Part shown: one piece after another, positions 1 to 64,000 of the stretch
Position numbering within the stretch: position 1 is the stretch's first letter
Layout of the letters: each line of letters starts with the position of its first letter
Position numbers and translations under genes: made by a program
Virus record (IMG/VR): IMGVR_UViG_2799112330_000002
Span: 282,107-346,106 of that record
DNA: 64,000 nucleotides
Source: a virus
Taxonomy: Duplodnaviria > Heunggongvirae > Uroviricota > Caudoviricetes
Reading direction: 5' to 3' (one strand)
The notes under the pieces: generated by a model
What the model was told of the DNA's origin: nothing
Database searches by the model: none
The model's input: the letters and a program-made list of their open reading frames with translations, nothing else

Positions 1-54
1 TCTTGCCAATATCTTTGTTTATAAACATAATGAATTCTGTAAAAAATAAATTAT

Positions 55-309
55 ATGAGAAGATATATTGATGAATTTTTAGAACCAGCCGAAAGGCAAT
101 GGTTGGTTCCAAATTTTGAAGGAATTAAGAATAAAGTTCATAATTATTTTGATAATGGACTTAAGCCTGAAGAAATTGTAAAGCAACTTCAAGATGATCT
201 ATATATTTTTACGGATGATGAAGAATATAATTGGGAATTAGAAGTAGTAAACAATATTCTTGAAGGAAAACCAATTAAAAATAGATTTACTGGAGTAATA
301 TTTGAATAA
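55..309 (+). CDS. hypothetical protein
   Basis: 84 aa ORF with TTAT-ATG start context, packed in an operon with the next ORFs. Confidence 0.7.
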   Translation: MRRYIDEFLEPAERQWLVPNFEGIKNKVHNYFDNGLKPEEIVKQLQDDLYIFTDDEEYNWELEVVNNILEGKPIKNRFTGVIFE

Positions 310-312
310 ATT

Positions 313-585
313 ATGAATGATAACAGAAAATATTATGGACAAGAATGTCAAGATGATGAACTGAATAAGAAGTTCAGAAATCTTCATCATGCTTTAGTGG
401 ATCTAGTCATCAGTTTCTGTAAAGAGAATAATATTGATATTGATGAAGCTTCACTAAGTATTGATGGCATTTCTGCATCCATTCCGTATGGCCAATGGGA
501 GGCTTGTACAGATTCTTCATTGATATTTAATAAGGAGATTACCCATATAGGAGAAGAACAAGAACCATTTATGTATAGTATATAA
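313..585 (+). CDS. hypothetical protein
   Basis: 90 aa ORF starting 3 nt after the previous stop. Confidence 0.7.
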   Translation: MNDNRKYYGQECQDDELNKKFRNLHHALVDLVISFCKENNIDIDEASLSIDGISASIPYGQWEACTDSSLIFNKEITHIGEEQEPFMYSI

Positions 586-589
586 AGTT

Positions 590-916
590 ATGAAGCAGTA
601 CATTGATAAAGACATAATAAAAGCAGAGTTAGAGAGAAAGAAAATTCCTTTCAAAAGAGATATTGTTGAATATGGTAACTATCCGACATATCTTTGTGCT
701 TTAATGGATTTCGAAGATTTCATTGACAGCCTTGAAGTGAAAGAGGTAACTACCGAGAAAACCGATTGGTCTCCAAGCAAAAAACAAATGGAATCTTTAA
801 AAGATATGTTGAAGTGGAACATTGGAGATTTTAATTATCAAAAATGGATGGAAGTTAATTCACTTTATAATGATTTGACAAAAATGTTAGGTTATGAAAC
901 TGATAGACAAAAATAA
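590..916 (+). CDS. YIDKD/LEVKEV mosaic family protein 1
   Basis: N-term MKQYIDKDIIKAELE, internal FIDSLEVKEV, C-term WSPSKKQMESL..SLYNDL module. Confidence 0.8.
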   Translation: MKQYIDKDIIKAELERKKIPFKRDIVEYGNYPTYLCALMDFEDFIDSLEVKEVTTEKTDWSPSKKQMESLKDMLKWNIGDFNYQKWMEVNSLYNDLTKMLGYETDRQK

Positions 917-1109
917 GTTATTAGAAGAACTCAAAAAACTAAAACAAAATCTTTCTGCATCTCCTATAGTAGTAATAGAAGATGTTGAATCTTTAGTAGA
1001 AAATCTTGAAGTGAAAGAGGTGGATTTGGATGATAAAGGCGAATGGAAAAATACTGGAGGTTTTGGTAGCACATGGGACCCTGATAGTCCTGATTATTAC
1101 CCAGATTAA
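894..1109 (+). CDS. YIDKD/LEVKEV mosaic family protein 2
   Basis: MKLIDKNKLLEEL...ENLEVKEVDL; overlaps the previous gene. Confidence 0.75.
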   Translation: MKLIDKNKLLEELKKLKQNLSASPIVVIEDVESLVENLEVKEVDLDDKGEWKNTGGFGSTWDPDSPDYYPD

Positions 1110-1122
1110 AAGCACAGAAGTT

Positions 1123-1320
1123 ATGAATGATTTTTGCCCAGATGATGCAATATGTCTTGAAGAACCTACTTGTATGATATGTGGTAAGGAGTGTAAGACA
1201 ACAGAATATGTGTGGACTGGTGATAGCAATTCTTATAAAGGATGGGAACTTTGGTGTTATTGTAAAGATTGTGATATAGAAACATTTCATAAATTAGTTA
1301 AAGCACAAAAAGAAGAATAG
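1123..1320 (+). CDS. small Cys-rich putative zinc-binding protein
   Basis: CMICGKEC and CYCKDC motifs; start moved to the GTTATG at 1123 inside the 1030..1320 ORF. Confidence 0.7.
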   Translation: MNDFCPDDAICLEEPTCMICGKECKTTEYVWTGDSNSYKGWELWCYCKDCDIETFHKLVKAQKEE

Positions 1321-1323
1321 GAT

Positions 1324-1551
1324 ATGGTAAAGATTAAAGGATATGTAGCAAGGGATAAGGATGATTCTCTTTGGTTCCACTACACTAAGCCACACAGAGA
1401 GAATGATATTGAAAAGACTTGGTGGGGAAGTAATGACAAGTCTTTTGAAATATATGATTTTGATTTCCCTGAATACGCAGATTTGACTTGGGAAGAAAGT
1501 GAACCTGTTGAAGTTGAACTTACATTGAAAAGATTAAATATTGGAGAATAA
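1324..1551 (+). CDS. hypothetical protein
   Basis: YVARDKDDSLW...LTWEESEPVEVEL pattern of small phage ORFs. Confidence 0.75.
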   Translation: MVKIKGYVARDKDDSLWFHYTKPHRENDIEKTWWGSNDKSFEIYDFDFPEYADLTWEESEPVEVELTLKRLNIGE

Positions 1552-1556
1552 CGGTT

Positions 1557-1796
1557 ATGAAAAAACTATTATTACTGTTACTTACTGCTATGATGATGAC
1601 TGGGTGCTTTAAACGTAATGTTCCAGAAACAGTCAATAGATATGAGGTGTTGTTACGGACTGGAGATACCATATATGTAGAGTCTTATGAATATATAGTC
1701 AAATCAAATAAGATTTATAGATTTATAAGACGAAACTATTCAGTCATTGCGGATATAAATGACCCGGTTTATGTTAAACGATTAAAAAATAAATAG
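1557..1796 (+). CDS. putative lipoprotein
   Basis: MKKLLLLLLTAMMMTG-C lipobox-type signal peptide. Confidence 0.7.
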   Translation: MKKLLLLLLTAMMMTGCFKRNVPETVNRYEVLLRTGDTIYVESYEYIVKSNKIYRFIRRNYSVIADINDPVYVKRLKNK

Positions 1797-1799
1797 AAT

Positions 1800-2021
1800 A
1801 TGGTAGCATTAGCAATTCTTGGTATTTACTTTATTGGTGTGGTTCTTGCATTGATAGTCATTGCTCTTATTAATGGAAGATGTAGGGACAATATAAGTCC
1901 AGTAAATTGTACTATGTCTTGGTTTCTTTTATTGTTTTTCGGTATATTTTATTTTGTAGTATATCCTCTTGATCGGTTTTATAAATGGTTATATAAGATT
2001 TTTGAAAAGAAAAAGAAATAG
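1800..2021 (+). CDS. small membrane protein
   Basis: two hydrophobic segments and a basic tail. Confidence 0.7.
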   Translation: MVALAILGIYFIGVVLALIVIALINGRCRDNISPVNCTMSWFLLLFFGIFYFVVYPLDRFYKWLYKIFEKKKK

Positions 2022-2114
2022 AGTTATGGATAACCTTATGGTTTGTATGTATATTATACTTGGTATAACATACCTTTTTAGATTATGGTGGGATTCAAAT
2101 ATATGAAATAGATT

Positions 2115-2384
2115 ATGGATGAGAATTATAATAAATATGTTGAACATTTGAAAAAGATGTTTGATGACTATAAAAAACCGTTTAGAAAAATAGAGTATTA
2201 TCCAATTTACTTTCATTATGAAGATGATGGTGTTTGGTTTAGATTTGACAATGAATTAATTTATCATCATGAAAATAATATGACACTAAAAGACCTTGAA
2301 AATAAACTTATGAAGGATTTTCCGTTTATCGAAAGTGTTCAATTTTATGATGAAATAGGTTATCAAGCAGGAATTATAATATAA
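2115..2384 (+). CDS. hypothetical protein
   Basis: 89 aa ORF with TTATG start. Confidence 0.7.
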   Translation: MDENYNKYVEHLKKMFDDYKKPFRKIEYYPIYFHYEDDGVWFRFDNELIYHHENNMTLKDLENKLMKDFPFIESVQFYDEIGYQAGIII

Positions 2385-2387
2385 AAA

Positions 2388-2613
2388 ATATTAATAAACT
2401 TTTGTAATTATGAAGATATTAGAAAGAAAAGAACCGTCAGTTGTTGGAATTTGTCCACACTGTGGAAGTAAGTTGGAACTTGAAAGGGGTGATATATGGT
2501 GGCATAAAGATATAGATGGTGGTAATTCACCTTGTGTTACTTGTGCTGCTTGTGGTAAAGGATTTGATGTAGACGGTTGGAAACATATTAATAAACTTTT
2601 GTAATTATGAAGA
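2388..2613 (+). repeat. identical 29-bp direct repeats (2388-2416, 2585-2613) flanking a Zn-ribbon gene
   Basis: ATATTAATAAACTTTTGTAATTATGAAGA read twice; each copy contains a start codon (2410, 2607). Confidence 0.95.
2410..2604 (+). CDS. zinc-ribbon protein
   Basis: CPHC...CAAC; similar to 48281..48460. Confidence 0.8.
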   Translation: MKILERKEPSVVGICPHCGSKLELERGDIWWHKDIDGGNSPCVTCAACGKGFDVDGWKHINKLL

Positions 2614-2882
2614 AGTATATTGATAAAGATGCTTTAGTGATAGAGATAGAGAGAAGAATAAAAGAGCATCATAGTGGTTATTTGGTGTGTTTGAAAGACA
2701 TTCTCTCTTTCCTTGACACCCTTGAAGTGAAAGAGATAGACTTGGAAAATAGCATGGTCTGTAAAGTAGATTGGTATGATGGATTCCTTCTTGATTATAC
2801 ACAAAAACAACAGGATGAGTTATTAGAGAAAATAGGTGCTGATGTGGGTGATAAAATTAGAGTAATCTTAATAAAGGAATAA
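2607..2882 (+). CDS. YIDKD/LEVKEV mosaic family protein 3
   Basis: MKKYIDKDALVIEIERR...FLDTLEVKEIDL. Confidence 0.8.
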   Translation: MKKYIDKDALVIEIERRIKEHHSGYLVCLKDILSFLDTLEVKEIDLENSMVCKVDWYDGFLLDYTQKQQDELLEKIGADVGDKIRVILIKE

Positions 2883-2883
2883 T

Positions 2884-3285
2884 ATGGAACAGTACATATT
2901 AAAATCCGCTTTAAAAGCAGAGTTAGAGAAGTTGATGCATGAAGCAAATCAAGAGGCTGATATTGCATCTACAGGTGAGTGTTTTAATGAAAAAGTAGCC
3001 GATGCCAAATATCAGCTATGTAAGCAAATAAGAGACTCTATTGATTCCTTAAAAGAAACAATTATTGATTCCTTTGAAGTGAAAGAAATAGATATACCAA
3101 TCAATGATAGTAGAAAAGCCAATCATGCCAAATTCATAAAAGAGTTGAAACAAAAGATAGATTATTATGAAAGAGAACTATCAAAATCAGGTGACTCTGC
3201 AAAATGTGATGATGTTGATTGGGTAATACTGGCAAGTGATATGTTTGATATGTTGCAGAAATGTTTGAAGAATTATAAAGGATAA
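2884..3285 (+). CDS. YIDKD/LEVKEV mosaic family protein 4
   Basis: MEQYILKSALKAELE...DSFEVKEID. Confidence 0.8.
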   Translation: MEQYILKSALKAELEKLMHEANQEADIASTGECFNEKVADAKYQLCKQIRDSIDSLKETIIDSFEVKEIDIPINDSRKANHAKFIKELKQKIDYYERELSKSGDSAKCDDVDWVILASDMFDMLQKCLKNYKG

Positions 3286-3413
3286 AGTTATGGCACAAGA
3301 AGATATGACACAGGAAGATAGAGAATTACATGTATTTTTGTCTTATGACACCAAAAAAATGGTGTGGGACAAATTTATTGAATAAAGTGTGGACAAATAA
3401 ATGAAATAGAATT

Positions 3414-3812
3414 ATGACACAAAAAGAAAAACAATTATTACTCAAAGATCTTTGTGCAAGATTGCCTTATAGAGTAATAGTTCAAGTCAAAGACTGGACA
3501 ACCTTGGATACAGAACTTAAAACTGGACATATACGACTATTACAAGATGGTGTGATAGAACTCAAGCCTTATCTCCGGTCAATGTCAAGTATGACTAAGG
3601 AAGAAGACAATGAATGGAATGGGCTTAATATTGACCCATTGTTAGAAGCCGTAAAGGAACGACATACAAGAATTGAAGATTTAATGTTAAGAGCGAAATC
3701 TCAATATAAGCCCATTGATTGGCTCAATGCTCATCATTTTGACTATAGGGGATTAATTGAGAAAGGTCTTGCTATTGCTGTTACAGAAGAAAATAATCCT
3801 TATAATGAATAA
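3414..3812 (+). CDS. conserved phage protein (LLLKDL-ARLPY family), copy 1
   Basis: paralogue of 3973..4383; shares KPYLRSMSSMT and HHFDYRGLI.KGLA. Confidence 0.85.
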   Translation: MTQKEKQLLLKDLCARLPYRVIVQVKDWTTLDTELKTGHIRLLQDGVIELKPYLRSMSSMTKEEDNEWNGLNIDPLLEAVKERHTRIEDLMLRAKSQYKPIDWLNAHHFDYRGLIEKGLAIAVTEENNPYNE

Positions 3813-3972
3813 AGAACAAAACTTAAAAAATAATATATAATGAAAATAGTTAGGACATTTTATGATTGGCAACGTGAATTGGAATTTAAAAACCCAAAAC
3901 GAATCAACATATTAAAATTATTTAAAAATATAATTATTGAAATATTCACTTGAAAATTTAATTTGAAATGTT

Positions 3973-4383
3973 ATGACACAAGAAGATAAAGAACTATTAT
4001 TGAAAGACCTTTCAGCAAGGTTGCCGTATGGAGTTCATTGTTGTGTTTTTAATTTTAATAAAACAATAAAGGAAGACAATGATATTATATATGGTATTGT
4101 TAGTGATAACATTTTATCATTAAAAGCTGATACAAATGAATGCTATATGTACCATCAGATTAAACCATATCTCCGGTCAATGTCAAGTATGACTGAGGAA
4201 GAAGAGGAAGAATATCATAAAACAATGGTGTGGAGTGGTGATATACTTAATGAAAAGATTGGTATATGGGTACCAACTATTAATTCTAGTGACTATCTCA
4301 TTGCACATCATTTTGACTATAGGGGACTAATTCCTAAAGGATTAGCTCTTGAAGCTCCAGAAGGAATGTACATTATAACATAA
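3973..4383 (+). CDS. conserved phage protein (LLLKDL-ARLPY family), copy 2
   Basis: paralogue of 3414..3812; identical 27-nt block at 4168-4194 and 3570-3596. Confidence 0.85.
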   Translation: MTQEDKELLLKDLSARLPYGVHCCVFNFNKTIKEDNDIIYGIVSDNILSLKADTNECYMYHQIKPYLRSMSSMTEEEEEEYHKTMVWSGDILNEKIGIWVPTINSSDYLIAHHFDYRGLIPKGLALEAPEGMYIIT

Positions 4384-4411
4384 AAGACTTGCATTAATTT
4401 GTGAGTCTTTT
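4382..4411 (+). terminator. intrinsic terminator-like hairpin
   Basis: AAAAGACTTGCA-ttaatt-TGTGAGTCTTTT stem with GU pairs, right after a stop. Confidence 0.6.
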
Positions 4412-4440
4412 ATTGAATTTTTATCAAATGATACTATATT
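4412..4440 (+). promoter_or_regulatory. promoter motif A (ATTGAA-N15-ACTATATT)
   Basis: exact motif also at 13681, 54222, 54620, 63870; always upstream of a + strand gene. Confidence 0.8.
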
Positions 4441-4467
4441 ATAATTGTAAACAAATAAACAATAATT

Positions 4468-4662
4468 ATGAAATTAAATTGTAAAGTTGAAAATTTTTAT
4501 AACAAGCATCGTTCAAATATTATTTTGGCATCTCATACTCAAACTAGTCTTGAAAGCATATTAAGAGATTTATTTCAAGAGATGTATGAGCTTGGACATG
4601 CTGATGGACATGCAGATGGCTGGGCAGAATCCTGGTCAGTAATGAATGGACTTGAAAAATAA
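4468..4662 (+). CDS. hypothetical protein
   Basis: ORF directly downstream of motif A. Confidence 0.65.
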   Translation: MKLNCKVENFYNKHRSNIILASHTQTSLESILRDLFQEMYELGHADGHADGWAESWSVMNGLEK

Positions 4663-4695
4663 AATGGAAATCTTTAATTAAAATATAATAAAATT

Positions 4696-5130
4696 ATGGA
4701 AAATTTAACATTTGTTGAAAAAATTGGAAATCTAATATCTGAAATAGATAAGTATATCAGATCAAATGAAGATTGGGTATTTTATTTCTTGAATCCATTA
4801 GCCGGAACAGATGGTGCTAATAAACCATTGTTTGACTGTATGAAAGAGCATCCAGAAGATTGGGAAGAATATATAGATTTTTTCATTATTGATGTCAATA
4901 CAACTAATGTAAGAATTAGTATTAATATTGATGATAATTCGGATTTTGGAATTGAACTTAAACGTTATATTTTCCTTCCTCATTTTGAAGAATCTGTTTT
5001 AAGAAACAAAAAAATATATGGGGGCCATTATGATGAGATAAAAATAAAAAATCTTGAAGATGACATAAATGAACTAAAGAGTATTTTAGGAAAGAAAAAA
5101 GCTGAACTTGCAAAGCTAAAAAGAAAATAA
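4696..5130 (+). CDS. hypothetical protein
   Basis: 144 aa ORF with a coiled-coil-like C-terminus. Confidence 0.75.
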   Translation: MENLTFVEKIGNLISEIDKYIRSNEDWVFYFLNPLAGTDGANKPLFDCMKEHPEDWEEYIDFFIIDVNTTNVRISINIDDNSDFGIELKRYIFLPHFEESVLRNKKIYGGHYDEIKIKNLEDDINELKSILGKKKAELAKLKRK

Positions 5131-5149
5131 TTAAAATGGAGATTAGGTT

Positions 5150-5533
5150 ATGGCAGGGTACATAGACAAAGATATTGTAAAAGCAGAGATAGAGAGAATT
5201 AAAAAAGAAGAATGTCCTATTGATACTTATGAAGGTAGAATTAAGTTGTTTTACTTTGAACGATTTCTTTCTTTCATTGACACTCTTGAAGTAAAAGAGG
5301 AAGTATTAGATGGGAATGATAAAACAAAACTTATGCAAAAATGTGTAAAAATAGCATATAAAAGAGGATACGATATGGGAGTACTTCAAACAACAAATAA
5401 AATTAATTCCAATACAAAAGAGGTGGACTTGGATATTGAAATAGCTTTATGGGCAAATGCACTCCCAGAAATACAGCTTGATGATATTGAAAGACTTGCC
5501 AAATATTTCTTTGAACTTGGATTAAAAGCGTAG
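5150..5533 (+). CDS. YIDKD/LEVKEV mosaic family protein 5
   Basis: MAGYIDKDIVKAEIER...FIDTLEVKE...KEVDLD...FELGLKA. Confidence 0.8.
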   Translation: MAGYIDKDIVKAEIERIKKEECPIDTYEGRIKLFYFERFLSFIDTLEVKEEVLDGNDKTKLMQKCVKIAYKRGYDMGVLQTTNKINSNTKEVDLDIEIALWANALPEIQLDDIERLAKYFFELGLKA

Positions 5534-5548
5534 AAAGGTGAATAAGTT

Positions 5549-5845
5549 ATGAAGCACTATATAAATAAAGACATAGTAAAAGCGGAGTTAGAAAGAAGAA
5601 ATAAAGAGGCTTATGGTAATGAGTGGGGGTGGGCAGTCAAATGCTCTACTTATGACGAGATTATTTCTCTTATCAATACCCTTGAAGTAAAAGAGGTGGA
5701 CTTAGAGTTAAATTCCTTTGATGCGACTGTATGTAAAAATGGTAATACCTATCTTAAAGAAATGGATAGAAATGCTATTATTAAAGCACTTGAACCTTAT
5801 GAAGATGGAGATAAAGTAAAAGTAATAATTAAAGCACAGAAATGA
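5549..5845 (+). CDS. YIDKD/LEVKEV mosaic family protein 6
   Basis: MKHYINKDIVKAELERR...INTLEVKEVDL; C-term GDKVKVII resembles 2607..2882. Confidence 0.8.
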   Translation: MKHYINKDIVKAELERRNKEAYGNEWGWAVKCSTYDEIISLINTLEVKEVDLELNSFDATVCKNGNTYLKEMDRNAIIKALEPYEDGDKVKVIIKAQK

Positions 5846-6000
5846 GAGGGTGGGTGACTTGTAAACAATGTAAAGGTATTGGGAAAACATTTAAGTGGTC
5901 AATATTCCCAATACGTTGTTCATATTGTAATGGTTTAGGGGATATTTGGGTGGATAATATTGACAAATATTTTGAAGAACAAGAATTAAAAGATAAATGA
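5842..6000 (+). CDS. DnaJ-type zinc-finger microprotein (52 aa, absent from the ORF track)
   Basis: translated by hand: MRGWVTCKQCKGIG...RCSYCNGLG; two CxxCxGxG motifs; ATGA overlaps at both ends. Confidence 0.75.
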   Translation: MRGWVTCKQCKGIGKTFKWSIFPIRCSYCNGLGDIWVDNIDKYFEEQELKDK

Positions 6001-6215
6001 TTATGGTTATATTACTTTGTTATTTTGTAATTGCATTAATTGTATTTGCAGTATTGGATTATTTTGCTGTTAAGAAAATTATTCCTATAATTGTAATTGA
6101 TGTAGAGGGATTGGTATTTATATCAATGTTTTGGATATTTTTTCTTGTTGCTTTAATCTTTGCAACACCTTTTTGTGTAATAGACAAATTAATTAAAAGA
6201 AAGAATAAGGTATGA
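5997..6215 (+). CDS. small membrane protein
   Basis: hydrophobic, two TM-like segments. Confidence 0.7.
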   Translation: MIMVILLCYFVIALIVFAVLDYFAVKKIIPIIVIDVEGLVFISMFWIFFLVALIFATPFCVIDKLIKRKNKV

Positions 6216-6598
6216 AACAGTACATAGATAAAGATGCAATAAAAGCGGAGATAGAAAAGAGAATCAAAGAAACAGAATCTATGCAACCCAAATTCGATCA
6301 ATTTTGGGCAGGACAGATTAGTGCTTTCAAAGGTGTATTAAAAATACTTGACTCTCTTGAAGTAAAAGAGGTAGGAGGACCAAACAAAGACTTGGAGAAA
6401 GAAATTCAAGAAACCCAATGTATGAAATCAATCAAGGAAAAAGTAGAAGAGTTGTACCGTATTCCAAGAGGGGATGATACTGAAGATACAGTAGCATTGG
6501 ATTTAGAAAAAGCTGTTGCCTTTACCGAGGGCGCATATTATGTGATTGAAGAGATAGGAAAAGCCATATATAAAGTAATTAATGAACTTAAAAAATGA
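6212..6598 (+). CDS. YIDKD/LEVKEV mosaic family protein 7
   Basis: MKQYIDKDAIKAEIEKR...LDSLEVKEV. Confidence 0.8.
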   Translation: MKQYIDKDAIKAEIEKRIKETESMQPKFDQFWAGQISAFKGVLKILDSLEVKEVGGPNKDLEKEIQETQCMKSIKEKVEELYRIPRGDDTEDTVALDLEKAVAFTEGAYYVIEEIGKAIYKVINELKK

Positions 6599-7131
6599 AG
6601 AAAGAGTACATTGACAAAGCCGTAGTAAAAGCGGAGTTAGAGAGAATTGAACATGAAACAAACCATGAACCTTTTACAGATGAAGTATTAGGAAAGAGAT
6701 TTGTTTGTAGAAGTTTACTTTCTTTCCTTAACTCCCTTGAAGGGGAAGACCCTTATGAACAGTGTGTTCAATATGATTCTATTAAAGCAGGTATTCAAGC
6801 ACATGCAGAAACTTATTCTTTCAATATAGAAAGTGAGTTGTTCAACCAACTTACCAAGGAACAACAACCACTATGGAGAAAAGAAATTGAACAAGCAGTC
6901 ATTAGTGGGGGTGATGCTGGTGTTACACTGGCAAGAGATCAACGTTATAAAGAAAACCCTGAAGTGAAAGAGGTGGACTTAGAGGAAGAGATGAATAAGT
7001 GGCGGCAAAAACACTTTGAAGGAATAGGTTACATCTTAGATGGCTCAGGAGAGTGGCTTGAAAGAACAAGTCAACTTGATATTGCCAAACATTTCTATGA
7101 ACTTGGATTAAAAACACATAAAGGAGAATAA
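6595..7131 (+). CDS. YIDKD/LEVKEV mosaic family protein 8
   Basis: MKKEYIDKAVVKAELER...EVKEVDLE...YELGLKTHKGE. Confidence 0.8.
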   Translation: MKKEYIDKAVVKAELERIEHETNHEPFTDEVLGKRFVCRSLLSFLNSLEGEDPYEQCVQYDSIKAGIQAHAETYSFNIESELFNQLTKEQQPLWRKEIEQAVISGGDAGVTLARDQRYKENPEVKEVDLEEEMNKWRQKHFEGIGYILDGSGEWLERTSQLDIAKHFYELGLKTHKGE

Positions 7132-7134
7132 GTT

Positions 7135-7587
7135 ATGAATAAAGAATCTAAACTTAATTTGAATGCAGGTAACTATGCTATTCATCATTGCATCCTTGAC
7201 CAGACTTACAATGGTCTTGAGGTACACAAAATGTTATGTGATGCATATATTGCAGGTAATAATGATACTTTGGAAGATGAAGATGAGAGAATAAGGAAAG
7301 CTCTAATCAATGTTTTTGCTACACATAAAGATTATGAGATGTTTTTTGGTGTATCTGTAGAAGATATTCATGCTTGGCTTGAACGGCAAGGTGAGCACAC
7401 TATTGTTTGTGGCGAAGAGCAGATGAAGCTTGTAGAAGCAGATAAATCATCTAATTGGACTGAAAAAGATGATGTAATGCTTAAAGATATTATATCCATA
7501 CTTAAAGATAGTGGATATACAGCAATTCTTAAAGATCCTTATATCAATTGGGTTAATTCACTTAAAGAAAGACTAAAGAAAGATTGA
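7135..7587 (+). CDS. hypothetical modular phage protein
   Basis: EDERIRKALI...WLERQGE...WTEKDD...WVNSLKER blocks. Confidence 0.75.
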   Translation: MNKESKLNLNAGNYAIHHCILDQTYNGLEVHKMLCDAYIAGNNDTLEDEDERIRKALINVFATHKDYEMFFGVSVEDIHAWLERQGEHTIVCGEEQMKLVEADKSSNWTEKDDVMLKDIISILKDSGYTAILKDPYINWVNSLKERLKKD

Positions 7588-7681
7588 ATTATGGAAACAA
7601 TTATACTTTCAATAATCATAGGCTTTTTACTTGGTTATGGGTTTGCTTCATGTGAATATAATAAATTTTAAAGATTAAGAT

Positions 7682-8011
7682 ATGAAAGAAAAGAAATATG
7701 TAGATAATGATGTGTTCCAATTTAGAATACAGATTGATAATGATTTTGTTAATAAAGAAATAGTTGTGTATACTAAGCCCTTTCCTGAATTTATATTAGG
7801 AGAACTGAGTGAAAAAGAATGGTATAAAGAATATAATAAACAAGAAGAATTAGTACAAGAAAAGTTTTTCACTCAAGAAAAAATCAATGAATTAAAACAA
7901 GAATTTATTAAAAAAATTCAAGAATGTGATAACCCATTCTATATATTTTGTTCAGACAGAGATGGTGGATATAATGTCACTAAAGATGAGTTGTTTGATT
8001 TGGAGAAATGA
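7682..8011 (+). CDS. hypothetical protein
   Basis: 109 aa ORF in the operon. Confidence 0.7.
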   Translation: MKEKKYVDNDVFQFRIQIDNDFVNKEIVVYTKPFPEFILGELSEKEWYKEYNKQEELVQEKFFTQEKINELKQEFIKKIQECDNPFYIFCSDRDGGYNVTKDELFDLEK

Positions 8012-8258
8012 AAATAATGTATGAATAAAGATATTGTAATAAACATAGCAGTTATAGCGTATATAGTTATGTTGGTAGAATATGTTATCCATCAAATTAA
8101 AAACAAAAAATAATTTATTATGAAAGAAAACAATAGTCCACTTGAAAATACTAAGGATGAATATAAAATGACTTTGCAAAGGCAGAGATTACAACAAAAT
8201 AAATGGATTAAATGTTTAGATAATAAGATGTTAAATATGATAAGATGGAGGAAGAAAT

Positions 8259-8525
8259 ATGAGTCAAATGCCAGATAAGATTTGGTTACACAAAGATACC
8301 AAATATAGTACAGGGGATAAAGTGGTTGGTTATCAATATAAATTTTTAGCAGAAATAGAAGGGATTGAAAACTTTGTTGAGTACACTCGCACTGATGCCC
8401 TTATTGAAAATGTTTGTGCTTTCTTGAAAGACAGAATAGAACATGATTCTATTGACTATCCTATGGCTACAATGCATTTAATTGAAGATTTTAAACAATA
8501 TATTTATGAAAATAGCAAATCGTAA
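8259..8525 (+). CDS. hypothetical protein
   Basis: 88 aa ORF overlapping the smpB start. Confidence 0.7.
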   Translation: MSQMPDKIWLHKDTKYSTGDKVVGYQYKFLAEIEGIENFVEYTRTDALIENVCAFLKDRIEHDSIDYPMATMHLIEDFKQYIYENSKS

Positions 8526-8946
8526 AGCTAGATATAATTATGATGTCTTAGACACTTATACTGCAGGAATTGTTCTTGTTGGTTCTGAAGTGAAGTCTAT
8601 CAAGAATGGTAATGCAAATATTGGAGATGCTTATTGTTATGTTTCCATAGAAAATGAATTGATACTGAAGAATGCACATGTCTCAAAATATGATTCAGAT
8701 ATCTTTACAAATCATGATGAACTTAGAGAAAGAAAATTGTTGTTAAAGAAAAAAGAGATATTGAAACTAAAAGAGCAAGCATCTATTCCGGGTTATACAA
8801 TCATCCCACTTAAGCTTTATGTAGATCATGGGCTTATAAAAGTTCTTATTGGATTATGCAAAGGTAAGCATGATTATGATAAACGTAATGATATCAAAGA
8901 TAGAGACAATAAGAGAGAATTAGATAGAATAATAAAGAACTTCTAA
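8506..8946 (+). CDS. smpB: SsrA(tmRNA)-binding protein SmpB, phage-encoded
   Basis: NRKARYNY, AGIVLVGSEVKSI, RERKLLLKKKEI, GYTIIPLKLY, GKHDYDKR motifs; start moved to MKIANRK at 8506. Confidence 0.95.
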   Translation: MKIANRKARYNYDVLDTYTAGIVLVGSEVKSIKNGNANIGDAYCYVSIENELILKNAHVSKYDSDIFTNHDELRERKLLLKKKEILKLKEQASIPGYTIIPLKLYVDHGLIKVLIGLCKGKHDYDKRNDIKDRDNKRELDRIIKNF

Positions 8947-9264
8947 TTATGTCATATGAATAAATGGATTGTCTTTTAATGCTATTACTATGTTTTCAAG
9001 ACGTTCACATATTTGTCTAAATGAACCAACATCTTTTCCTGTCAAACTAAACCATTCACCAATAAGTCTTTGATTAGCAAAATGATTATGAAGAAGTTTT
9101 TCTAGTCTAAATGGATATTCTGTCTGATAATATGAAGAAATAAATAGTTCAGTAGAATTACCTGTCTGGAGTTTCTTCATTCTATCTTCAATATCTTTTT
9201 GTTTTGTGACACCTATCTTAAAAGAATCTGTACTAGTATCACATATTAAATAAACATATCCCAT
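8947..9264 (-). CDS. T5orf172/GIY-YIG superfamily protein
   Basis: GYVYLI...FKIGVT...RMKKLQTGN...LEKLLHNHF...GEWF. Confidence 0.85.
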   Translation of the reverse strand: MGYVYLICDTSTDSFKIGVTKQKDIEDRMKKLQTGNSTELFISSYYQTEYPFRLEKLLHNHFANQRLIGEWFSLTGKDVGSFRQICERLENIVIALKDNPFIHMT

Positions 9265-9286
9265 TGCCTCTATATATTATATAATT

Positions 9287-10087
9287 CTATTTTGCCCAAA
9301 TAGGTAATTGCTTCTTTTGATCAGCGTTCAAAAATAAAATATTACCAAATGCTCCATTTAGTTTACTGCTTGGAACCTGACTTATATGCCATTTGTCCAA
9401 AGATTTGAAACTACCATTATCAATTGCTGTCATACAATTAGCAAACATTGCTTCCATGTCTTTGACTTTTGATACATCCCAATTAGAAAGATCACAATCA
9501 AATGAACGACAATTATAAAACATAGTTCTCATATTTTTTACATTAGAAACATTCCATTTAGACAAATCAGCATTTAATGTTTTATCATGAGCAAACATAG
9601 AATTCATTAATGTAACTTTACTTACATCCCAATTCTCTAAACATTTTCCTTCAAATGAAGATCCATAAAACATCATACCCATATTTGTCACATTTGATAC
9701 ATCCCATCCAGAAAGATCAGAATCAAATTTAGAACAATGACTAAATAATGCTCTCATATTTGTCACATTTGATACATCCCATCCAGAAAGATCAGAATTG
9801 AATGATGTACAATTACTAAACATAGAATCCATTGTTGTTACATTACTTACGTCCCATAGTGATATGTCTATATTATGAGGATCAAGTCCATAAAACAATA
9901 AATTCATATTAGTAATTTTAGATACATCAATATCATTTAGATTAGCATTTTTACCTCTTTCTTTAAGTAATTCCCTTATCAATTTTTTTAGTTCAAATGT
10001 TTGTTCAGGAAAATAATTATAGTCTGGGCTAAGATTGTCTTTTGATATTCTGAATTTCTCTGTAATGAATTGATTTAGTTTCTTCAT
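9287..10087 (-). CDS. DUF285/BspA-like repeat protein with CTS-like leader (7 repeats, mostly 25 aa)
   Basis: MKKLNQFITE leader; WDVSNVTNM..MF repeats with a 75-bp period. Confidence 0.9.
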   Translation of the reverse strand: MKKLNQFITEKFRISKDNLSPDYNYFPEQTFELKKLIRELLKERGKNANLNDIDVSKITNMNLLFYGLDPHNIDISLWDVSNVTTMDSMFSNCTSFNSDLSGWDVSNVTNMRALFSHCSKFDSDLSGWDVSNVTNMGMMFYGSSFEGKCLENWDVSKVTLMNSMFAHDKTLNADLSKWNVSNVKNMRTMFYNCRSFDCDLSNWDVSKVKDMEAMFANCMTAIDNGSFKSLDKWHISQVPSSKLNGAFGNILFLNADQKKQLPIWAK

Positions 10088-10113
10088 ATATTAGATTAAC
10101 TAACTTATTTTAT

Positions 10114-10716
10114 TTATTCTTTATACCATGCAGGAGGATTATTTTCTAATGGTGATCCAAAAAACATTTTACACATATTGCTAACATGTCCTACATTCCA
10201 TCCAGAAATATCTCCATTAAATTTTGCATCCCAAAACATCCAATACATAGTATAAACTTTACTTGTATCCCATTTAGAGATATCTCCATTGAATTCTGAT
10301 TCTTTAAACATTTTAGCCATTTCTCCAACTTTGCTTACATTCCATTCAGATATGTCTCCGTTAAACTTTGATTTGGCAAATAAATAATGCATATTTTCAA
10401 CATTACTTACATCCCATTTAGATATATCTCCATTAAATTTAGAACAAGCAAACATACCTTCCATATCTGTAACATTACTTACATTCCAATCAGAGATATC
10501 TCCATCAAAATAAGTATCAGAAAATAAATAAGACATATCGGTTATTTCTGATGTATCTATATCATTAAGATCAGCATCATTACCTCTTTCTTTAATTAAT
10601 TTATCTACTATGTTATGTAATTCAAGTTTTGTCTTAGGATGATAATTATAATGATGTTCGAGATTATCTTTAGATATCCTGAATTTCTCTATAATGAATT
10701 GATTTAGTTTCTTCAT
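10114..10716 (-). CDS. DUF285/BspA-like repeat protein with CTS-like leader (5 repeats)
   Basis: MKKLNQFIIE; FNGDISKWDVSNV..M..MF repeats; SPLENNPPAWY cap. Confidence 0.9.
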   Translation of the reverse strand: MKKLNQFIIEKFRISKDNLEHHYNYHPKTKLELHNIVDKLIKERGNDADLNDIDTSEITDMSYLFSDTYFDGDISDWNVSNVTDMEGMFACSKFNGDISKWDVSNVENMHYLFAKSKFNGDISEWNVSKVGEMAKMFKESEFNGDISKWDTSKVYTMYWMFWDAKFNGDISGWNVGHVSNMCKMFFGSPLENNPPAWYKE

Positions 10717-10724
10717 ATATTATT

Positions 10725-11606
10725 TTACTTATATTTATACCATGCTGGTGGATTCTTTTCTAATGGGGAATAATCAAATATATCTTCCATAAATTGAACT
10801 TTTTTTACATCCCATTTAGATATATCTCCATTAAATTCTGATCTGTAAAACATATGATACATATCTTCAACATTACTTACATCCCATTGAGATATGTCTC
10901 CATTAAAATTAGATTTATAAAACAGATTTTCCATATTCTCAACATTACTAACATTCCATTGAGATATATCGCCATTGAATCTAGAATTAAAAAACATAGC
11001 TCTCATATTTGTAACATGACTTACATCCCATTTAGATATATCTCCATTAAACTTGGAATCCCAAAACATTCCACTAATATCTTCAACATTACTTACATTC
11101 CATTGAGAAATGTCATTATTAAAAATACTATGCATAAACATATTATCCATTTGTTTAACATTACTTACATCCCATTTTGATATATCTCCATTGAATTTAG
11201 AGTTTGTAAACATATATTCCATTCTTTCAACATTACTAACATCCCAGTCAGAGATATCTCCGTCAAATGGTGAATTAGCAAACATCCATACCATGCTTTC
11301 AACATTACTAACATCCCATCCAGAAATGTCACCATTGAATTGTTGTAATTTTGAGTTTCTGCCAAATTTATAATGAAATATATCAAACATACTTGTAATA
11401 TTTGAAGTATCTATATCATTAAGATTAGCATTTGGACCACGTTCTTCAATTAATTTATCTACTAATTTCTCTAATTCTTGTCTTGTTTCGGGGTGGTATT
11501 TATATTGATTAATGTTGTCTTTTGATAGTCGGAATTTCTCTGTTATATACCCATGTAAACGCGGGATCCTTTCAGCTTCTGAAATATAGTGGTTTAACTT
11601 TTTCAT
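10725..11606 (-). CDS. DUF285/BspA-like repeat protein with doubled leader (8 repeats, 24 aa)
   Basis: MKKLNHYISE-AERIPRLHGY-ITE; 72-bp repeat period. Confidence 0.9.
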   Translation of the reverse strand: MKKLNHYISEAERIPRLHGYITEKFRLSKDNINQYKYHPETRQELEKLVDKLIEERGPNANLNDIDTSNITSMFDIFHYKFGRNSKLQQFNGDISGWDVSNVESMVWMFANSPFDGDISDWDVSNVERMEYMFTNSKFNGDISKWDVSNVKQMDNMFMHSIFNNDISQWNVSNVEDISGMFWDSKFNGDISKWDVSHVTNMRAMFFNSRFNGDISQWNVSNVENMENLFYKSNFNGDISQWDVSNVEDMYHMFYRSEFNGDISKWDVKKVQFMEDIFDYSPLEKNPPAWYKYK

Positions 11607-11624
11607 ATATATTAATTATTAATT

Positions 11625-12365
11625 TTATTTATACCATGCTGGTGTATTTTTTTCTAATGGGGAATTATCAAACATATCTCTCATAGTTTTAATATTACTT
11701 ACATCCCATGCGGATATATCCCCATTAAACTGAGAATCAACAAACATATTTGCCATATTTTCAACATTTGAAACATTCCACATAGATATATCTCCATTAA
11801 ATTGTGATCCATAAAACATACCATCCATATATTTAACTTCACTTACATTCCATTTAGATATATCTCCATTGAATTTGGACTTTTCAAACATACCAGTCAT
11901 ACGTTCAACCTTACTTACATTCCATTGAGAAATATCTCCATTAAACTTAGATTTTGTAAACATATATGTAGCATATTTAACACTACTTACATCCCATTGA
12001 GAAATATCTTGATTAAATTTTGATTCTCTAAACATCCATGACATACTTTCAACATTACTAACATCCCATTTAAAGATATCTCCGTTAAATTTGGATTTAT
12101 AAAACATACTATTCATATCTTTAACATTACTTACATCCCAATTAGATATATTACCATTAAAATCAGATTCTTTAAATAAAAAAGACATATCGGTAATTTC
12201 AGAAGTATCTATATCATTTAGATCAGCATCATTCCCACGTTCTTTAATAAGTTTCTTTACTAATTCATCTAGTTCTCTTATTGTCTTAGGGTGGTATTTA
12301 TATTGATTAATGCTGTCTTTTGATATCCTAAATTTCTCTGTTATGAATTGATTTAGTGTTTTCAT
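11625..12365 (-). CDS. DUF285/BspA-like repeat protein with CTS-like leader (7 repeats)
   Basis: MKTLNQFITE; same repeats and C-cap. Confidence 0.9.
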   Translation of the reverse strand: MKTLNQFITEKFRISKDSINQYKYHPKTIRELDELVKKLIKERGNDADLNDIDTSEITDMSFLFKESDFNGNISNWDVSNVKDMNSMFYKSKFNGDIFKWDVSNVESMSWMFRESKFNQDISQWDVSSVKYATYMFTKSKFNGDISQWNVSKVERMTGMFEKSKFNGDISKWNVSEVKYMDGMFYGSQFNGDISMWNVSNVENMANMFVDSQFNGDISAWDVSNIKTMRDMFDNSPLEKNTPAWYK

Positions 12366-12385
12366 ATATATATTAATTATTAATT

Positions 12386-13075
12386 TTATTTACACCATTC
12401 TCTATACCATTTAGGTGGATTATTTTCTAATGGAGATTCATCAAACATCCATCTCTTCATTATAACATTATTAACATCCCATTTAGATATATCTTGATTA
12501 AAATTACTATGCTGAAACATTCCTTCCATATTTGTAACATTGCTTACATTCCATTTTGATATATCTTGATTGAATTTAGAACGATAAAACATACTATACA
12601 TATTCTTAACATTACTTACATCCCATTTAGATATATCGCCATTAAAAATAGCGCCAGCAAACATGTAACGTGTATTTTCAACATTACTTACATTCCATTC
12701 AGAGATGTCTCCATTAAATTGAGAATTTCTAAATAAATTATTCATTTCTTCAACATTACTTACATTCCATTCAGATATGTCTTGATTAAATGATGAGTCA
12801 GAAAACATCCAGTCCATATCTTTAACATTACTAACATCCCATCCAGAAATATCCCCATTAAACTTAGATTTTTCAAATAAATGAGACATATTAGTAATTT
12901 TTGAAGTATCTATATCATTAAGATCAGCATCATTTCCTCGTTCTTCAATCAATTTATTAATTAACTGTTTTAGTTCATCTCTTGTCTCGGGATGATAATT
13001 ATATTGATGCTGATAAGTTAGATTGTCTTTTGATAGACGAAATTTCTCTGTTATAAACTGACTTAACTTTTTCAT
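12386..13075 (-). CDS. DUF285/BspA-like repeat protein with CTS-like leader (6 repeats)
   Basis: MKKLSQFITE; same repeats and C-cap. Confidence 0.9.
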   Translation of the reverse strand: MKKLSQFITEKFRLSKDNLTYQHQYNYHPETRDELKQLINKLIEERGNDADLNDIDTSKITNMSHLFEKSKFNGDISGWDVSNVKDMDWMFSDSSFNQDISEWNVSNVEEMNNLFRNSQFNGDISEWNVSNVENTRYMFAGAIFNGDISKWDVSNVKNMYSMFYRSKFNQDISKWNVSNVTNMEGMFQHSNFNQDISKWDVNNVIMKRWMFDESPLENNPPKWYREWCK

Positions 13076-13087
13076 ATATATTAGATA

Positions 13088-13630
13088 TTAACTTATTTTT
13101 TTATACCATTTTGGTGGATTCTTTTCTAATGGACATTGTCTAAACATATCTTGCATATCTTCAACATTACTTACATTCCATTTTGATATATCCCCATTAA
13201 ATGGAGAGTTTTGAAACATTCTTAACATATCTTCAACCTTATTAACATCCCATTTAGAGATATCTCTATTGAATTTAGAATCCTTAAACATTCTATGCAT
13301 ATCTTCAACATTACTTACATCCCAATAAGATATGTCTCCGTTAAAGCTTGATAAACGAAACATATCTGTCATATCTTTAACTTTGCTTACATCCCATAAA
13401 GATATATCACCACTAAAATCAGATGCAAAAAACATACCAACCATACTTGTAATTTCAGAAGTATCTATATCATTAAGATCGGCATTATTACCTCTTTCTT
13501 TAATTAATTTTTTTACTAATTCTTCTAGTTCTCTTGCTGTTTTAGGATGATAATTATATTGATGCTGATAAGTTAGATTGTCTTTTGATAATCTGAATTT
13601 CTCTGTTATGAACTGATTTAGTTTCTTCAT
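13088..13630 (-). CDS. DUF285/BspA-like repeat protein with CTS-like leader (4 repeats), first gene of the array
   Basis: MKKLNQFITE; same repeats and C-cap. Confidence 0.9.
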   Translation of the reverse strand: MKKLNQFITEKFRLSKDNLTYQHQYNYHPKTARELEELVKKLIKERGNNADLNDIDTSEITSMVGMFFASDFSGDISLWDVSKVKDMTDMFRLSSFNGDISYWDVSNVEDMHRMFKDSKFNRDISKWDVNKVEDMLRMFQNSPFNGDISKWNVSNVEDMQDMFRQCPLEKNPPKWYKKIS

Positions 13631-13653
13631 ATCTTCAATATTATTTTAATATA

Positions 13654-13664
13654 ATTAAAAATAA
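13654..13664 (-). promoter_or_regulatory. motif B (TTATTTTTAAT), candidate late promoter of the DUF285 array
   Basis: 23 nt upstream of the start at 13630; recurs upstream of structural operons. Confidence 0.55.
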
Positions 13665-13680
13665 AAAAGTGATGTAAAAC

Positions 13681-13709
13681 ATTGAATAATTCTACAAAAT
13701 AACTATATT
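13681..13709 (+). promoter_or_regulatory. promoter motif A
   Basis: ATTGAA-taattctacaaaata-ACTATATT. Confidence 0.8.
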
Positions 13710-13737
13710 ATTAATGTAATAATTAAATTTATAAGTT

Positions 13738-14481
13738 ATGAATATCATCGCTAAGCACAACAAGTTCTACAACCTCTACGAGGTTTCAGTTGAAAACATC
13801 ACATCCAACTACGGATACTCTCAGGACTGGACTTGCTACAAGAAGATCAAGAAGATCTCAATCAGCTTAGAGAAGGCCCAGGCCAAGTACCCCAATGCAG
13901 TCTATAATGCAGATCTGGTCACCAAAGCCGGCAGCTTCCGTATTCCTGACTACTCAACAAGAAAATGGATCGGTACGGATCGCATCCGCTTCGGTAAGTA
14001 CTTCGGTACTCTTATTACAGAGATGTTTGACCACAACTATCTTGCTTGGTACTACGAGCAGATTGAAGATGATCCCAAACACAAGAGGGTCATTGAAGAC
14101 TACCTCATTGATCACTGCGGCTACCAGATGAAGTTCATCGGACGCTACGGCTACTTGGTTTCCCCAGAACAGATCAGAAAGATGGCGATCACCAATGATA
14201 CTCGTCCAACAATCATCAAGAAAATTGAGACTAATGAACCAATCCTCTTCACTCCAGAACGCCAGGTCTCAGCAAATGGAGAATATTCTTTCCATGACAT
14301 CACCTTCAAATTCCAGGAGACAAGAGGTTACTGTTACGATGGATTTGTTTACTATCTTCCGGTACTGAACGGTAAGTCAAAGAGAATCAAGAACAAGCTG
14401 GTTCAGATCACAAAGTACAACGCAGAGAAAACTGAGGACGGAATCATAATCAATATAGAGGACTTCAAGATTAATAAATAA
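13738..14481 (+). CDS. hypothetical protein with a DUF3820-like (RFGKY...YLAW) segment; atypically GC-rich
   Basis: IRFGKYFG...NYLAWYY; many C/G-ending codons. Confidence 0.75.
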   Translation: MNIIAKHNKFYNLYEVSVENITSNYGYSQDWTCYKKIKKISISLEKAQAKYPNAVYNADLVTKAGSFRIPDYSTRKWIGTDRIRFGKYFGTLITEMFDHNYLAWYYEQIEDDPKHKRVIEDYLIDHCGYQMKFIGRYGYLVSPEQIRKMAITNDTRPTIIKKIETNEPILFTPERQVSANGEYSFHDITFKFQETRGYCYDGFVYYLPVLNGKSKRIKNKLVQITKYNAEKTEDGIIINIEDFKINK

Positions 14482-14651
14482 TTTTTACAAAAATTTCATC
14501 ATAACTCATCTCTGAAGGCCTCTATTCTGTGGATATATATTTCCATTAAAAAGATAATTGAGATGAGCTCAGATGAAAAGAATGGCGTTCTGATGAATAT
14601 TCTACATAACTTCAATTTAATAAAAGAAATAAACTTAAACTTTGAAAAGAG

Positions 14652-15008
14652 ATGAAATATTTTTATTGTATTAAGCGAAACGGAAAGAACTACCGAGAAG
14701 AGACAAGCAATGAGGTATATCCTGTTGTAGGAGCTGTCTATGCGGCTGAAGATGACAAGTTTCCTGAGTGTGCTTTGCCTGATGATGAATGGATTGAGAT
14801 CTCTAAAGAACAATATGAGGAAGCTTTAGAGTATAATGACTATCCATTTGTCTATGATGGTGTACATTGTGTAGGTTGCTGTAAAGAATGTGCAAAATGC
14901 ATTGATACATTGACATTCAGGAACAAAACTTATGTAGCTTGTGAAAATGAGACTGAACTAGTAAATAGAGATCCATACATATACAGGTCTTGCTGTATCA
15001 TCAAATGA
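14652..15008 (+). CDS. hypothetical Cys-containing protein
   Basis: 118 aa ORF with CVGCCKECAKC. Confidence 0.65.
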   Translation: MKYFYCIKRNGKNYREETSNEVYPVVGAVYAAEDDKFPECALPDDEWIEISKEQYEEALEYNDYPFVYDGVHCVGCCKECAKCIDTLTFRNKTYVACENETELVNRDPYIYRSCCIIK

Positions 15009-15231
15009 TCTCAAACTTAAGGTTTTTCATATTAGAACCGATGTCTATGACCTTACCTGAAGGTTTTGTCTTCACTTTCAATACTAGTTCATTATTCTTT
15101 ATATAATAAGACAAAACTTTGCCATAGACATTAAAATTTGGAAAGAACTCGCAATCACTTGTAAAATGTGAGTTCTTTCCAATTAGTGTCATTATTATCT
15201 GTTTGAATGAATATTTAGATATGTTTTCCAT
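15001..15231 (-). CDS. hypothetical protein
   Basis: third gene of the - strand operon, 3 nt after the protease stop. Confidence 0.65.
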   Translation of the reverse strand: MENISKYSFKQIIMTLIGKNSHFTSDCEFFPNFNVYGKVLSYYIKNNELVLKVKTKPSGKVIDIGSNMKNLKFEII

Positions 15232-15234
15232 AGT

Positions 15235-15867
15235 CTAATCAATGATTGTCCAGCATTCAAGTATTTTGTCAAAGTCTTGATATTTGATAATAGCATATCC
15301 ATTGTTACCATAAGACTTTCCCCAAGAGTTTCTGATGATAAAGCCTTCTTTGTTGTACCCAATGATTGCAATAGCATGTCCACCATGATTCTCTTTTCCA
15401 TTCCAGAACTCTGGTGACTTTCCAGTACTTCTTACAAACATACCACCAATGCATGGGCCGTTCAACAACAAAGCATGCTTAAGGGCTTGTATTGTCTTCA
15501 CCATTGCATAACGCTCTATCTTTATGTTCCCTTTGTCAGACATTACGCCATTCTTACGAAGGAAACTTAATGCTTCTTTGAATGACATACCATTATCACC
15601 AGGAATTGATCTTGCTGCATATATCTGTTTCTTGTCAATATGTATTGAACTATATATTCTTGTCTTAGAGTCAATATTGTAGTTCCAGTCTAAATGTGCA
15701 GCAATGGAATATGTAACACACATGTTAGTTGCTCCCTGATTTTCTACTTCTGGCAAGAACTCTATATAGTCATAAGATTCTGGAATGTCAAAGTTCTTTA
15801 TTTCTTTGAATTGCTGTTCTGTACCGTCTAATTTTGAAGGCGCCCATCCATAATTGATTTCTTTCAT
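15235..15867 (-). CDS. papain-like (C1 family) cysteine peptidase
   Basis: VENQGATNMC (oxyanion Q, catalytic C), GGHAIAIIGY (H), IIRNSWG..YG.NGY (N). Confidence 0.92.
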   Translation of the reverse strand: MKEINYGWAPSKLDGTEQQFKEIKNFDIPESYDYIEFLPEVENQGATNMCVTYSIAAHLDWNYNIDSKTRIYSSIHIDKKQIYAARSIPGDNGMSFKEALSFLRKNGVMSDKGNIKIERYAMVKTIQALKHALLLNGPCIGGMFVRSTGKSPEFWNGKENHGGHAIAIIGYNKEGFIIRNSWGKSYGNNGYAIIKYQDFDKILECWTIID

Positions 15868-15870
15868 AGA

Positions 15871-16221
15871 TTACTTTTTGATTCTTTTTGTTATCTTATA
15901 TTCGCCTTCATTCTTTTGAACTAATCTATATATATATTCTGTATTTCCTTGATATTTGATGTACATATACTCCTTGATCTCTGAACCATCATAGCCATCA
16001 TAAGCATATAACGAATGCCACTTTGCCAGATTGTTACTTATTCTGTCTGCTCTGCATATTGAGTCAAACTGAGCCTTTGTAAACTCTCTTTCATACTCAT
16101 TATACATAGACATCCCAAATATCATAGCATCATCTGGAAGCTCTATAAGCTGCTTATGAGAATGACAGGACATCAATACAGCTAAGCATAATACAAAAAG
16201 GAAATGAATTGTCTTCTTCAT
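15871..16221 (-). CDS. putative lipoprotein
   Basis: MKKTIHFLFVLCLAVLMS-C lipobox. Confidence 0.75.
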   Translation of the reverse strand: MKKTIHFLFVLCLAVLMSCHSHKQLIELPDDAMIFGMSMYNEYEREFTKAQFDSICRADRISNNLAKWHSLYAYDGYDGSEIKEYMYIKYQGNTEYIYRLVQKNEGEYKITKRIKK

Positions 16222-16277
16222 ATCTTTAACTACTAATATATTGTTATGTTATATATTATATAGTTAAAAATAAATTC

Positions 16278-16676
16278 TTAAGGCTGATATATTATTCCAT
16301 TGATAGTGAAGTAGGGAGTCTCAATACCTTGTCCTATAAGATCAGTATAAGATATCTCTTGAAGATTCTCTAGTTCATACCCAATTTTCTTAAGATCTGA
16401 CTTGAATGACTCAATAGCTTCTGTCTTATCTTCAGTAATAGCATACAATACTACAATATCATCATTGATAAGTCTGTATAATGTGAATGACAATGGGATC
16501 CCTTCATAGATATATGTGTTCTTGAATTGTGTGGCAAAAGCTAAGAATTCATTGACGGTCATTTTCTTGTCTAATTCTTCTAACAGCTTCATATTGCTTT
16601 CAATCTTGTTCTTAGCAATCACAAAGCTTTCTATGTCTTCATTGAATTTTGATATGTCACAATAATAAGTCTTCAT
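16278..16676 (-). CDS. hypothetical protein
   Basis: 132 aa ORF with motif B upstream (16703-16713). Confidence 0.7.
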   Translation of the reverse strand: MKTYYCDISKFNEDIESFVIAKNKIESNMKLLEELDKKMTVNEFLAFATQFKNTYIYEGIPLSFTLYRLINDDIVVLYAITEDKTEAIESFKSDLKKIGYELENLQEISYTDLIGQGIETPYFTINGIIYQP

Positions 16677-16769
16677 AATAAATATATATCATTATAAATT
16701 TGATTAAAAATAACAAAAATATTTTATTTCATTGGTGAACAGAATATACAAAAAATTAATTTATCATTT

Positions 16770-16780
16770 TTATTTTTAAT
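16770..16780 (+). promoter_or_regulatory. motif B (TTATTTTTAAT) upstream of the structural operon
   Basis: 20 nt upstream of 16801; the divergent gene has its own copy on the - strand. Confidence 0.55.
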
Positions 16781-16800
16781 ATATATAGAAACAATTTACA

Positions 16801-19587
16801 ATGTCAGACATATCATTCAATAAAAATCTATTATACTCTAAAACAGGTATATTCTATGACGAGTTAGAACATTTGAAGGCAGCTTCAACATATCTTACTC
16901 CAAACAATTATGTTGTGTCATCTTATACTGATGAAGATCTAAATACATCATATGCTCTATACTGGATAAATGAAGATCAAGAAATCATCCCATTGACATA
17001 CAACATAAAAGAAGGAAATGGACTATACTTGCAAGACAACAAATGGAAACTTAATATTGATAACTTGTCTATAAAAGAAAACAATGCATATGAACTCTAT
17101 ATAGACAATGAAGCTATTATCAATGCTTATGGGGACATGACTAAGGGAGTAATAAAGATAGATAATGACATATGTCACTTCAATAAATATGAAGTAAACA
17201 ACAATAATGGTACTGTACTTGTAAATGATAATGGTAATGTTTCTTTGTCTAACAGATTCTTGTCACTTCTTGATGATCTTGCATTCTATAAAGACAACAT
17301 AACAAATCTTACAAATGAAATAGATGAGCTTATAAAGATTACTGATGAAGAAATGATCTTTACACTTAATGTTGGAGATGTTATCTACTATAATGAAGAC
17401 AAAGGATATTCAAAGCATCTGGACAGTTTTGATACTGATGAATCATGGATTCCAAAGTATATATGTGTAATAGCATCAGGAATACTACCAGACAAGAAAG
17501 CAAGAATAATTGATCTAAGATTAGACAACTATCAATCAATGCCATTAGGAATAGATCTAAGCTATGATCTTAGTAGTTTACCAGCATATCAAAACATTCC
17601 TCTATATACAGGACAATTAGACTATGACACGGATACAAATAAGACATCTATAAATAATACAGCAATAAAATATGATGGAAATATTGGATATATAGCAACA
17701 AATAGTGCTAATTGGATTGATAACTATGAAAATCCATTCTATGTCAATGAGCATTATGGTTTTACTTATATTCCTGAAATTCCTATAACTAATTTTAAAG
17801 TATTAAAACTTGATATAGATACATCAGAAACAAAAAATAACTTAACTACATTATGTACATATTCATTAAGATTACGTGATGGTGACATATCTGATAATCC
17901 GTATTATTATAATAGTCATAAATATATTATTGATAATGCATATTTTGATGCTGGTGAAGATCATATAAAAGTATCTGATCTAAAATTAATAGCATATACA
18001 GATACTGGTGATTTCTATCCATTGCAATATCCTAAAAACATTACAAGTTTTTATTTAGACAAATATCAAATATATAATTGGCGTCAAGTTTTAACTACAC
18101 AAAGTTGGGGTAATATATCTGAAGATATTCATGAAAAGGATGAACAAAATAATCCTATATATAATGTAGTAATTAGTAATCTACACCCACATTATGGAAA
18201 TCCAATAGACATGCAATATGGTAGTAGAGGTATAAATCCCTATATAACATTATTTGGAGCAAAAAATACTAATATATTAGATGAAGAATCCTTACATAGT
18301 AATATATTAAACAATTCAAATGAAATTATATATAGGGCTGGAGTAGGTACTAAGTATATGTATAGTTGTACTGTAACCGTAAATTTTGAAAGCTCAAAAA
18401 ATCCTGCATATTTTACTGGATGTGATATAGAATATAGAATTAGATATGGAAGCACTGTTGAGTCATCTATTACTAGAATAGGACAGAATATAAGTATGAC
18501 ATATTCTCAGCCAAATGTTGATCAAATAGATATAAATGATTGGCGTATTGAATTGAGTAGTCCAATAAATCGTACATTTACATATAGCGATGTTAATCTT
18601 GCTGCTCGTTCTACATCACAATCAGAAGGAACAATTGATGAAAATTTGATTATTAATATATATGATTATTGCACATTCACTCTTGATGTTAATGATGCAA
18701 AATTAGAGTTTAATGATGTTCAGACAAATGATATTCCTCAAACTCGAGATACTACAAATAATATATGGCCAATATCTGAAAGATTTAGTGATTGGTCACA
18801 ACCTACTAATGTATATAGAAATATAGCATCAATCCATTATGATATAACATTAGCAAATAAGGAAACGTTTGTATTTAATAATGAATTATATTACCCATTA
18901 AATAATGATAAGACGGTTGCATTAAAGAAAAAAGATTCTATGGAAATTTCTCATTATAGTCCAAGTGATTCCTCTTCTTCTAATGTTACTGGTTTTTATG
19001 GATCATATACAATAGGTGAAAATGAATTAACAATTATAACATCTAATTATACCGATTCAAATGGAAATATTAATTTTATAAATTCTATATCAAATAATTA
19101 TCCATTAGGTACTTTTAATAATCGAACAACAAATGATAATGGATGGAAATATGATAATTCTGGGTCAAGTACACATAGTTATTCAGTAAGCGTAATAGAT
19201 CAATCAACAATTAATAGAACAATTACAGGTACAAATGATACACCAGCATATACATATTTATTTAAGATTAACAATGATACTAATTTAGCAAAAATAAATT
19301 TAGGTAGTGCTGTACGTACTCCTAAAGAAATGCCTATAAAAATAACAATCAATTATAATTGGAAGAAAGGTAGTTGTTATTATAAAGCTTATCAAACAGT
19401 ATATGGAATATTTGTATGTGATAATACAGCAACTAATAATAGTACTTGTGGATGGATATATAGAGCCGATGCTGGTGACACCGGATGGTATTCATTTGTA
19501 TTAAATGATACAATTCAACTTATTTTGACAGAAAATACTCCGTATCAATATATAACAAGTATAGAATTTAGAACTTTAAATAAATAA
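16801..19587 (+). CDS. large virion/tail-fibre-like protein
   Basis: 928 aa, Asn/Tyr/Thr-rich; LTYNIKEGNGL...LNIDNLSI shaft-like module; VGDVIYY...ICVI...PDKKARII module. Confidence 0.6.
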   Translation: MSDISFNKNLLYSKTGIFYDELEHLKAASTYLTPNNYVVSSYTDEDLNTSYALYWINEDQEIIPLTYNIKEGNGLYLQDNKWKLNIDNLSIKENNAYELYIDNEAIINAYGDMTKGVIKIDNDICHFNKYEVNNNNGTVLVNDNGNVSLSNRFLSLLDDLAFYKDNITNLTNEIDELIKITDEEMIFTLNVGDVIYYNEDKGYSKHLDSFDTDESWIPKYICVIASGILPDKKARIIDLRLDNYQSMPLGIDLSYDLSSLPAYQNIPLYTGQLDYDTDTNKTSINNTAIKYDGNIGYIATNSANWIDNYENPFYVNEHYGFTYIPEIPITNFKVLKLDIDTSETKNNLTTLCTYSLRLRDGDISDNPYYYNSHKYIIDNAYFDAGEDHIKVSDLKLIAYTDTGDFYPLQYPKNITSFYLDKYQIYNWRQVLTTQSWGNISEDIHEKDEQNNPIYNVVISNLHPHYGNPIDMQYGSRGINPYITLFGAKNTNILDEESLHSNILNNSNEIIYRAGVGTKYMYSCTVTVNFESSKNPAYFTGCDIEYRIRYGSTVESSITRIGQNISMTYSQPNVDQIDINDWRIELSSPINRTFTYSDVNLAARSTSQSEGTIDENLIINIYDYCTFTLDVNDAKLEFNDVQTNDIPQTRDTTNNIWPISERFSDWSQPTNVYRNIASIHYDITLANKETFVFNNELYYPLNNDKTVALKKKDSMEISHYSPSDSSSSNVTGFYGSYTIGENELTIITSNYTDSNGNINFINSISNNYPLGTFNNRTTNDNGWKYDNSGSSTHSYSVSVIDQSTINRTITGTNDTPAYTYLFKINNDTNLAKINLGSAVRTPKEMPIKITINYNWKKGSCYYKAYQTVYGIFVCDNTATNNSTCGWIYRADAGDTGWYSFVLNDTIQLILTENTPYQYITSIEFRTLNK

Positions 19588-19599
19588 TCATAAAATAAT

Positions 19600-22500
19600 A
19601 TGATAGATAAAAGATTTTCAAATAATATTATTCCACAACCATTAAATACGGATAAAAATCTAAAACAAACATTAAATAATGATTATATATCAAATAATGT
19701 TGCAACTTCTGATGTAAATGGTGTATCTAATACAAAGAAATTTTATGAATATACTAATGTTAATTCAGAATTATATAGATATAAAGAATATTTTAATGAT
19801 CAAAACAAATATTATATTCCAAGTATTGGAGAATTAGGAATTGCATTTGAAAATATACAAACTATTAATAATAGTATAAATAATCTTAATAGTACAGGAC
19901 AACATGGATTCATAAAACTTGATGCCGATGATATGTGGAAGACATTTTTAAGTTCTACAATATATGATTTTACCCAAAATCAAAACTTAGAAACATGGAT
20001 ATATGATAATCGTGTTGGAAAAATATCTTATGCATCTTATAATTCATCAAACATTATTATTCCGTTTAAACTGTTTGATAATAATTCATTAGATAGTAAT
20101 GCTTCAGAAAATTATGAAGAAATTAATAACATATATTATCAATATGAATATCCAAAAGATGATGATAGCTATGAATTACTATCTTATCTTTTCTATACTA
20201 ATACAGATAGTAGAGATTATGAAAACAATGTTAATAATAAATATTATTATCAGCAATATACGGTTTCATTAACTTATTTTAATGATAATCCAGAACCTCT
20301 GTTTTCATATTTTCTTTATGGGGATAATACTATAACTATAGGAACAGGTTCTTCACAAAAGATAGATAGATCATCTAATAATATGTCTTATGTTTATGAT
20401 AAAAATGCATTAATATGGGATAACAGTAATAACCAATTCATATATAATGATAATATTGTTCATCAAAACTTTTTTGATATAAAAGCGCAAAACAATGACA
20501 ATTCATATATATTTCCTGTAAATTATTATGTTAAAAAAGAATCAAATACTTCTAAACTATATTTGAATATCATCCCATATAGTTTTGCAATGAATTTTAT
20601 GGGAGAGAAATGTATTTCAAATAACTCATTTAAGTTTTATATTATTTTACCATTTGAATATATCTTCAATAAATTAAGACAAATTGTAAAAAAGAAAGTT
20701 GAAGAAATTGTAAATGAAATTAATAATGGTTTAGATTTTTTATTACAAAAATATGGATTCTCATTATCAACAACAGAATTTCATAAATATGATAGTAGAG
20801 GTAGGCAATCACCAGAATATGATAATATAACAGCTCTACTTGATGAATATGGCTACTCTAAATATCAATTAAATAGTTGGGAACATAAATGTTTTTTCGG
20901 CTTATCAATGGATTGGGCATATACAAATATTACTAGTAATAATATAGTTGAAAGCAGTGGTGGTAGTGAAAATTATAGATATTATATTAAATTATTTTTC
21001 TTGTTGTTTACTAAAAAAGAAATAAATGAAATGAATATTAAATTAAAGTATATTAAGCCTAAATCAGCTTATAATCATGCTGATTATTATATACGAACAT
21101 ATAATTATACATTTGATAATGGAAATTATTTACGTGATTTTGTAGCAAATAAATATGTAACTGCACTTGGATCATCAGTATTTGTAAATGAACCATTTAT
21201 ATCTTCAATGGAAAGATTAATGTTCATTATAGGATATAGATACAGATATTCAGTAGGTATGTACAATGGACAAAAATACCATTATTATTCTGACATGTTC
21301 GAATATGGTGGTTCAGCAACAAAAGAACAACAATATAGATTATATAATCCATCATTTGTTGATTTTAGTGGTAAAGTACAGTATGATGGTAGTCTTTCAT
21401 TAAGAAATTTACTTTATATATATTATGAAATAAGTTTTAAAGATGATCATGCAAATGATAAATTTTGGGAATCGATATATTATTACACAAAAGATGCTTT
21501 AATATTTAAGGTTGATACAAGAAATAGACCGTATATACATAATATAAAAAATATTAATTTTACTATTAGTTTCTTTAACTCATCATTTACAACACCTGTT
21601 TGTAAAGGCCAATATAATATTAATTTTACAAGTTTTCATAACTATAATCTTATGTTTAATAATTCAAACGTTTCAGGTAAATATAATAATATTGAAATTC
21701 TTAAAAATACAATTACTACTAGTTATAATACTAGTATTAATCCAGAAATTTATAATTCTTATAATATTAATTATAAGATATTTGATACATTACCTTTAAC
21801 TGGAAACATGAGTATGGCTGTACCAACCCCTACTATTGTTAATATATCACAAAGAAGTAGTATGCCTAAGACAACATATAATAGTATTTATACTTCTACA
21901 ATTATGAATACTGTGAAAAATTCACAATTAGTATTACTTACTGAAAGTGAAGACATATATAAATACAATCGTAATAAAAATGTACCATTTGCGTTGTATA
22001 ATCAACCCACAAAGAATTTTGTTAATCATATTATAAAATTAACTGATTCACAATTAATAAGTTTAATTGATAATACTACATTCTCAAATAATCTAAGTAA
22101 TAGTAAAGATAAACTAAAGAACTTCCCAGTTAATTCTTTATTGTTATATTATCATCAATCAACAGTTCCGGATGGGTATTCATATTGCGCATTAAGAGTA
22201 TGGAATCATATTACACCTGATGGCGTATACGATGATTATGTTTTAATAAATGATGATGTATTAAAATCACCAACATCTTCTAATCCAGGCAGAAAACGTA
22301 TTCCATCAATAGGATATAAAAATATGATTTATTATTATAATGAGCAAAATAAAAAAATATATGATTATCTATTATCGGACTATATAATCATTATTAACAA
22401 AACTAATGTGGTACAAACATTGAAATTAACTGATAATGGATTAAATAGTTGTTTATCTGATGATAATCAAATAACATTATCATTAAGAGCAAATGAAATA

Positions 22501-22908
22501 AAAATATTATATCCCGCTATTCATAATTATAATTATGATTTGGAAATAGATTCTTCTGGGACACAAAAATATAACTATAGTTTTAAAAAATATAGACAAG
22601 ACACCTCTACAATAATTAGTGATAACCCTGATAATATATACATAATGCTTAAACGTATTATAGGTATTACTGGTAATAATAGAAACAAAATAACATTTAC
22701 TGGGAATTTCTTAGCAAATTTGAATGATGAAAATACTATTGATAAAGAATTCAAAAAAATCATTAATACATCATTTATAGAAAAAATACAAAATAATTAT
22801 GGAAGTGCATCTAAAGTAACACCTACACAAAATAATATAATTACTATTGAACACTGTCAAAACCCTTATAAGGGCCATATAATCATATTCAATAGTTCTG
22901 CGGAATAA
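19600..22908 (+). CDS. large virion/tail-associated protein with an N-terminal DUF1566/Lcl-like segment
   Basis: 1102 aa; SDVNGVSNT...YYIPSIGEL...INNSIN...SST. Confidence 0.55.
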   Translation: MIDKRFSNNIIPQPLNTDKNLKQTLNNDYISNNVATSDVNGVSNTKKFYEYTNVNSELYRYKEYFNDQNKYYIPSIGELGIAFENIQTINNSINNLNSTGQHGFIKLDADDMWKTFLSSTIYDFTQNQNLETWIYDNRVGKISYASYNSSNIIIPFKLFDNNSLDSNASENYEEINNIYYQYEYPKDDDSYELLSYLFYTNTDSRDYENNVNNKYYYQQYTVSLTYFNDNPEPLFSYFLYGDNTITIGTGSSQKIDRSSNNMSYVYDKNALIWDNSNNQFIYNDNIVHQNFFDIKAQNNDNSYIFPVNYYVKKESNTSKLYLNIIPYSFAMNFMGEKCISNNSFKFYIILPFEYIFNKLRQIVKKKVEEIVNEINNGLDFLLQKYGFSLSTTEFHKYDSRGRQSPEYDNITALLDEYGYSKYQLNSWEHKCFFGLSMDWAYTNITSNNIVESSGGSENYRYYIKLFFLLFTKKEINEMNIKLKYIKPKSAYNHADYYIRTYNYTFDNGNYLRDFVANKYVTALGSSVFVNEPFISSMERLMFIIGYRYRYSVGMYNGQKYHYYSDMFEYGGSATKEQQYRLYNPSFVDFSGKVQYDGSLSLRNLLYIYYEISFKDDHANDKFWESIYYYTKDALIFKVDTRNRPYIHNIKNINFTISFFNSSFTTPVCKGQYNINFTSFHNYNLMFNNSNVSGKYNNIEILKNTITTSYNTSINPEIYNSYNINYKIFDTLPLTGNMSMAVPTPTIVNISQRSSMPKTTYNSIYTSTIMNTVKNSQLVLLTESEDIYKYNRNKNVPFALYNQPTKNFVNHIIKLTDSQLISLIDNTTFSNNLSNSKDKLKNFPVNSLLLYYHQSTVPDGYSYCALRVWNHITPDGVYDDYVLINDDVLKSPTSSNPGRKRIPSIGYKNMIYYYNEQNKKIYDYLLSDYIIIINKTNVVQTLKLTDNGLNSCLSDDNQITLSLRANEIKILYPAIHNYNYDLEIDSSGTQKYNYSFKKYRQDTSTIISDNPDNIYIMLKRIIGITGNNRNKITFTGNFLANLNDENTIDKEFKKIINTSFIEKIQNNYGSASKVTPTQNNIITIEHCQNPYKGHIIIFNSSAE

Positions 22909-22937
22909 ACATAAAATATATAACTACATATAAGATA

Positions 22938-24788
22938 ATGAGCAATCATATTTTAGATATAAATAATATTTGTACTAACGTTAAATATACAATAAGTAAT
23001 AATTCTTATTATTTAGAAAATTATCCTAATGAAAAAACTGCAAATACCAATTATATTCATCAGGATAATTCATTTGTACTTGCTCAATATGCTGCAGATG
23101 AAATTGTAGGAATAAAAATAAATAGAAATAAAACTGAAATTATTTCAAAAAATGTTGTATATGACAATACATATCTATTATATTATCAATTTCCTCAAAA
23201 ACTATCCCAAATGACTTATCTAATAAATGAAACAAACGGATTATACTATAATGGAAACTATATAAGTTTAGGAATTGATGATTATAGTATTAAAGAAATT
23301 TCTAATAAATTATTTTATAATATAAACAGTATTCCTTATTCAACAAAGACATTTAACGGCATCTTATATTTGAATAACGCATATATAGCTAATGAATCTA
23401 TACAAGCAAATAATGCATTGGTCAATAAATTATTGATGCAAGAAAACACATTAAGTTTCTATAATAAACAATTAAATATTATAAAAGATCATGTATTATT
23501 TTATAGATATATAAAAAGTGTTTTATTAAGTCATCCTAATCAAATAACATTCACGAAAAGAGCGTTTAAACAAAACATCATTAGTGCAAGTGTTGAAAAA
23601 CAAAATACTTCTAAAATAGCAAAAACACAAACAATATATAAGGATATTAATTATTGGGATGGAAATTCTGTAGAAGGTTTACAGCATTATACATATTTCC
23701 ATACAATCAATACATTTACATATGATATTGAAAGTGATTTGACAACATATTTATCACTAAATAATACATATATAAAATATTGTGATAACTATTACTTTAA
23801 CAATAATCTATTACCAAGAGAATATAAGCCATACTTTTATCAGGGACTTGAAAATAATGAGAACATTTATTGTAAATCTATACAAGACTTAGAATTCAAT
23901 ATCTATACAAATTATTTTGATAATGAAATAACTAATAAAGAAGACAATAACGTATTCAATACATATAATATATATATGAGGATAAATCCAAATTTACTTA
24001 ATAGTATAAGTCTTATATCTAATTGTAATTATGTGAATAAAACTTCTTATCTATCATCTAATATAAGTTATGCTAATTATTCAAATAATACATTGTATTA
24101 TACAAATAGTAATGATAACTTAAAATTCAAATATGTAAATACATATGTTTCATTATCAATAGCTCCAAGTTGTTCATATTTTAACTATAAACTTATTGGA
24201 GAAAATATGTTTGATGATACTAATATTTATCCATTAGGAACAAATCATATTATTAGTAGTTATAATAAAAATATTTTAGCATATATTGATTGTAATATAT
24301 ATGATAATATAAGAATTTATTATGATACTCGAAATAATATAACAAACACTCAAATAATAGATGTAAATAATTATCAAAATTCATATTTGATCTTATTTGA
24401 ATATAATACAAATCTTGGTAAAAATGATAGTTTTAAAATAACAAAGTATTTATATAATGTATTATCAAAATATGACTGCATATTTTATAATAAAGAACCA
24501 TATTTATTCTATGGATATTATGAGGTTACAACCAATGATAATAAGGTTTATAAAAAATATAGAGATATTGCTAATAAGAACATACCGTTACAATTTGCAA
24601 AATTAAATTCAAATATTATAACACTAAATTATATAATAAATGACACATTATTGATTGAGAAATTTGATAACTTAGAATTTGCTCATACAACAGATGATTA
24701 TGGAAATACAATAACAACAACTAAAAAATTATATATAGGGAAACTTTCAACTAATACTATCAAAAATATTATATCAATAAATATTTAA
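22938..24788 (+). CDS. virion/tail-fibre-like protein
   Basis: 616 aa; MTYLINETNGL...LGIDDYSI module shared with neighbours. Confidence 0.55.
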   Translation: MSNHILDINNICTNVKYTISNNSYYLENYPNEKTANTNYIHQDNSFVLAQYAADEIVGIKINRNKTEIISKNVVYDNTYLLYYQFPQKLSQMTYLINETNGLYYNGNYISLGIDDYSIKEISNKLFYNINSIPYSTKTFNGILYLNNAYIANESIQANNALVNKLLMQENTLSFYNKQLNIIKDHVLFYRYIKSVLLSHPNQITFTKRAFKQNIISASVEKQNTSKIAKTQTIYKDINYWDGNSVEGLQHYTYFHTINTFTYDIESDLTTYLSLNNTYIKYCDNYYFNNNLLPREYKPYFYQGLENNENIYCKSIQDLEFNIYTNYFDNEITNKEDNNVFNTYNIYMRINPNLLNSISLISNCNYVNKTSYLSSNISYANYSNNTLYYTNSNDNLKFKYVNTYVSLSIAPSCSYFNYKLIGENMFDDTNIYPLGTNHIISSYNKNILAYIDCNIYDNIRIYYDTRNNITNTQIIDVNNYQNSYLILFEYNTNLGKNDSFKITKYLYNVLSKYDCIFYNKEPYLFYGYYEVTTNDNKVYKKYRDIANKNIPLQFAKLNSNIITLNYIINDTLLIEKFDNLEFAHTTDDYGNTITTTKKLYIGKLSTNTIKNIISINI

Positions 24789-24800
24789 TAACTAAAGTAT

Positions 24801-27230
24801 ATGGACAATAGCATTAATGAACAAATGGGTATATGTTTACTAAAGAATGTTGATTTATCATTATCTGAAAGAGACATAACTTCATTGATAAATATTTCTA
24901 AAAATTCTCAACTATTACAAAGTGTAAAATGTAATAGTTTAGTATTATCTGTGTATGACAAATATGTATTAGGATTAGATAATGTGTATTCATATCAAGA
25001 AAACAATATTATATTCATAAATGATAATAAAGACATTATTCCACTTTCTTATAGTATAAATAATATAAATAGTGCTTTTACTATTGATAAGAACAAATAT
25101 ACTGTTAAAATTGATAATAATACAATTATTGAAAAGGACAAGATATTGTACGGATCTTATAATCATATACCAATAGCAAAAAATCATATTGGAGGAAGAT
25201 CTACTTATGATGATTCAACATTGACACTTAATAAGAATCAATTATCATTTACTAATAAAATAATTAACAAAATTAATGTCATTAATGATTACTTAAAATC
25301 TAATGAATATAATGTTAAACTTAATATATATAATAGTACATTAGAAAAATACAGAATAAATAATGCAAAATATTTATTGCCTATTTATAATATAGATAAT
25401 GCAAATAATGCTTTAATATTAAATACAAATCATATTACATATAAAGACAAAAATGAAATCATATATGATGTTGATATATCTCATCAAGTAATAAAAATTG
25501 ATTATGGTGTTAATGAATTTAATTTGATATTAAGATTTAGATATAATTATATATCTGATAGAGATATTGATTATAATTATTATACAAATTTAATACATGA
25601 TATTATTACAAACTATGTTATCATTTCTACGAATAAAATAAGTATTAATGAATCTAAATCATATATATTTGATATACATAAGACATACTTTAATTTGAAT
25701 GATAATTCTGATATTGAAATAACTGCTGATTTCAAATATAATGCTAATTTTAAAATTAATTATAAAAATATAGGAGATAAATATCTTGATTTCAATATTA
25801 AGATTCTTAATAATATCTTAAACTTCATATTATTATTAGATACTCAGGATAAATTATATAAAGTTGGTAATATCATATATTATGATAGATATCATGGATA
25901 TAATTTTGATAAGCATGGAAATCAATTAGGAATATGTCTTTATCCACAAAATTATTTTATTGATAATGATGAAACAGAAATTTCTGTAACATATAATAGT
26001 AATAGCTATTTTTATAATATAAATGTAGATGAAAACAATATTTCGGATGATGTTAAGAAATGCCAAAAACCAATATATGTAAAAATGACAGATAACTCTA
26101 TTGATACTATAGATATCAATATAAATGAAGATAACGCAAATAGTATTAATTATCATAATATTAATGCTGATAAATTAATTTGTGCATCCTTTAATGTTGA
26201 GCAAATTACAGAAGAAGATGAAGAAAATCCAGAAAATGAAATAATTACATATTCTTATAATTTAACTTATGCAATTACATCATTTGATTCTTCAAAATAT
26301 TATTATAATGTTCCATTATCACTAACTTATCATATGTATAAATATGAAGGTAAAAACGATGTTATAGTCAATAGAGATTTTATTGTTGACAATTTGTTTA
26401 ATTATCCTAAACCAAAAAACAACAATCATACATATGTGTTTCCATATATGAATTATTCTAATGCATTTAATTATATTAATGTAAATAATGGTAGACTAAA
26501 TAGTATCTATCCATTATCATTTAATTCATCATTACTTATAAATCATATAAATAGCAATGAAAAATATTATTTACCATCTTTATATGATTTAGAAGTTTTT
26601 TATGGATTTGGACTACAATATTTCTTAAAGAATAATGAATTGATTAATTTGTCAAGTAAGATATTTGTCAGAAATGCAAATACTATCTATAACTATCAAA
26701 TTCAGCCAAATAATAGAATAATAAGTAGTATAATTAATCCAAGTATTATAGGCGGTGTAGATCTTAAAACAATATTATTATTCACTATTCCTGATCTTAA
26801 TATTCTTTACGGAGACAAATACTATATTCTATATGATAATGAGAAACAATATGATATTATTAGAACATTAACAAATGAATCTTATATTAAGTTGAATATG
26901 CAAAGAATTGGAGTATCTACAACTCCTGATATCTATATAAAACTACAGTATTCACTAAAGAAAAATGGTGTAATGACTAATTATGAATATTTATATTGTT
27001 CAAATAATATTACCACAGAATATATCAATACAAAAGCTGGAAAAATGATATTGACAAATCTATCTGTAACAAGTTCTTCCATATCATTTAACCTATATAA
27101 TCATTCAACTGATGAAAGCCTATTGACTTTCTATTATAAAGACTCTAATGATGAGATGAATGATCGGACAATTAATGAAAATGTAGAAGGAAACTATAAA
27201 ATATTATGTCGGATGATCGTAAAAAAGTAA
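24801..27230 (+). CDS. virion/tail-fibre-like protein
   Basis: 809 aa; IIPLSYSI...KIDNNTI, VGNIIYY...GICLYP and YYLPSLYDL modules. Confidence 0.55.
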   Translation: MDNSINEQMGICLLKNVDLSLSERDITSLINISKNSQLLQSVKCNSLVLSVYDKYVLGLDNVYSYQENNIIFINDNKDIIPLSYSINNINSAFTIDKNKYTVKIDNNTIIEKDKILYGSYNHIPIAKNHIGGRSTYDDSTLTLNKNQLSFTNKIINKINVINDYLKSNEYNVKLNIYNSTLEKYRINNAKYLLPIYNIDNANNALILNTNHITYKDKNEIIYDVDISHQVIKIDYGVNEFNLILRFRYNYISDRDIDYNYYTNLIHDIITNYVIISTNKISINESKSYIFDIHKTYFNLNDNSDIEITADFKYNANFKINYKNIGDKYLDFNIKILNNILNFILLLDTQDKLYKVGNIIYYDRYHGYNFDKHGNQLGICLYPQNYFIDNDETEISVTYNSNSYFYNINVDENNISDDVKKCQKPIYVKMTDNSIDTIDININEDNANSINYHNINADKLICASFNVEQITEEDEENPENEIITYSYNLTYAITSFDSSKYYYNVPLSLTYHMYKYEGKNDVIVNRDFIVDNLFNYPKPKNNNHTYVFPYMNYSNAFNYINVNNGRLNSIYPLSFNSSLLINHINSNEKYYLPSLYDLEVFYGFGLQYFLKNNELINLSSKIFVRNANTIYNYQIQPNNRIISSIINPSIIGGVDLKTILLFTIPDLNILYGDKYYILYDNEKQYDIIRTLTNESYIKLNMQRIGVSTTPDIYIKLQYSLKKNGVMTNYEYLYCSNNITTEYINTKAGKMILTNLSVTSSSISFNLYNHSTDESLLTFYYKDSNDEMNDRTINENVEGNYKILCRMIVKK

Positions 27231-27276
27231 AATAAAAATTATTTTTAATTAACAATCAACATATATAGCAAACGGT

Positions 27277-28050
27277 ATGAAGAATATCTATAATGTAGAA
27301 AAAGATAAATGGAAAAGACCATGGAACTTAGAAAAGTTTGATGAGTTAGCTGTACGAGATGAAAGATACTTTAGTATATTAATTAAAGGTTGTTTGAATT
27401 GGTTTAATAATCATGTTATGTTATATGACAAGCCAATTAATCATTTTATCTTTTCAACTGGTTCTGCTATTATGTATGTTGAAAGTAATGGTTATGAATT
27501 GAATTGGTCTGAAACAACAGGTGAAGATCAAATATATATGAAGATGCCAAGATGTGTTTGTGAGATTGGTGATGTAAATGTACCAACAGAAGAATTGACA
27601 AACCCATATGTAAGAGGCATCTATGAAAGAAAGTCTAGTGATGGAAACTATAAAGGATATAATGCTGAAATAAGAAGACTACCAATAGAACTTACAATGA
27701 CATTAAGATATGTATTAAGTAATTTTAATGAAAGCATAATTTTGTTGCAGGAACTATTGGAAAAACTTGTATTCCAAAAATATTTTAATATAAACTATCT
27801 TGGGCAAAGAATAAATTGTTCAATAGAATTTCCACAACAAGATACTATTCAAGCAAACAAGATAGATTTTGATTCAACTGAAACAAATCAAAAGGTTATA
27901 GAAATAAGTATAAAGATCAGTTCATATCTTCCAATAATCAATGAAAGAACGGAAGTACCAAATGATAAAGTCATCAGAACAACAAAGAATGTATATGAAT
28001 TTGTTCAACAAGATATGGTTACTGATGATGAAATATATGTTAATGAATAA
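27277..28050 (+). CDS. tail terminator/sheath stabiliser (T4 gp15-like)
   Basis: MPRCVCEI...RRLPIELTMTLRYV...IILLQELLE pattern and size; motif B upstream (27239). Confidence 0.6.
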   Translation: MKNIYNVEKDKWKRPWNLEKFDELAVRDERYFSILIKGCLNWFNNHVMLYDKPINHFIFSTGSAIMYVESNGYELNWSETTGEDQIYMKMPRCVCEIGDVNVPTEELTNPYVRGIYERKSSDGNYKGYNAEIRRLPIELTMTLRYVLSNFNESIILLQELLEKLVFQKYFNINYLGQRINCSIEFPQQDTIQANKIDFDSTETNQKVIEISIKISSYLPIINERTEVPNDKVIRTTKNVYEFVQQDMVTDDEIYVNE

Positions 28051-28058
28051 GTTAAATT

Positions 28059-30689
28059 ATGTCAGATTTAGGAAATGTAAAGAAAATGTTTGGTCAAGAA
28101 CTTAATATAAGTGTTACAAATGCTGATGCTAATGTTATAGCTAGTACACCAAGACTTGTGCCTAATACTATTATTATAAGTTCACCGCAAAATGCTAATG
28201 AAAAAAAGGATATTATAGAAAACAATATTCATCAAGCCAGTCTATTTGCTACAGACTATAATGGTGTTCCTGTACAAATAACTCATGTAGTAAAAGTTGG
28301 TAATGGACTATATATGGATGAATCAAGAGCTATAGCATTAGGTATAGACAATCATACATTAGTTACAGATAGTAGTTCAAATAGATTATGTGTACAAACT
28401 ACTGAGCTTGAAAAGGCTTCATCAGTATCTCTTGGTGTAGTGAAGACTGCAAATACATGTCAAAGATCAGAAAGTTCATTTCCTAAGTTAGCTAATATGA
28501 CAGGAATATCGGTAAATGCAAATGGTGAGTTATTCATAACTGATCAATTACTACAACTTATATATAACTATATTAATGATTCTATTAATACGGCAATTGC
28601 TCCATTATTAGAAGTTAAGTCTGATATTCGTCTTATTGATAATTATGGACTTTATTATTATCCTTCTACAATTTCTACTGTAAGTATACAACTTGTTGGA
28701 TTAGCGTTAAATGAGGAAAATAATGAAATTGGTATATTTAATGAGATACAATTTACATCAACACAAGAAAATCCATTAATCGTTAATTTTATTATTGGAG
28801 ATGATGGTGAATATTGTATAAAGCAAAAGACAATTGAAGTTATTTCTAATGCATCTGATAGTATTATTAAAGCTGGTGTCTTAATGTATAATCATAAAGC
28901 AGAAAATATTTTCTTCAGTTTTTATCCGAATTTAACAACTCATGACATAGATTATCAAATAATATGTAATATAAGAAATAATGAAGGAGAAATAATTGTT
29001 GAAGATACTATGTTTAAGTTTAGTCAACAATTTATTTCAAGTAATAAGAATGAATTGTTTACAGTTACATCTATTGTGATTGATGATGATACAGAAAATT
29101 CATCTAAAACAAAAATAACAAGTATTCAATATAATATCAATTCAATAATTAGAAATTATATTTTAAATGATGTTATTGCAAGTTTAACATTAAAATTATC
29201 ATATAAGATTAATAATGCTGTTATAGATATACCATTAGAAATTACTAAAGATAATATTAATACTAGTATATTATCAGGAGAAAATCTTAATTTAGTAAAT
29301 AATTTAAGCGGTTTATCAAATAATACAGAAGTTTCATGGAGTATTACAGCTAATTTTAATATGAATATAGGTACAGACAATAATGATACATATGAATTTA
29401 ACAATGGATTAATTAACGTATATAAAAATACATATCATGTTACATATATATTATATTATGTATTAAATGATACTACAATAGCATTAAATAATGAAACAAC
29501 ACAGTCAAGAATAAATTATGAACAAAATAACAATATTGTTGATGATGATTCTCAAAGACATTACATATTACAATTACAATTTTCAAACAGTCAAGAATAT
29601 AATCTAATATATAATGATAGAGAAGTTTTGAATATTGAATTATATATGGATAATGAAGATGGTGAAAATTATTATATATTGTCTGATGATGGTACATGGC
29701 CTAATCAAGATGATTATGTTTATTATAGGATAATTCCTGAAATAAGTTTAGGAGATGGAACATCTGGTTTAGAATGGGATAATATTAACTATACATTAAG
29801 TATTCATATTTATGATTATCTATTGCATAAATTTAAGTTTAAGATGTATAAGAATATTAATGCTCCAATATTACAATCAGCATTTATATCAAATCTTAAT
29901 ACTGCATTATATAATAGTATAAGTGTATCTTCTCGAAGATATAGTAATATGAAAATAAAATATAATACATTTAAAACGAATGATAGTAATGAATATATAA
30001 TAAGAATTAATGAACAATTATTTAATAATCTAATAATAGCAGATAGAACAGATTTAAGTAATCATTATACACCATTTATTGAAAATGCTGGAGAAGATGA
30101 AAGTTATATAACAATTAATAATGTATTAAATAATGTAAACTTAATAATTGATAATCCTACAAACTTACAATACTATTATTATTTTTATGATGGTGAGGCA
30201 GGAATATATTGTATAACACCCTTATATAACAACACATCTGGAAACGGTATAAATTTATATGATCAAAGTAAAGTATCATTAAATGAACATCAAATTAAGT
30301 ATAAAACTAGTACAGAAATACAAATAATAAATGAATCATCAATTGGAACTATATATACAATACCAGCTAATCATGCAACAATTCAAAATAAATTAAATAT
30401 ACCTGCTATTATTAATGCAGCATTCAATGTTGTTGAATCAAATGGTGTACCTAATATAAACATTAATACATATTTGTTATTAAATAAATATAATGAACAT
30501 ATTGATGATTTAATTCAACATATTATGATATATGAATCATCTGATGATTCAAATAATTATTTTATACGATTTGACAATATAAATGCATTAATGCCAAATA
30601 ACTTTATAATTGAAAATAACCAAGTTGATGCATCAAATATTAAAATGTTTATGTTTTCAAAAACAGATAATAATTATATAAATAGTTAA
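28059..30689 (+). CDS. virion/tail-fibre-like protein
   Basis: 876 aa; VKVGNGLY...LGIDNHTL and ASSVSLGVVK shaft-like repeats. Confidence 0.6.
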   Translation: MSDLGNVKKMFGQELNISVTNADANVIASTPRLVPNTIIISSPQNANEKKDIIENNIHQASLFATDYNGVPVQITHVVKVGNGLYMDESRAIALGIDNHTLVTDSSSNRLCVQTTELEKASSVSLGVVKTANTCQRSESSFPKLANMTGISVNANGELFITDQLLQLIYNYINDSINTAIAPLLEVKSDIRLIDNYGLYYYPSTISTVSIQLVGLALNEENNEIGIFNEIQFTSTQENPLIVNFIIGDDGEYCIKQKTIEVISNASDSIIKAGVLMYNHKAENIFFSFYPNLTTHDIDYQIICNIRNNEGEIIVEDTMFKFSQQFISSNKNELFTVTSIVIDDDTENSSKTKITSIQYNINSIIRNYILNDVIASLTLKLSYKINNAVIDIPLEITKDNINTSILSGENLNLVNNLSGLSNNTEVSWSITANFNMNIGTDNNDTYEFNNGLINVYKNTYHVTYILYYVLNDTTIALNNETTQSRINYEQNNNIVDDDSQRHYILQLQFSNSQEYNLIYNDREVLNIELYMDNEDGENYYILSDDGTWPNQDDYVYYRIIPEISLGDGTSGLEWDNINYTLSIHIYDYLLHKFKFKMYKNINAPILQSAFISNLNTALYNSISVSSRRYSNMKIKYNTFKTNDSNEYIIRINEQLFNNLIIADRTDLSNHYTPFIENAGEDESYITINNVLNNVNLIIDNPTNLQYYYYFYDGEAGIYCITPLYNNTSGNGINLYDQSKVSLNEHQIKYKTSTEIQIINESSIGTIYTIPANHATIQNKLNIPAIINAAFNVVESNGVPNININTYLLLNKYNEHIDDLIQHIMIYESSDDSNNYFIRFDNINALMPNNFIIENNQVDASNIKMFMFSKTDNNYINS

Positions 30690-30700
30690 CAACAAAATAA

Positions 30701-30726
30701 AAAGGAGGATCTTAAGATCCTCCTTT
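30701..30726. terminator. bidirectional intrinsic terminator
   Basis: perfect palindrome AAAGGAGGATCTT|AAGATCCTCCTTT between convergent operons. Confidence 0.9.
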
Positions 30727-30733
30727 ATTTTGT

Positions 30734-32317
30734 TTAATATCTTGTAGCAGTTTTAGAATAACGTTTGCCCCATTTGAAATAATTTATTATATTCTCGGCA
30801 TCTCTCTTTGCTGTTCTTGGTGTAATAAGATTTGGATCTCCAATATTGCCTAAATAGTATTTGTTGTTAAGACCAATCATACTATCTTTTATAGTATTTT
30901 CAGAGAAATCTACAAGTGACTTATATACATTATCATTATTCGCATTAAAGAATATGTTATATGTATTGTTCTTTATAGCATCTATTCTCTTTGAATGAAG
31001 TTTGAATACTTCACTATTTACAACTGCTCTATTTTTACGTTTATATTCTGTTAAGAAACTATCTGTAAGAATTGATCTGTCTCGTTTTACAATATCTGCT
31101 AAGCCGTCCAATGCATCTGCTTCTATACCAGTTGTTCCAAAGAATATTTTCTGCCATTCATTGTAAGTGTGCTTATAGACATTGTCATAAGTTATCTTTA
31201 TAGTATTGTTTCCAGCGTTAAAGAATTCAGAATTATTTATGTTGTTTTGATAATAATTCTCTAATGATTCATTTACTTGTATCTCACAGTTCTTCAATGT
31301 AAATAATTGGAATGACATCATATCAGGATTTTCTACACTAATATTCTTATAGTTGAATGAAGAAGTGTCAGCATCTCCCAAGAATGTTGATATAGTATTG
31401 AGTCCCTTTGATATTCTGTTCATGTTTTCATCAATAATGTCCACACCACTTGCTCCATATTGTAATGGATTGAACATATTATATAGAGAGGATGCTGATG
31501 ATGTCATTGCTGTCTGAAAGTATTTGATAGGAACATTCATTATTAGTATTGACATATCAAATTTTCTAAGATTTTCTGGTATTACTTCTTTTTTGTTTAT
31601 CTCATCAAAGCAAGCATATCTATACATTTCTAATAATGTGTTAAGTCTCATATCAATAGCTTCGGTATCACATCCAATAGATATTGATTTTTCTTTGGTA
31701 AATTCATTCATTACCATTGAATTAAGCTTGTTGACATTTGTAATTGATTTAAAGAACCATGGGCATACACAATTTATATATGACAATGTCTTTGTAAATC
31801 TTATCAATGCAAGTGCTCTATCAGGTATGTTTTCCATTTCATACACATTTCGAATACCATATAGATATCTCATTGCACTTGTTACTGGAATAGTATTGTC
31901 ATTATTTATTATACCAGCAAAAAGTTTAGAATCATTAAAATGAAAAAATATCTTAAAATAAAACCAACCTGGCTCACCTGTCATATTATGAGACCCCTTT
32001 TGCCATATAGCTCTTTCATTAATGAAGTCTTGCATTCCATAATTAGGAAGATAGATATTCAAATAACTTAAGCTATCTTCATAATAGTTACTTTGTGGAA
32101 TCTCATTTGGATTATTTGTTATCTGTGAATTATCATATGGGTTACTTTTGATATTAGGACTATAGGGGCCATATATACGAGAAGAATCACCAACATTTTG
32201 ATATTTTACTGTACTATCCTTTTTGCCATCATTTTCTACAGTAAAGTCGGATGACCATTGCTCCACATATCCGTAATCCGTTTCCTTTTTAGGTTGATTA
32301 TCATTCTTTGTTGACAT
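30734..32317 (-). CDS. putative structural (tail/baseplate-region) protein
   Basis: 527 aa; context only, family not recognised with certainty. Confidence 0.5.
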   Translation of the reverse strand: MSTKNDNQPKKETDYGYVEQWSSDFTVENDGKKDSTVKYQNVGDSSRIYGPYSPNIKSNPYDNSQITNNPNEIPQSNYYEDSLSYLNIYLPNYGMQDFINERAIWQKGSHNMTGEPGWFYFKIFFHFNDSKLFAGIINNDNTIPVTSAMRYLYGIRNVYEMENIPDRALALIRFTKTLSYINCVCPWFFKSITNVNKLNSMVMNEFTKEKSISIGCDTEAIDMRLNTLLEMYRYACFDEINKKEVIPENLRKFDMSILIMNVPIKYFQTAMTSSASSLYNMFNPLQYGASGVDIIDENMNRISKGLNTISTFLGDADTSSFNYKNISVENPDMMSFQLFTLKNCEIQVNESLENYYQNNINNSEFFNAGNNTIKITYDNVYKHTYNEWQKIFFGTTGIEADALDGLADIVKRDRSILTDSFLTEYKRKNRAVVNSEVFKLHSKRIDAIKNNTYNIFFNANNDNVYKSLVDFSENTIKDSMIGLNNKYYLGNIGDPNLITPRTAKRDAENIINYFKWGKRYSKTATRY

Positions 32318-32777
32318 TATTTAACTGAGCTAAAAATGTATTTTTCAATTGGTCTATATTTACCTCTTTATCAAACTTGTCAAAACTAATATAGAATCTT
32401 TTGTTTGTCAATTTGTTCTTAAAATATATTCTTCCTTTTATGTAATCAGTATAGTCATATTCAGAATATTTTCTGTCATCTTCATCTAATAATATATCAT
32501 CATATTCTTTAATGACATTAGTATTTGAATAGTTTGTATTCCAGTAATTTGTAAGATCAACATTAAATTTTTTGAAAGGTTTTGCCTTTGATAATAATAA
32601 AGTTGATGAAGGTTTCAAATAATCATCATTGTCTTTCAAATCAATTATTGTATATGATAACAAATTGATATTTTTAGTAGTCGCATAATTTCTTACAGCA
32701 CTATTGAATAATTCTGCATGTATTTTTGTTTGCTTATCATTTACGATATCATCTATTGTTAATAATTCATCTATCAT
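32301..32777 (-). CDS. hypothetical protein
   Basis: overlapping coupling with both neighbours. Confidence 0.65.
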   Translation of the reverse strand: MIDELLTIDDIVNDKQTKIHAELFNSAVRNYATTKNINLLSYTIIDLKDNDDYLKPSSTLLLSKAKPFKKFNVDLTNYWNTNYSNTNVIKEYDDILLDEDDRKYSEYDYTDYIKGRIYFKNKLTNKRFYISFDKFDKEVNIDQLKNTFLAQLNNVNKE

Positions 32778-34420
32778 ATTACCTTTTCTGTACTATTTAA
32801 TTTACTATTTGGATTAAGCTGTATTTCTTCAAGATTGATCAGATATAAATATTGATTAATTTTTCTTTCTTCTGACTTATATTCATATTCTGTTGCATCT
32901 ATATAATATCTTGCCGTTGTAAATGGATTAAGTTTTCCTGTTGCGCTATCATTATATTCTCTATTTGGAGTAATTTGTCGTATTACTTCTGAATGATGTT
33001 CTGTAAATACAACATTAACAATAATACCACGTTGTAACCCAAGATTTACCCTTTGCATCTTTACTTTAAGAATTCTTGTACGAATCTTGTCAAAGAATTT
33101 CTTTATATAATATTTTTGAACAGGTATTGGAAGTCCACAAGGAACAAATGTATGATCTGGTTGTGGGGGTGGATTAGGAACAGTACATTCTGAATTAAGT
33201 ATATTGAATCCCAAGAAATTCTGTCTATTGAATGTTATTTTACTAGCAGATGCCTTGTCTTGTTGTACTTCAGATTCAATATCAATATTCATATTGTCTA
33301 TTGTTGGAGTATTGTCCTCAAATCCAGATAACATACAATCTTGTGTAGTTGTTCCCTCAAGATATATATCATTATTATTTGTGATAAACTCATATTCATC
33401 AAATAATAAGTTATGATCTGCATCATTCATCTTTGTATTACTTATTGTACGTTGCATATATACAGGGAACATTTCCACAGGATTATCCATGTTTGATCTT
33501 ATACCAGCAAATCCCCATATAGCAAGATCACCTTGCTTCAATAAGTTACTCCTTACTACTGAAAACAGATATGTTATATCTATACAATTAAGATATCCAA
33601 ATACATCTACCCAGGCATCAAATATATGAGTTGGATCACCAGCATAAGATAGTGTTTCTCTCATAAAACTATGCAATGTCTGATGCTTTACTATTCTCCA
33701 TCTAAGATCTGATATATAATGTGGTCTATCTTGTGGTGGATCATATTCTATTCTTTTTCTTCCATAAGAAGTATATGCAAATCCAAGATTACATTTTCTT
33801 GCAATATGTATCATTGTATCAAGCGTACAAATAGGATGACTAGCCACTACTTGATCTTTATATGACCACCCAAATGGTGATTGGGCAAAAAACATATGTG
33901 TCTCTTCATTAAAGTTTGGTACTCTATATATACCATCAAATCTTACATAATCATCAAATTCTTGTATTGCATTAATATAGAATATGAAATTTGTCTTCTT
34001 ATGATAGCCTTCTAGAATATCCGTCATTACTACAACTATGTCATTATCCCAACTTGGTCCATTTATTTTACGAATGGCTCTTGTATGATCATAGATGACT
34101 AATGCTATTGTTGGCAATATATCATCTGTCTCAATCTTCATATAGTTAATTTGCTCTTCAGGAATGACAGAACCATTTATTCTTATTACTGGTACATTTA
34201 TACCCTCATTCTTTACTGTACTAACATCACTATCTGGAGAAATATTACCTCCTGCGGTTGTCTCACTTTCTTTCATCCATATATTTCCTTGAAAACCAGG
34301 ATCAAATAATACTCTTGGATCTGTCCAATTTATATAATATGGGGGAGCATACGGAGGAGTTATGACTTCTTCTCTTATCTTTTCATCAATATATTCTACA
34401 TATCTAGTAATGTCTTCCAT
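32774..34420 (-). CDS. putative baseplate hub protein (gp27/GpD-like)
   Basis: lies next to the gp53-like gene; C-terminal NLGLQRG..VNV...YYIDATEYEY pattern. Confidence 0.5.
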   Translation of the reverse strand: MEDITRYVEYIDEKIREEVITPPYAPPYYINWTDPRVLFDPGFQGNIWMKESETTAGGNISPDSDVSTVKNEGINVPVIRINGSVIPEEQINYMKIETDDILPTIALVIYDHTRAIRKINGPSWDNDIVVVMTDILEGYHKKTNFIFYINAIQEFDDYVRFDGIYRVPNFNEETHMFFAQSPFGWSYKDQVVASHPICTLDTMIHIARKCNLGFAYTSYGRKRIEYDPPQDRPHYISDLRWRIVKHQTLHSFMRETLSYAGDPTHIFDAWVDVFGYLNCIDITYLFSVVRSNLLKQGDLAIWGFAGIRSNMDNPVEMFPVYMQRTISNTKMNDADHNLLFDEYEFITNNNDIYLEGTTTQDCMLSGFEDNTPTIDNMNIDIESEVQQDKASASKITFNRQNFLGFNILNSECTVPNPPPQPDHTFVPCGLPIPVQKYYIKKFFDKIRTRILKVKMQRVNLGLQRGIIVNVVFTEHHSEVIRQITPNREYNDSATGKLNPFTTARYYIDATEYEYKSEERKINQYLYLINLEEIQLNPNSKLNSTEKVI

Positions 34421-34434
34421 TAGTAAAAATCAAA

Positions 34435-34896
34435 TTAATAAATCACTATTCCTAATGACTTATCAACAATATAATTATAGTCTCCAATAATTTGTTCGGA
34501 TGGAGAACGAGGAGCACTTTTAGCTTTTTGGGCACCTACCTTATTTAAAATAGAAATATTGTCATCATTTTTTAATAGTTCTGTCCTGTTTTGAGAATTC
34601 TCTGTCACTAATATATTATATATACTTTCTTGATCAGGAATGAACAAAACCATATCTTCATTAAGTTCAAATGGATTAGATATACCATTTATCTTACATA
34701 TGATATCTGCAAACTTGTCATCCCCATATATAGCTAGTGAAATGAGATCTGGACGAGCTACATAATATTCATTGACTCTTAGAAATTGTCCTGAATATTC
34801 TTTACTTAAATCTAATGTTTTATCTAGCAAATCAATTGCATTTTCTGTTCCTAATTTTATAATAGGCTTATTGTTTAATATTAAATAATCTAACAT
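34435..34896 (-). CDS. baseplate wedge subunit (T4 gp53-like, LysM-like)
   Basis: RPDLISLAIYG....ADIICKINGISNPFELNED.VLFIP. Confidence 0.75.
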   Translation of the reverse strand: MLDYLILNNKPIIKLGTENAIDLLDKTLDLSKEYSGQFLRVNEYYVARPDLISLAIYGDDKFADIICKINGISNPFELNEDMVLFIPDQESIYNILVTENSQNRTELLKNDDNISILNKVGAQKAKSAPRSPSEQIIGDYNYIVDKSLGIVIY

Positions 34897-34900
34897 AGTC

Positions 34901-37900
34901 TTATCCTCCTATTTCTGCAGTTGATTGATTATTTATTTCATTGCTAATTTCATAGCCAGCAGTTTCATTACATATTCTATTCTCTATAAATAACTTGACT
35001 TGATGATAATATCTCGATTCATTAGTTGGATATCTGGAAACATCTTGATATATATTATACAAATCATTAAGTTCTATAATATTATCATTATTGTCTTTAA
35101 TGATTTCATAATATTGGCCTTGATAATTACTATTTGATGTGTCTATATCTTTATATTCAAACAATTCATAATCTTCAAAATCTGAATAATCATAATTAGC
35201 GTTAGGATTATTTTGATTAGCATCATTAAGCTTAGTGCTGAGGTATGGATAATCCATTAATCTAGTACCAGAATTTTCATTTGTCTTAATTTGTCTAGAC
35301 AATATTTTAGGACTAAATGAGAATGATGAATGACCTAAAGCAATATTAAAATATTTGAAATTACCATTTAATTCTGATATTGTATAATTTATTGTTTCAA
35401 ATCCTTGTGTATAATTTATATCAAATAAATTCTTAATGACTTTCTTTATCTTTTCTCTACTTTCTCCACTATTCATTGTTATTAAAGATAAAATATAATC
35501 CATATTTAACTTAAATATAGCATTATCATATTGGTTCAAGAACAAACCAGCATCTGTATAGTCATTAAGATTTCTTACAAGTTGTCCAGATCCTTGTGCT
35601 AATTTGATCTTATTAACATTATACATTTTTTGATTACTACCATCTAATAAGTTATTATCATTCATATTTACATGAGATAACATATATCCTCCCATATTGA
35701 CATTTGATGAATCGGTTCCGTTTACAACAATGCTGTTAATAAGGTTTTTGTTAGTCTCATAATTACTTATATTAGTATATTGATACATTTTGTGCTCTGC
35801 ATCATACCATGGCATACATCCTATCGGTATATTCAAAGTATTTTTATTGATCTTTATTAAATCGGATAAGAAATAATAATTGTCATAGTCTAAATATAAT
35901 ATATTACCTTGTATTGAACTTGTTATTGTAAGTGTTGAAGAAGGTTCTATACCATCATTAATAATATATGATGATTTCAAAATCTTAAATTTTAATGATG
36001 CATCATTAGATTCATAGAAATAAGGAGGAGTAATACTATTATAATTTTCTCTTAACTTAAGATGTAATGTTACATTATTATAATGATTAGGATTTAACTC
36101 TTGTTCTTGCTCATCCCAACAAGTAATAAAATTATGATAATCAGTTTGTTCATTTAAAATACCTGTAGTATCTGAAGAATCAAATGTAAATTGGTAATAT
36201 GCATTTGTAGTTTGTCCAGAAGAATAATTTATATTAACATCTGGATTAAACGTTGATTGATTTAAGTATAAATATGAAATTGGAATATATGCTGTAATTT
36301 TATCTGATCCTGATAATCCTTTATAATATTCTGCTTCAATTGTGTTGAATTCATAAGATGATTTGACTAGATCAAAGCAAGAAGTATGTATTATGTTTGA
36401 GGATGTAGAGAACCAATTTCCAGCATCTGTTCCATAATACTTTTGTATTTCTCCATTTTGACTATAACTTACGTATTTATTATTTTCAACTTTGATATCT
36501 AAGAAATATGTTAAGTTTGTTTGATTAGTTTCATCTATGTTTTGAGTAACATTAGCATATGAATCATATATTATTTTATCATAGAATTGTTCATTATTTT
36601 GAGTACCTCTTAATTGGAGGTCTTTATTATTTCGATTATTAATTTGATTTGATAAACTATCTTCAGTACCAGGTTGTATATAATATGGAGTATAATAGTA
36701 ATATGATCCCTTTGTACATGGTGTGTAATTATATGAAAGATTATTGATATTGAATATATAATATGCTTGAACATTATCGATTAATGCATATCCAAGATAA
36801 GTATTTTTTGGTAATGATTTTTGTACATAATTATGTCCCAATAGACTAATACATCTATAACTATCATTATAGAACATATACAAAGGTTTTCCATTATCTT
36901 TTGTATTTGAATATGAATATTCATCAGTTGTGTATGTTAGTATGCCATTAAACACACTATCCCCATAAATTACTTTTGGAAGATCAACAAATTTGCCATC
37001 ATTATGAAATTTAAATTCATTAATATATATGTCTTTTAATGGCATTGTTTTATTTATACTATTTTCAATAACTTGTTCCCAATAGTTATGGTTAGTATTA
37101 TATAATAATAATTTCTTTGTATTTTCTTCTGATAATTTATTCAATTGCTCATAATTGACATCATTTGATATAAAATTAATAGTAGGACTATATATCTTAT
37201 TAATGTTAAATGGTATTTTTACTGAGCATTCTTTTACTTTTGAGGTTTCTTTTATTTTGAGCTCCACATCAAATTTTACTTGTTCAATACCATCTGGTAA
37301 ATTATATGTAAATTGTAAATAACTATATTGATTAGTACCATCATTTTTCTCAATTTTCTGAATAGCATTTTGTAGTGATTGAGCTATTTCAATGTTGTTA
37401 TTGTTAAGTAATGAATTACTTGTGACAACATATGATAAACTATATGGATTTTGTATTTTATGATATAATATCTTAAATGCATTTTTATTTATGTCATGAA
37501 AAATATTATTGTCTTCAATAGTATCAAAATCAGTTCGTGTAGTTGGATCAAAATTACGTTTATGATTATCAGAACTTGATGAGCCAAGAATAATTTGATT
37601 AGTATTATATTTGAAATATTCTCCAGTAGGATTGATTCCGGCGCCACCCTCAAATACCATGACATCTTCATATTCATCATTTAATTTTATGTTAGAATTA
37701 GTATCTATATATGTAGCAGTATAGTTTATCTTAACTTGTTTTGAAGCAGGTACATTATATCTTCCTTGTGTTGATCCTGAATAATTACTATATAATATAT
37801 TATTACTTTCAGTTATATCTTTTACTTTAGTTATATCGTTATTGTCAACAGAAACATTTGAAATAGTAATATTGTTTTCTCTTTTGTAATAATGTATATT

Positions 37901-39151
37901 AATATCTATTGATTTTTGTGGAATAGTTCCAATATCATTTCCAATTGTTGACAATTGTAATTTTGATATGAATTCATCTGCCAAAACATATAGGCATGGA
38001 TTTGGCGTTCCTGATAAGTTAATTCTATATTTATAATTAACATCCCCAGAATCATCAGTCAAATAATCTATTGAATTATTGATTATGCCTTCATATTCAT
38101 TATTAATAGATTCAATAAGTGCATTATCTGTTATAAAGATAATATGTTTTTTGTTATTGTTATCAAGATAGTATAAAGCATAATCATTATAATTATAATT
38201 ATTTTTTGCTTTTAAGAAATCTACATAAACCTGATGCATTTTTCTTGGATCATTCTTATCTCTACAAAATATTGAGGAATATCTTAATGTATGATTATTA
38301 ATATCAATAACATCATCTGGTTTCTTAATATTGTCTGCATTCAAAAAATTAGCAATATAACTTCCCGGATATAGTCTTATACTATCTTTTATTTTATTTC
38401 CATAAATAATGACTACAATACCACCTTCATTTGTCTTTGCTGATGATATACCATTTGAATATTCAATAGAAGGTGGATAAGCATTACCTGTTAATACATG
38501 ATTACTATATTGTTCAGGCATAAATAATGTAAATACTTCACCTTCTTTATATATTTCGGTTGCCATACCAAAATTTTCAATATTTAATAGTGTATAATAA
38601 GCATAAGGATCTAAATATGTTTTCTTTTCCTCTATAGTAAAAATTTTGTCATCTATCTTATTACCTAATGTATCAGAAGATAAAGCATCCTCAACAAAAT
38701 ATAAAAGTGCATCAGATTCTCCCTTATATTTTAGCTTATTGATTTCTGACCAAAGATCTTCACATGAACATAACAAATAATCTATGACATTAAACAGTTC
38801 ATATACATCATTTATGTAAATGGGAGTATCATCTCTCCATCTACGTTTCTTGTCAAAACTACCCCAGTTCTTTTCATTGACTGCAGAAAATTTCAAAAAA
38901 GCGTTTTCCCAATCAATATCTTTAGAAGATATTAGTTTATATATATGAGCGCCATTTACATTAGTAATTCTATCAGGAAATTCAATATAAGAAGTTGATA
39001 TATTACTTAATGCGTTTTCATCTTCACTACCAGCTCCATATAAATTTAGAACTTGTGTTTCTTTTGATGGAGCTGTTTCATTTTCTATAAATTGTTTACT
39101 GGGATAAAATATAGTATTAATCAAATTATAAGCTAAATATTCATTTGCCAT
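34901..39151 (-). CDS. large virion/tail-fibre-like protein
   Basis: 1416 aa, Asn/Tyr-rich; N-terminal DIDWENA module. Confidence 0.55.
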   Translation of the reverse strand: MANEYLAYNLINTIFYPSKQFIENETAPSKETQVLNLYGAGSEDENALSNISTSYIEFPDRITNVNGAHIYKLISSKDIDWENAFLKFSAVNEKNWGSFDKKRRWRDDTPIYINDVYELFNVIDYLLCSCEDLWSEINKLKYKGESDALLYFVEDALSSDTLGNKIDDKIFTIEEKKTYLDPYAYYTLLNIENFGMATEIYKEGEVFTLFMPEQYSNHVLTGNAYPPSIEYSNGISSAKTNEGGIVVIIYGNKIKDSIRLYPGSYIANFLNADNIKKPDDVIDINNHTLRYSSIFCRDKNDPRKMHQVYVDFLKAKNNYNYNDYALYYLDNNNKKHIIFITDNALIESINNEYEGIINNSIDYLTDDSGDVNYKYRINLSGTPNPCLYVLADEFISKLQLSTIGNDIGTIPQKSIDINIHYYKRENNITISNVSVDNNDITKVKDITESNNILYSNYSGSTQGRYNVPASKQVKINYTATYIDTNSNIKLNDEYEDVMVFEGGAGINPTGEYFKYNTNQIILGSSSSDNHKRNFDPTTRTDFDTIEDNNIFHDINKNAFKILYHKIQNPYSLSYVVTSNSLLNNNNIEIAQSLQNAIQKIEKNDGTNQYSYLQFTYNLPDGIEQVKFDVELKIKETSKVKECSVKIPFNINKIYSPTINFISNDVNYEQLNKLSEENTKKLLLYNTNHNYWEQVIENSINKTMPLKDIYINEFKFHNDGKFVDLPKVIYGDSVFNGILTYTTDEYSYSNTKDNGKPLYMFYNDSYRCISLLGHNYVQKSLPKNTYLGYALIDNVQAYYIFNINNLSYNYTPCTKGSYYYYTPYYIQPGTEDSLSNQINNRNNKDLQLRGTQNNEQFYDKIIYDSYANVTQNIDETNQTNLTYFLDIKVENNKYVSYSQNGEIQKYYGTDAGNWFSTSSNIIHTSCFDLVKSSYEFNTIEAEYYKGLSGSDKITAYIPISYLYLNQSTFNPDVNINYSSGQTTNAYYQFTFDSSDTTGILNEQTDYHNFITCWDEQEQELNPNHYNNVTLHLKLRENYNSITPPYFYESNDASLKFKILKSSYIINDGIEPSSTLTITSSIQGNILYLDYDNYYFLSDLIKINKNTLNIPIGCMPWYDAEHKMYQYTNISNYETNKNLINSIVVNGTDSSNVNMGGYMLSHVNMNDNNLLDGSNQKMYNVNKIKLAQGSGQLVRNLNDYTDAGLFLNQYDNAIFKLNMDYILSLITMNSGESREKIKKVIKNLFDINYTQGFETINYTISELNGNFKYFNIALGHSSFSFSPKILSRQIKTNENSGTRLMDYPYLSTKLNDANQNNPNANYDYSDFEDYELFEYKDIDTSNSNYQGQYYEIIKDNNDNIIELNDLYNIYQDVSRYPTNESRYYHQVKLFIENRICNETAGYEISNEINNQSTAEIGG

Positions 39152-39163
39152 TTCAAAAATATT

Positions 39164-39748
39164 TTATATATTTTGTTGTGTTTTGCTATTTATGATTTCG
39201 TTTTGAGTTGTTACAATATCCATTAATGCATGAAGCCTATTATATCTCTCAAATAGATAATCAAGTATATTCATTAGATCTTTAGATGATTTAATATATT
39301 GACTTGGTGTTTTCTTTTCTTCATTATCTGCTGCCCATGGTATATATTCTTCTTGTGCATTTGCTTGTATGATCTTTCCAGTATTATCCAACATATAATA
39401 AGAAAATGCCTGATTACTTTTTAATGATTCATCCAAATATTTCAAATATGCATTATCCCAATCAATGTCTTCACTAAATAAAATTTGATTATATGCATAA
39501 GGTTTATGTTTGTTCATTATAGAACTATTTATTGAAGAATGAGAACCGATTTCACCATTTGATCTATTTCTTGAAAACGTATGAACACCATTAAGTCCCA
39601 CAATTTTATCTGGAACTTGAAAAGCATTAAAATATATATGATTATTAAGATAGTTATCCTCTATATAATTATTGTTTGAATCATTTGGGATATCATCTTT
39701 ATATATTGATTTTATTGCTTCGATATTATATGAACTAATGTTTCCCAT
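39164..39748 (-). CDS. virion protein sharing the DIDW.NA module with 34901..39151
   Basis: NGVH...EDIDWDNAYLK...DLMNILDYLF. Confidence 0.6.
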   Translation of the reverse strand: MGNISSYNIEAIKSIYKDDIPNDSNNNYIEDNYLNNHIYFNAFQVPDKIVGLNGVHTFSRNRSNGEIGSHSSINSSIMNKHKPYAYNQILFSEDIDWDNAYLKYLDESLKSNQAFSYYMLDNTGKIIQANAQEEYIPWAADNEEKKTPSQYIKSSKDLMNILDYLFERYNRLHALMDIVTTQNEIINSKTQQNI

Positions 39749-39752
39749 ACTA

Positions 39753-40928
39753 TTACTTAAATCTTATTGTCCAATCATGTGATCCAATATATTTTTGCGG
39801 TGATTGCCATACATACATATTATCATCAACATTAATGCAACGCCAATTATTTGATCTTATTCCATTAAAGAAAAATTCAATATTGTTATTTAATATGAAT
39901 TCTTTGAATATAACAATATAATCATATGACGGACTATTATTTATAAATGTTACTGTTAACTCATTTTCTTCAATATTTTGTGATGATAATGTTTGTATAA
40001 TTTGTTCTGTATTAGTTGCAATTGTAGATTTAATATCATCAGATATATTAGTATTTCTAAAATTAAATGTATTCAATGTATTCAAACATCCTATCATACT
40101 ACTTGATACTTCTGGGAATGTATAACATACTGTTGGCCATTTCAACAGGTTCTTATATGTATATGAATATATGACTTTATTATTCTTAACAAATTGGAAA
40201 GCCAAATCTTCCATAATTCTATTTTCAGTACTATTAAATCCAAATGATGCAATACCACTATTGGTACTAAATTCAATCATAGGATAAATTTTACTTTCTC
40301 CATCACCTAATGTAATTGTTGTTGTATTATATTTTGGTATAATTCTCAATTCAATGTCATTATTAATTGATGTATTACTTCCACCAGTTATATATGTATA
40401 AGACATGTTAATAAAACATGTATTACTATCTGAATTAGTTAAGTCATACTCAAACATAACATCATCTAAATACTTACATCCTATTGTTGCTTTATTGAAT
40501 TGATAATCATTTACATAGCCATCTATAATATTTCTATTATTAATTGTATGATCAATATTCAACACTGTATATGAAGTAACAAAATTATATTCATTTAGTT
40601 CTTTACTTAATATTATGTTGTCATCATAATTAATGTTTAAGTATTTATCATATATATTATTTATCTCATCATCAAAATAACTAAATACATGATTATATGA
40701 TGATATGACATATGATATATGAGAATAGTCTTCATATGTAGTTGCTCCATAACCTGTTGCTATGAAAGTATCATCAATGAAAAGACTATATGCATCCGGA
40801 AGATTGGGAATGGTATTGTTTGTGTTATCAACAATAGTTATTGCTCCAACAGTTTGAATTAATTCAGGATGTGAATTTGTTATATATGACTGAAAATATG
40901 TTGAATTAGTTATATTAGATAATGGCAT
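39753..40928 (-). CDS. putative virion protein
   Basis: 391 aa in the structural operon. Confidence 0.55.
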   Translation of the reverse strand: MPLSNITNSTYFQSYITNSHPELIQTVGAITIVDNTNNTIPNLPDAYSLFIDDTFIATGYGATTYEDYSHISYVISSYNHVFSYFDDEINNIYDKYLNINYDDNIILSKELNEYNFVTSYTVLNIDHTINNRNIIDGYVNDYQFNKATIGCKYLDDVMFEYDLTNSDSNTCFINMSYTYITGGSNTSINNDIELRIIPKYNTTTITLGDGESKIYPMIEFSTNSGIASFGFNSTENRIMEDLAFQFVKNNKVIYSYTYKNLLKWPTVCYTFPEVSSSMIGCLNTLNTFNFRNTNISDDIKSTIATNTEQIIQTLSSQNIEENELTVTFINNSPSYDYIVIFKEFILNNNIEFFFNGIRSNNWRCINVDDNMYVWQSPQKYIGSHDWTIRFK

Positions 40929-40948
40929 TTTTGATTTCTATTATATTT

Positions 40949-43900
40949 TTATTCATTGTTTTCTGCTGTTGCAACTCTTAGTTTATCAAGATAGTTGTTT
41001 AATGATGAATAGTCAGAATTTACTGATATTTCAATCATATAGTTCTTTGGATCTAGATATAATGAGTCTTTCAAATCAAAGTATAATGATTTCTTTATTG
41101 ATGTTATTGGATCAGTAATATTATTTGTTAAGTTACCAAGACAATATTCAAATACTACAGGTACAGTAAGTTCTTTACCGGGTTCAATAATAACATAATT
41201 TGTTGGAACAACATCTGTATTGTCTATGATTATATTGTTCTTATGCATAATATTTGGATATAAGAATGCACCATTATAATCTATCATTGTATTGTTCAGG
41301 TATTCTTTTCCTTGCTTATTGAATTCTGAGATATTGTCTGTATCTGTCAAGAATATTATGTTTCCTGTCTTCTCTACATAACAGATGTCTTCAAATCTCA
41401 TAAGATATACATTTGTTCCTGGGCTAACATTTGAATAGTTATAGAAGTTAGCCATGTTCTTGTTGTCATATGAATAAGTACCATCATTTGTTATTGAAGT
41501 AGAAACATTATATATTTTGAATTCATTAGTTGTAATATTGAATTCCAATCCATTCCAGATGTTCTTATTATATACTGCCGAACTTGATACACCATGCTCT
41601 TTATATGGATATAGTATCTGGCAGTTATCATTTCTTATATAGTTATTGTAGTTTTGATCCCATATCAATGATGCATTAGAATTAGACTTGTCTTGAATCT
41701 TCTGATTTTCTTCATTAAGATAGATGTCTTGTTTTGTATATGGATTATTCTGACGGAAATAGATCCATTGACCAAGATGCTGTGGAGCCATTGTCTCATT
41801 TATAAGTAATGGTACTCGTTCATAGTTTCCAATTGTTCTATTATAAGCATCTCTATTGTCTTCTAATAATGCTATGTCTGAATTTCCTGGGAATTGTGAA
41901 TATAGTTTGACAGGATATTTACCAGTATTCTTAATGATGATTCTCATATTCTTCTTTACAAAGGAATCGGCAATATTACTGTCATTAATATTTATTCTAT
42001 TGATAGATCCTGAGAACAATTCCAATGTTTCATTATCAAATTCAAGATATACTGAATACTTAGCATTAATTGATTGCTCTATCAGATCTCTATATTTGTC
42101 AATATCATTAGACATAGAAGTAAGTTTGTCTTTCAATGACAATAGATTGTTTTCACTGGTATTGAATCCAGAATAAATATTTTCTGGCATGTGGAAGAAT
42201 ATCTGATTGTTGGCAATCACTTTATTGTTTATATGCTCTGCATAACCATCATTAATCAATGTCTTATTGAATGATGAAACAACTGAATCATCTCTGTTCT
42301 GAGCAAGAATATCAGCAATCTGTCTTAGTTCCTTATATTCTTCTGGGAATTCAAATGTCATTTCTCTAGACCATGGTGTGTAAAGATTGATAAATGGCTG
42401 GCCTACATTATATTTGAATCTTACCTTGATGATCACATCTTCATCTTCATTTATAGGAATGTCTAATTGGTTCCATTTGATAATATTGTCTGAAACATTT
42501 TGTTCTTCCCAAATAATATTCATCTTAGAACCTGATTCATTCAATGTTGTTATTCTTTCTTTGTCTTGAGAATTATATTTGTTCCAGTTTGTGAATGTTA
42601 CATCATTTATTGAAGATAACGATGTAGTATCTGTATATAATGATTTGTATTTATATTGAAGATCTATACCAATGATCTTTACTTCACTTGGTACGTTCAA
42701 TGTAGCAAAATATTCTTCAAGTTGATCTGTTGATAGAATACCACGAATACGGAACTTTAGATCTTCTGTATGCTTCAATACTGATCTTGCATTCAACTGA
42801 TCTACAACATCATTTAATTGTGTTGTTACCTGTGTTCTTTCTGTATAATATTCTTCAAGTTTCTTTTGTACTGATATCTGAGATATTGAGATCTCTTGCG
42901 ACCAGTCAGTATTTGTCAATGTATTATATAAAGTATCTATGTTTGCATTGATTGAAGATAGTTTGTTGTTTAGTTCTCCCTTCTGATTATGCAAGTTTAT
43001 GATCTCTTGAGTTGACTTGTCATCAATGATATGCTTGTTTATAGGGATGACCTTGATGTTTGTTGGATCAATTGTCAAAGATACAAGATCCTGAATGACA
43101 TCTGATGTCTGCAATAGATCTATAGTATTGAATGAATATTCTTGAAGTAATGGGTTTGATATATTACTTAATCCATACAAGATGTCTCCAATGTTCTTTG
43201 CATATTCATTATAGTATGATATGTAGTCAATCTTGTTTCCATTAGAATCATATAATATATTTCCAAATTCATCAGTCATGTTTATATTATTAAGATTGAT
43301 GAATTGAGCATCTGATAGAATACTTCTTACGTTATTATAGATAGTACCAACAAATATTGCAATATATTGATCTTCCTCAAGTGGTATTTGAAGATAGTTA
43401 TATTCAGAAAAATCATTCTCATATATTGTGAAGAACATGTTCTGATTTTCAGCAAATGTTTGAATATGAGCGTGCCCTATGTATTCTTCTATAATGATTT
43501 CATTTGTTGATGGATTGACACTTTTTACAAGATAGATATTATTAGTATTGTTCAATGCAAGATAGTCACCTATCTTAATCTTGAAACGAATGGATGAGTC
43601 TTCTTGGTGCTTGTATTCAATAGTGTCTAATGTTATCTTATAGTTAAGATTCTCTTTATTATTGTCATTAATTTCTGACCATGGGTTTCCTGACAACATT
43701 GTAGGAATGTCCATAATATTGAATTGAGAATTGTATGTCTCTTTTCTTATTGGTAGATCAATAATAGAATCATAATAGTCATAATCATTTCCTCTTACAT
43801 AAGTATAGAGATGTGCTAAAAGTTCATCATTTGTCTTTATATTGGAAGAACTAACAGTATTGAATATAGATGCAGATAAAGTATATTTTCTTACAAACAT

Positions 43901-44341
43901 CTTTTCAATGTTATTTGTAAGATTCTTTATATTCATCTTCAAATAAAGCTTTGGTGTTACAAGATCTTTGAAATAGTTATTGTCTGTATAAGATGCTACT
44001 ATGTCTTTGCTATCAATATTCGGCTTTTGTGGAGCTGAATTTGATTTTATGAGATGGAACTTATACATATTTGATTTGTTCTCAAACCATGCATCTCCAC
44101 TTTTTGGTATATTAATCAAGTTTGTAAGACTATTTTCTATAGTATCTAACTTGTTTTCCAAATAAAGAAAAGATGGTATTGATACAGTACTATGTTCTCC
44201 GTCATTATTTACCATATCAACTACAATTTGTGGTGAACTACTTGACAAACTTTGATTCAATGCAGTTAGCATATTGACACAATTTGTATATAAGTCAAAA
44301 ATCTTTACATAATATTCTTTTATTGTATTGTTAGTTTCCAT
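40949..44341 (-). CDS. large putative structural protein
   Basis: 1130 aa with a central coiled coil; structural operon. Confidence 0.55.
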   Translation of the reverse strand: METNNTIKEYYVKIFDLYTNCVNMLTALNQSLSSSSPQIVVDMVNNDGEHSTVSIPSFLYLENKLDTIENSLTNLINIPKSGDAWFENKSNMYKFHLIKSNSAPQKPNIDSKDIVASYTDNNYFKDLVTPKLYLKMNIKNLTNNIEKMFVRKYTLSASIFNTVSSSNIKTNDELLAHLYTYVRGNDYDYYDSIIDLPIRKETYNSQFNIMDIPTMLSGNPWSEINDNNKENLNYKITLDTIEYKHQEDSSIRFKIKIGDYLALNNTNNIYLVKSVNPSTNEIIIEEYIGHAHIQTFAENQNMFFTIYENDFSEYNYLQIPLEEDQYIAIFVGTIYNNVRSILSDAQFINLNNINMTDEFGNILYDSNGNKIDYISYYNEYAKNIGDILYGLSNISNPLLQEYSFNTIDLLQTSDVIQDLVSLTIDPTNIKVIPINKHIIDDKSTQEIINLHNQKGELNNKLSSINANIDTLYNTLTNTDWSQEISISQISVQKKLEEYYTERTQVTTQLNDVVDQLNARSVLKHTEDLKFRIRGILSTDQLEEYFATLNVPSEVKIIGIDLQYKYKSLYTDTTSLSSINDVTFTNWNKYNSQDKERITTLNESGSKMNIIWEEQNVSDNIIKWNQLDIPINEDEDVIIKVRFKYNVGQPFINLYTPWSREMTFEFPEEYKELRQIADILAQNRDDSVVSSFNKTLINDGYAEHINNKVIANNQIFFHMPENIYSGFNTSENNLLSLKDKLTSMSNDIDKYRDLIEQSINAKYSVYLEFDNETLELFSGSINRININDSNIADSFVKKNMRIIIKNTGKYPVKLYSQFPGNSDIALLEDNRDAYNRTIGNYERVPLLINETMAPQHLGQWIYFRQNNPYTKQDIYLNEENQKIQDKSNSNASLIWDQNYNNYIRNDNCQILYPYKEHGVSSSAVYNKNIWNGLEFNITTNEFKIYNVSTSITNDGTYSYDNKNMANFYNYSNVSPGTNVYLMRFEDICYVEKTGNIIFLTDTDNISEFNKQGKEYLNNTMIDYNGAFLYPNIMHKNNIIIDNTDVVPTNYVIIEPGKELTVPVVFEYCLGNLTNNITDPITSIKKSLYFDLKDSLYLDPKNYMIEISVNSDYSSLNNYLDKLRVATAENNE

Positions 44342-44352
44342 TATATGATGAT

Positions 44353-45729
44353 TTAACTATTTTTTATTTTCCATTTTATTCTAGATTGATCTAAGAACTC
44401 TTCCAGTTCATCTATTCTAGTTTTCAATTCATTATATCTATTGTCTATCTTACTATCTAGATCTGAAGTCTTACTCCATAACTCATCTATGTTTTGGATT
44501 GTACCCATGTTATTGATAGTGTTTTCAAGACGAATGATCTTACTTTGTAATGATATTATAAGCTCATTATATTTATTAAGCATGTCTACATATTTTGTCT
44601 GTTTTGACAATATTTCTGCAAAAGTTATATAGGCATCTTTTATTGCATCTGGGCTATATTCATCATTTTGAATCTTAAGTGAATAAGGGAATGGTTTGAA
44701 CTGTGTGCTTATAAGTAATGACCAGTTTGACGAATATTTTCCAGTTTCTTCAGATTCAAGTGTAATAGTATTGTCAGAGAAATATATTCCCAATGGTATG
44801 TTCTTTTGAGTATATCCCTTGTCTAATTGCTCTGAAGTATCATTCAAAACAATTGTTGATGATGTTTCATTATTAGATTCATCTATATCATTTGTTATTA
44901 TATTATTGATTTCAAGTGAATCAAAAAGAGGAATAATTACATTGAATTTTATACTATCATGATTAGCAGATATTGTAATTCCTGTAATACTACTTTGTGT
45001 ATTGTATATTTTATCTGTATTATTGTCCCATACAGGAGGAATATTTACATAGTCATTAATAGCAGTATTTGCGGTCAATTCATCAATATTCCATCCATAA
45101 AGACAAGTATTTGAATAATCATCACCATTAGCATCTTTATACTCATACATATCATGTCTATCTTGATCTGATATTGTATTAATAGTGAATTTTGGCTTTA
45201 CTCGCTTTGATGGAGATATAGTACAAATAATATCAGCAAATGTACCATTATAGTCATATTCAACAACATCTCCCAAATGAGGGAAATCAATGATCTCTTG
45301 ATAATTAGTTACTAAATCAGTAGTAAAATTTGATTCTAATGTATTAATATCAGTAATATTAGTATTATTAATTGATTCAATTCCTGCCTTGTTAAAAGCA
45401 TAATGATATAATAGCATTATAAGATAACTTAATGGATGACGTAGTTCTATATCTCCATTCTTTGGTAAGTTGTCTCTTAAGAATGCTAATTTGTTTTCAT
45501 AATAAGCTGATAGATAGTTTTTTATAAGATCTGCCTTATTTGCATTATATTCATCAGTTGTAACTTTATCTTTATCTAATGCTTGAAGATATACACATAA
45601 GAATCTTGATGGAAACAGTTTTTGATTGATTGCTAATATGTCTCCAGTTAAAGCTTCTGTATAGTTATCAAAAGTCAAAAAATGTGAATCACTATTCTGT
45701 TCATAGAAAATATTTGTCTTTCTCTTCAT
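44353..45729 (-). CDS. putative structural protein with C-terminal coiled coil
   Basis: 458 aa, first gene of the - strand structural operon; motif B at 45769-45779. Confidence 0.55.
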   Translation of the reverse strand: MKRKTNIFYEQNSDSHFLTFDNYTEALTGDILAINQKLFPSRFLCVYLQALDKDKVTTDEYNANKADLIKNYLSAYYENKLAFLRDNLPKNGDIELRHPLSYLIMLLYHYAFNKAGIESINNTNITDINTLESNFTTDLVTNYQEIIDFPHLGDVVEYDYNGTFADIICTISPSKRVKPKFTINTISDQDRHDMYEYKDANGDDYSNTCLYGWNIDELTANTAINDYVNIPPVWDNNTDKIYNTQSSITGITISANHDSIKFNVIIPLFDSLEINNIITNDIDESNNETSSTIVLNDTSEQLDKGYTQKNIPLGIYFSDNTITLESEETGKYSSNWSLLISTQFKPFPYSLKIQNDEYSPDAIKDAYITFAEILSKQTKYVDMLNKYNELIISLQSKIIRLENTINNMGTIQNIDELWSKTSDLDSKIDNRYNELKTRIDELEEFLDQSRIKWKIKNS

Positions 45730-45969
45730 GGTATAATATAATATTATAATCTATACTTATTTTTTATAATTAAAAATAATAATGATGATTAACTTTGTTG
45801 TTCTTTTGATTGAAAAATTTCATCGTTAAAACTATTTTCTAATCATAATAATTTATCTTAAAAATTATATATATGAAACAAATTAATTCTTTTTAACATT
45901 TATTGAATTGAATATTAATATTAGCTATGTCTATTTTATATATTATAAGAAAATATATTATCTATAGAT

Positions 45970-46707
45970 ATGAATAATTTTGTAATTTTTGACTTAGAAA
46001 CAACCGGACTTGATAGAGAAAAGGATCAGATCATTCAATTTGCTGGTATTAAGATTAATAAAGCTACAAATAAGATTATTGATCAAAAGAACATATATAT
46101 ACAGCCAATTGGTGATTATCATATTCCATATCAGTCTTTCTTTAAGCATAGAATAACAGCAAAGATGTTGAATGACAAACCACATTTCAAGGATGTCGCT
46201 AAAGAGATCTTTGAATTCTTTGCAGATTCAGATATCATCACTTATAATGGGACATCATTTGACATACCTTTTTTAGTAAATGAGTTCAAGAAATGTGGTA
46301 TGACTTTTTCAGTTCTTAATATAGATTGTTATGATGCATTTTTGGAAGAGAAAAGACGAAATGGAAATACATTGGAAGATACATATAGAAGATATAAGGG
46401 AAAATCAATGGAGGAAGCTGGTCTAACTGCTCATGATGCATTGTCAGATGTTAAAGCAACATATTCAGTATTTGTGGCTCAGCAACGAAATAACTCATAT
46501 AATCCTGAACAGATCTTTGGAGAAGACAATGTCATATCAATGCAAGAATTCAATAATGAACTTTGCCCATGCTTTAATGTTGGTAAATATAAGAATCTTA
46601 GTATTGGATTTGTACAGACTATAGATAAGAACTATCTTAACTGGGCAATATCTGATAATTGTAATTTTTCGAAATCAACAAAGAACTTTATAAAGAAATA
46701 CATTTAA
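45970..46707 (+). CDS. DnaQ/DNA polymerase III epsilon-like 3'-5' exonuclease (DEDDh)
   Basis: FDLETTG (ExoI), YNGTSFDIPFL (ExoII), AHDALSD (ExoIII); C-terminal GKY...YLNW segment. Confidence 0.92.
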   Translation: MNNFVIFDLETTGLDREKDQIIQFAGIKINKATNKIIDQKNIYIQPIGDYHIPYQSFFKHRITAKMLNDKPHFKDVAKEIFEFFADSDIITYNGTSFDIPFLVNEFKKCGMTFSVLNIDCYDAFLEEKRRNGNTLEDTYRRYKGKSMEEAGLTAHDALSDVKATYSVFVAQQRNNSYNPEQIFGEDNVISMQEFNNELCPCFNVGKYKNLSIGFVQTIDKNYLNWAISDNCNFSKSTKNFIKKYI

Positions 46708-46740
46708 TTATATATATAATCACATTTAATTATTAAATAT

Positions 46741-47157
46741 ATGAGAAAATATTTATTTACATTTTTATTGATGTTTACAATGTTGTTTGGAACATCTATT
46801 GAGTCAAATGCACAGACTTATACTTATAGGTCATTTCAGTTTTCTTATAAGCAGTTGTTAGATAATGGCCATTGGACTAATTGGTCAAAATGGGAGGATT
46901 CAAATCTTCTTATTACTATCAATTATGATGATGACGTTATCAATATCTATTCGCAAATGCCTCAGAAGTATGTTATTGTTAGTCATTCAGACAGTTATAC
47001 TGATGAATCTGGTGGCCGTCAGGTAAGATTCAATTTCATAGACCAAGACGGTGATAAAGGAACAATTAGGTTTAGAATTGAAAAGAACGGAAATTCTCAG
47101 CTTTATATTGATTTTGCAGATATCATGTGGGTTTATAATGTAAGAAAGATTGAGTAG
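46741..47157 (+). CDS. secreted/periplasmic protein
   Basis: Sec signal MRKYLFTFLLMFTMLFG...SNA followed by Gln. Confidence 0.75.
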   Translation: MRKYLFTFLLMFTMLFGTSIESNAQTYTYRSFQFSYKQLLDNGHWTNWSKWEDSNLLITINYDDDVINIYSQMPQKYVIVSHSDSYTDESGGRQVRFNFIDQDGDKGTIRFRIEKNGNSQLYIDFADIMWVYNVRKIE

Positions 47158-47185
47158 TAATATGCAAAGATAAAATTATATTGAG

Positions 47186-47215
47186 TTTAACATTTTAAAA
47201 GATTAGAATTATGAA
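47186..47215 (+). repeat. 30-bp leader repeat, identical to 48845-48874
   Basis: TTTAACATTTTAAAAGATTAGAATTATGAA, containing the start codon. Confidence 0.9.
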
Positions 47216-47399
47216 GGATTTTTTTGTTACAGTATTACTTAAAGTTTTAGTTGATTTGATCCCTGGTTTGTTGTTTACATTTGCAACAATTGCCACTATG
47301 AATATAAATATTGTAGTTGGAATATTTATGTATATTATTGCTTATTCAGGTCTTAATCTACATACATATCTTATCAACAAATATGATTTGAACAAATAA
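47211..47399 (+). CDS. small membrane protein
   Basis: hydrophobic, two TM-like segments. Confidence 0.65.
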   Translation: MKDFFVTVLLKVLVDLIPGLLFTFATIATMNINIVVGIFMYIIAYSGLNLHTYLINKYDLNK

Positions 47400-47413
47400 T
47401 TATTATAAAGACA

Positions 47414-47806
47414 ATGGAAATAACGATTAATATTGAAAATGATAGCAAGTTCAATGAAGTACTATCTAAAGAACTTGATGCTTTTACAAAAGAAGAACTA
47501 CATAAGATATGTCAGACAGCTCTTTTAAAATATATGAGTGATCCTGAACGGTTTGATTATCTATTTGTAAATAAAACTTATGGGTATGCACGTCCAACTC
47601 CATTATTGGAAGAAGCTGCAAGAAAGATAGATTTCCAACCATTATATAAAGACATTCAAGAAAAGATCATTAAATATATTGGTGAAAACTATCAAGATAT
47701 TGTTAAAGACATAATCAAGGATATGTTCATTAGAGGATTTGAGAATTCAATTGTATATAGCGCAGATTTTGCATATAAGATAAAAGATAGATTACATGAG
47801 CTATAA
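47414..47806 (+). CDS. hypothetical protein
   Basis: 130 aa ORF. Confidence 0.7.
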   Translation: MEITINIENDSKFNEVLSKELDAFTKEELHKICQTALLKYMSDPERFDYLFVNKTYGYARPTPLLEEAARKIDFQPLYKDIQEKIIKYIGENYQDIVKDIIKDMFIRGFENSIVYSADFAYKIKDRLHEL

Positions 47807-48014
47807 TATGGAGAAAAATAGAACACTTTATTTTTGGCTAACAGTTGGTAGTATGATAAATCTTTCTGCATATTTCATACTAATGTTGATCATACCAGTA
47901 AAAGAACAGATCATATTTAAGAAAGAATATTGTCTATTCATGATACCTTTATTGCTCTATTCTATATTTCAATTTATAATTAACTATGTTAAGGTAACTG
48001 AAGAAGATGATTGA
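47796..48014 (+). CDS. small membrane protein
   Basis: two hydrophobic segments. Confidence 0.6.
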   Translation: MSYNMEKNRTLYFWLTVGSMINLSAYFILMLIIPVKEQIIFKKEYCLFMIPLLLYSIFQFIINYVKVTEEDD

Positions 48015-48029
48015 TATTAATAAGAAAAT

Positions 48030-48284
48030 TTGAATAGTTTAATTTGTGATGCCATTATGAAAAAATATAGAATTATTAAAGAGATACGGGATAAAGAAGT
48101 ATATTTCATGCCTCAAAAGAAGACCTTATTTAGGTGGAAATATCTTAAGGGTTATACTTCAATAGAGTTTAGTTTTTCATATCCGCTTCGTTTTGACACT
48201 TATGATAAAGCTCTTGAATGCATTATGAATGATGAAGATGTTAAAATTACATTTATAAAAGGTGATAGAATTCTAATAGTATGA
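48030..48284 (+). CDS. hypothetical protein (likely start ATG 48057)
   Basis: KYRII...FMPQKK.LF.WKY pattern. Confidence 0.6.
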   Translation: MNSLICDAIMKKYRIIKEIRDKEVYFMPQKKTLFRWKYLKGYTSIEFSFSYPLRFDTYDKALECIMNDEDVKITFIKGDRILIV

Positions 48285-48460
48285 AAGTAATAAAAGAACC
48301 ACAGAAACCTAAAGTTAATTGGACTAAGCAAATAGTATGTCCAATGTGTGGAGCTACTCTTGAATATACAAATTTAGATATACAGAGGAGGCAGCTTAGA
48401 TATAATGAATTAGAAAATACTATAACATGTGGGTATTGTCATAAATGGTTTTGTGTATGA
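48281..48460 (+). CDS. zinc-ribbon protein (59 aa, absent from the ORF track)
   Basis: hand translation MKVIKEP...CPMCGATLEY...ITCGYC; same pattern as 2410..2604. Confidence 0.75.
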   Translation: MKVIKEPQKPKVNWTKQIVCPMCGATLEYTNLDIQRRQLRYNELENTITCGYCHKWFCV

Positions 48461-48828
48461 TGAATATATTTAGAAAGATACGAGATGCATTAGTAAATTA
48501 TTTTTCTAATATTGGTAAAGAGCTAAAAGAATATTTTAAAAATAATTTGGGAGAAACTCTATTTGGAATTGGATGTTTTGTCTTTTTCATTCTGTTTTTT
48601 ATAATACCTAAAATAATGACAATAGTATTAGTTACATTATTTTTTATTGGTATGTTATTTTTTATATCATTATTATGGTGGTATAATTTACAAATAACAC
48701 TAAATGAAACGAAATATCCATATCTTGCAACAACATTATATATATTTATTTGGTTATTATGTGCTATAGTTGCTATATATTGTATAATTTTAATAGATAA
48801 GGCAGTGTATTTAGATAAAGGAATTTGA
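48457..48828 (+). CDS. membrane protein
   Basis: three hydrophobic segments. Confidence 0.65.
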   Translation: MMNIFRKIRDALVNYFSNIGKELKEYFKNNLGETLFGIGCFVFFILFFIIPKIMTIVLVTLFFIGMLFFISLLWWYNLQITLNETKYPYLATTLYIFIWLLCAIVAIYCIILIDKAVYLDKGI

Positions 48829-48869
48829 TTATGAAAATAGTTTTTTTAACATTTTAAAAGATTAGAATT

Positions 48870-49112
48870 ATGAAAAATTTAAAAACTTTTTTATTAGGTA
48901 TGTTTTTTTGTTTTGGTATGTTAATGCTACAAAGCTCAATTAATGGTGGAATATATGATCATCAACAGCCAATGACTCAAACAGTAACTATCAAATATTT
49001 ATATGGGGAGAATGGAGCAAAGTATAGTTTGATAATTACAGAATCAACAGATCATAATAAATGTGTTTCTGTTCATACACAACTTGTAACAGGAACCCTT
49101 CATAAAAAATAA
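48870..49112 (+). CDS. small exported protein
   Basis: signal-like N-terminus; preceded by the 30-bp leader repeat. Confidence 0.6.
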   Translation: MKNLKTFLLGMFFCFGMLMLQSSINGGIYDHQQPMTQTVTIKYLYGENGAKYSLIITESTDHNKCVSVHTQLVTGTLHKK

Positions 49113-49144
49113 AATTAATTAAAAATTCTAAAATAAAAAAAATC

Positions 49145-49573
49145 ATGATAGACATCAATAAGAAAATTATGGAAGCTATGAAAGCCCATGATAAGGTAGC
49201 ATCAGAAACATATAAGCTGCTTAAGGCAAAGATTCTTGAGTTCAAGACAGCAAAGAATGCAAGAGAGTATAATGATGCTGAGGAGATCAATTTGATCAAT
49301 AAGATGATTGCTGATAGAAACAATTCTGCAGATATCTATAAGCAGAACAACCGGCAAGACTTGGCAGATGCAGAATATGCTCAAGCTAAGGTGCTTCAAG
49401 AACTCTTGCCAGCATTGCCTACACAAGAGGATATTGTCAACTATCTTAATGAGAACTACTCAGATGGTATTGAGAAGAAAATGATGGGTGTTGTTATTAA
49501 AGAAGTTAAAGAAAAGCTTCTTGGAGCAGATGGTAAGACTGTTGCTGATTGTGTAAAGAACATTCTAAAATAA
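49145..49573 (+). CDS. yqeY: GatB/YqeY domain protein
   Basis: IMEAMKAHD....YKLLKA...RNNSADIYKQNNRQDLADAE...LLP. Confidence 0.9.
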   Translation: MIDINKKIMEAMKAHDKVASETYKLLKAKILEFKTAKNAREYNDAEEINLINKMIADRNNSADIYKQNNRQDLADAEYAQAKVLQELLPALPTQEDIVNYLNENYSDGIEKKMMGVVIKEVKEKLLGADGKTVADCVKNILK

Positions 49574-49579
49574 AGATCT

Positions 49580-49846
49580 ATGATTACAGAAATAGAAGAT
49601 ATTCAAGGAAAATCACTTAATGTTGGTGATCATGTTGCATGGGGAGAAACTACTAGTACTTCTAATGCTGTAATTTGTCATGGTGAAATAGTTAGTATTA
49701 TTAAAAAGCCTTTTCAAACTCATATAAAAGTAAAAATTATAAAAGAAGGAGGATATGCTCTCCTTAAAGGAGGATATTGGTCAGCAATTGATCAGATAAG
49801 AACATTTATATATCCACGAAATTATCATAATCTAATAAAACTTTAA
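49580..49846 (+). CDS. hypothetical protein
   Basis: DIQGKSLNVGDHVA SH3-like pattern. Confidence 0.65.
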   Translation: MITEIEDIQGKSLNVGDHVAWGETTSTSNAVICHGEIVSIIKKPFQTHIKVKIIKEGGYALLKGGYWSAIDQIRTFIYPRNYHNLIKL

Positions 49847-50031
49847 TAATATGAAAGATAAGATTAAGACTCATGTAACAGCTATTATGTTGTTTATTGT
49901 ATTATTGGGATGTTTAGGTTCTCTATACTTTTTACTTAGTAATTAACTTTTATTAACAGATATATCTTTATATTATTGAAAATCTGTTCTATATTATAAT
50001 ATAATTATATATAAACTTAAATTTTACAACT

Positions 50032-50862
50032 ATGTTAGAAAGAGAAGATGTTTTGATTCAAGCAATGGAAGATTGCTACCGTGAAATGTTTGCTAAGGCT
50101 CAGCCTGAAGCAGATTGGGACAACCTTATTCAAGAATATAAAGATGGTAAGATTGATGAAAAGAAAGATGGCCCAGTATATGATCGTCATTATCTTTCAC
50201 AAGATGAGTATACTTATATATTGAATAAGTATTTGGATGCTTATCGTATCAAGTCTGAATGGAGAGAAGATATTGAGATATTGGAAGAGTATCTTACAAA
50301 GGGTGGTTCAAAGGATAAATATTTTGAATCATATGAAGATGAAAATGGCTATCATCCTGCTTATCGTGGCTATGAAAAAGTTGCTCCTTTGAAGAATCAT
50401 ATCAAGGATATTGTTGCTCCTTATTATGTAGGTTATGAGAAGACTCAGAATGAGATTGCTCAGAAGGTTACTGATAAGGTGATGGAACTTATTTCTACTT
50501 GCAAGAACTTCTATTCATTCAATCGTGATGAGATGAAATTCAGAAATACTTTGGCTATGGGTGCATCTCCTACATCAAGCGCTGAGACCGTTAAGAAGTG
50601 GTGGAAAGATCATTATGATGTGGACATTGAGATTGAAGAGAGAAATCCATTGCTTTTCTGGGAGTATGATTACTATGGAGATGAAATCGATGAAGTCATG
50701 ACAAGTGAGTATGGGGAGAACTGGAAAGAAGTATTTGATAAGAAATGGGAAGAGCAGAAGGCTAAAAAACAAGCAGAACTTGAAGAATTAAGAAAGAAAT
50801 TTGATGCTCTTAAGTCTGATGTTATAGTTGATAAAGCAGATAAAAAGGATGTAGAAGAATGA
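50032..50862 (+). CDS. hypothetical protein
   Basis: 276 aa acidic protein. Confidence 0.8.
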   Translation: MLEREDVLIQAMEDCYREMFAKAQPEADWDNLIQEYKDGKIDEKKDGPVYDRHYLSQDEYTYILNKYLDAYRIKSEWREDIEILEEYLTKGGSKDKYFESYEDENGYHPAYRGYEKVAPLKNHIKDIVAPYYVGYEKTQNEIAQKVTDKVMELISTCKNFYSFNRDEMKFRNTLAMGASPTSSAETVKKWWKDHYDVDIEIEERNPLLFWEYDYYGDEIDEVMTSEYGENWKEVFDKKWEEQKAKKQAELEELRKKFDALKSDVIVDKADKKDVEE

Positions 50863-50865
50863 TTT

Positions 50866-51174
50866 ATGAATAATACCATTACTGAAGAAATTCTATTGAA
50901 TGCAGGATTTGAACATCTTGTACATGAAACTGATTTGATGGCTGGATATCAAAAAGAAGCTTTTGGAATAAATAACTATAAGGTATTTAGAATATGGACT
51001 AATGATTATCATCCCATTAAATTAGACATAGATAATGGATGGAACAATAGAGGAACGCTTTGGCATTTACATATAGATAATGATAGTTGTGAAACTATAG
51101 GTAGTGCAGATATTGATACCGTTGAACAATTCAATAAGTTAATGGAAGTATTTGATAGTAAGTTTAGATTATGA
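50866..51174 (+). CDS. hypothetical protein
   Basis: 102 aa ORF in the operon. Confidence 0.7.
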   Translation: MNNTITEEILLNAGFEHLVHETDLMAGYQKEAFGINNYKVFRIWTNDYHPIKLDIDNGWNNRGTLWHLHIDNDSCETIGSADIDTVEQFNKLMEVFDSKFRL

Positions 51175-51500
51175 ATATATTAAAGGCAATTAGAAACATA
51201 TATTATAAGAATATCTTAGGGAAGTATGTCTTGACAGATATTGAATATATGTTGTGGAGGAATATTTGTAGGAAGGCTTGTCAAGGCTATGCGCAATGGT
51301 TTAGTAAGACAAGAGGTGATGATGTTTGCGGCCCATGGATAGCTAATTGTACAACTGAAGAAGGAGATCTATTAAATAAGATATATCATTATCTATATAA
51401 AGATGATCTATGGGTTGCCTTGCCTCTATCAACAGCACAAATCAATTATATGTTATATGAAGACATAAAAGACAAAGTCATATATGAAAGCAAGAGATAA
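51171..51500 (+). CDS. hypothetical protein
   Basis: ATGA-coupled ORF. Confidence 0.7.
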   Translation: MNILKAIRNIYYKNILGKYVLTDIEYMLWRNICRKACQGYAQWFSKTRGDDVCGPWIANCTTEEGDLLNKIYHYLYKDDLWVALPLSTAQINYMLYEDIKDKVIYESKR

Positions 51501-51687
51501 AGAACTGTTACAACATTATTTTCATTGCCCAAGCTGTAATAGTTTTGTACAATTTACGGTAGAAGATTTAATGGATGATGAAAAAACATTAATTTGCCCT
51601 TCTTGTGGCTTGCATATCAATATTGATCATAGACAGGCTTCAAAGGATATAATAGATAAAATCAATAAATTAAAGAGTTATGATTAA
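51484..51687 (+). CDS. zinc-ribbon protein
   Basis: CPSC...CPSC. Confidence 0.75.
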   Translation: MKARDKELLQHYFHCPSCNSFVQFTVEDLMDDEKTLICPSCGLHINIDHRQASKDIIDKINKLKSYD

Positions 51688-51886
51688 AGTAATAGATGTA
51701 GAATTAGCTGGTGAAGAATGGATCAAAGAATCCGTTGGTGAATCCAAATATTGGACTAATAAAGTCATTGATAAGTTTATTGCTGATGGGTGGAATATAA
51801 GGGATTGGAAGATTACTAATCAGGATATTCTATTTATTCTTGAAAAACCTTAATTATTTTTAATTAAATATTAGTTTAATTTAATA

Positions 51887-52168
51887 ATGAGAAGATTTAC
51901 AAATTTTATAATGGAAACGAAAGGTGATCCTATTGATGAACAATGGATTAATGATGATAAACCAGTAATGACTAAAGATGGGCGTCCAGCAATTATTGAA
52001 AAGGTCAATTATGATGAAGTTCCAAATATTATAACAGGCAAAGTAAAATGGAATGACACATTACTTGATTATGAATGGGATGATTCCGGTATATGTTTGA
52101 AAGCATTAGACAGATTAGGCAATCCTAAAAAGCCAGATGAAGCAGATAACTTAGTAAAAGGAGCATAG
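51887..52168 (+). CDS. hypothetical protein with CTS-like leader
   Basis: MRRFTNFIME; KPVMTKDGRP motif; motif B at 51854-51864. Confidence 0.75.
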   Translation: MRRFTNFIMETKGDPIDEQWINDDKPVMTKDGRPAIIEKVNYDEVPNIITGKVKWNDTLLDYEWDDSGICLKALDRLGNPKKPDEADNLVKGA

Positions 52169-52172
52169 ACAT

Positions 52173-52487
52173 ATGTTTGAAACAGATTTGAATTATATGG
52201 GACTGGCATCTTATAATGAATTGATTAGATTGAAAGTTGTTCCAGATATCCCTAAAGATGAATTGACTGAAGAAGATCTTACAAAAGACAATGAAATAAT
52301 ATATAATAAACTTGGAGACTATCTTTTGAATCAGATATTAGAATATAAAGATGGGCATGTTCAAAAGATAGACTACAAGTTTGATGAAACAGGTGGATTT
52401 GTACAATTGATTCTCATATTAGCATTATGCTATATAAACAATATGGATCTTAATAACTATTTCAATCTACCTATTAAACTTAAATAA
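52173..52487 (+). CDS. hypothetical protein
   Basis: C-terminal C...N.DLN.YF.L shared with the next gene. Confidence 0.7.
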   Translation: MFETDLNYMGLASYNELIRLKVVPDIPKDELTEEDLTKDNEIIYNKLGDYLLNQILEYKDGHVQKIDYKFDETGGFVQLILILALCYINNMDLNNYFNLPIKLK

Positions 52488-52501
52488 AAGATATATAATA
52501 T

Positions 52502-52747
52502 ATGGAAAGCAATACACGTATAAATTTAGATCACGTTTGTAAAGAGTTTTCAAATAAAATCTATCAAAACTGTGAAGAAGACATTTTGAATGATATGTTT
52601 GATACTATGGAAAAAATTGGTATAATTGGAAAAGAAAACTTTACAAATGATGATGACTATCTGTTTGTCAAGTTGTTGAAATCAATTTTCGCATATTGTG
52701 GTGAAAAAAATATAGATTTGAATAAATATTTTTCACTTTCTGTTTGA
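52502..52747 (+). CDS. hypothetical protein
   Basis: C-terminal CGEKNIDLNKYFSL. Confidence 0.7.
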   Translation: MESNTRINLDHVCKEFSNKIYQNCEEDILNDMFDTMEKIGIIGKENFTNDDDYLFVKLLKSIFAYCGEKNIDLNKYFSLSV

Positions 52748-52839
52748 ATTTATTTATTGTATTTATCTATATTTAATATATATTAAAACTTTTTAATAAA
52801 TAATAATTTTTGTTTAACCCTTTTAAAAATTTAGAATCA

Positions 52840-53946
52840 ATGAGAAAGGAAATTAACACCAATAAACTTATTACATTTAGTGATATTGAAGGTGATGTAT
52901 TTAGTGGTTTTAAGAATGACAAAGAGAGAATTAAGTACATCTCTAGAAATTATGCTAATATGAATATCGCTAAAGCATTCGCAACTTTTTATAATACTCC
53001 TATTGCACAGGATACTAAGCATTCATCTGTTGTCAATAATGTCATCAATATTGAGCTTGGTCAAGTCTATGTTGGCAATGTTGTATCTTTCAATAAGACC
53101 TCAATGACATTCTCAATTCCTGGAGTAAAGAACGAGCTTTATTCTAATGAGAACTTCACCACATGCTTTGATAGCATTAATGCTTATCTTGCTACACATA
53201 ACAATATGCTTGCCTTTGAGGTAAGGGAGAAGAAGGACAATAAGTATTATGTATCCGTTATTCAGGGATATTATAGGATCTGGACACATCGTATTTTGAA
53301 GTCTATTGAGAAGATGCAGTCAATTCATGTATATATTGATGATCTTGTAAAGGGTGGTTATATTTGTCATACCAATATTGATGAGTTGAATGAACTTACT
53401 GGTCGTAACTATACTCATTCAGTATTCATTCCCGGTTCACATATTGTATTGAACATTGAGCATGACTTTGAGAAGTGGATTGGAGAGGAAGTAGACATCA
53501 TTCCTCAGAAGTTTGTAGACTTTAAGACTGTTGGGTATGGTCCTAATAAGTTGATTGAGAAGTCTTTGGTTGGATCTCGTAAGCTGGTACTTCAGGTTAC
53601 TGGTATGAAGAACTTATATGACATCTATAATAACTTTGAGATGCTTAATAAGCTTAAGGAATCTGGAAAGAATGTTAGTGTAGAATCCCAGATATTTGAT
53701 GGTACTGTAACTGGTATTATCAATTCATCAAAGAAGACTGGTGCATTCGTAGAATTGGATGGACAATATATTACTGGTCTTATGCCAGTTGATTCATTTG
53801 ATACTCTCAACTACAAGCCTGGTGATCATGTAAGAGTCACTATCAAGGAGTTTGAAGTACAGGATGGTAAGGATCCATTCATTATGAACAAACAGGGTAA
53901 TGTTGTAAAATGCAACTGTCGCCCAGTATTTGAACTAGTAGTTTAA
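52840..53946 (+). CDS. multi-S1-domain protein, ribosomal protein bS1-like
   Basis: S1-like repeats LGQVYVGNVVS, KGGYIC...VFIPGSHI...IGEE...LVGSRK and FDGTVTG...GAFVELD...GLM...KPGDHVRV; ATG 52840 preferred over TTG 52810. Confidence 0.75.
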   Translation: MRKEINTNKLITFSDIEGDVFSGFKNDKERIKYISRNYANMNIAKAFATFYNTPIAQDTKHSSVVNNVINIELGQVYVGNVVSFNKTSMTFSIPGVKNELYSNENFTTCFDSINAYLATHNNMLAFEVREKKDNKYYVSVIQGYYRIWTHRILKSIEKMQSIHVYIDDLVKGGYICHTNIDELNELTGRNYTHSVFIPGSHIVLNIEHDFEKWIGEEVDIIPQKFVDFKTVGYGPNKLIEKSLVGSRKLVLQVTGMKNLYDIYNNFEMLNKLKESGKNVSVESQIFDGTVTGIINSSKKTGAFVELDGQYITGLMPVDSFDTLNYKPGDHVRVTIKEFEVQDGKDPFIMNKQGNVVKCNCRPVFELVV

Positions 53947-53976
53947 TTGATTGTATAATTCATATAATTTCTTTAT

Positions 53977-54006
53977 AATGGAAGACTGTTAAGTCTTCCA
54001 TTTTTT
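53977..54006 (+). terminator. intrinsic terminator
   Basis: AATGGAAGACT-gtta-AGTCTTCCATT followed by a T tract. Confidence 0.9.
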
Positions 54007-54040
54007 GTATATTTTTAATTAAAATATATATATCTTTCAT

Positions 54041-54220
54041 ATGATAACAAAAGAAATATTTCTACAGTTTGTATGTCTTCAGAATTCAGGAAAATATAAT
54101 ATCATAACTGACAAATGGCAGATCATAGATATCTTGAATATAACTGAAGTCAAATATAATGACATATTAAAGAACTATTCGTATTATTATAGTAAATATG
54201 TTCAAGAAACTATAGATTAG
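54041..54220 (+). CDS. small hypothetical protein (59 aa, absent from the ORF track)
   Basis: hand translation MITKEIFLQFVCLQNSGKYNII... Confidence 0.6.
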   Translation: MITKEIFLQFVCLQNSGKYNIITDKWQIIDILNITEVKYNDILKNYSYYYSKYVQETID

Positions 54221-54221
54221 C

Positions 54222-54250
54222 ATTGAATATTCTGTATAATGAACTATATT
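54222..54250 (+). promoter_or_regulatory. promoter motif A
   Basis: ATTGAA-tattctgtataatga-ACTATATT. Confidence 0.8.
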
Positions 54251-54293
54251 AATATTGTCAACAAATATTATATATCATTAATTAGTGAAGAAT

Positions 54294-54458
54294 ATGGAAT
54301 GGTACGAAAAGTTTGAAAAGGTTATTGAACTTCTTGATAAAGATAAAGTTCTTCAGGAAGTTGCAAATTATTTTCCTGCAGGTGAGATTGATAAATTCAC
54401 TGAATCTTTAATTGCTGCATATGATTTGGAGAATGAGTTTGAAGAAAATAATCAATAA
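54294..54458 (+). CDS. small acidic protein (54 aa, absent from the ORF track)
   Basis: MEWYEKFEKVIELL...; downstream of motif A. Confidence 0.65.
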   Translation: MEWYEKFEKVIELLDKDKVLQEVANYFPAGEIDKFTESLIAAYDLENEFEENNQ

Positions 54459-54483
54459 TTAAAATATATTAGGAGGAAATACT

Positions 54484-54609
54484 ATGTTTATTAGATGTCC
54501 AAAGTGTAAGAAAGATACACCAGTTATCATTAATGATGCTCTTGATGAAAATGGTGAAGTATTTAAGTGTGAACATTGTGGCTATTTGTTTAGATTTACT
54601 GATAAATAG
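54484..54609 (+). CDS. zinc-ribbon microprotein (41 aa, absent from the ORF track)
   Basis: CPKC...CEHC; AGGAGG 7 nt upstream. Confidence 0.75.
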   Translation: MFIRCPKCKKDTPVIINDALDENGEVFKCEHCGYLFRFTDK

Positions 54610-54619
54610 TCTATGATCT

Positions 54620-54648
54620 ATTGAATTTTTCTGATGAATGACTATATT
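54620..54648 (+). promoter_or_regulatory. promoter motif A
   Basis: ATTGAA-tttttctgatgaatg-ACTATATT. Confidence 0.8.
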
Positions 54649-54683
54649 AAATATGTAATTATTAATTTTTAAACTTTATAGTT

Positions 54684-55094
54684 ATGAGAAACTGGATACA
54701 TTTCAACGAGTTAAATGAGGCAATGAACTGCCACAGGTCCGAAAAGAATAATCTTACTGCTGGTATGTGTGCAACAATGTTTTGTGGAACTGACAGGTAT
54801 GCAATGGTAGTTACAAAGGTTACTTCAAACAAGACTATTCGGGTGGCTCATATCAAGGATGAAGACATGGAAAAGATCACCACAGTTGATGGAATTCAGT
54901 ATCTTCCAAATGAAGTGATCAATGAATATCTTTCTGAGGATCATCCTGACAAGTGGGGTTATTGGGGATATCGTACCGGTACAACTTATACACTTCGTAA
55001 GAATGGCCGATGGATGCCAAAGGGACAGGACATGTGGGGTACTTCTTCAATTCATGTTGGTCATGCAGAAAACTACAGAGATCCATCATTCTAA
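54684..55094 (+). CDS. hypothetical phage protein
   Basis: GMCATM..GTDRYA..V...YTLRKNGRW pattern. Confidence 0.8.
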   Translation: MRNWIHFNELNEAMNCHRSEKNNLTAGMCATMFCGTDRYAMVVTKVTSNKTIRVAHIKDEDMEKITTVDGIQYLPNEVINEYLSEDHPDKWGYWGYRTGTTYTLRKNGRWMPKGQDMWGTSSIHVGHAENYRDPSF

Positions 55095-55122
55095 TAATCA
55101 ACATATAAATAATATATATAAT

Positions 55123-55326
55123 ATGATTACATTAATTACAAAATGCCCGCAGTGTGGCAAGGAAAACGAAATTCATGTTAATGAGCATGACTATGAGAAC
55201 TATAAGAATGGAGATTTAGTACAAAATGCTTTTCCATATCTTTCATTAGCAGACCGAGAAATGCTTATCTCTGGTGTATGCCCAACATGTTGGAAAAAGA
55301 TTTTTGATATTACAGGAGCGGAATAG
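55123..55326 (+). CDS. small Cys-rich protein
   Basis: CPQCG...REMLISGVCPTCW; start moved to ATG 55123. Confidence 0.75.
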   Translation: MITLITKCPQCGKENEIHVNEHDYENYKNGDLVQNAFPYLSLADREMLISGVCPTCWKKIFDITGAE

Positions 55327-55347
55327 AATAACAAATATCACAAAATA

Positions 55348-55373
55348 AAAGAGGGTAGACAACTATCCTCTTT
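55348..55373. terminator. bidirectional terminator
   Basis: AAAGAGGGTAG-acaa-CTATCCTCTTT between convergent genes. Confidence 0.8.
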
Positions 55374-55626
55374 GTTTGTATGAATATGTATCATAGTCTT
55401 CTTCTAAATACTCTATACTATATCTGAACAATCTACTATTTGGGCAATTATGATTATATGGGAAATTTGAATAATTTGTTGGTGGTCTAGAAAACTTATC
55501 TGGAATCCATGGGCATCTACCATTCTCTTTATTCCAGAACATACAGTTCCAACAAATTTTGAATTTTTTGTCTATACCTAATTTTGATTTTGGTTTTAGA
55601 TCTGCTTTCTTTATTCGTTGAGCCAC
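55363..55626 (-). CDS. hypothetical Cys-containing protein
   Basis: CWNC..W...C; non-ATG start. Confidence 0.55.
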   Translation of the reverse strand: MAQRIKKADLKPKSKLGIDKKFKICWNCMFWNKENGRCPWIPDKFSRPPTNYSNFPYNHNCPNSRLFRYSIEYLEEDYDTYSYKQRG

Positions 55627-55628
55627 AA

Positions 55629-56258
55629 TTAGATCTCAATAACACCTGACTGTGGAAGCCATCTGTTATTTTTTGTGTATTTCTTATGTGGTGTTGGATT
55701 AGGAGTTGGTTCAGGTTTTTCTTCTATAAGTGTCTCTTGTGTATTATTGTCTTCTTCAAATGATGCATAATAGAATCCTGAGAATTCATTTGTCATATAT
55801 TCTGTTGTATTGAATACTAATACTTCTTTCTTATATTTCTTGCACCATTCAAAATCATTTTTTGTTCCATGAGATTTGCCATCCCATATAGCAAGACAAA
55901 CATCACAATTTGCTATGATGTCCTCATTACGTCTAAATCCTGCAGATTTCCCATATTTTTCCCATTCTGCTTTGAAGATCTTTACTGGAATATTGTTTTT
56001 CTTTGCCCAATTCTCTCCAAATGAATCAGGACCTTTTGCTCCACCAGAGACTATTTCTTTTGGAGCACCAAACATATATTTGAATACATTGAATATTCTT
56101 TCAACAAGTTTCTCATCAGTAATAGATCTACTGCCAACAATTGCTAATCTTATTTCTGACTGTTTGTTCTTACTAGCCAATATTTGATACATGCCAGCCA
56201 AGTCTGTTATTACTCCATTAGTAAAATCTATTTCATATAGTCTTTGAAAATTCTCCAT
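55629..56258 (-). CDS. SLOG superfamily protein (YspA/DUF2493-like)
   Basis: LAIVGSR...IVSGGAKGPD...AEWEKYGKSAGFRRN...AIWDGKSHGT. Confidence 0.88.
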   Translation of the reverse strand: MENFQRLYEIDFTNGVITDLAGMYQILASKNKQSEIRLAIVGSRSITDEKLVERIFNVFKYMFGAPKEIVSGGAKGPDSFGENWAKKNNIPVKIFKAEWEKYGKSAGFRRNEDIIANCDVCLAIWDGKSHGTKNDFEWCKKYKKEVLVFNTTEYMTNEFSGFYYASFEEDNNTQETLIEEKPEPTPNPTPHKKYTKNNRWLPQSGVIEI

Positions 56259-56299
56259 AATAGTATAGTATATTTATTAAAAATTATATTTATAAAAAT

Positions 56300-56357
56300 G
56301 CGGATAAACCAAAGCAAGCTTAATAGAACATATTAACACTCCCAATGATTTACCCGC
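56300..56357 (-). other. long imperfect intergenic RNA hairpin
   Basis: - strand GCGGGUAAAUCA pairs with UGGUUUAUCCGC (12 bp with GU) around an inner UUAAUA/UAUUAA stem. Confidence 0.6.
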
Positions 56358-56374
56358 TAGAGATATATTCGCCA

Positions 56375-56908
56375 TTACTCAGATCGTACCTCAACTGGAG
56401 CAACACCATTTTGGTTAGCTGAAGCAGGATCCAAAATCTGTAGTCTATCAAGGATGATATTATGTTTTGACGCATTATCCCAGATTTGTTCTGTCAATAC
56501 TGAATATTCATCTCTTAAATCTTCAAAAAACTTGTTGATTGCGACAACCTTCTTCCATTCGTCATATCCTTCAAACTTCATTTCACCAAGTGTTCTTAAT
56601 GTTCCATCAAACATTGGATATAATACAGTCGCTGGACGTGTCTTAGGATCCCAGAAGTCATACATAGTAATCAAACCAACAGTATATTGCCAAGTAACTG
56701 CTTGCTTATTCAAAAAATATCTGATAGCCTCAGCAACTTCTTTATATCCTTTTGTTGGTAATTTGAATTGATGCTTTGCAATCTTTGTATTAAGTTCATT
56801 GGCTTCATCTATAACGCCCTTTTCAATTTCTAAAACCTCTTTCAAAGATTTAGAATCAATTAATTTCTTATATTCTTCTAATTCTTTTTGTTTTGCTAAT
56901 TGATCCAT
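56375..56908 (-). CDS. hypothetical protein
   Basis: 177 aa ORF. Confidence 0.8.
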   Translation of the reverse strand: MDQLAKQKELEEYKKLIDSKSLKEVLEIEKGVIDEANELNTKIAKHQFKLPTKGYKEVAEAIRYFLNKQAVTWQYTVGLITMYDFWDPKTRPATVLYPMFDGTLRTLGEMKFEGYDEWKKVVAINKFFEDLRDEYSVLTEQIWDNASKHNIILDRLQILDPASANQNGVAPVEVRSE

Positions 56909-56931
56909 AAATTTTTATAGTCTATATATAT

Positions 56932-57459
56932 TTATAACAAAATTATTCCTATTATGATTAATGCAATTACTAAATATATTCCAAGGTGAATCATCATTTT
57001 CTTGAAACATCTGCTCATATATTTTCTAGATATCATATCAAATACTATGAGGTAATTGTCATAATTTTCCGGTCCTACATGAGTAATGTCTAATGTAATA
57101 TATTCATACAGATTATTTATTTTGAACAATGAATTCAAAAGTGACATTTGTCTGTAGATCCAGTTCTTTATATATTCAATGTCATTTGTCTTATCATCAT
57201 CTAATTCAATGATCATTGATGAAATGTCTACTTTACCATTGATGTCTATTATTGGATTGATAATTCCATATAATCGTCCAATCCAATCTTTAGACAAATC
57301 ACATTTGATATATTTTTTAATAAGATCTTTGAATTCATTTGAATAGAATGCCTCACTTATCAAATTATAGTCCTTTGCATAGTAATAGATAGATTCCAAA
57401 AATGCTAATATCTTGAATATCAAAAAATTTGATAATATTTTCTTTATAAGCTTCATCAA
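56932..57459 (-). CDS. hypothetical protein with a C-terminal membrane anchor
   Basis: hydrophobic C-terminus. Confidence 0.75.
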   Translation of the reverse strand: MMKLIKKILSNFLIFKILAFLESIYYYAKDYNLISEAFYSNEFKDLIKKYIKCDLSKDWIGRLYGIINPIIDINGKVDISSMIIELDDDKTNDIEYIKNWIYRQMSLLNSLFKINNLYEYITLDITHVGPENYDNYLIVFDMISRKYMSRCFKKMMIHLGIYLVIALIIIGIILL

Positions 57460-57561
57460 AATAAATACATAAATTTATTTTTATATAATATAAAATAGAA
57501 AAAGATACAATTCCTATTCAATTAAAAAATAACAAAATTTTTAAATTTTTTATATAATTTT

Positions 57562-57590
57562 ATTGAATTTTTTAGAATTTTTTCTATTTT
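57562..57590 (+). promoter_or_regulatory. promoter motif A variant upstream of the sigma gene
   Basis: ATTGAA-N15-TCTATTTT. Confidence 0.6.
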
Positions 57591-57670
57591 TATATTGAAA
57601 CATAAAGTCTATTCAGTTAGACAATTGTTGGATGTTAAAATAAAATGTATAAAATAAATATAAAGCGAAT

Positions 57671-58876
57671 ATGAAAAATTTTTCTAATTTTAATGAAGCA
57701 AAGGATTCTAAATCTTTGAATGTACAGAAAGACACAATTAACTATATTTCTGCAGATGATTTGAAGAAATATTTGGAGATTGCATCCAAATTCATTTCTG
57801 ATGATGCTAAAGAAGTTATCAACTGGTTGATTATCAATAATGAAACATATCTTCAAGATTTGGATCCACAGTTGCAAGCAGACAATGCATTAGAATATTT
57901 CTACAACAAGGGTCTACCATCAGATCCACATTTGAAAGAACTTTATCAGGCAATTACTCGTATTAGTAGAAATGAACGTTTGTTAGAAATCCCAGTATTT
58001 CAGACAAAGGAACAATTTGAATCAATTATTACAAAGAAGATTTCACCAGATGAGATTCTTCTTGATTTGAAGTCAGAAGCAGGCAGAAACAAAATTGCCA
58101 AGCAGTATGAGCCATTGATCCATAAGATCATCAGACAGTGGTTCAACAAGTCATCTCTTGGTTATGACGATCTTATTTCTGTGGCTTATGAAGCCCTTAC
58201 TTATGCTATGAATTCATTTGGTAAACGTAAAGTACGTGATGCTAATGGAAAATGGGTTGAAGCAGAAAAGGAAGAGAACAGTAAGTCAGCAAACTATTCA
58301 TTTACTCAGTATGCTGCTTATTGTATCAATAATGGTATCAAGGATGAGATCAAGCATAAGTCACATCTTGTAAGAGTTCCTGCATCACAGCAGAAAAAAG
58401 AAAGAGATCAGAAGGGACATAACACTAAGTCATATGCGGTATCTGGATCTCAGTATGTTGTGCATGACAAAGATGGAAAGGGAAAGACATTATTTGATTT
58501 CATTGACAATGGAGAAAATGGCAACAAAGGTATTGATCAGGAAGATCTCAATATGCTATGGAAAACAGTCTACAGTAAGTTGAATGACAACTTTAGTGAA
58601 AGAGACCTTAAGATCTTCTATTCATTATTTGGTCTTAACGGTTATGCACAGGTTAAAGCTAAGAAACTGGCTAAAGACAATGGTATTGCAGAATCATCAA
58701 TTACAGCTATCAAGATGAAAGTTATCAAATTCATCAAGAATGACAAGACATTATGGATGGCATTCAATGAAATATTGAATATTGTTGGTGAGTCTAGACA
58801 AGAAAAATATAATGAAGAAGATCAGTATTCTGAAGCTCATAGTATGCCAAATATATATAATATGAGAAGTCTATAA
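57671..58876 (+). CDS. phage sigma-70 family RNA polymerase sigma factor with N-terminal extension and CTS-like leader
   Basis: region 2 (QYEPLIHKI...YDDLISVAYEALTYAMNSF; FTQYAAYCINNGI); region 4 HTH (FSERDLKIF..LFGL...KLAKDNGIAESSITAIKMK); leader MKNFSNFNE. Confidence 0.85.
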   Translation: MKNFSNFNEAKDSKSLNVQKDTINYISADDLKKYLEIASKFISDDAKEVINWLIINNETYLQDLDPQLQADNALEYFYNKGLPSDPHLKELYQAITRISRNERLLEIPVFQTKEQFESIITKKISPDEILLDLKSEAGRNKIAKQYEPLIHKIIRQWFNKSSLGYDDLISVAYEALTYAMNSFGKRKVRDANGKWVEAEKEENSKSANYSFTQYAAYCINNGIKDEIKHKSHLVRVPASQQKKERDQKGHNTKSYAVSGSQYVVHDKDGKGKTLFDFIDNGENGNKGIDQEDLNMLWKTVYSKLNDNFSERDLKIFYSLFGLNGYAQVKAKKLAKDNGIAESSITAIKMKVIKFIKNDKTLWMAFNEILNIVGESRQEKYNEEDQYSEAHSMPNIYNMRSL

Positions 58877-59398
58877 ATGAAATCATTTAATAATTATATA
58901 AAAGAAGAATTTGAACTTTATGGAGTAAAGAATCTTGAAGTTGTTTTTGATTGTAATCCAGAACAGAAATTTCTAGAATTTCAAGTACCGGAAACATATA
59001 ATGAAGACAGTTTCCAGATCTATGTTCAAGACGTATTTCTATCTCAACTCCCAGGTGATCCAAAACTTGCTGAGCATTTCTTTGGAAAGAACAGAAAAAA
59101 CATTTTTGATGTATATTTTGTTTATGACAAATATGAAAAGGATGATGAATCAACAAGTGATGATACATTTGAGTTTATGACATCTTATGATTCCAAATCA
59201 AATGATGAGAAATATGCTTATATAAGAGTTGAAAAGATGCAATATGTAATTAAGTTTGATGTGTTTGAATATAAATGTGAAGATGTGAATGATACAAAAG
59301 ACATCTTAGTAGACATATTCAAGACATGTGAAACAAATACAACAAACAAATTCCCATTGAAATTAGTACTTAATGAGGATGAAATGAAATATATTTAA
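58877..59398 (+). CDS. acidic hypothetical protein with CTS-like leader
   Basis: MKSFNNYIKE; starts right after the sigma stop. Confidence 0.75.
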   Translation: MKSFNNYIKEEFELYGVKNLEVVFDCNPEQKFLEFQVPETYNEDSFQIYVQDVFLSQLPGDPKLAEHFFGKNRKNIFDVYFVYDKYEKDDESTSDDTFEFMTSYDSKSNDEKYAYIRVEKMQYVIKFDVFEYKCEDVNDTKDILVDIFKTCETNTTNKFPLKLVLNEDEMKYI

Positions 59399-59417
59399 TG
59401 AATAAAAGAAGAAAGAC

Positions 59418-60389
59418 ATGTTGAAGACAAAGAAATTTTGGTATATATTATTGTTTTCTATACTTTATCTTATTGTTGCAGGTAGTTCATTCTGGCATGC
59501 TATAGCTTTCTTTGGCTTAGCGAACAATACAGTCATGAGTATTATTCTTGCTTTTGCATTTGAGGTTGGACAAGCTGCAGTATTGTTTTCATTGTTGACA
59601 TCTAAGAAGGACCGAAATAGAGTCATCCCATGGGCATTGATGACAATGTTTACTTTAGTACAGGTTATTGGTAATGTATATAGTTCATATAAATACATCA
59701 TATCAAATTCAGTAGCTGATCTAAGATATTTCAAAGAACCAATATTCATTTGGACACAATTACCTGATGATCAGGCTACAGTCATCATAACCTATGTAGT
59801 TGGAGCTATTCTCCCTATTGCTGCTCTTTTATTGACATCTATGATAACTAACTATTTGACAGATGAAGAAGAAGCTAAATTGGAAAATAAGAAGCTAATT
59901 GATGAACAAAATGAAGAGAAACTTCAAGAGGTCATTGAAAAAGCACCAGAAACCACATTTATAGAAGAACAACCTGAGCAAGAAGAGGAAACATTTTTTG
60001 GAAAAATACCTGAAAAGGGACCAGAACAACCACCTATCATGTTAGAACCTGAACAGGTAAAAGAGTTCTATGAAACAGAAAAATTACCAGAAGAGAAAAA
60101 AGAAGAGCCTAAATATGATTCTGTAGATGAAGCAATAGAACACGCTCATGATAATGAAACTGGATTAACTGGCATAGAGAACAAGATAAAGGAAGAAGAA
60201 AGTAGTTTAGACAATGATCCTGCTGTAATAGATAGACAAGTAAATGAAAATACTATTGATAAGGAAGATACAGACAAAACTATTAAAGAAGATGATCCTA
60301 ATCTAAAGCAAGCAGATATGTTAATGGGTGGTAATATATTAAGTAAGAATCATAGGGACTCCCATTTTATAAACATTGATAATAAATAA
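59418..60389 (+). CDS. multi-pass membrane protein with a long acidic disordered tail
   Basis: four TM-like helices in the first ~145 aa, then an E/D/P-rich tail. Confidence 0.8.
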   Translation: MLKTKKFWYILLFSILYLIVAGSSFWHAIAFFGLANNTVMSIILAFAFEVGQAAVLFSLLTSKKDRNRVIPWALMTMFTLVQVIGNVYSSYKYIISNSVADLRYFKEPIFIWTQLPDDQATVIITYVVGAILPIAALLLTSMITNYLTDEEEAKLENKKLIDEQNEEKLQEVIEKAPETTFIEEQPEQEEETFFGKIPEKGPEQPPIMLEPEQVKEFYETEKLPEEKKEEPKYDSVDEAIEHAHDNETGLTGIENKIKEEESSLDNDPAVIDRQVNENTIDKEDTDKTIKEDDPNLKQADMLMGGNILSKNHRDSHFINIDNK

Positions 60390-60414
60390 GTATAGATTAT
60401 ATATTTTATATAGA

Positions 60415-60444
60415 AAGAAGGGATAGCAATATCTCTTCTTTTTT
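60415..60444 (+). terminator. intrinsic terminator
   Basis: AAGAAGGGATA-gcaa-TATCTCTTCTT followed by a T tract. Confidence 0.75.
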
Positions 60445-60506
60445 GTTGTATATTTTTCTGTAAAATTTACTATTTTTATATATAAATATAAATGTGTATT
60501 TAAGTT

Positions 60507-60974
60507 ATGTATAATCATTTTGACTATATTGATAATTTTACTATCATATATGGAATATCTCTTGATAATCAATCACCAAAAGTAGAGCAATTCATTATTG
60601 ATAAAGTAGAAAAGACCCATAACCAGTTTGTTGGTGATAGTGTAATATTGAATCTAGTATCAGAAAATGGAGACAAATTATATTTGCCATTAGTACAAAG
60701 ATATGTTAATGCTGAAGGTGATGATTTACGACATCCAATACAGAAAACTTTAAGTAATCATAAAACATGGCAATCTGATGACTATAAGATGTATTCATAT
60801 ATTGTTTCTTTTGACAGAGATGAATTAATAGATGAATATTGTATGGGTATAGAGGAAGAAAATCTAGAATTAAGTAAGAAGAATTGTGAGCTATTGAAAC
60901 AAATAGAAGCAAACAGACAAAAGATATCTAGTATTAGAAAACAAAGACTTTATGAAATTACTGATGAAATTTAA
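60507..60974 (+). CDS. hypothetical protein
   Basis: 155 aa ORF. Confidence 0.7.
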   Translation: MYNHFDYIDNFTIIYGISLDNQSPKVEQFIIDKVEKTHNQFVGDSVILNLVSENGDKLYLPLVQRYVNAEGDDLRHPIQKTLSNHKTWQSDDYKMYSYIVSFDRDELIDEYCMGIEEENLELSKKNCELLKQIEANRQKISSIRKQRLYEITDEI

Positions 60975-61077
60975 CTATATTAATATATAAAGTTGACAAT
61001 TTAATAATATATATAAAAATAGGAGTTGATCCTATATCTGATATTTTCAGATTTAATAATTTATTTAATTTTTAATT

Positions 61078-63858
61078 ATGATACTTGATAGAACATGGAA
61101 TAAGAAAGACCAAAAATTGACTATTTCTTATATTGATAAGATGGGAAATAGAAAATTTTATTCAAGACATTTACATCATATTAAGTCTTATGAATATGAC
61201 GCAAATGGCGAATTTGAAACATGGAACGGAAAAAGAGCAAACAAGGTATTTAAGGATACTATGAATTATACTCCAAATGAATTTGACATTCTTGAATTCA
61301 TGTATGAGTTACCAGAAGATCTAAATACTGAAATGCATGCTCAATATTTTCCAAAATTATATTTCTTTGATATTGAGACTGAGGTAAGTGATGAGTTTCC
61401 TGATCCAGAATTAGCAGAACAAAAAGTTACAGCTATTTCATTAGTTGGGCCAGATCTAAGTTGTATTGTCTATGGTCTTCACCAGTTGAATGAAGATCAG
61501 ATTGCATTATTCAAAAAACGTTATCTTGATTGGATTGAGAATAATGAGTTTGCAAAGAATCTTGTTGAAAGTAATGGATGGAAACCTAAAGTCTTATATC
61601 AGCATTTCATTAATGAAGATGATATGCTTAAGCATTTCTTTACTATTATCATTCCTAAGATTGGTTGTTTAGCTGGTTGGAATTCATACGGATTTGACTG
61701 GCAGTATCTTGTAAATAGAATCATTAGAAGATTTGGTAAGAATGTTGCTTGGAATATGATAAGGAAAGCATCCCCAACAGGAGAGACAAGACAGTATAGT
61801 TGGGAAGATGTTGGTGGTGTAAAGAAGAAATGCCCAGGCCCATGTCATTCTATTATCTTGGACTATATGCAGATTGTTAAAGACTATGATTATATTTTGA
61901 GACCTTATGAATCATATTCTTTGGATTGGGTAGGTAATGCTGCAGTAAAAGCTCATAAGATCAAATATGAGGGAACATTGCAAGATCTATATGAGAAAGA
62001 TCCTGAGTGGTATTATTTCTATAATGCTATTGATAGTTGTATTGGAGAGCTTATTCATTATAAGTTGAAAGCTGTTGAATCACCATGTGCAGTATCTTCA
62101 GTAACATTGGTTCCTCTTCTTTCAGCTTTTGGACAAGTAGCCTTAGGAACAGCTAATGTATTTGAAGAGTTCTATTCACAAGGAAAGAAAGTTGTATGGG
62201 ACTATGATGCTATAGAAAGAACAAAAGTACCGTATGAGGGAGCATTTTGTGCTTGTGTTCCAGGACGTTATGAGTTTTGTGTTTGTGATGATTTTGCTTC
62301 GCTTTATCCTTCTCAAGTTCGTACTTGCAATCTGTCATTTGAGAATTTCCATGAGAAGAGAGTTGGGCCAGATAGCTTTGGTAGATATACAATTCAGAAA
62401 TGGTCAGAGCAGGAGCTTGAAGAATTCCGTCATAACCCAGACTATTTTGTATCAGTAATGGGTAATGTATATAAGAATGATAAAGACTATGCATTCCGTC
62501 GTATTCAGGCTAAATTAAAGGGCTTACGAGACAAATATAAGTATACTGGACAAAGAATAGATTCAGAACTATTAGTAGAGATTGATAATATAATAAACAA
62601 TAAGAAAAAGCATACAAAAGTATCTGATGATGTATTAGACCTTATGAAGTTGAAGTTTCATAAGACAATGGATGATCTATATGAAATGGAAACTGAAGAG
62701 TTGAAGAAGTTTAGAGTTGAAGTTGTTGATCTCAGACATGAATATACTTTGCTTGAGTTAGCTCATAAGGTTTTGGGTAATGGATTGTATGGTGCTTGTG
62801 CTAATCAATACTTTTTCTTCTTTAATGCTTCACTTGCGGCAGACATCACGGGAGAATGCAGACATCTTACAAAGACTATGTGGCATAATTTGGAAGAGTT
62901 CTTCCATGAGACAATATGGAAACGTAAAGATCTTTGGGAGAAGTTTGATTTTGCTCTTGATGAAAGCATGCATGAATGGTATAGGACAACTCCAGTAAGC
63001 GTATATTCTGACACTGACTCAGTCTATTCTACTTATGGAAATTTATTCAAATGCATGATGCCAGAATATAAAGAGAAATATAAAGAAGATCGTTCTAAGG
63101 TTGACTGGATTCTTAAATTCAATAAAGAGTTCTTGGATGGCCAGAACAATCAATGGTGTAGAGACATCTATGAACCAAGACATGGAAAGAATGTACATGA
63201 GTTTGAATTGGAGACAATTGTAAGGGCTCAGATATGTTTGAAGAAAAAGAAATACCTTAAGGGCTATGCTTATGTGAAGGGTAAGTTCTATGATGTACCA
63301 AAGGTGTCTGGAACAGGTATTGAGATCATTAAGTCAACTACACCAAAGCTATGCAGGACTATATTGACAGATCTTATGAATAGTCTTATGTTTGAGTATA
63401 ATGAGAATGAGAAAGATCTATATATGATTAATTTCAATCAAAAGTTAGCTAACTACAGAAAACAGTTCTATAATGCTCCTATTGAAGACATATCACAATC
63501 TGTTGGTGTTGGTGACTATAAGAAATATGTAGTTGAAGATGAAGATGCTCTTATTCTCGGTAAACAATGTCCTGTATCTGTCCAGTCAGTAGCAAGATTC
63601 AATTTTATGGCTCATCAAAATGGTGAGGACAACAAGAAGTTCTATTCAGGAAAGATCAAATATTATAATATAAGAATCAATGACAAGACAACTGGGTATT
63701 TCGGATATCAAGCTGGTGAACTGCCTGATTGGGCTCCTCCTATGGACAAACTAGTACAATGGAAGAAAACAGTCATTGATCCAATCAACAGGTTCTTGGA
63801 GGTAATGCAAATACCAGATGCTAATCCAACTGGAGCAATACAAATGAGTTTATTTTAA
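61078..63858 (+). CDS. family B DNA polymerase
   Basis: FDIET (ExoI), GWNSYGFD (ExoII), YNAID (ExoIII), DFASLYPS (A), KVLGNGLYG (B), YSDTDS (C). Confidence 0.97.
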   Translation: MILDRTWNKKDQKLTISYIDKMGNRKFYSRHLHHIKSYEYDANGEFETWNGKRANKVFKDTMNYTPNEFDILEFMYELPEDLNTEMHAQYFPKLYFFDIETEVSDEFPDPELAEQKVTAISLVGPDLSCIVYGLHQLNEDQIALFKKRYLDWIENNEFAKNLVESNGWKPKVLYQHFINEDDMLKHFFTIIIPKIGCLAGWNSYGFDWQYLVNRIIRRFGKNVAWNMIRKASPTGETRQYSWEDVGGVKKKCPGPCHSIILDYMQIVKDYDYILRPYESYSLDWVGNAAVKAHKIKYEGTLQDLYEKDPEWYYFYNAIDSCIGELIHYKLKAVESPCAVSSVTLVPLLSAFGQVALGTANVFEEFYSQGKKVVWDYDAIERTKVPYEGAFCACVPGRYEFCVCDDFASLYPSQVRTCNLSFENFHEKRVGPDSFGRYTIQKWSEQELEEFRHNPDYFVSVMGNVYKNDKDYAFRRIQAKLKGLRDKYKYTGQRIDSELLVEIDNIINNKKKHTKVSDDVLDLMKLKFHKTMDDLYEMETEELKKFRVEVVDLRHEYTLLELAHKVLGNGLYGACANQYFFFFNASLAADITGECRHLTKTMWHNLEEFFHETIWKRKDLWEKFDFALDESMHEWYRTTPVSVYSDTDSVYSTYGNLFKCMMPEYKEKYKEDRSKVDWILKFNKEFLDGQNNQWCRDIYEPRHGKNVHEFELETIVRAQICLKKKKYLKGYAYVKGKFYDVPKVSGTGIEIIKSTTPKLCRTILTDLMNSLMFEYNENEKDLYMINFNQKLANYRKQFYNAPIEDISQSVGVGDYKKYVVEDEDALILGKQCPVSVQSVARFNFMAHQNGEDNKKFYSGKIKYYNIRINDKTTGYFGYQAGELPDWAPPMDKLVQWKKTVIDPINRFLEVMQIPDANPTGAIQMSLF

Positions 63859-63869
63859 TATTACTTTCT

Positions 63870-63898
63870 ATTGAATTTTGACAGATTTTAACTATATT
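63870..63898 (+). promoter_or_regulatory. promoter motif A
   Basis: ATTGAA-ttttgacagatttta-ACTATATT. Confidence 0.8.
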
Positions 63899-63926
63899 GT
63901 TTATATAAATTAAAATATATATAAAT

Positions 63927-64000
63927 ATGAGTAAGAAGAATAAGATCACAAATTCAGTGAAGAAAACACTTGTTATTGTTGATGCTCAGAATGATTTCTG
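63927..64000 (+). CDS. 5' fragment of an isochorismatase/nicotinamidase (PncA-like) cysteine hydrolase, cut by the window edge
   Basis: MSKKNKITNSVKKTLVIVDAQNDF matches the family's N-terminal LxxxDxQNDF motif. Confidence 0.7.
   Translation, partial: MSKKNKITNSVKKTLVIVDAQNDF

Follow-up and report, generated by a model that had tools for sequence, protein, structure and literature searches.

Six tandem genes for DUF285 repeat proteins in a phage genome start with closely similar residues, which raises the question of what this shared N-terminus does. The first-pass annotation of the window (the whole 64,000-nt stretch of DNA analysed here, belonging to a 410-kb cattle-rumen jumbo-phage contig of the PAU/pT24/Lak clade) had taken these N-termini for leaders like those of the T4 internal proteins (IPs), and the array for a candidate set of diversified binders that are packaged in the head and injected. 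From the sequence data, we consider a capsid-targeting tag with cleavage the best-supported reading of the leader, at a probability of roughly 0.5. The likeness to the T4 capsid-targeting sequence (CTS), the modular use of the tag on unrelated cargo, the protease and the connection with the promoter-like Motif B all stood up to closer analysis, but the system is no simple copy of that in T4. A published account of such a tag on these genes was not found in the literature.

Six solenoids and their common leader

All six minus-strand ORFs at 9287-13630 are present where they had been annotated (Table 1). They form, however, one of about ten arrays with 46 paralogs in total, which the first-pass annotation had missed. 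Pfam DUF285 (PF03382, BspA-like LRR) is matched by 6/6 array proteins with E-values of 1e-51 to 3e-79 and 174-263 bits, compared with a gathering cut-off of 25, and the whole 410-kb contig holds 89 DUF285 matches. The annotated four to eight repeats of 24-25 residues were recovered, with an anchor period of exactly 24 residues and of 25 in the copy at 9287. Likewise, the contrast between a conserved scaffold and strongly varying intervening residues is borne out by the entropy in a set of 152 repeats drawn from the 46 paralogs. Hardly any change is seen in the framework F-N-G-D-I-S-x-W-[DN]-V-S-[NK]-V-x-x-M-x-x-M-F-x-x-S-x, in contrast to positions 17, 18, 21 and 22 of each repeat, which are hypervariable (3.4-3.9 bits). 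Spacers between the tandem paralogs are alike and AT-rich.

Table 1. Positions of the array, Motif B and two further tagged ORFs in the window
Feature	Position	Strand	Length (aa)	Repeats	Sequence or leader	Remarks
Motif B, exact 15-mer	13650-13664	-			TTATTTTTAATTATA	promoter-like; 19 nt before the ATG of paralog 1
Motif B, second exact copy	45765-45779	-				precedes the structural operon on the minus strand (start 45729)
DUF285 paralog 1	13088..13630	-	180	4	MKKLNQFITEKFRLSKDNL	long leader; first gene of the array
DUF285 paralog 2	12386..13075	-	229	6	MKKLSQFITEKFRLSKDNL	
DUF285 paralog 3	11625..12365	-	246	7	MKTLNQFITEKFRISKDSI	
DUF285 paralog 4	10725..11606	-	293	8	MKKLNHYISEAER-IPRLHG-YITEKFRLSKDNI	doubled leader; two I-x-E sites
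DUF285 paralog 5	10114..10716	-	200	5	MKKLNQFIIEKFRISKDNL	
DUF285 paralog 6	9287..10087	-	266	7 (25 aa each)	MKKLNQFITEKFRISKDNL	most divergent copy; 6 Cys
Unrelated ORF	51887..52168	+	93		MRRFTNFIME	short CTS-like leader; 1-mismatch Motif B upstream at 51854-51868
Unrelated ORF	58877..59398	+	173		MKSFNNYIKE	short CTS-like leader; downstream of a sigma-like gene

The start MK(K/T)L(N/S)(Q/H)(F/Y)I(T/I/S)E occurs on 6/6 ORFs (paralogs 1-6: MKKLNQFITE, MKKLSQFITE, MKTLNQFITE, MKKLNHYISE, MKKLNQFIIE and MKKLNQFITE). The CTS-like decapeptide had thus been seen correctly, but the conserved stretch comprises 19 residues rather than 10. Within the leader, L4 is conserved in 45/49 cases, F/Y7 in 49/49, I8 in 48/49 and E10 in 49/49, with position 9, the x of I-x-E, being the most variable. 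The invariant blocks E10-K11-F12-R13 and S15-K16-D17-N18 lie across the proposed cut and for the most part beyond it, and they are retained on unrelated cargo. The acidic position is occupied by Glu in 108/111 long leaders, which come from at least five phage lineages, and by Asp in none; this points to a Glu-specific protease and not merely to a charged helix. The consensus is phage-specific, yet common to unrelated cargo inside one phage, as expected if it is matched to one phage-encoded receptor or protease. The doubled leader of paralog 4 (MKKLNHYISEAERIPRLHGYITEKFR) with its two I-x-E sites proved real and has counterparts in two further paralogs as well as in homologs from metagenomes.

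No hydrophobic run of more than three residues and no N-terminal Cys was found in the first 30 residues of the array proteins, so that, as annotated, they carry no signal peptide or lipobox. Bacterial DUF285 members are mostly secreted or lipid-anchored; in contrast to these, the array proteins have a phage-specific leader instead of a signal peptide. In other viruses DUF285 genes without a leader are common, and the giant-virus MAG (GVMAG) copies in IMG/VR begin directly at the N-cap. AlphaFold2 predicts for paralog 5 a leader helix at residues 4-17 (pLDDT about 70), an N-cap helix at 30-44 and a solenoid with a pLDDT of 93 or higher (mean of the paralog model 95). Foldseek searches with the paralog model gave weak matches only, every one of them to an LRR protein.

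The tag across the genome and the head module

The same 19-residue leader is shared by the 46 paralogs and five unrelated ORFs, and a 10-residue T4-CTS-like leader occurs on at least 33 further genes, among them NUDIX, NDK and HAD enzymes with a Pfam domain beginning at residue 18-22. In total about 80-84 genes, or ~16% of the phage's genes, are tagged. To our knowledge, such a share, which includes housekeeping-type NDK and HAD, far exceeds any known internal-protein set. A search with the leader motif returned 78/515 genes of this contig, none of the 1,465 ORFs that the bin's remaining contigs encode and, among roughly 1,400 genes from five other jumbo phages, a single match; from 20 kb of T4 it returned exactly IPII and IPIII.

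The gp21-like protease that the first-pass annotation had expected elsewhere in the genome was located. It is fused to the scaffold (S77 protease-scaffold fusion) and lies with a T4-type portal and a Gp23-type capsid protein (MCP) in T4-like gene order. The protease matches PF03420 at 1.6e-11 and phrog_207 at 1.5e-41, and in an alignment to native T4 gp21 and 5JBL the catalytic His76 and Ser130 are conserved, being invariant also in 9 relatives. Its scaffold half contains 29 [ILV]-x-E sites within ~290 residues, together with 6-9 conserved NW[IV]xEEFAPEVQ repeats, the core of which, W-I-T-E-E-F, mirrors F-I-T-E-K-F of the leader. The MCP has four [ILV]-x-E sites in residues 1-41 and the next only at 185, resembling T4 gp23. 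About 25 tagged genes stand in one block (C82 63.5-82 kb) adjoining the protease-scaffold fusion and the MCP, the portal gene is directly followed by a tagged NUDIX gene, and tagged genes cluster near portal and protease-scaffold-MCP in IMG/VR relatives as well. Among DUF285-bearing viral records, S77 was found in 8/11 with the leader (4/4 of those near-complete) and in 0/4 without it, in a small sample with some incomplete records and without phylogenetic independence. The short tag is entirely absent from two S77-positive jumbo phages, and the protease alone therefore does not imply a tag system.

Motif B, which had been noticed ahead of the array as of the structural operons, has exact copies at both places in the window. 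The whole contig contains 22 exact copies, far above the 0.18 expected by chance, and 21/22 of them lie 18-56 nt 5' of a start codon. The motif heads the protease, MCP-region and giant structural genes as well as this array, and 64% of long-leader genes are located downstream of a copy, compared with 21% of other genes. Since it also precedes a few non-structural-looking genes, for example an NrdG-like ORF, it is not proven to be a 'late' motif.

Comparison with T4 and other phages

The T4 CTS and its processing by gp21 go back to Mullaney and Black 1996, in the account given by two reviews (PMC9026906, PMC3012670). In T4, targeting depends on residues 4 and 7 and processing on residues 8 and 10, and Asp stops processing yet leaves targeting intact (PMC9026906). 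T4 IPII and IPIII start with MKTYQEFIAE and fit the same pattern as the tag described here, and T4 IPI is cut after ITE-19. Both phages combine a hydrophobic residue 4, an aromatic residue 7, I/L at 8 and Glu at 10 with otherwise unrelated, diverse and fast-evolving cargo, and both have a gp21-family protease, a Gp23-family capsid protein, a T4-type portal and T4-like gene order. The annotated likeness stands at positions 4, 7, 8 and 10, but not for the residues conserved after the proposed cut, nor for the acidic proteins. Tagged genes number about 84 here, in contrast to 3-4 in T4; the DUF285 leader is 19 residues long, bipartite and best conserved after the Glu; protease and scaffold are fused; and, unlike the small basic IPs of T4 (pI 9.0-9.7), the cargo consists of enzymes or of acidic repeat solenoids, with a predicted pI of 4.7-5.8 and 170-270 residues for the mature array proteins. 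In the T4 model residues 1-10 suffice, with few P' determinants. T4-type tagging of internal proteins is known; what appears to be new is a set of about 80 tagged genes, the 19-residue bipartite leader and the DUF285 and enzyme cargo.

The cultured Sphingomonas (Sphingobacterium) phage PAU (GenBank JQ362498) has a capsid protein 32% identical to that of this phage. There, 13 genes around portal, protease and MCP start with MK[TS][LI]xxL[YF]E; the annotated scaffold is one of them, as are both 'internal capsid proteins', although the latter label has no stated basis and may itself rest on the N-terminus. The PAU MCP loses 65 residues from its N-terminus (PMC5646251), the cut lying within one residue of L-M-E64. 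PAU differs from this phage in its 9-residue leader with L-[YF]-E and in separate protease and scaffold genes; a DUF285 array was not seen within the 42 kb examined. Virion proteomics for PAU, pT24 or MA9V was not found in the searchable literature. The jumbo phages phiKZ, 201phi2-1 and SPN3US share with this phage an S77-type protease that cuts after Glu and the involvement of many head proteins and paralog families, and for SPN3US gp53/gp54, diverged paralogs with conserved N-termini, a CTS-like role has been proposed (PMC5694885, PMC9026906). The redundant cleavage sites of phiKZ-type propeptides are comparable to the doubled leader. These phages, however, belong to a different, nucleus-forming clade with virion RNA polymerases, they use an S/A-x-E motif with most propeptides longer than 100 residues, and only 8-19 of their proteins are processed, whereas we find I-x-E and leaders of 10-19 residues.

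The array genes belong to a family of 46 DUF285/LRR-like paralogs. We propose a model in which these small solenoids are made in the cytoplasm and their N-terminal peptide would be, like the T4 CTS, a modular address tag. While the head is being assembled, the amphipathic helix of the leader (residues 4-17) may bring each protein to the prohead core, where its aromatic-I-x-E site would be cut after Glu by the phage's gp21-type (S77) prohead protease, and the mature solenoids, with four hypervariable surface positions per repeat, would be carried in the head and pass into the host cell together with the DNA. The earlier suggestion that the phage 'turned a surface-protein fold' into such cargo is an evolutionary guess. 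A more far-reaching version, in which ~80 proteins would be packed into the head and reach the host along with the DNA, comprising 46 hypervariable binders against host defence or other proteins as well as NUDIX, NDK and HAD enzymes, with KFRLSKDN as a second signal, we regard as doubtful. If true, the tag would make the phage 'injectome', a sixth of the gene set, readable from sequence, and the 46 LRR-like binders would constitute a pre-made, germline-encoded repertoire. The long leader would then join a CTS-like decapeptide to the invariant KFRLSKDN, a second signal not yet described, which could for example sort cargo to a head sub-compartment or set ejection order.

Alternative roles of the leader

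The paralogs could instead work unpackaged within the infected cell, in the manner of the ankyrin, LRR or DUF285 families expanded in giant eukaryotic viruses, and the N-terminal helix would be a docking, assembly or stability tag for another phage hub or compartment, or a site of regulated processing. AaV (Kratosvirus quantuckense) carries 38 DUF285 genes in repetitive genome regions (PMC10720644), which, as here, represents a large expansion of PF03382 paralogs in a big virus genome, and the tag on normally cytoplasmic NDK, NUDIX and HAD enzymes, the ~16% of genes tagged, the acidic proteins and the invariant EKFRLSKDN, mostly beyond the putative cut, would all fit such a role. It accounts less well for the clustering of tagged genes by portal and protease-scaffold-MCP in this phage, its IMG/VR relatives and PAU, for the tag on the annotated PAU scaffold itself, for the strict Glu and for a Motif B common to arrays and structural genes, and we hold it to be improbable, though the most plausible of the alternatives. 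Rather unlikely, in our view, is a placement on the virion surface, where an uncleaved helix would anchor swappable LRR-like modules to the exterior of capsid, tail or fibre as a multivalent host- or mucus-binding coat. DUF285/BspA-type LRR proteins are usually named surface proteins, and Pseudomonas phage OBP has DUF285 repeats within a 1,713-aa protein encoded between virion structural and baseplate genes. Goslar virion proteins (e.g. DUF7941) combine a shared N-terminal module with LRR/carbohydrate-binding domains, for which host recognition is proposed (preprint 10.64898/2026.04.21.720040), PAU bears its tail fibres in a mop-like array (PMC7824862), and the promoter motif ahead of the array is of the structural type. 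The tag, however, bears the signature of a protease site and is also found on enzymes and on the PAU scaffold, which are internal or transient components. Moreover, a folded N-terminal anchor domain is absent from the AlphaFold2 model, which has just one lower-confidence 14-residue helix ahead of the DUF285 N-cap, and the predicted structure of the small array proteins shows no oligomerisation or fibre domain.

A shared N-terminus might finally be a by-product of duplication or cassette recombination, i.e. a 5' end used for shuffling or translation initiation without function of the peptide, and the tandem duplicates with their similar AT-rich spacers would agree with this. We find it scarcely credible, and codon-level analysis has already largely refuted it. 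The motif occurs in no gene of a jumbo phage just as rich in AT, is found again in phages with a GC content of 29%, 39% and 43%, and is retained on unrelated genes of different DNA. The leader codons vary synonymously and abundantly, AGR as well as CGN codons being used for Arg13, and selection therefore acts on the peptide and not on the DNA.

Leader and repeat architecture of the DUF285 family

All six minus-strand ORFs proposed by the first-pass annotation are present, and all six products match DUF285 strongly in Pfam (PF03382, E 1e-51 to 3e-79). They share a 19-residue N-terminus, a DUF285 N-cap (Y.YHPKT..EL..L..KLI.ERG..A.LNDIDTS.IT.M) and a C-terminal motif (SPLEKNPPAWYK). The described 4 to 8 repeats of 24–25 residues could be refined to an exact 24-residue periodicity, with 25 residues only in the copy at 9287. 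Across the 152 units taken from the full set of paralogs, the framework F-N-G-D-I-S-x-W-[DN]-V-S-[NK]-V-x-x-M-x-x-M-F-x-x-S-x was almost invariant, as anticipated, while positions 17, 18, 21 and 22 were hypervariable at 3.4–3.9 bits. Such positions would be compatible with a binder repertoire, which the first-pass annotation proposed as possibly anti-defence, and are uninformative about its targets. The reported lack of signal peptide and lipobox was upheld by sequence check. For the 200-residue copy (paralog 5), AlphaFold2 modelled the solenoid confidently (mean pLDDT 95) and the leader as a separate helix of residues 4–17 at lower confidence (pLDDT about 70), connected to the N-cap helix by a coil. 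Searched against the PDB with Foldseek, the solenoid model returned weak LRR-type matches only and no significant match; Megablast with the array as query found nothing among deposited phages, and PHROGs placed the six proteins solely in 'unknown function' families, with no match for most neighbours.

The window occupies positions 282107–346106 of contig C82 (410,106 bp, GC 29%), part of a 1.9-Mb metagenomic bin. C82 is a jumbo phage, with a T4-type portal, an S77 protease, a Gp23-family capsid protein, tail sheath, baseplate wedge protein and family-B DNA polymerase; judged by its capsid protein, C82 is related to Sphingomonas/Sphingobacterium phage PAU, Tenacibaculum phage pT24, Chryseobacterium phages MA9V-1/2 and the Lak megaphages. 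Since C82 encodes 46 DUF285 paralogs in about ten arrays, every one with the leader (46/46), the six genes make up a single block within a very large family.

The long leader has the consensus MKKLNQFI[TIVA]EKFR[LI]SKDN[LI]. Among 49 copies, E10, K11, F12 and R13 are invariant and position 9 varies most. Leader codons vary freely (Arg13, for example, is AGR or CGN), so that the peptide rather than the DNA is conserved; given this synonymous variation, the conserved gene starts were not attributed to a repeat or recombination element at the DNA level. AT-richness was rejected as well: such N-termini are missing from a jumbo phage that is equally AT-rich and S77-positive, and long leaders also occur in phages of GC 39% and 43%. 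The identical 19 residues additionally begin five ORFs with neither a DUF285 domain nor a Pfam family. The long leader is a module under peptide-level selection. A doubled leader, noted previously for one copy, is real: MKKLN(H/Q)YISEAER-x6-YITEKFRLSKDN is found in three paralogs, one of them in the window, and metagenomic homologs also have the doubled form.

Tagged genes, head module and related phages

Divergent tags escaped a position-weight matrix derived from the 49 long leaders, which proved too stringent; a regular expression for the short N-terminal tag, M-[KR..]-x-[LIF..]-x-x-[FYHW]-[ILVM]-x-E, was used instead. This pattern matched 33 further C82 genes, giving 78 when most long leaders are counted, numbers that are approximate because genes were called as simple longest ORFs. 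On the remaining contigs of the bin, none of 1,465 ORFs matched, and five other jumbo phages with DUF285 genes, one of them equally AT-rich and S77-positive, gave a single match among about 1,400 genes. Applied to 20 kb of T4, the pattern retrieved exactly IPII and IPIII, which both start with MKTYQEFIAE. The tagged genes include three enzymes (see table), whose Pfam domains start at residue 18–22, indicating that tag and short linker are an appended extension. The sigma-like factor (phrog_351, 57671–58876, plus strand) had been called leader-bearing elsewhere in the first-pass annotation; its start, MKNFSNFNE, does not fit the pattern, placing Asn where I/L is required. The ORF downstream fits.

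DUF285 paralogs of the array and selected genes with a short leader (window positions unless prefixed with C82)
Feature	Position	Strand	Remark
DUF285 paralog 1	13088-13630	-	4 repeat units
DUF285 paralog 2	12386-13075	-	6 repeat units
DUF285 paralog 3	11625-12365	-	7 repeat units
DUF285 paralog 4	10725-11606	-	8 repeat units
DUF285 paralog 5	10114-10716	-	5 repeat units
DUF285 paralog 6	9287-10087	-	7 repeat units, 25-residue period
NUDIX hydrolase, short leader	C82:34174-34623	-	immediately after portal gene
Nucleoside-diphosphate kinase, short leader	C82:199928-200335	-	ends three-gene DUF285 operon
HAD hydrolase, short leader	C82:70778-71422	+	CTS-like N-terminal extension
ORF downstream of sigma-like gene	58877-59398	+	matches tag pattern

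Between 63.5 and 82 kb of C82, about 25 tagged genes are grouped in a block that ends at a 565-residue ORF (C82:82910-84607, i.e. L004:2910-4607). Its first ~180 residues are the gp21-like protease expected elsewhere in the genome (S77; PF03420, 1.6e-11; phrog_207, 1.5e-41), fused to an acidic, coiled-coil scaffold. A Gp23-type capsid gene and then the sheath gene follow, an order which fits 67/68-21-22-23 of T4. Aligned to T4 gp21, the protease has His76 and Ser130 at the catalytic His/Ser positions, invariant in nine relatives; a PDB search with the protease domain alone retrieved T4 gp21, and one with a profile of the whole protease-scaffold alignment retrieved nothing. Within its roughly 290 residues, the scaffold half has 29 [ILV]-x-E sites; for [IL]-x-E, the background across the proteome is 1.4% per residue. 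The scaffold half also carries 6–9 tandem copies of the 12-residue NW[IV]xEEFAPEVQ, near-identical in all nine relatives examined, whose core W-I-T-E-E-F resembles the leader core F-I-T-E-K-F. Cleavage, cargo-docking and capsid-binding sites are all candidate roles for this repeat. In the C82 capsid protein, four [ILV]-x-E sites lie within residues 1–41 and the next not before 185, a distribution like that of T4 gp23, which is cut at LTE-65.

IMG/VR contigs whose protease-scaffold is 50–58% identical are organised in the same way, the tagged genes lying upstream of the protease. Their long-leader consensus is phage-specific (EKLHLNKD, EKLKISK, EKLNLSK) and, within one such phage, common to unrelated cargo. 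A complete 413-kb phage (G006, the IMG/VR record behind L048; e.g. loci L133-L136; GC 43%) has 26 genes starting with M(E/K)ILKSEQYI.EKLNI(K/Q)PVSKDRL, almost all non-DUF285; this is a different paralog family with the same kind of long leader. Many of these 26 genes have the cargo motif ...EPEVDDKTKQFIEDNNLVWN. A complete 223-kb phage (GC 39%) carries 46 DUF285 genes, at least 16 of which start with MSLS.FITERLKITS. A DUF285 match in a Lak megaphage was set aside, since it sits within a larger frame without leader. Among DUF285-bearing viral records, S77 was found in 8 of 11 with the leader or a variant (4/4 near-complete) and in 0 of 4 without leader, in a sample that is small and phylogenetically non-independent.

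Cultured PAU has, in the neighbourhood of its portal, protease and capsid genes, 13 genes that start with MK[TS][LI]xxL[YF]E, among them the annotated scaffold gp152 as well as gp142 and gp154, labelled 'internal capsid proteins' in an annotation that gives no basis. N-terminal sequencing showed the PAU capsid protein to be cut from 585 to 520 residues (PMC5646251), which places the cut at most one residue from L62-M63-E64. Mapped onto the C82 capsid protein, this site was not conserved in the alignment and hence allows no direct read of C82 cleavage specificity.

Possible function of the leader

The best-supported model, to which we assign a probability of roughly one half, is that the leader acts as a T4-type capsid-targeting and processing tag; it would direct the DUF285 solenoids to the capsid and be processed there, leaving the solenoids as head cargo. 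T4 IPI has a 19-residue propeptide ending in ITE|A. In long leaders from five or more phage lineages, the acidic position holds Glu in 108 cases, never Asp, and some other residue in 3, even though both acids are equally frequent in the proteomes used; T4 leaders with Asp at position 10 are still targeted but no longer processed (PMC9026906). Caution is nevertheless required, since the best-conserved stretch of the leader, EKFRLSKDN, straddles and mostly follows the proposed cut, which the T4 model leaves unexplained, since the number and kinds of tagged genes (NDK, HAD) surpass any known internal-protein set, and since the array proteins are acidic (pI 4.7–5.8), in contrast to T4 IPs (pI 9.0–9.7).

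Two rival explanations have to be considered. The solenoids could be an intracellular repertoire whose leader is a non-capsid docking tag, for which the giant virus AaV, with its 38 DUF285 genes, offers a parallel (PMC10720644). Alternatively, they could be external adhesins held by the leader helix, with precedents in the 1,713-residue DUF285 protein in the virion module of OBP and in the DUF7941-LRR proteins of Goslar.

The T4 CTS and propeptides of giant phages are already known (PMC9026906, PMC5694885); our literature search found no paper that describes tagged DUF285 arrays, a bipartite long leader or a CTS-like tag carried by dozens of genes. Should the tag function as it does in T4, the genome of a large uncultured phage would suffice to list the proteins it injects, which bears on what jumbo phages deliver and on the reason for their huge paralog families. 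The capsid-targeting principle, known for three or four T4 proteins, would then extend to dozens of cargoes, a diversified binder family among them, and natural leaders would be available to load foreign proteins into Bacteroidota phages.

Motif B and neighbours of the array

Motif B (TTATTTTTAATTATA), a promoter-like element, occurs in 22 exact copies on C82 against 0.18 expected, 21 of them 18–56 nt upstream of a same-strand ATG. Its reported position before the array and the structural operons could be confirmed, with copies at 13650–13664 and, for the structural operon of the window, at 45765–45779. The motif also lies ahead of the gene for the protease-scaffold fusion, of several giant ORFs (1,490–2,865 residues) and of a few genes of non-structural appearance. 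Downstream of Motif B in the same strand block lie 64% of long-leader genes versus 21% of other genes.

The last DUF285 gene is followed directly, on its own strand, by a T5orf172/MUG113-domain gene (8947–9264; E 1e-15, GIY-YIG-like), which may be part of the array transcription unit or a mobile-element remnant. Beside the array lies a full-length homolog of SmpB, the tmRNA partner protein (8482–8946, plus strand; PF01668, E 5.5e-54); ARAGORN found neither a tmRNA nor a tRNA gene in the window. Both ends of C82 (1–60 and 410047–410106) enter tRNA-like sequence, so the assembly probably broke within a tRNA array. The bacterial bin in which this phage contig was placed has 7% contamination, and C82 should not be taken for host DNA. 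On the minus strand, an ORF at 15871–16221 has a lipoprotein-like N-terminus (MKKTIHFLFVLCLAVLMSC) and is preceded by a one-mismatch Motif B at 16259–16273, and the next ORF (15235–15867) shows papain-like cysteine-protease motifs, as judged by eye.

Follow-up and report, generated by a model that had tools for sequence, protein, structure and literature searches.

A divergent sigma-70-family factor with a capsid-targeting-like start in a T4-related jumbo phage of the rumen

The gene described here lies in a window of 64,000 nucleotides (the whole stretch of DNA that was analysed) of contig C82, the 410-kb genome of an uncultivated, T4-related jumbo phage from the rumen with 480 ORFs. Sigma-1 (57671..58876, plus strand) encodes a sigma-70-family factor of 401 amino acids and 46.3 kDa, assigned by phrog_351, Foldseek and structural alignment, and is the first gene of a transcription unit composed of a class-A promoter, sigma-1, an acidic leader protein, a membrane protein and a terminator. 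The span given for the sigma factor in a preliminary description, made from the letters and their open reading frames, started at 57562; the promoter motif is indeed located there, whereas the gene itself begins at 57671. The second gene, ORF2 (58877..59398, plus strand), encodes an acidic protein of 173 amino acids (pI 4.4) that is translationally coupled to sigma-1 through the junction TAAATG and for which no significant match was found in Pfam or PHROG. Its start is a strict 10-residue leader, MKSFNNYIKE followed by E, kept in six of six homologues and fully in agreement with the decapeptide rule of the T4 capsid-targeting sequence (CTS); the coupled acidic protein with a leader of its own, as first described, is thus confirmed. 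The third gene, on the same strand after a gap of 19 nt, encodes a membrane protein of 323 amino acids whose tail is acidic (59418..60389), and its apparent homologues, judged on their common N-terminal sequence, are found downstream in the relatives L011, L044 and L045. A hairpin followed by a T-run (60412..60443, plus strand), recognised in the sequence, is the likely terminator of the unit. On the minus strand, a divergent gene for a 175-aa membrane protein (56932..57459), whose synteny with sigma is conserved, has its own class-A-like promoter in the 214-nt common spacer.

From a structural perspective, sigma-1 is very probably a functional sigma factor. The profile of PHROG 351 ('RNA polymerase sigma factor') matches it with an E-value of 1.4e-18, Pfam Sigma70_r2 aligns with residues 144-187 at 20.1 bits, under the cut-off of 24, and no Pfam match for region 4 was obtained. 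When the model of sigma-1 was searched with Foldseek, the top 50 matches were all chains of primary-type sigma factors (sigma70/SigA/HrdB), with E-values of ~1e-6. The sigma-2 domain, defined by structural superposition and by Sigma70_r2 (residues 134-231; 58070..58363, plus strand), superposes in the AF2 model on residues 372-451 of E. coli sigma70 (Z 11-12, rmsd 1.9-2.2 A over 75-80 residues, 23% identity) and likewise on the SigE N-domain (rmsd 1.9-2.2 A); it contains an insert of ~20 residues (K185-S208) and a stretch resembling region 2.3/2.4, FTQYAAYCINNGI. The sigma-4 region with its helix-turn-helix (residues 289-372; 58535..58786, plus strand) was delimited by the helices of the AF2 model (289-307, 310-320, 330-337 and 341-357) and by whole-chain alignments with sigma70, sigmaS, sigma28 and SigB, which extend to model residues 357-374, corresponding to residues 600-613 of sigma70 in region 4. 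The profile match and the superpositions therefore bear out the initial recognition of sigma regions 2 and 4. The N-terminal extension of ~130 amino acids pointed out on the same occasion has also proved to be real and conserved. In fact, residues 1-135 have a pI of 4.8, and residues 20-133 (57728..58069, plus strand) form a family-specific acidic helical N-domain that is modelled with confidence (pLDDT ~93, against 84 for the N-terminal model overall) and has many invariant residues across homologues. Its fold found no match, the best Z among PDB representatives being 3.5 and the best E-value among AFDB clusters 0.75. Sigma-1 has 398 metagenomic homologues, and a tblastn search against cultivated phages returned nothing at 1e-5; at E <= 1 (best 5e-4 or worse) weak region-2 matches to sigmas of Vibrio phages and to unannotated faecal contigs appeared.

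The leader of ORF2 is widespread in the phage genome. The pattern M-K-x-L-x-x-[FY]-I-x-E starts 82 of the 480 phage ORFs (17%). In the co-binned bacterium it starts one of 1316, and among internal Met positions it occurs at two of 2562; in the relative G001 the strict 10-residue leader has been found in 55 genes. Positions 2, 4, 7, 8 and 10 are fixed and the x positions vary freely. In the T4 CTS, positions 4 and 7 have been mapped for targeting and positions 8 and 10 (Glu) for processing (PMC9026906), and the conserved positions 4, 7, 8 and 10 of the phage leader coincide with them. Moreover, the start shared by T4 IPII and IPIII (MKTYQEFIAEA) scores 13.2 bits on the PSSM of the phage leader. 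C82 codes for the gp23 capsid protein and for an S77 (gp21-type) prohead protease (PF03420, 46.8 bits, C82:82997-83326; confirmed on the 565-aa ORF), the latter being present also in G001. Leader genes form a cluster at C82 63-82 kb, just before the genes for the protease and the capsid protein. Among the tagged proteins there is a HAD hydrolase resembling polynucleotide kinase-phosphatase. Judged by these sequence features, the phage leader looks like a T4-type head-loading signal.

The start of sigma-1 (residues 1-9, MKNFSNFNE, then Ala; 57671..57697, plus strand) resembles this leader in having F4, F7 and E9; it is one residue short of the 10-residue form and lacks the I/L at position 8, and the possible protease site would be F-N-E before A. 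On a gapped PSSM trained on 37 non-paralogous leaders from the same phage it scores 16.0 bits (empirical p ~0.001), a value attained by one N-terminus among the 1316 of the co-binned bacterium and by three of 2450 internal Met positions. The leader-like start that had been proposed for sigma-1 is thereby corroborated; it had been described from the outset as a weaker match (F-N-E) than that of the DUF285 genes. Residues 1-13 have a pLDDT below 50 in both models and lie outside the fold. A hydrophobic-x-Glu motif within the first 11 residues has been found in 101 of 119 sigma-1 homologues (~85%), with ~15% lacking it. The canonical 10-residue leader is present in three of the 119 and the 9-residue form in 67; the remaining homologues have a 6-residue form (MKKITEG) or none, and Asp replaces Glu in 10. 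The 6-residue forms are without the position-7 residue, which is needed for targeting in T4. Most homologues, down to 41% identity, retain the leader-like start, and no co-variation of the sigma tag with the general tag of each genome was seen, the latter having 10 residues in the relatives and that of sigma 9 or 6. At the level of sequence, the shortened start of sigma-1 is a significant, family-conserved copy of the phage leader.

Two main promoter-like classes are distinguishable in the genome. Class A ('motif A') is TTGAAT-N16-TATATT plus TGTAAT and precedes small non-structural genes, with ~40 strict copies 50-70 nt before them, while class B, TTTATTTTTAATTATATA, precedes structural genes and leader-carrying genes. 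Genes with the strict leader number two in class-A versus 60 in class-B units, the corresponding figures for other genes being 137 versus 169 (Fisher p 9e-12); together with the CTS positions and the S77 protease, this tie upholds the T4-type leader that had been suspected in this phage. Class A has the appearance of a near-consensus sigma70-type two-box promoter, so that the condition set in the preliminary description, a host sigma unable to read it, may not hold. Class B, with a timing read from the motifs, is probably a late promoter class. The class-A copy before sigma-1, TTATTGAAT-N15-TCTATTTT-TATATTGAAAC (57560..57606, plus strand), departs from the consensus ATTGAAT-N15/16-ACTATATTAttAaTGTAAttAA; its PWM score at 57560 is 28.6 bits, rank 24 among 820,120 genome positions, in accordance with the motif A variant previously reported upstream of the gene. 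Between this copy and the ATG of sigma-1 no class-B motif was found with the PWM. As class-A units hardly ever contain a gene with the strict leader, the sigma-1 unit, judged by its promoter, behaves like a non-structural gene. A class-B-like PWM match at 57468 (rank 141) was considered as a late promoter and rejected, being the reverse complement of the class-A -10 region of the divergent gene. A second enriched motif, CCAGCATGGTATAAAGAATAA, was likewise discarded as a promoter: it is the coding 3' end of DUF285 paralogues (PPAWYKE stop).

The arrangement of the locus is shared by related phages. In seven of seven relatives examined, sigma is the first gene in a run of tagged genes and a 171-176-aa ORF with a matching N-terminal motif follows it directly or after 1-4 genes. 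A class-B-like motif has been found 58-71 nt upstream of the sigma ATG in L040, L041 and L043, because of which these sigma copies are probably also made late, at head assembly; the motif is absent before the sigma ATG in L042 and L044. Furthermore, in L041 a DUF285-type paralogue and sigma carry the same shortened leader, MKTLTER, which points to an exchange of 5' ends. A second sigma-70-family gene is present in C82 (C82:248436-249674), with a promoter that fits neither class A nor class B. Sigma-1 and the second sigma have no significant pairwise similarity, and thus they are not recent paralogues.

The DNA polymerase of C82 is of the T4 type, family B (phrog_262, E 6e-100). No phage RNA polymerase was detected, PF00940 giving nothing and PF00562 matching the bacterial contig C32 only, with no match in C82; nor did the gp55-type sigma profiles phrog_234 and phrog_12791 match in C82 at E <= 1. 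With gp23, a family-B polymerase and no RNA polymerase of its own, C82 is a 'group 2' jumbo phage. It was also compared with the 'Jug' gut phages, which code for RpoC; as C82 is without any polymerase of this kind, an identity with them was rejected. Shine-Dalgarno-like sites precede 6% of the phage genes versus 62% of the genes on the contigs of the co-binned bacterium, and on this ground the co-binned genome was rejected as the host. The sole relative in the species-genome set, a 400-kb contig, is likewise filed under an Erysipelotrichaceae MAG, and for this reason the co-binning probably mirrors the low G+C content. As regards the promoters of Bacteroidota, none of the 51 genome copies of the consensus TTTG-N17-23-TAnnTTTG lies upstream of a gene, and TAnnTTTG is not enriched in the phage genome. 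If the host were of the Bacteroidota type, the lack of host-type promoters in the phage would mean that a pre-made sigma is needed.

The explanation that we favour, at about even odds, is that sigma-1 is made after infection and is not required from the virion. Produced from its class-A promoter, it would bind the host core enzyme via its sigma-2 and sigma-4 domains and redirect transcription to one phage promoter class, like SPO1 gp28 and T4 gp55, phage sigmas that are expressed from an early-class promoter and redirect the host core to a later class. The leader-like tail may then be a shortened relic of 5' ends swapped among the tagged genes of the phage group, and at most it would load a few copies of sigma-1 into proheads. 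In favour of synthesis after infection we counted the identity as a sigma factor, the lack of a phage polymerase, the presence of class A only, and the tag that is non-canonical in the sigma family versus strictly 10 residues elsewhere; against it we counted the leader match (p ~0.001), its retention by most homologues, the position of the tail outside the fold, where a removable tag would be expected, the place of sigma at the head of tagged runs and the class-B-like motif in L040, L041 and L043. Delivery of sigma-1 with the virion, as was originally proposed, we regard as possible though doubtful. In this case the shortened leader would carry sigma-1 into the prohead core, the S77 protease would cut it after Glu9, and the protein, ejected with the DNA, would bind the host core polymerase and fire the ~40 class-A promoters, its own included, which would make early transcription independent of the host sigma; the second sigma or another factor would serve class B. 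Delivery is favoured by the reality of the leader as an N-terminal signal (82/480 ORFs vs 1/1316), by its agreement with the T4 CTS positions and the 13.2 bits of IPII/IPIII, by the coexistence of S77 protease and gp23, and by the link of leader genes to the late promoter. The sigma tail itself adds its match at p ~0.001, a hydrophobic-x-Glu motif in 85% of homologues and its floppy nature. Further arguments come from the relatives, where sigma heads tagged islands in 7/7 genomes, has a proximal late motif in three and shares MKTLTER with the DUF285-type paralogue of L041, and from a phage without RNA polymerase and without Bacteroidota-type promoters. The 10-residue CTS, moreover, suffices in T4 to load foreign proteins, beta-galactosidase included (PMC9026906). 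However, the sigma tag is systematically non-canonical, the 6-residue forms have no position-7 residue, ~15% of homologues have no site, and the sigma-1 copy in C82 is without a late promoter. Class A, in addition, resembles an ordinary sigma70-type promoter and by its sequence is not assignable to sigma-1 over the second sigma or the host sigma.

Two further readings concern the leader itself. It may be unrelated to capsid loading, serving instead as a translation-start element on leader-poor, Shine-Dalgarno-less mRNAs, as a degradation tag or as a mark of 5'-end recombination, in which case the resemblance of the sigma start to it says nothing on the destination of the protein. The tagging of 17% of the ORFs, far above T4, and of ordinary-looking enzymes such as the HAD hydrolase would suit this idea, as would the common leader in L041 with its hint of 5'-end exchange. 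We nevertheless judge it unlikely, since the conservation is at the protein level, with free x positions and fixed positions 2, 4, 7, 8 and 10, and the AT-rich bacterium of the same bin does not share the tag. Furthermore, the tag goes with the late, structural class of promoters, is concentrated just before the protease and capsid genes, and matches the T4 CTS in a phage with a T4-type protease cutting after Glu. Still more improbable, to the point that we give it very little credence, is that the leader keeps sigma-1 tethered or in an inactive state until it is removed by the prohead protease, the promoter switch being thus coupled to head assembly; pro-sigmaE and pro-sigmaK of Bacillus sporulation are loose analogues. 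A hydrophobic-x-Glu site at the extreme N-terminus, on a floppy tail, and the S77 protease are what such a pro-sigma would call for, but a stretch of nine residues that is not part of the fold would hardly be able to block a sigma factor, homologues without the site exist, and T4-type prohead proteases act within proheads (PMC9026906).

The ways in which phages are known to start transcription are host-type promoters or the injection of a whole virion RNA polymerase, as carried out by N4, phiKZ-like and crAss-like phages. If sigma-1 is delivered, the injection of a sigma factor only would be a third and cheaper route for freeing early genes from the promoter rules of the host, and it would explain polymerase-less giant phages with promoters unlike those of their host. 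Even without delivery, the analysis brings to light a large set of tagged proteins that goes together with late promoters and a protease of the T4 type. It also yields two well-defined promoter classes for a group of uncultivated rumen phages that is abundant, and a family of sigma factors in which the N-terminal domain is new and an acidic partner gene is conserved. The preliminary description knew of no report of a virion-delivered sigma, and none packaged in a virion was described in the literature searched.

As for known systems, group-2 jumbo phages, with gp23 and a family-B polymerase, carry genes for RpoD-like sigmas, which are assumed to use the host core, and their delivery in the particle is not proposed in these works (PMC7824862; PMC13282480). 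Sigma-1 shares with them (Iyer et al., 2021) the type of genome, with gp23, an S77 protease, a T4-type DNA polymerase and no phage RNA polymerase, and the build of a full-length sigma with both sigma-2 and sigma-4 domains; it differs in being very divergent, with a sub-cut-off Pfam region 2, in its 115-residue N-domain without a fold match and its leader-like tail, and in heading an operon of tagged proteins. From T4 gp55 it is set apart by the absence of sequence relation, by a far larger size and by the sigma-4 domain. The likeness to T4 IPI-III and Alt lies in the ~10-residue MK tag, which is hydrophobic at positions 4 and 7 and has a Glu site for cleavage, and in a gp21-family protease in the same genome; in Alt there is also an earlier example of a protein that is injected and retunes the host RNA polymerase (PMC9026906). 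Here, by contrast, the candidate cargo is a sigma factor of 46 kDa whose tag lacks one residue and has its Glu at position 9, and the tagged genes are ~80 in this phage versus a handful in T4. With N4, phiKZ, for which a virion RNA polymerase is documented (PMC13282480), and the crAss-like phages, the logic would be the same, in that the phage brings the reader of its promoters and its early genes are free of host-type promoters, whereas in the present case the specificity subunit alone would be injected and the host core used.

Sigma-1, the 401-aa product of an ORF at 57671-58876 (+ strand), is close to certain to be a functional phage sigma factor, predicted to act on the host core enzyme, as is usual among group-2 jumbo phages (PMC7824862, PMC13282480). 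It matches PHROG 351 (RNA polymerase sigma factor; E 1.4e-18), while Pfam region 2 scores just 20.1 bits on it (cut-off 24), and a PDB search with a profile of 20 homologues returned sigma factors only, as weak matches (best E 9e-4). Foldseek was run on an AF2 model based on 65 homologues (pLDDT 74), and the best 50 matches listed were all primary-type sigma chains (sigma70, SigA, HrdB; E about 1e-6). Residues 134-231 of the model superpose on residues 372-451 of E. coli sigma70 (Z 11-12, rmsd about 2 A), the structural alignments extend into the sigma-4 helix-turn-helix, and the region 2.3/2.4 segment, FTQYAAYCINNGI, appears by eye similar to the sigma70 motif. The preliminary description, a sigma-70-like factor with regions 2 and 4 and a long N-terminal extension, is thus borne out. 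The extension includes a separate acidic helical domain (residues 20-133, modelled confidently at pLDDT about 93; pI 4.8 for residues 1-135), for which no fold match was found among 48,161 PDB representatives (best Z 3.5) or AFDB clusters (E >= 0.75), whereas residues 1-13 have pLDDT <50 in both models. At E <= 1e-3 the family runs to 398 clusters, the largest contig among them measuring 454 kb, and the cultivated-phage search found no close cultivated member.

The phage contig, C82, measures 410,106 bp at 29% G+C and belongs to a 1.9-Mb bin of 103 contigs. It carries baseplate genes, a gp23-type major capsid protein (PF07068), a T4-type S77 prohead protease (PF03420, 46.8 bits; 565-aa ORF at C82:82910-84607) and a T4-type family-B DNA polymerase (phrog_262, E 6e-100). 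A search of the bin contigs for T7-like RNA polymerase (PF00940) returned nothing, and the multisubunit enzyme (PF00562) matches the bacterial contig C32 only, with none on C82; this combination therefore places C82 among the "group 2" T4-related jumbo phages without RNA polymerase, a category of Iyer et al. (PMC7824862). Within the protease ORF, which lies outside the window on the piece L001, the S77 domain takes up residues 30-139 only; the long C-terminal remainder may represent a scaffold or core protein fused to it. Sites of the form L/I-x-E occur at residues 15, 36 and 39 of the next ORF, that of the capsid protein.

The co-binned bacterium is probably not the host, because Shine-Dalgarno-like sites precede 22 of 381 phage genes (6%) versus 715 of 1148 genes (62%) on the bacterial contigs, and because the sole relative in the species-genome set, also a 400-kb contig, is likewise filed under a low-G+C Erysipelotrichaceae MAG. 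A host of a kind without such sites, for example a member of the Bacteroidota, is plausible. In the same bin, contig C78 (89 kb, 25.8% G+C) has these sites at 0/66 ORFs, against 52-100% in the other bacterial contigs, and is probably a further phage fragment binned by composition.

An N-terminal leader, M-[KR]-x-[LIFMVY]-x-x-[FYW..]-[ILV]-x-E, opens 82 of the 480 C82 ORFs of a crude gene call, versus 1/1316 ORFs of the co-binned bacterium and 2/2562 internal Met positions. DUF285 paralogues (MKKLNQFITEKFRLSKDNL) account for about half; the remaining 40 are unrelated proteins (e.g., MKSLNNYINES, MKDIKQYITEG), at least one of them a clear enzyme, a HAD hydrolase, and many sit just 5' of the protease and capsid genes. 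The same tag (MKSLxxYIxE) opens 55 ORFs in a relative with a sigma of just 41% identity. Judged from these sequences, the leader is probably a capsid-loading and processing signal. The DUF285 paralogues (9287-13630 and about ten more C82 arrays) end in a conserved PLEKNPPAWYKE-stop; CCAGCATGGTATAAAGAATAA, a candidate intergenic motif in k-mer scans, is in fact the DNA of this 3' end.

The capsid-targeting-type leader reported for sigma-1, and said to be weaker than in the DUF285 genes, corresponds to a tag-like start short by one residue (MKNFSNFNE|A, with F4, F7 and E9). Its one-gap PSSM score, 16.0 bits, is attained by 1/1316 bacterial N-termini and 3/2450 internal Met positions. Overlapping patterns were counted in 119 homologues: a hydrophobic-x-Glu occurs within the first 11 residues in 101, a 9-residue tag (MRNFSQINEA) in 67, Asp in place of Glu in 10 and the canonical 10-residue tag in only 3; others have a 6-residue tag (MKKITEG, MKTLTER) or no site. 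Elsewhere in the same genomes the tag remains 10 residues long, so the sigma tag is seen as a conserved deviation rather than a case of co-variation. In one relative, a DUF285-type paralogue (L041:11722-12186) starts MKTLTERL and the sigma MKTLTERK, while sister genes of the paralogue retain the 10-residue leader; this shared shortened tag suggests that tagged genes, sigma included, swap 5' ends.

The stop codon of sigma-1 abuts the start of ORF2 (TAAATG), which codes for a 173-aa protein of pI 4.4 with a strict tag in 6/6 homologues, in agreement with the coupled acidic protein with its own leader noted earlier; Pfam and PHROG searches gave no known family for it. A membrane protein gene (59418-60389) and a likely hairpin terminator (60412-60443) follow. 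In each of the seven relatives examined, whose sigma shares 41-66% identity, a same-strand run of 1 to about 17 tagged genes begins with the sigma and includes a 171-176-aa ORF with an N-terminal motif like that of ORF2, taken to be its homologue. A SLOG/YspA (DprA-like) protein (55629-56258, - strand; PF10686 E 2e-10, phrog_289 E 8e-30) adjoins the sigma unit and also neighbours the sigma in relatives L042 and L044. Farther upstream, a 136-aa ORF (54684-55094) beginning MRNWIHFNELNEA has a weak leader-like start (6.7 bits); in the ORF-free 737-nt gap before it stand two class-A promoters in tandem (near 54222 and 54620).

Two promoter motifs dominate C82. Class A (ATTGAAT-N15/16-ACTATATTAttAaTGTAAttAA), the motif A of the preliminary description, consists of a sigma70-type pair of boxes (TTGAAT-N16-TATATT) and a conserved TGTAAT block, with about 40 strict copies 50-70 nt 5' of small non-structural genes; a relative genome has a similar motif (TTTGAATTTTT ... 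TATTTTATAATTGTAAT). The third block, TGTAAT(TAA), lies 5-6 nt past the -10-like box (4412-63898 and contig-wide) and may either belong to the start-site region or act as a further recognition element; its form in the relative is often TAnnTTTG-TAA, resembling the Bacteroidota -7 box. Class B (TTTATTTTTAATTATATA), the putative late class, has about 60 copies 30-60 nt 5' of structural genes and DUF285 arrays and is conserved in the relative genome. Strict-leader genes number 60 in class-B units versus 2 in class-A units, one of the two being ORF2, against 169 and 137 for other genes (Fisher p 9e-12). The variant upstream of sigma-1, at 57560, proved a true class-A member (28.6 bits, rank 24), and no class-B motif lies between it and the sigma-1 ATG; a weak class-B-like match at 57468 represents the class-A -10 region of the divergent gene read on the opposite strand. 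Three relatives (L040, L041, L043) combine a distal class A with a class-B-like motif 58-71 nt 5' of the sigma ATG, and for this reason their sigma is probably also made late.

A second sigma, sigma-2 (412 aa, GTG start; Pfam region 2, 29.7 bits), is coded outside the window at C82:248436-249674 (L005:1099-2337). It has no leader, and its sequence, region 2 included, is far more canonical than that of sigma-1, to which pairwise comparison detected no similarity. The region upstream of it matches neither class A nor class B. A search of C82 for a gp55-type sigma found none.

That sigma-1 would be made after infection, its tag being vestigial or of minor use, is the ordinary reading and has about an even chance of being correct. 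Delivery in the virion, for which the literature searched holds no description, is more doubtful. It is favoured by a tag match that is conserved and unlikely by chance, by the floppy N-terminal tail of the models, by the place of the sigma as first gene in islands of tagged genes, by the late-type promoters in front of it in some relatives and by a phage without its own RNA polymerase; moreover, if the host belongs to the Bacteroidota, no host-like promoter is visible, the Bacteroidota-type sequence (TTTG ... TAnnTTTG) not being enriched in the phage. However, the sigma tag is seldom canonical and sometimes absent, the C82 copy is driven by class A only, and class A looks readable by many bacterial primary sigmas. 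A pro-sigma switch is very improbable.

It is also unlikely that the tag is not a capsid signal at all. The fixed positions of the leader are 2, 4, 7, 8 and 10, as in the T4 capsid-targeting sequence, where targeting depends on residues 4 and 7 and cleavage on residues 8 and 10 (PMC9026906); T4 IPII and IPIII, which start MKTYQEFIAEA in the T4 record, score 13.2 bits on the PSSM of the C82 leaders.
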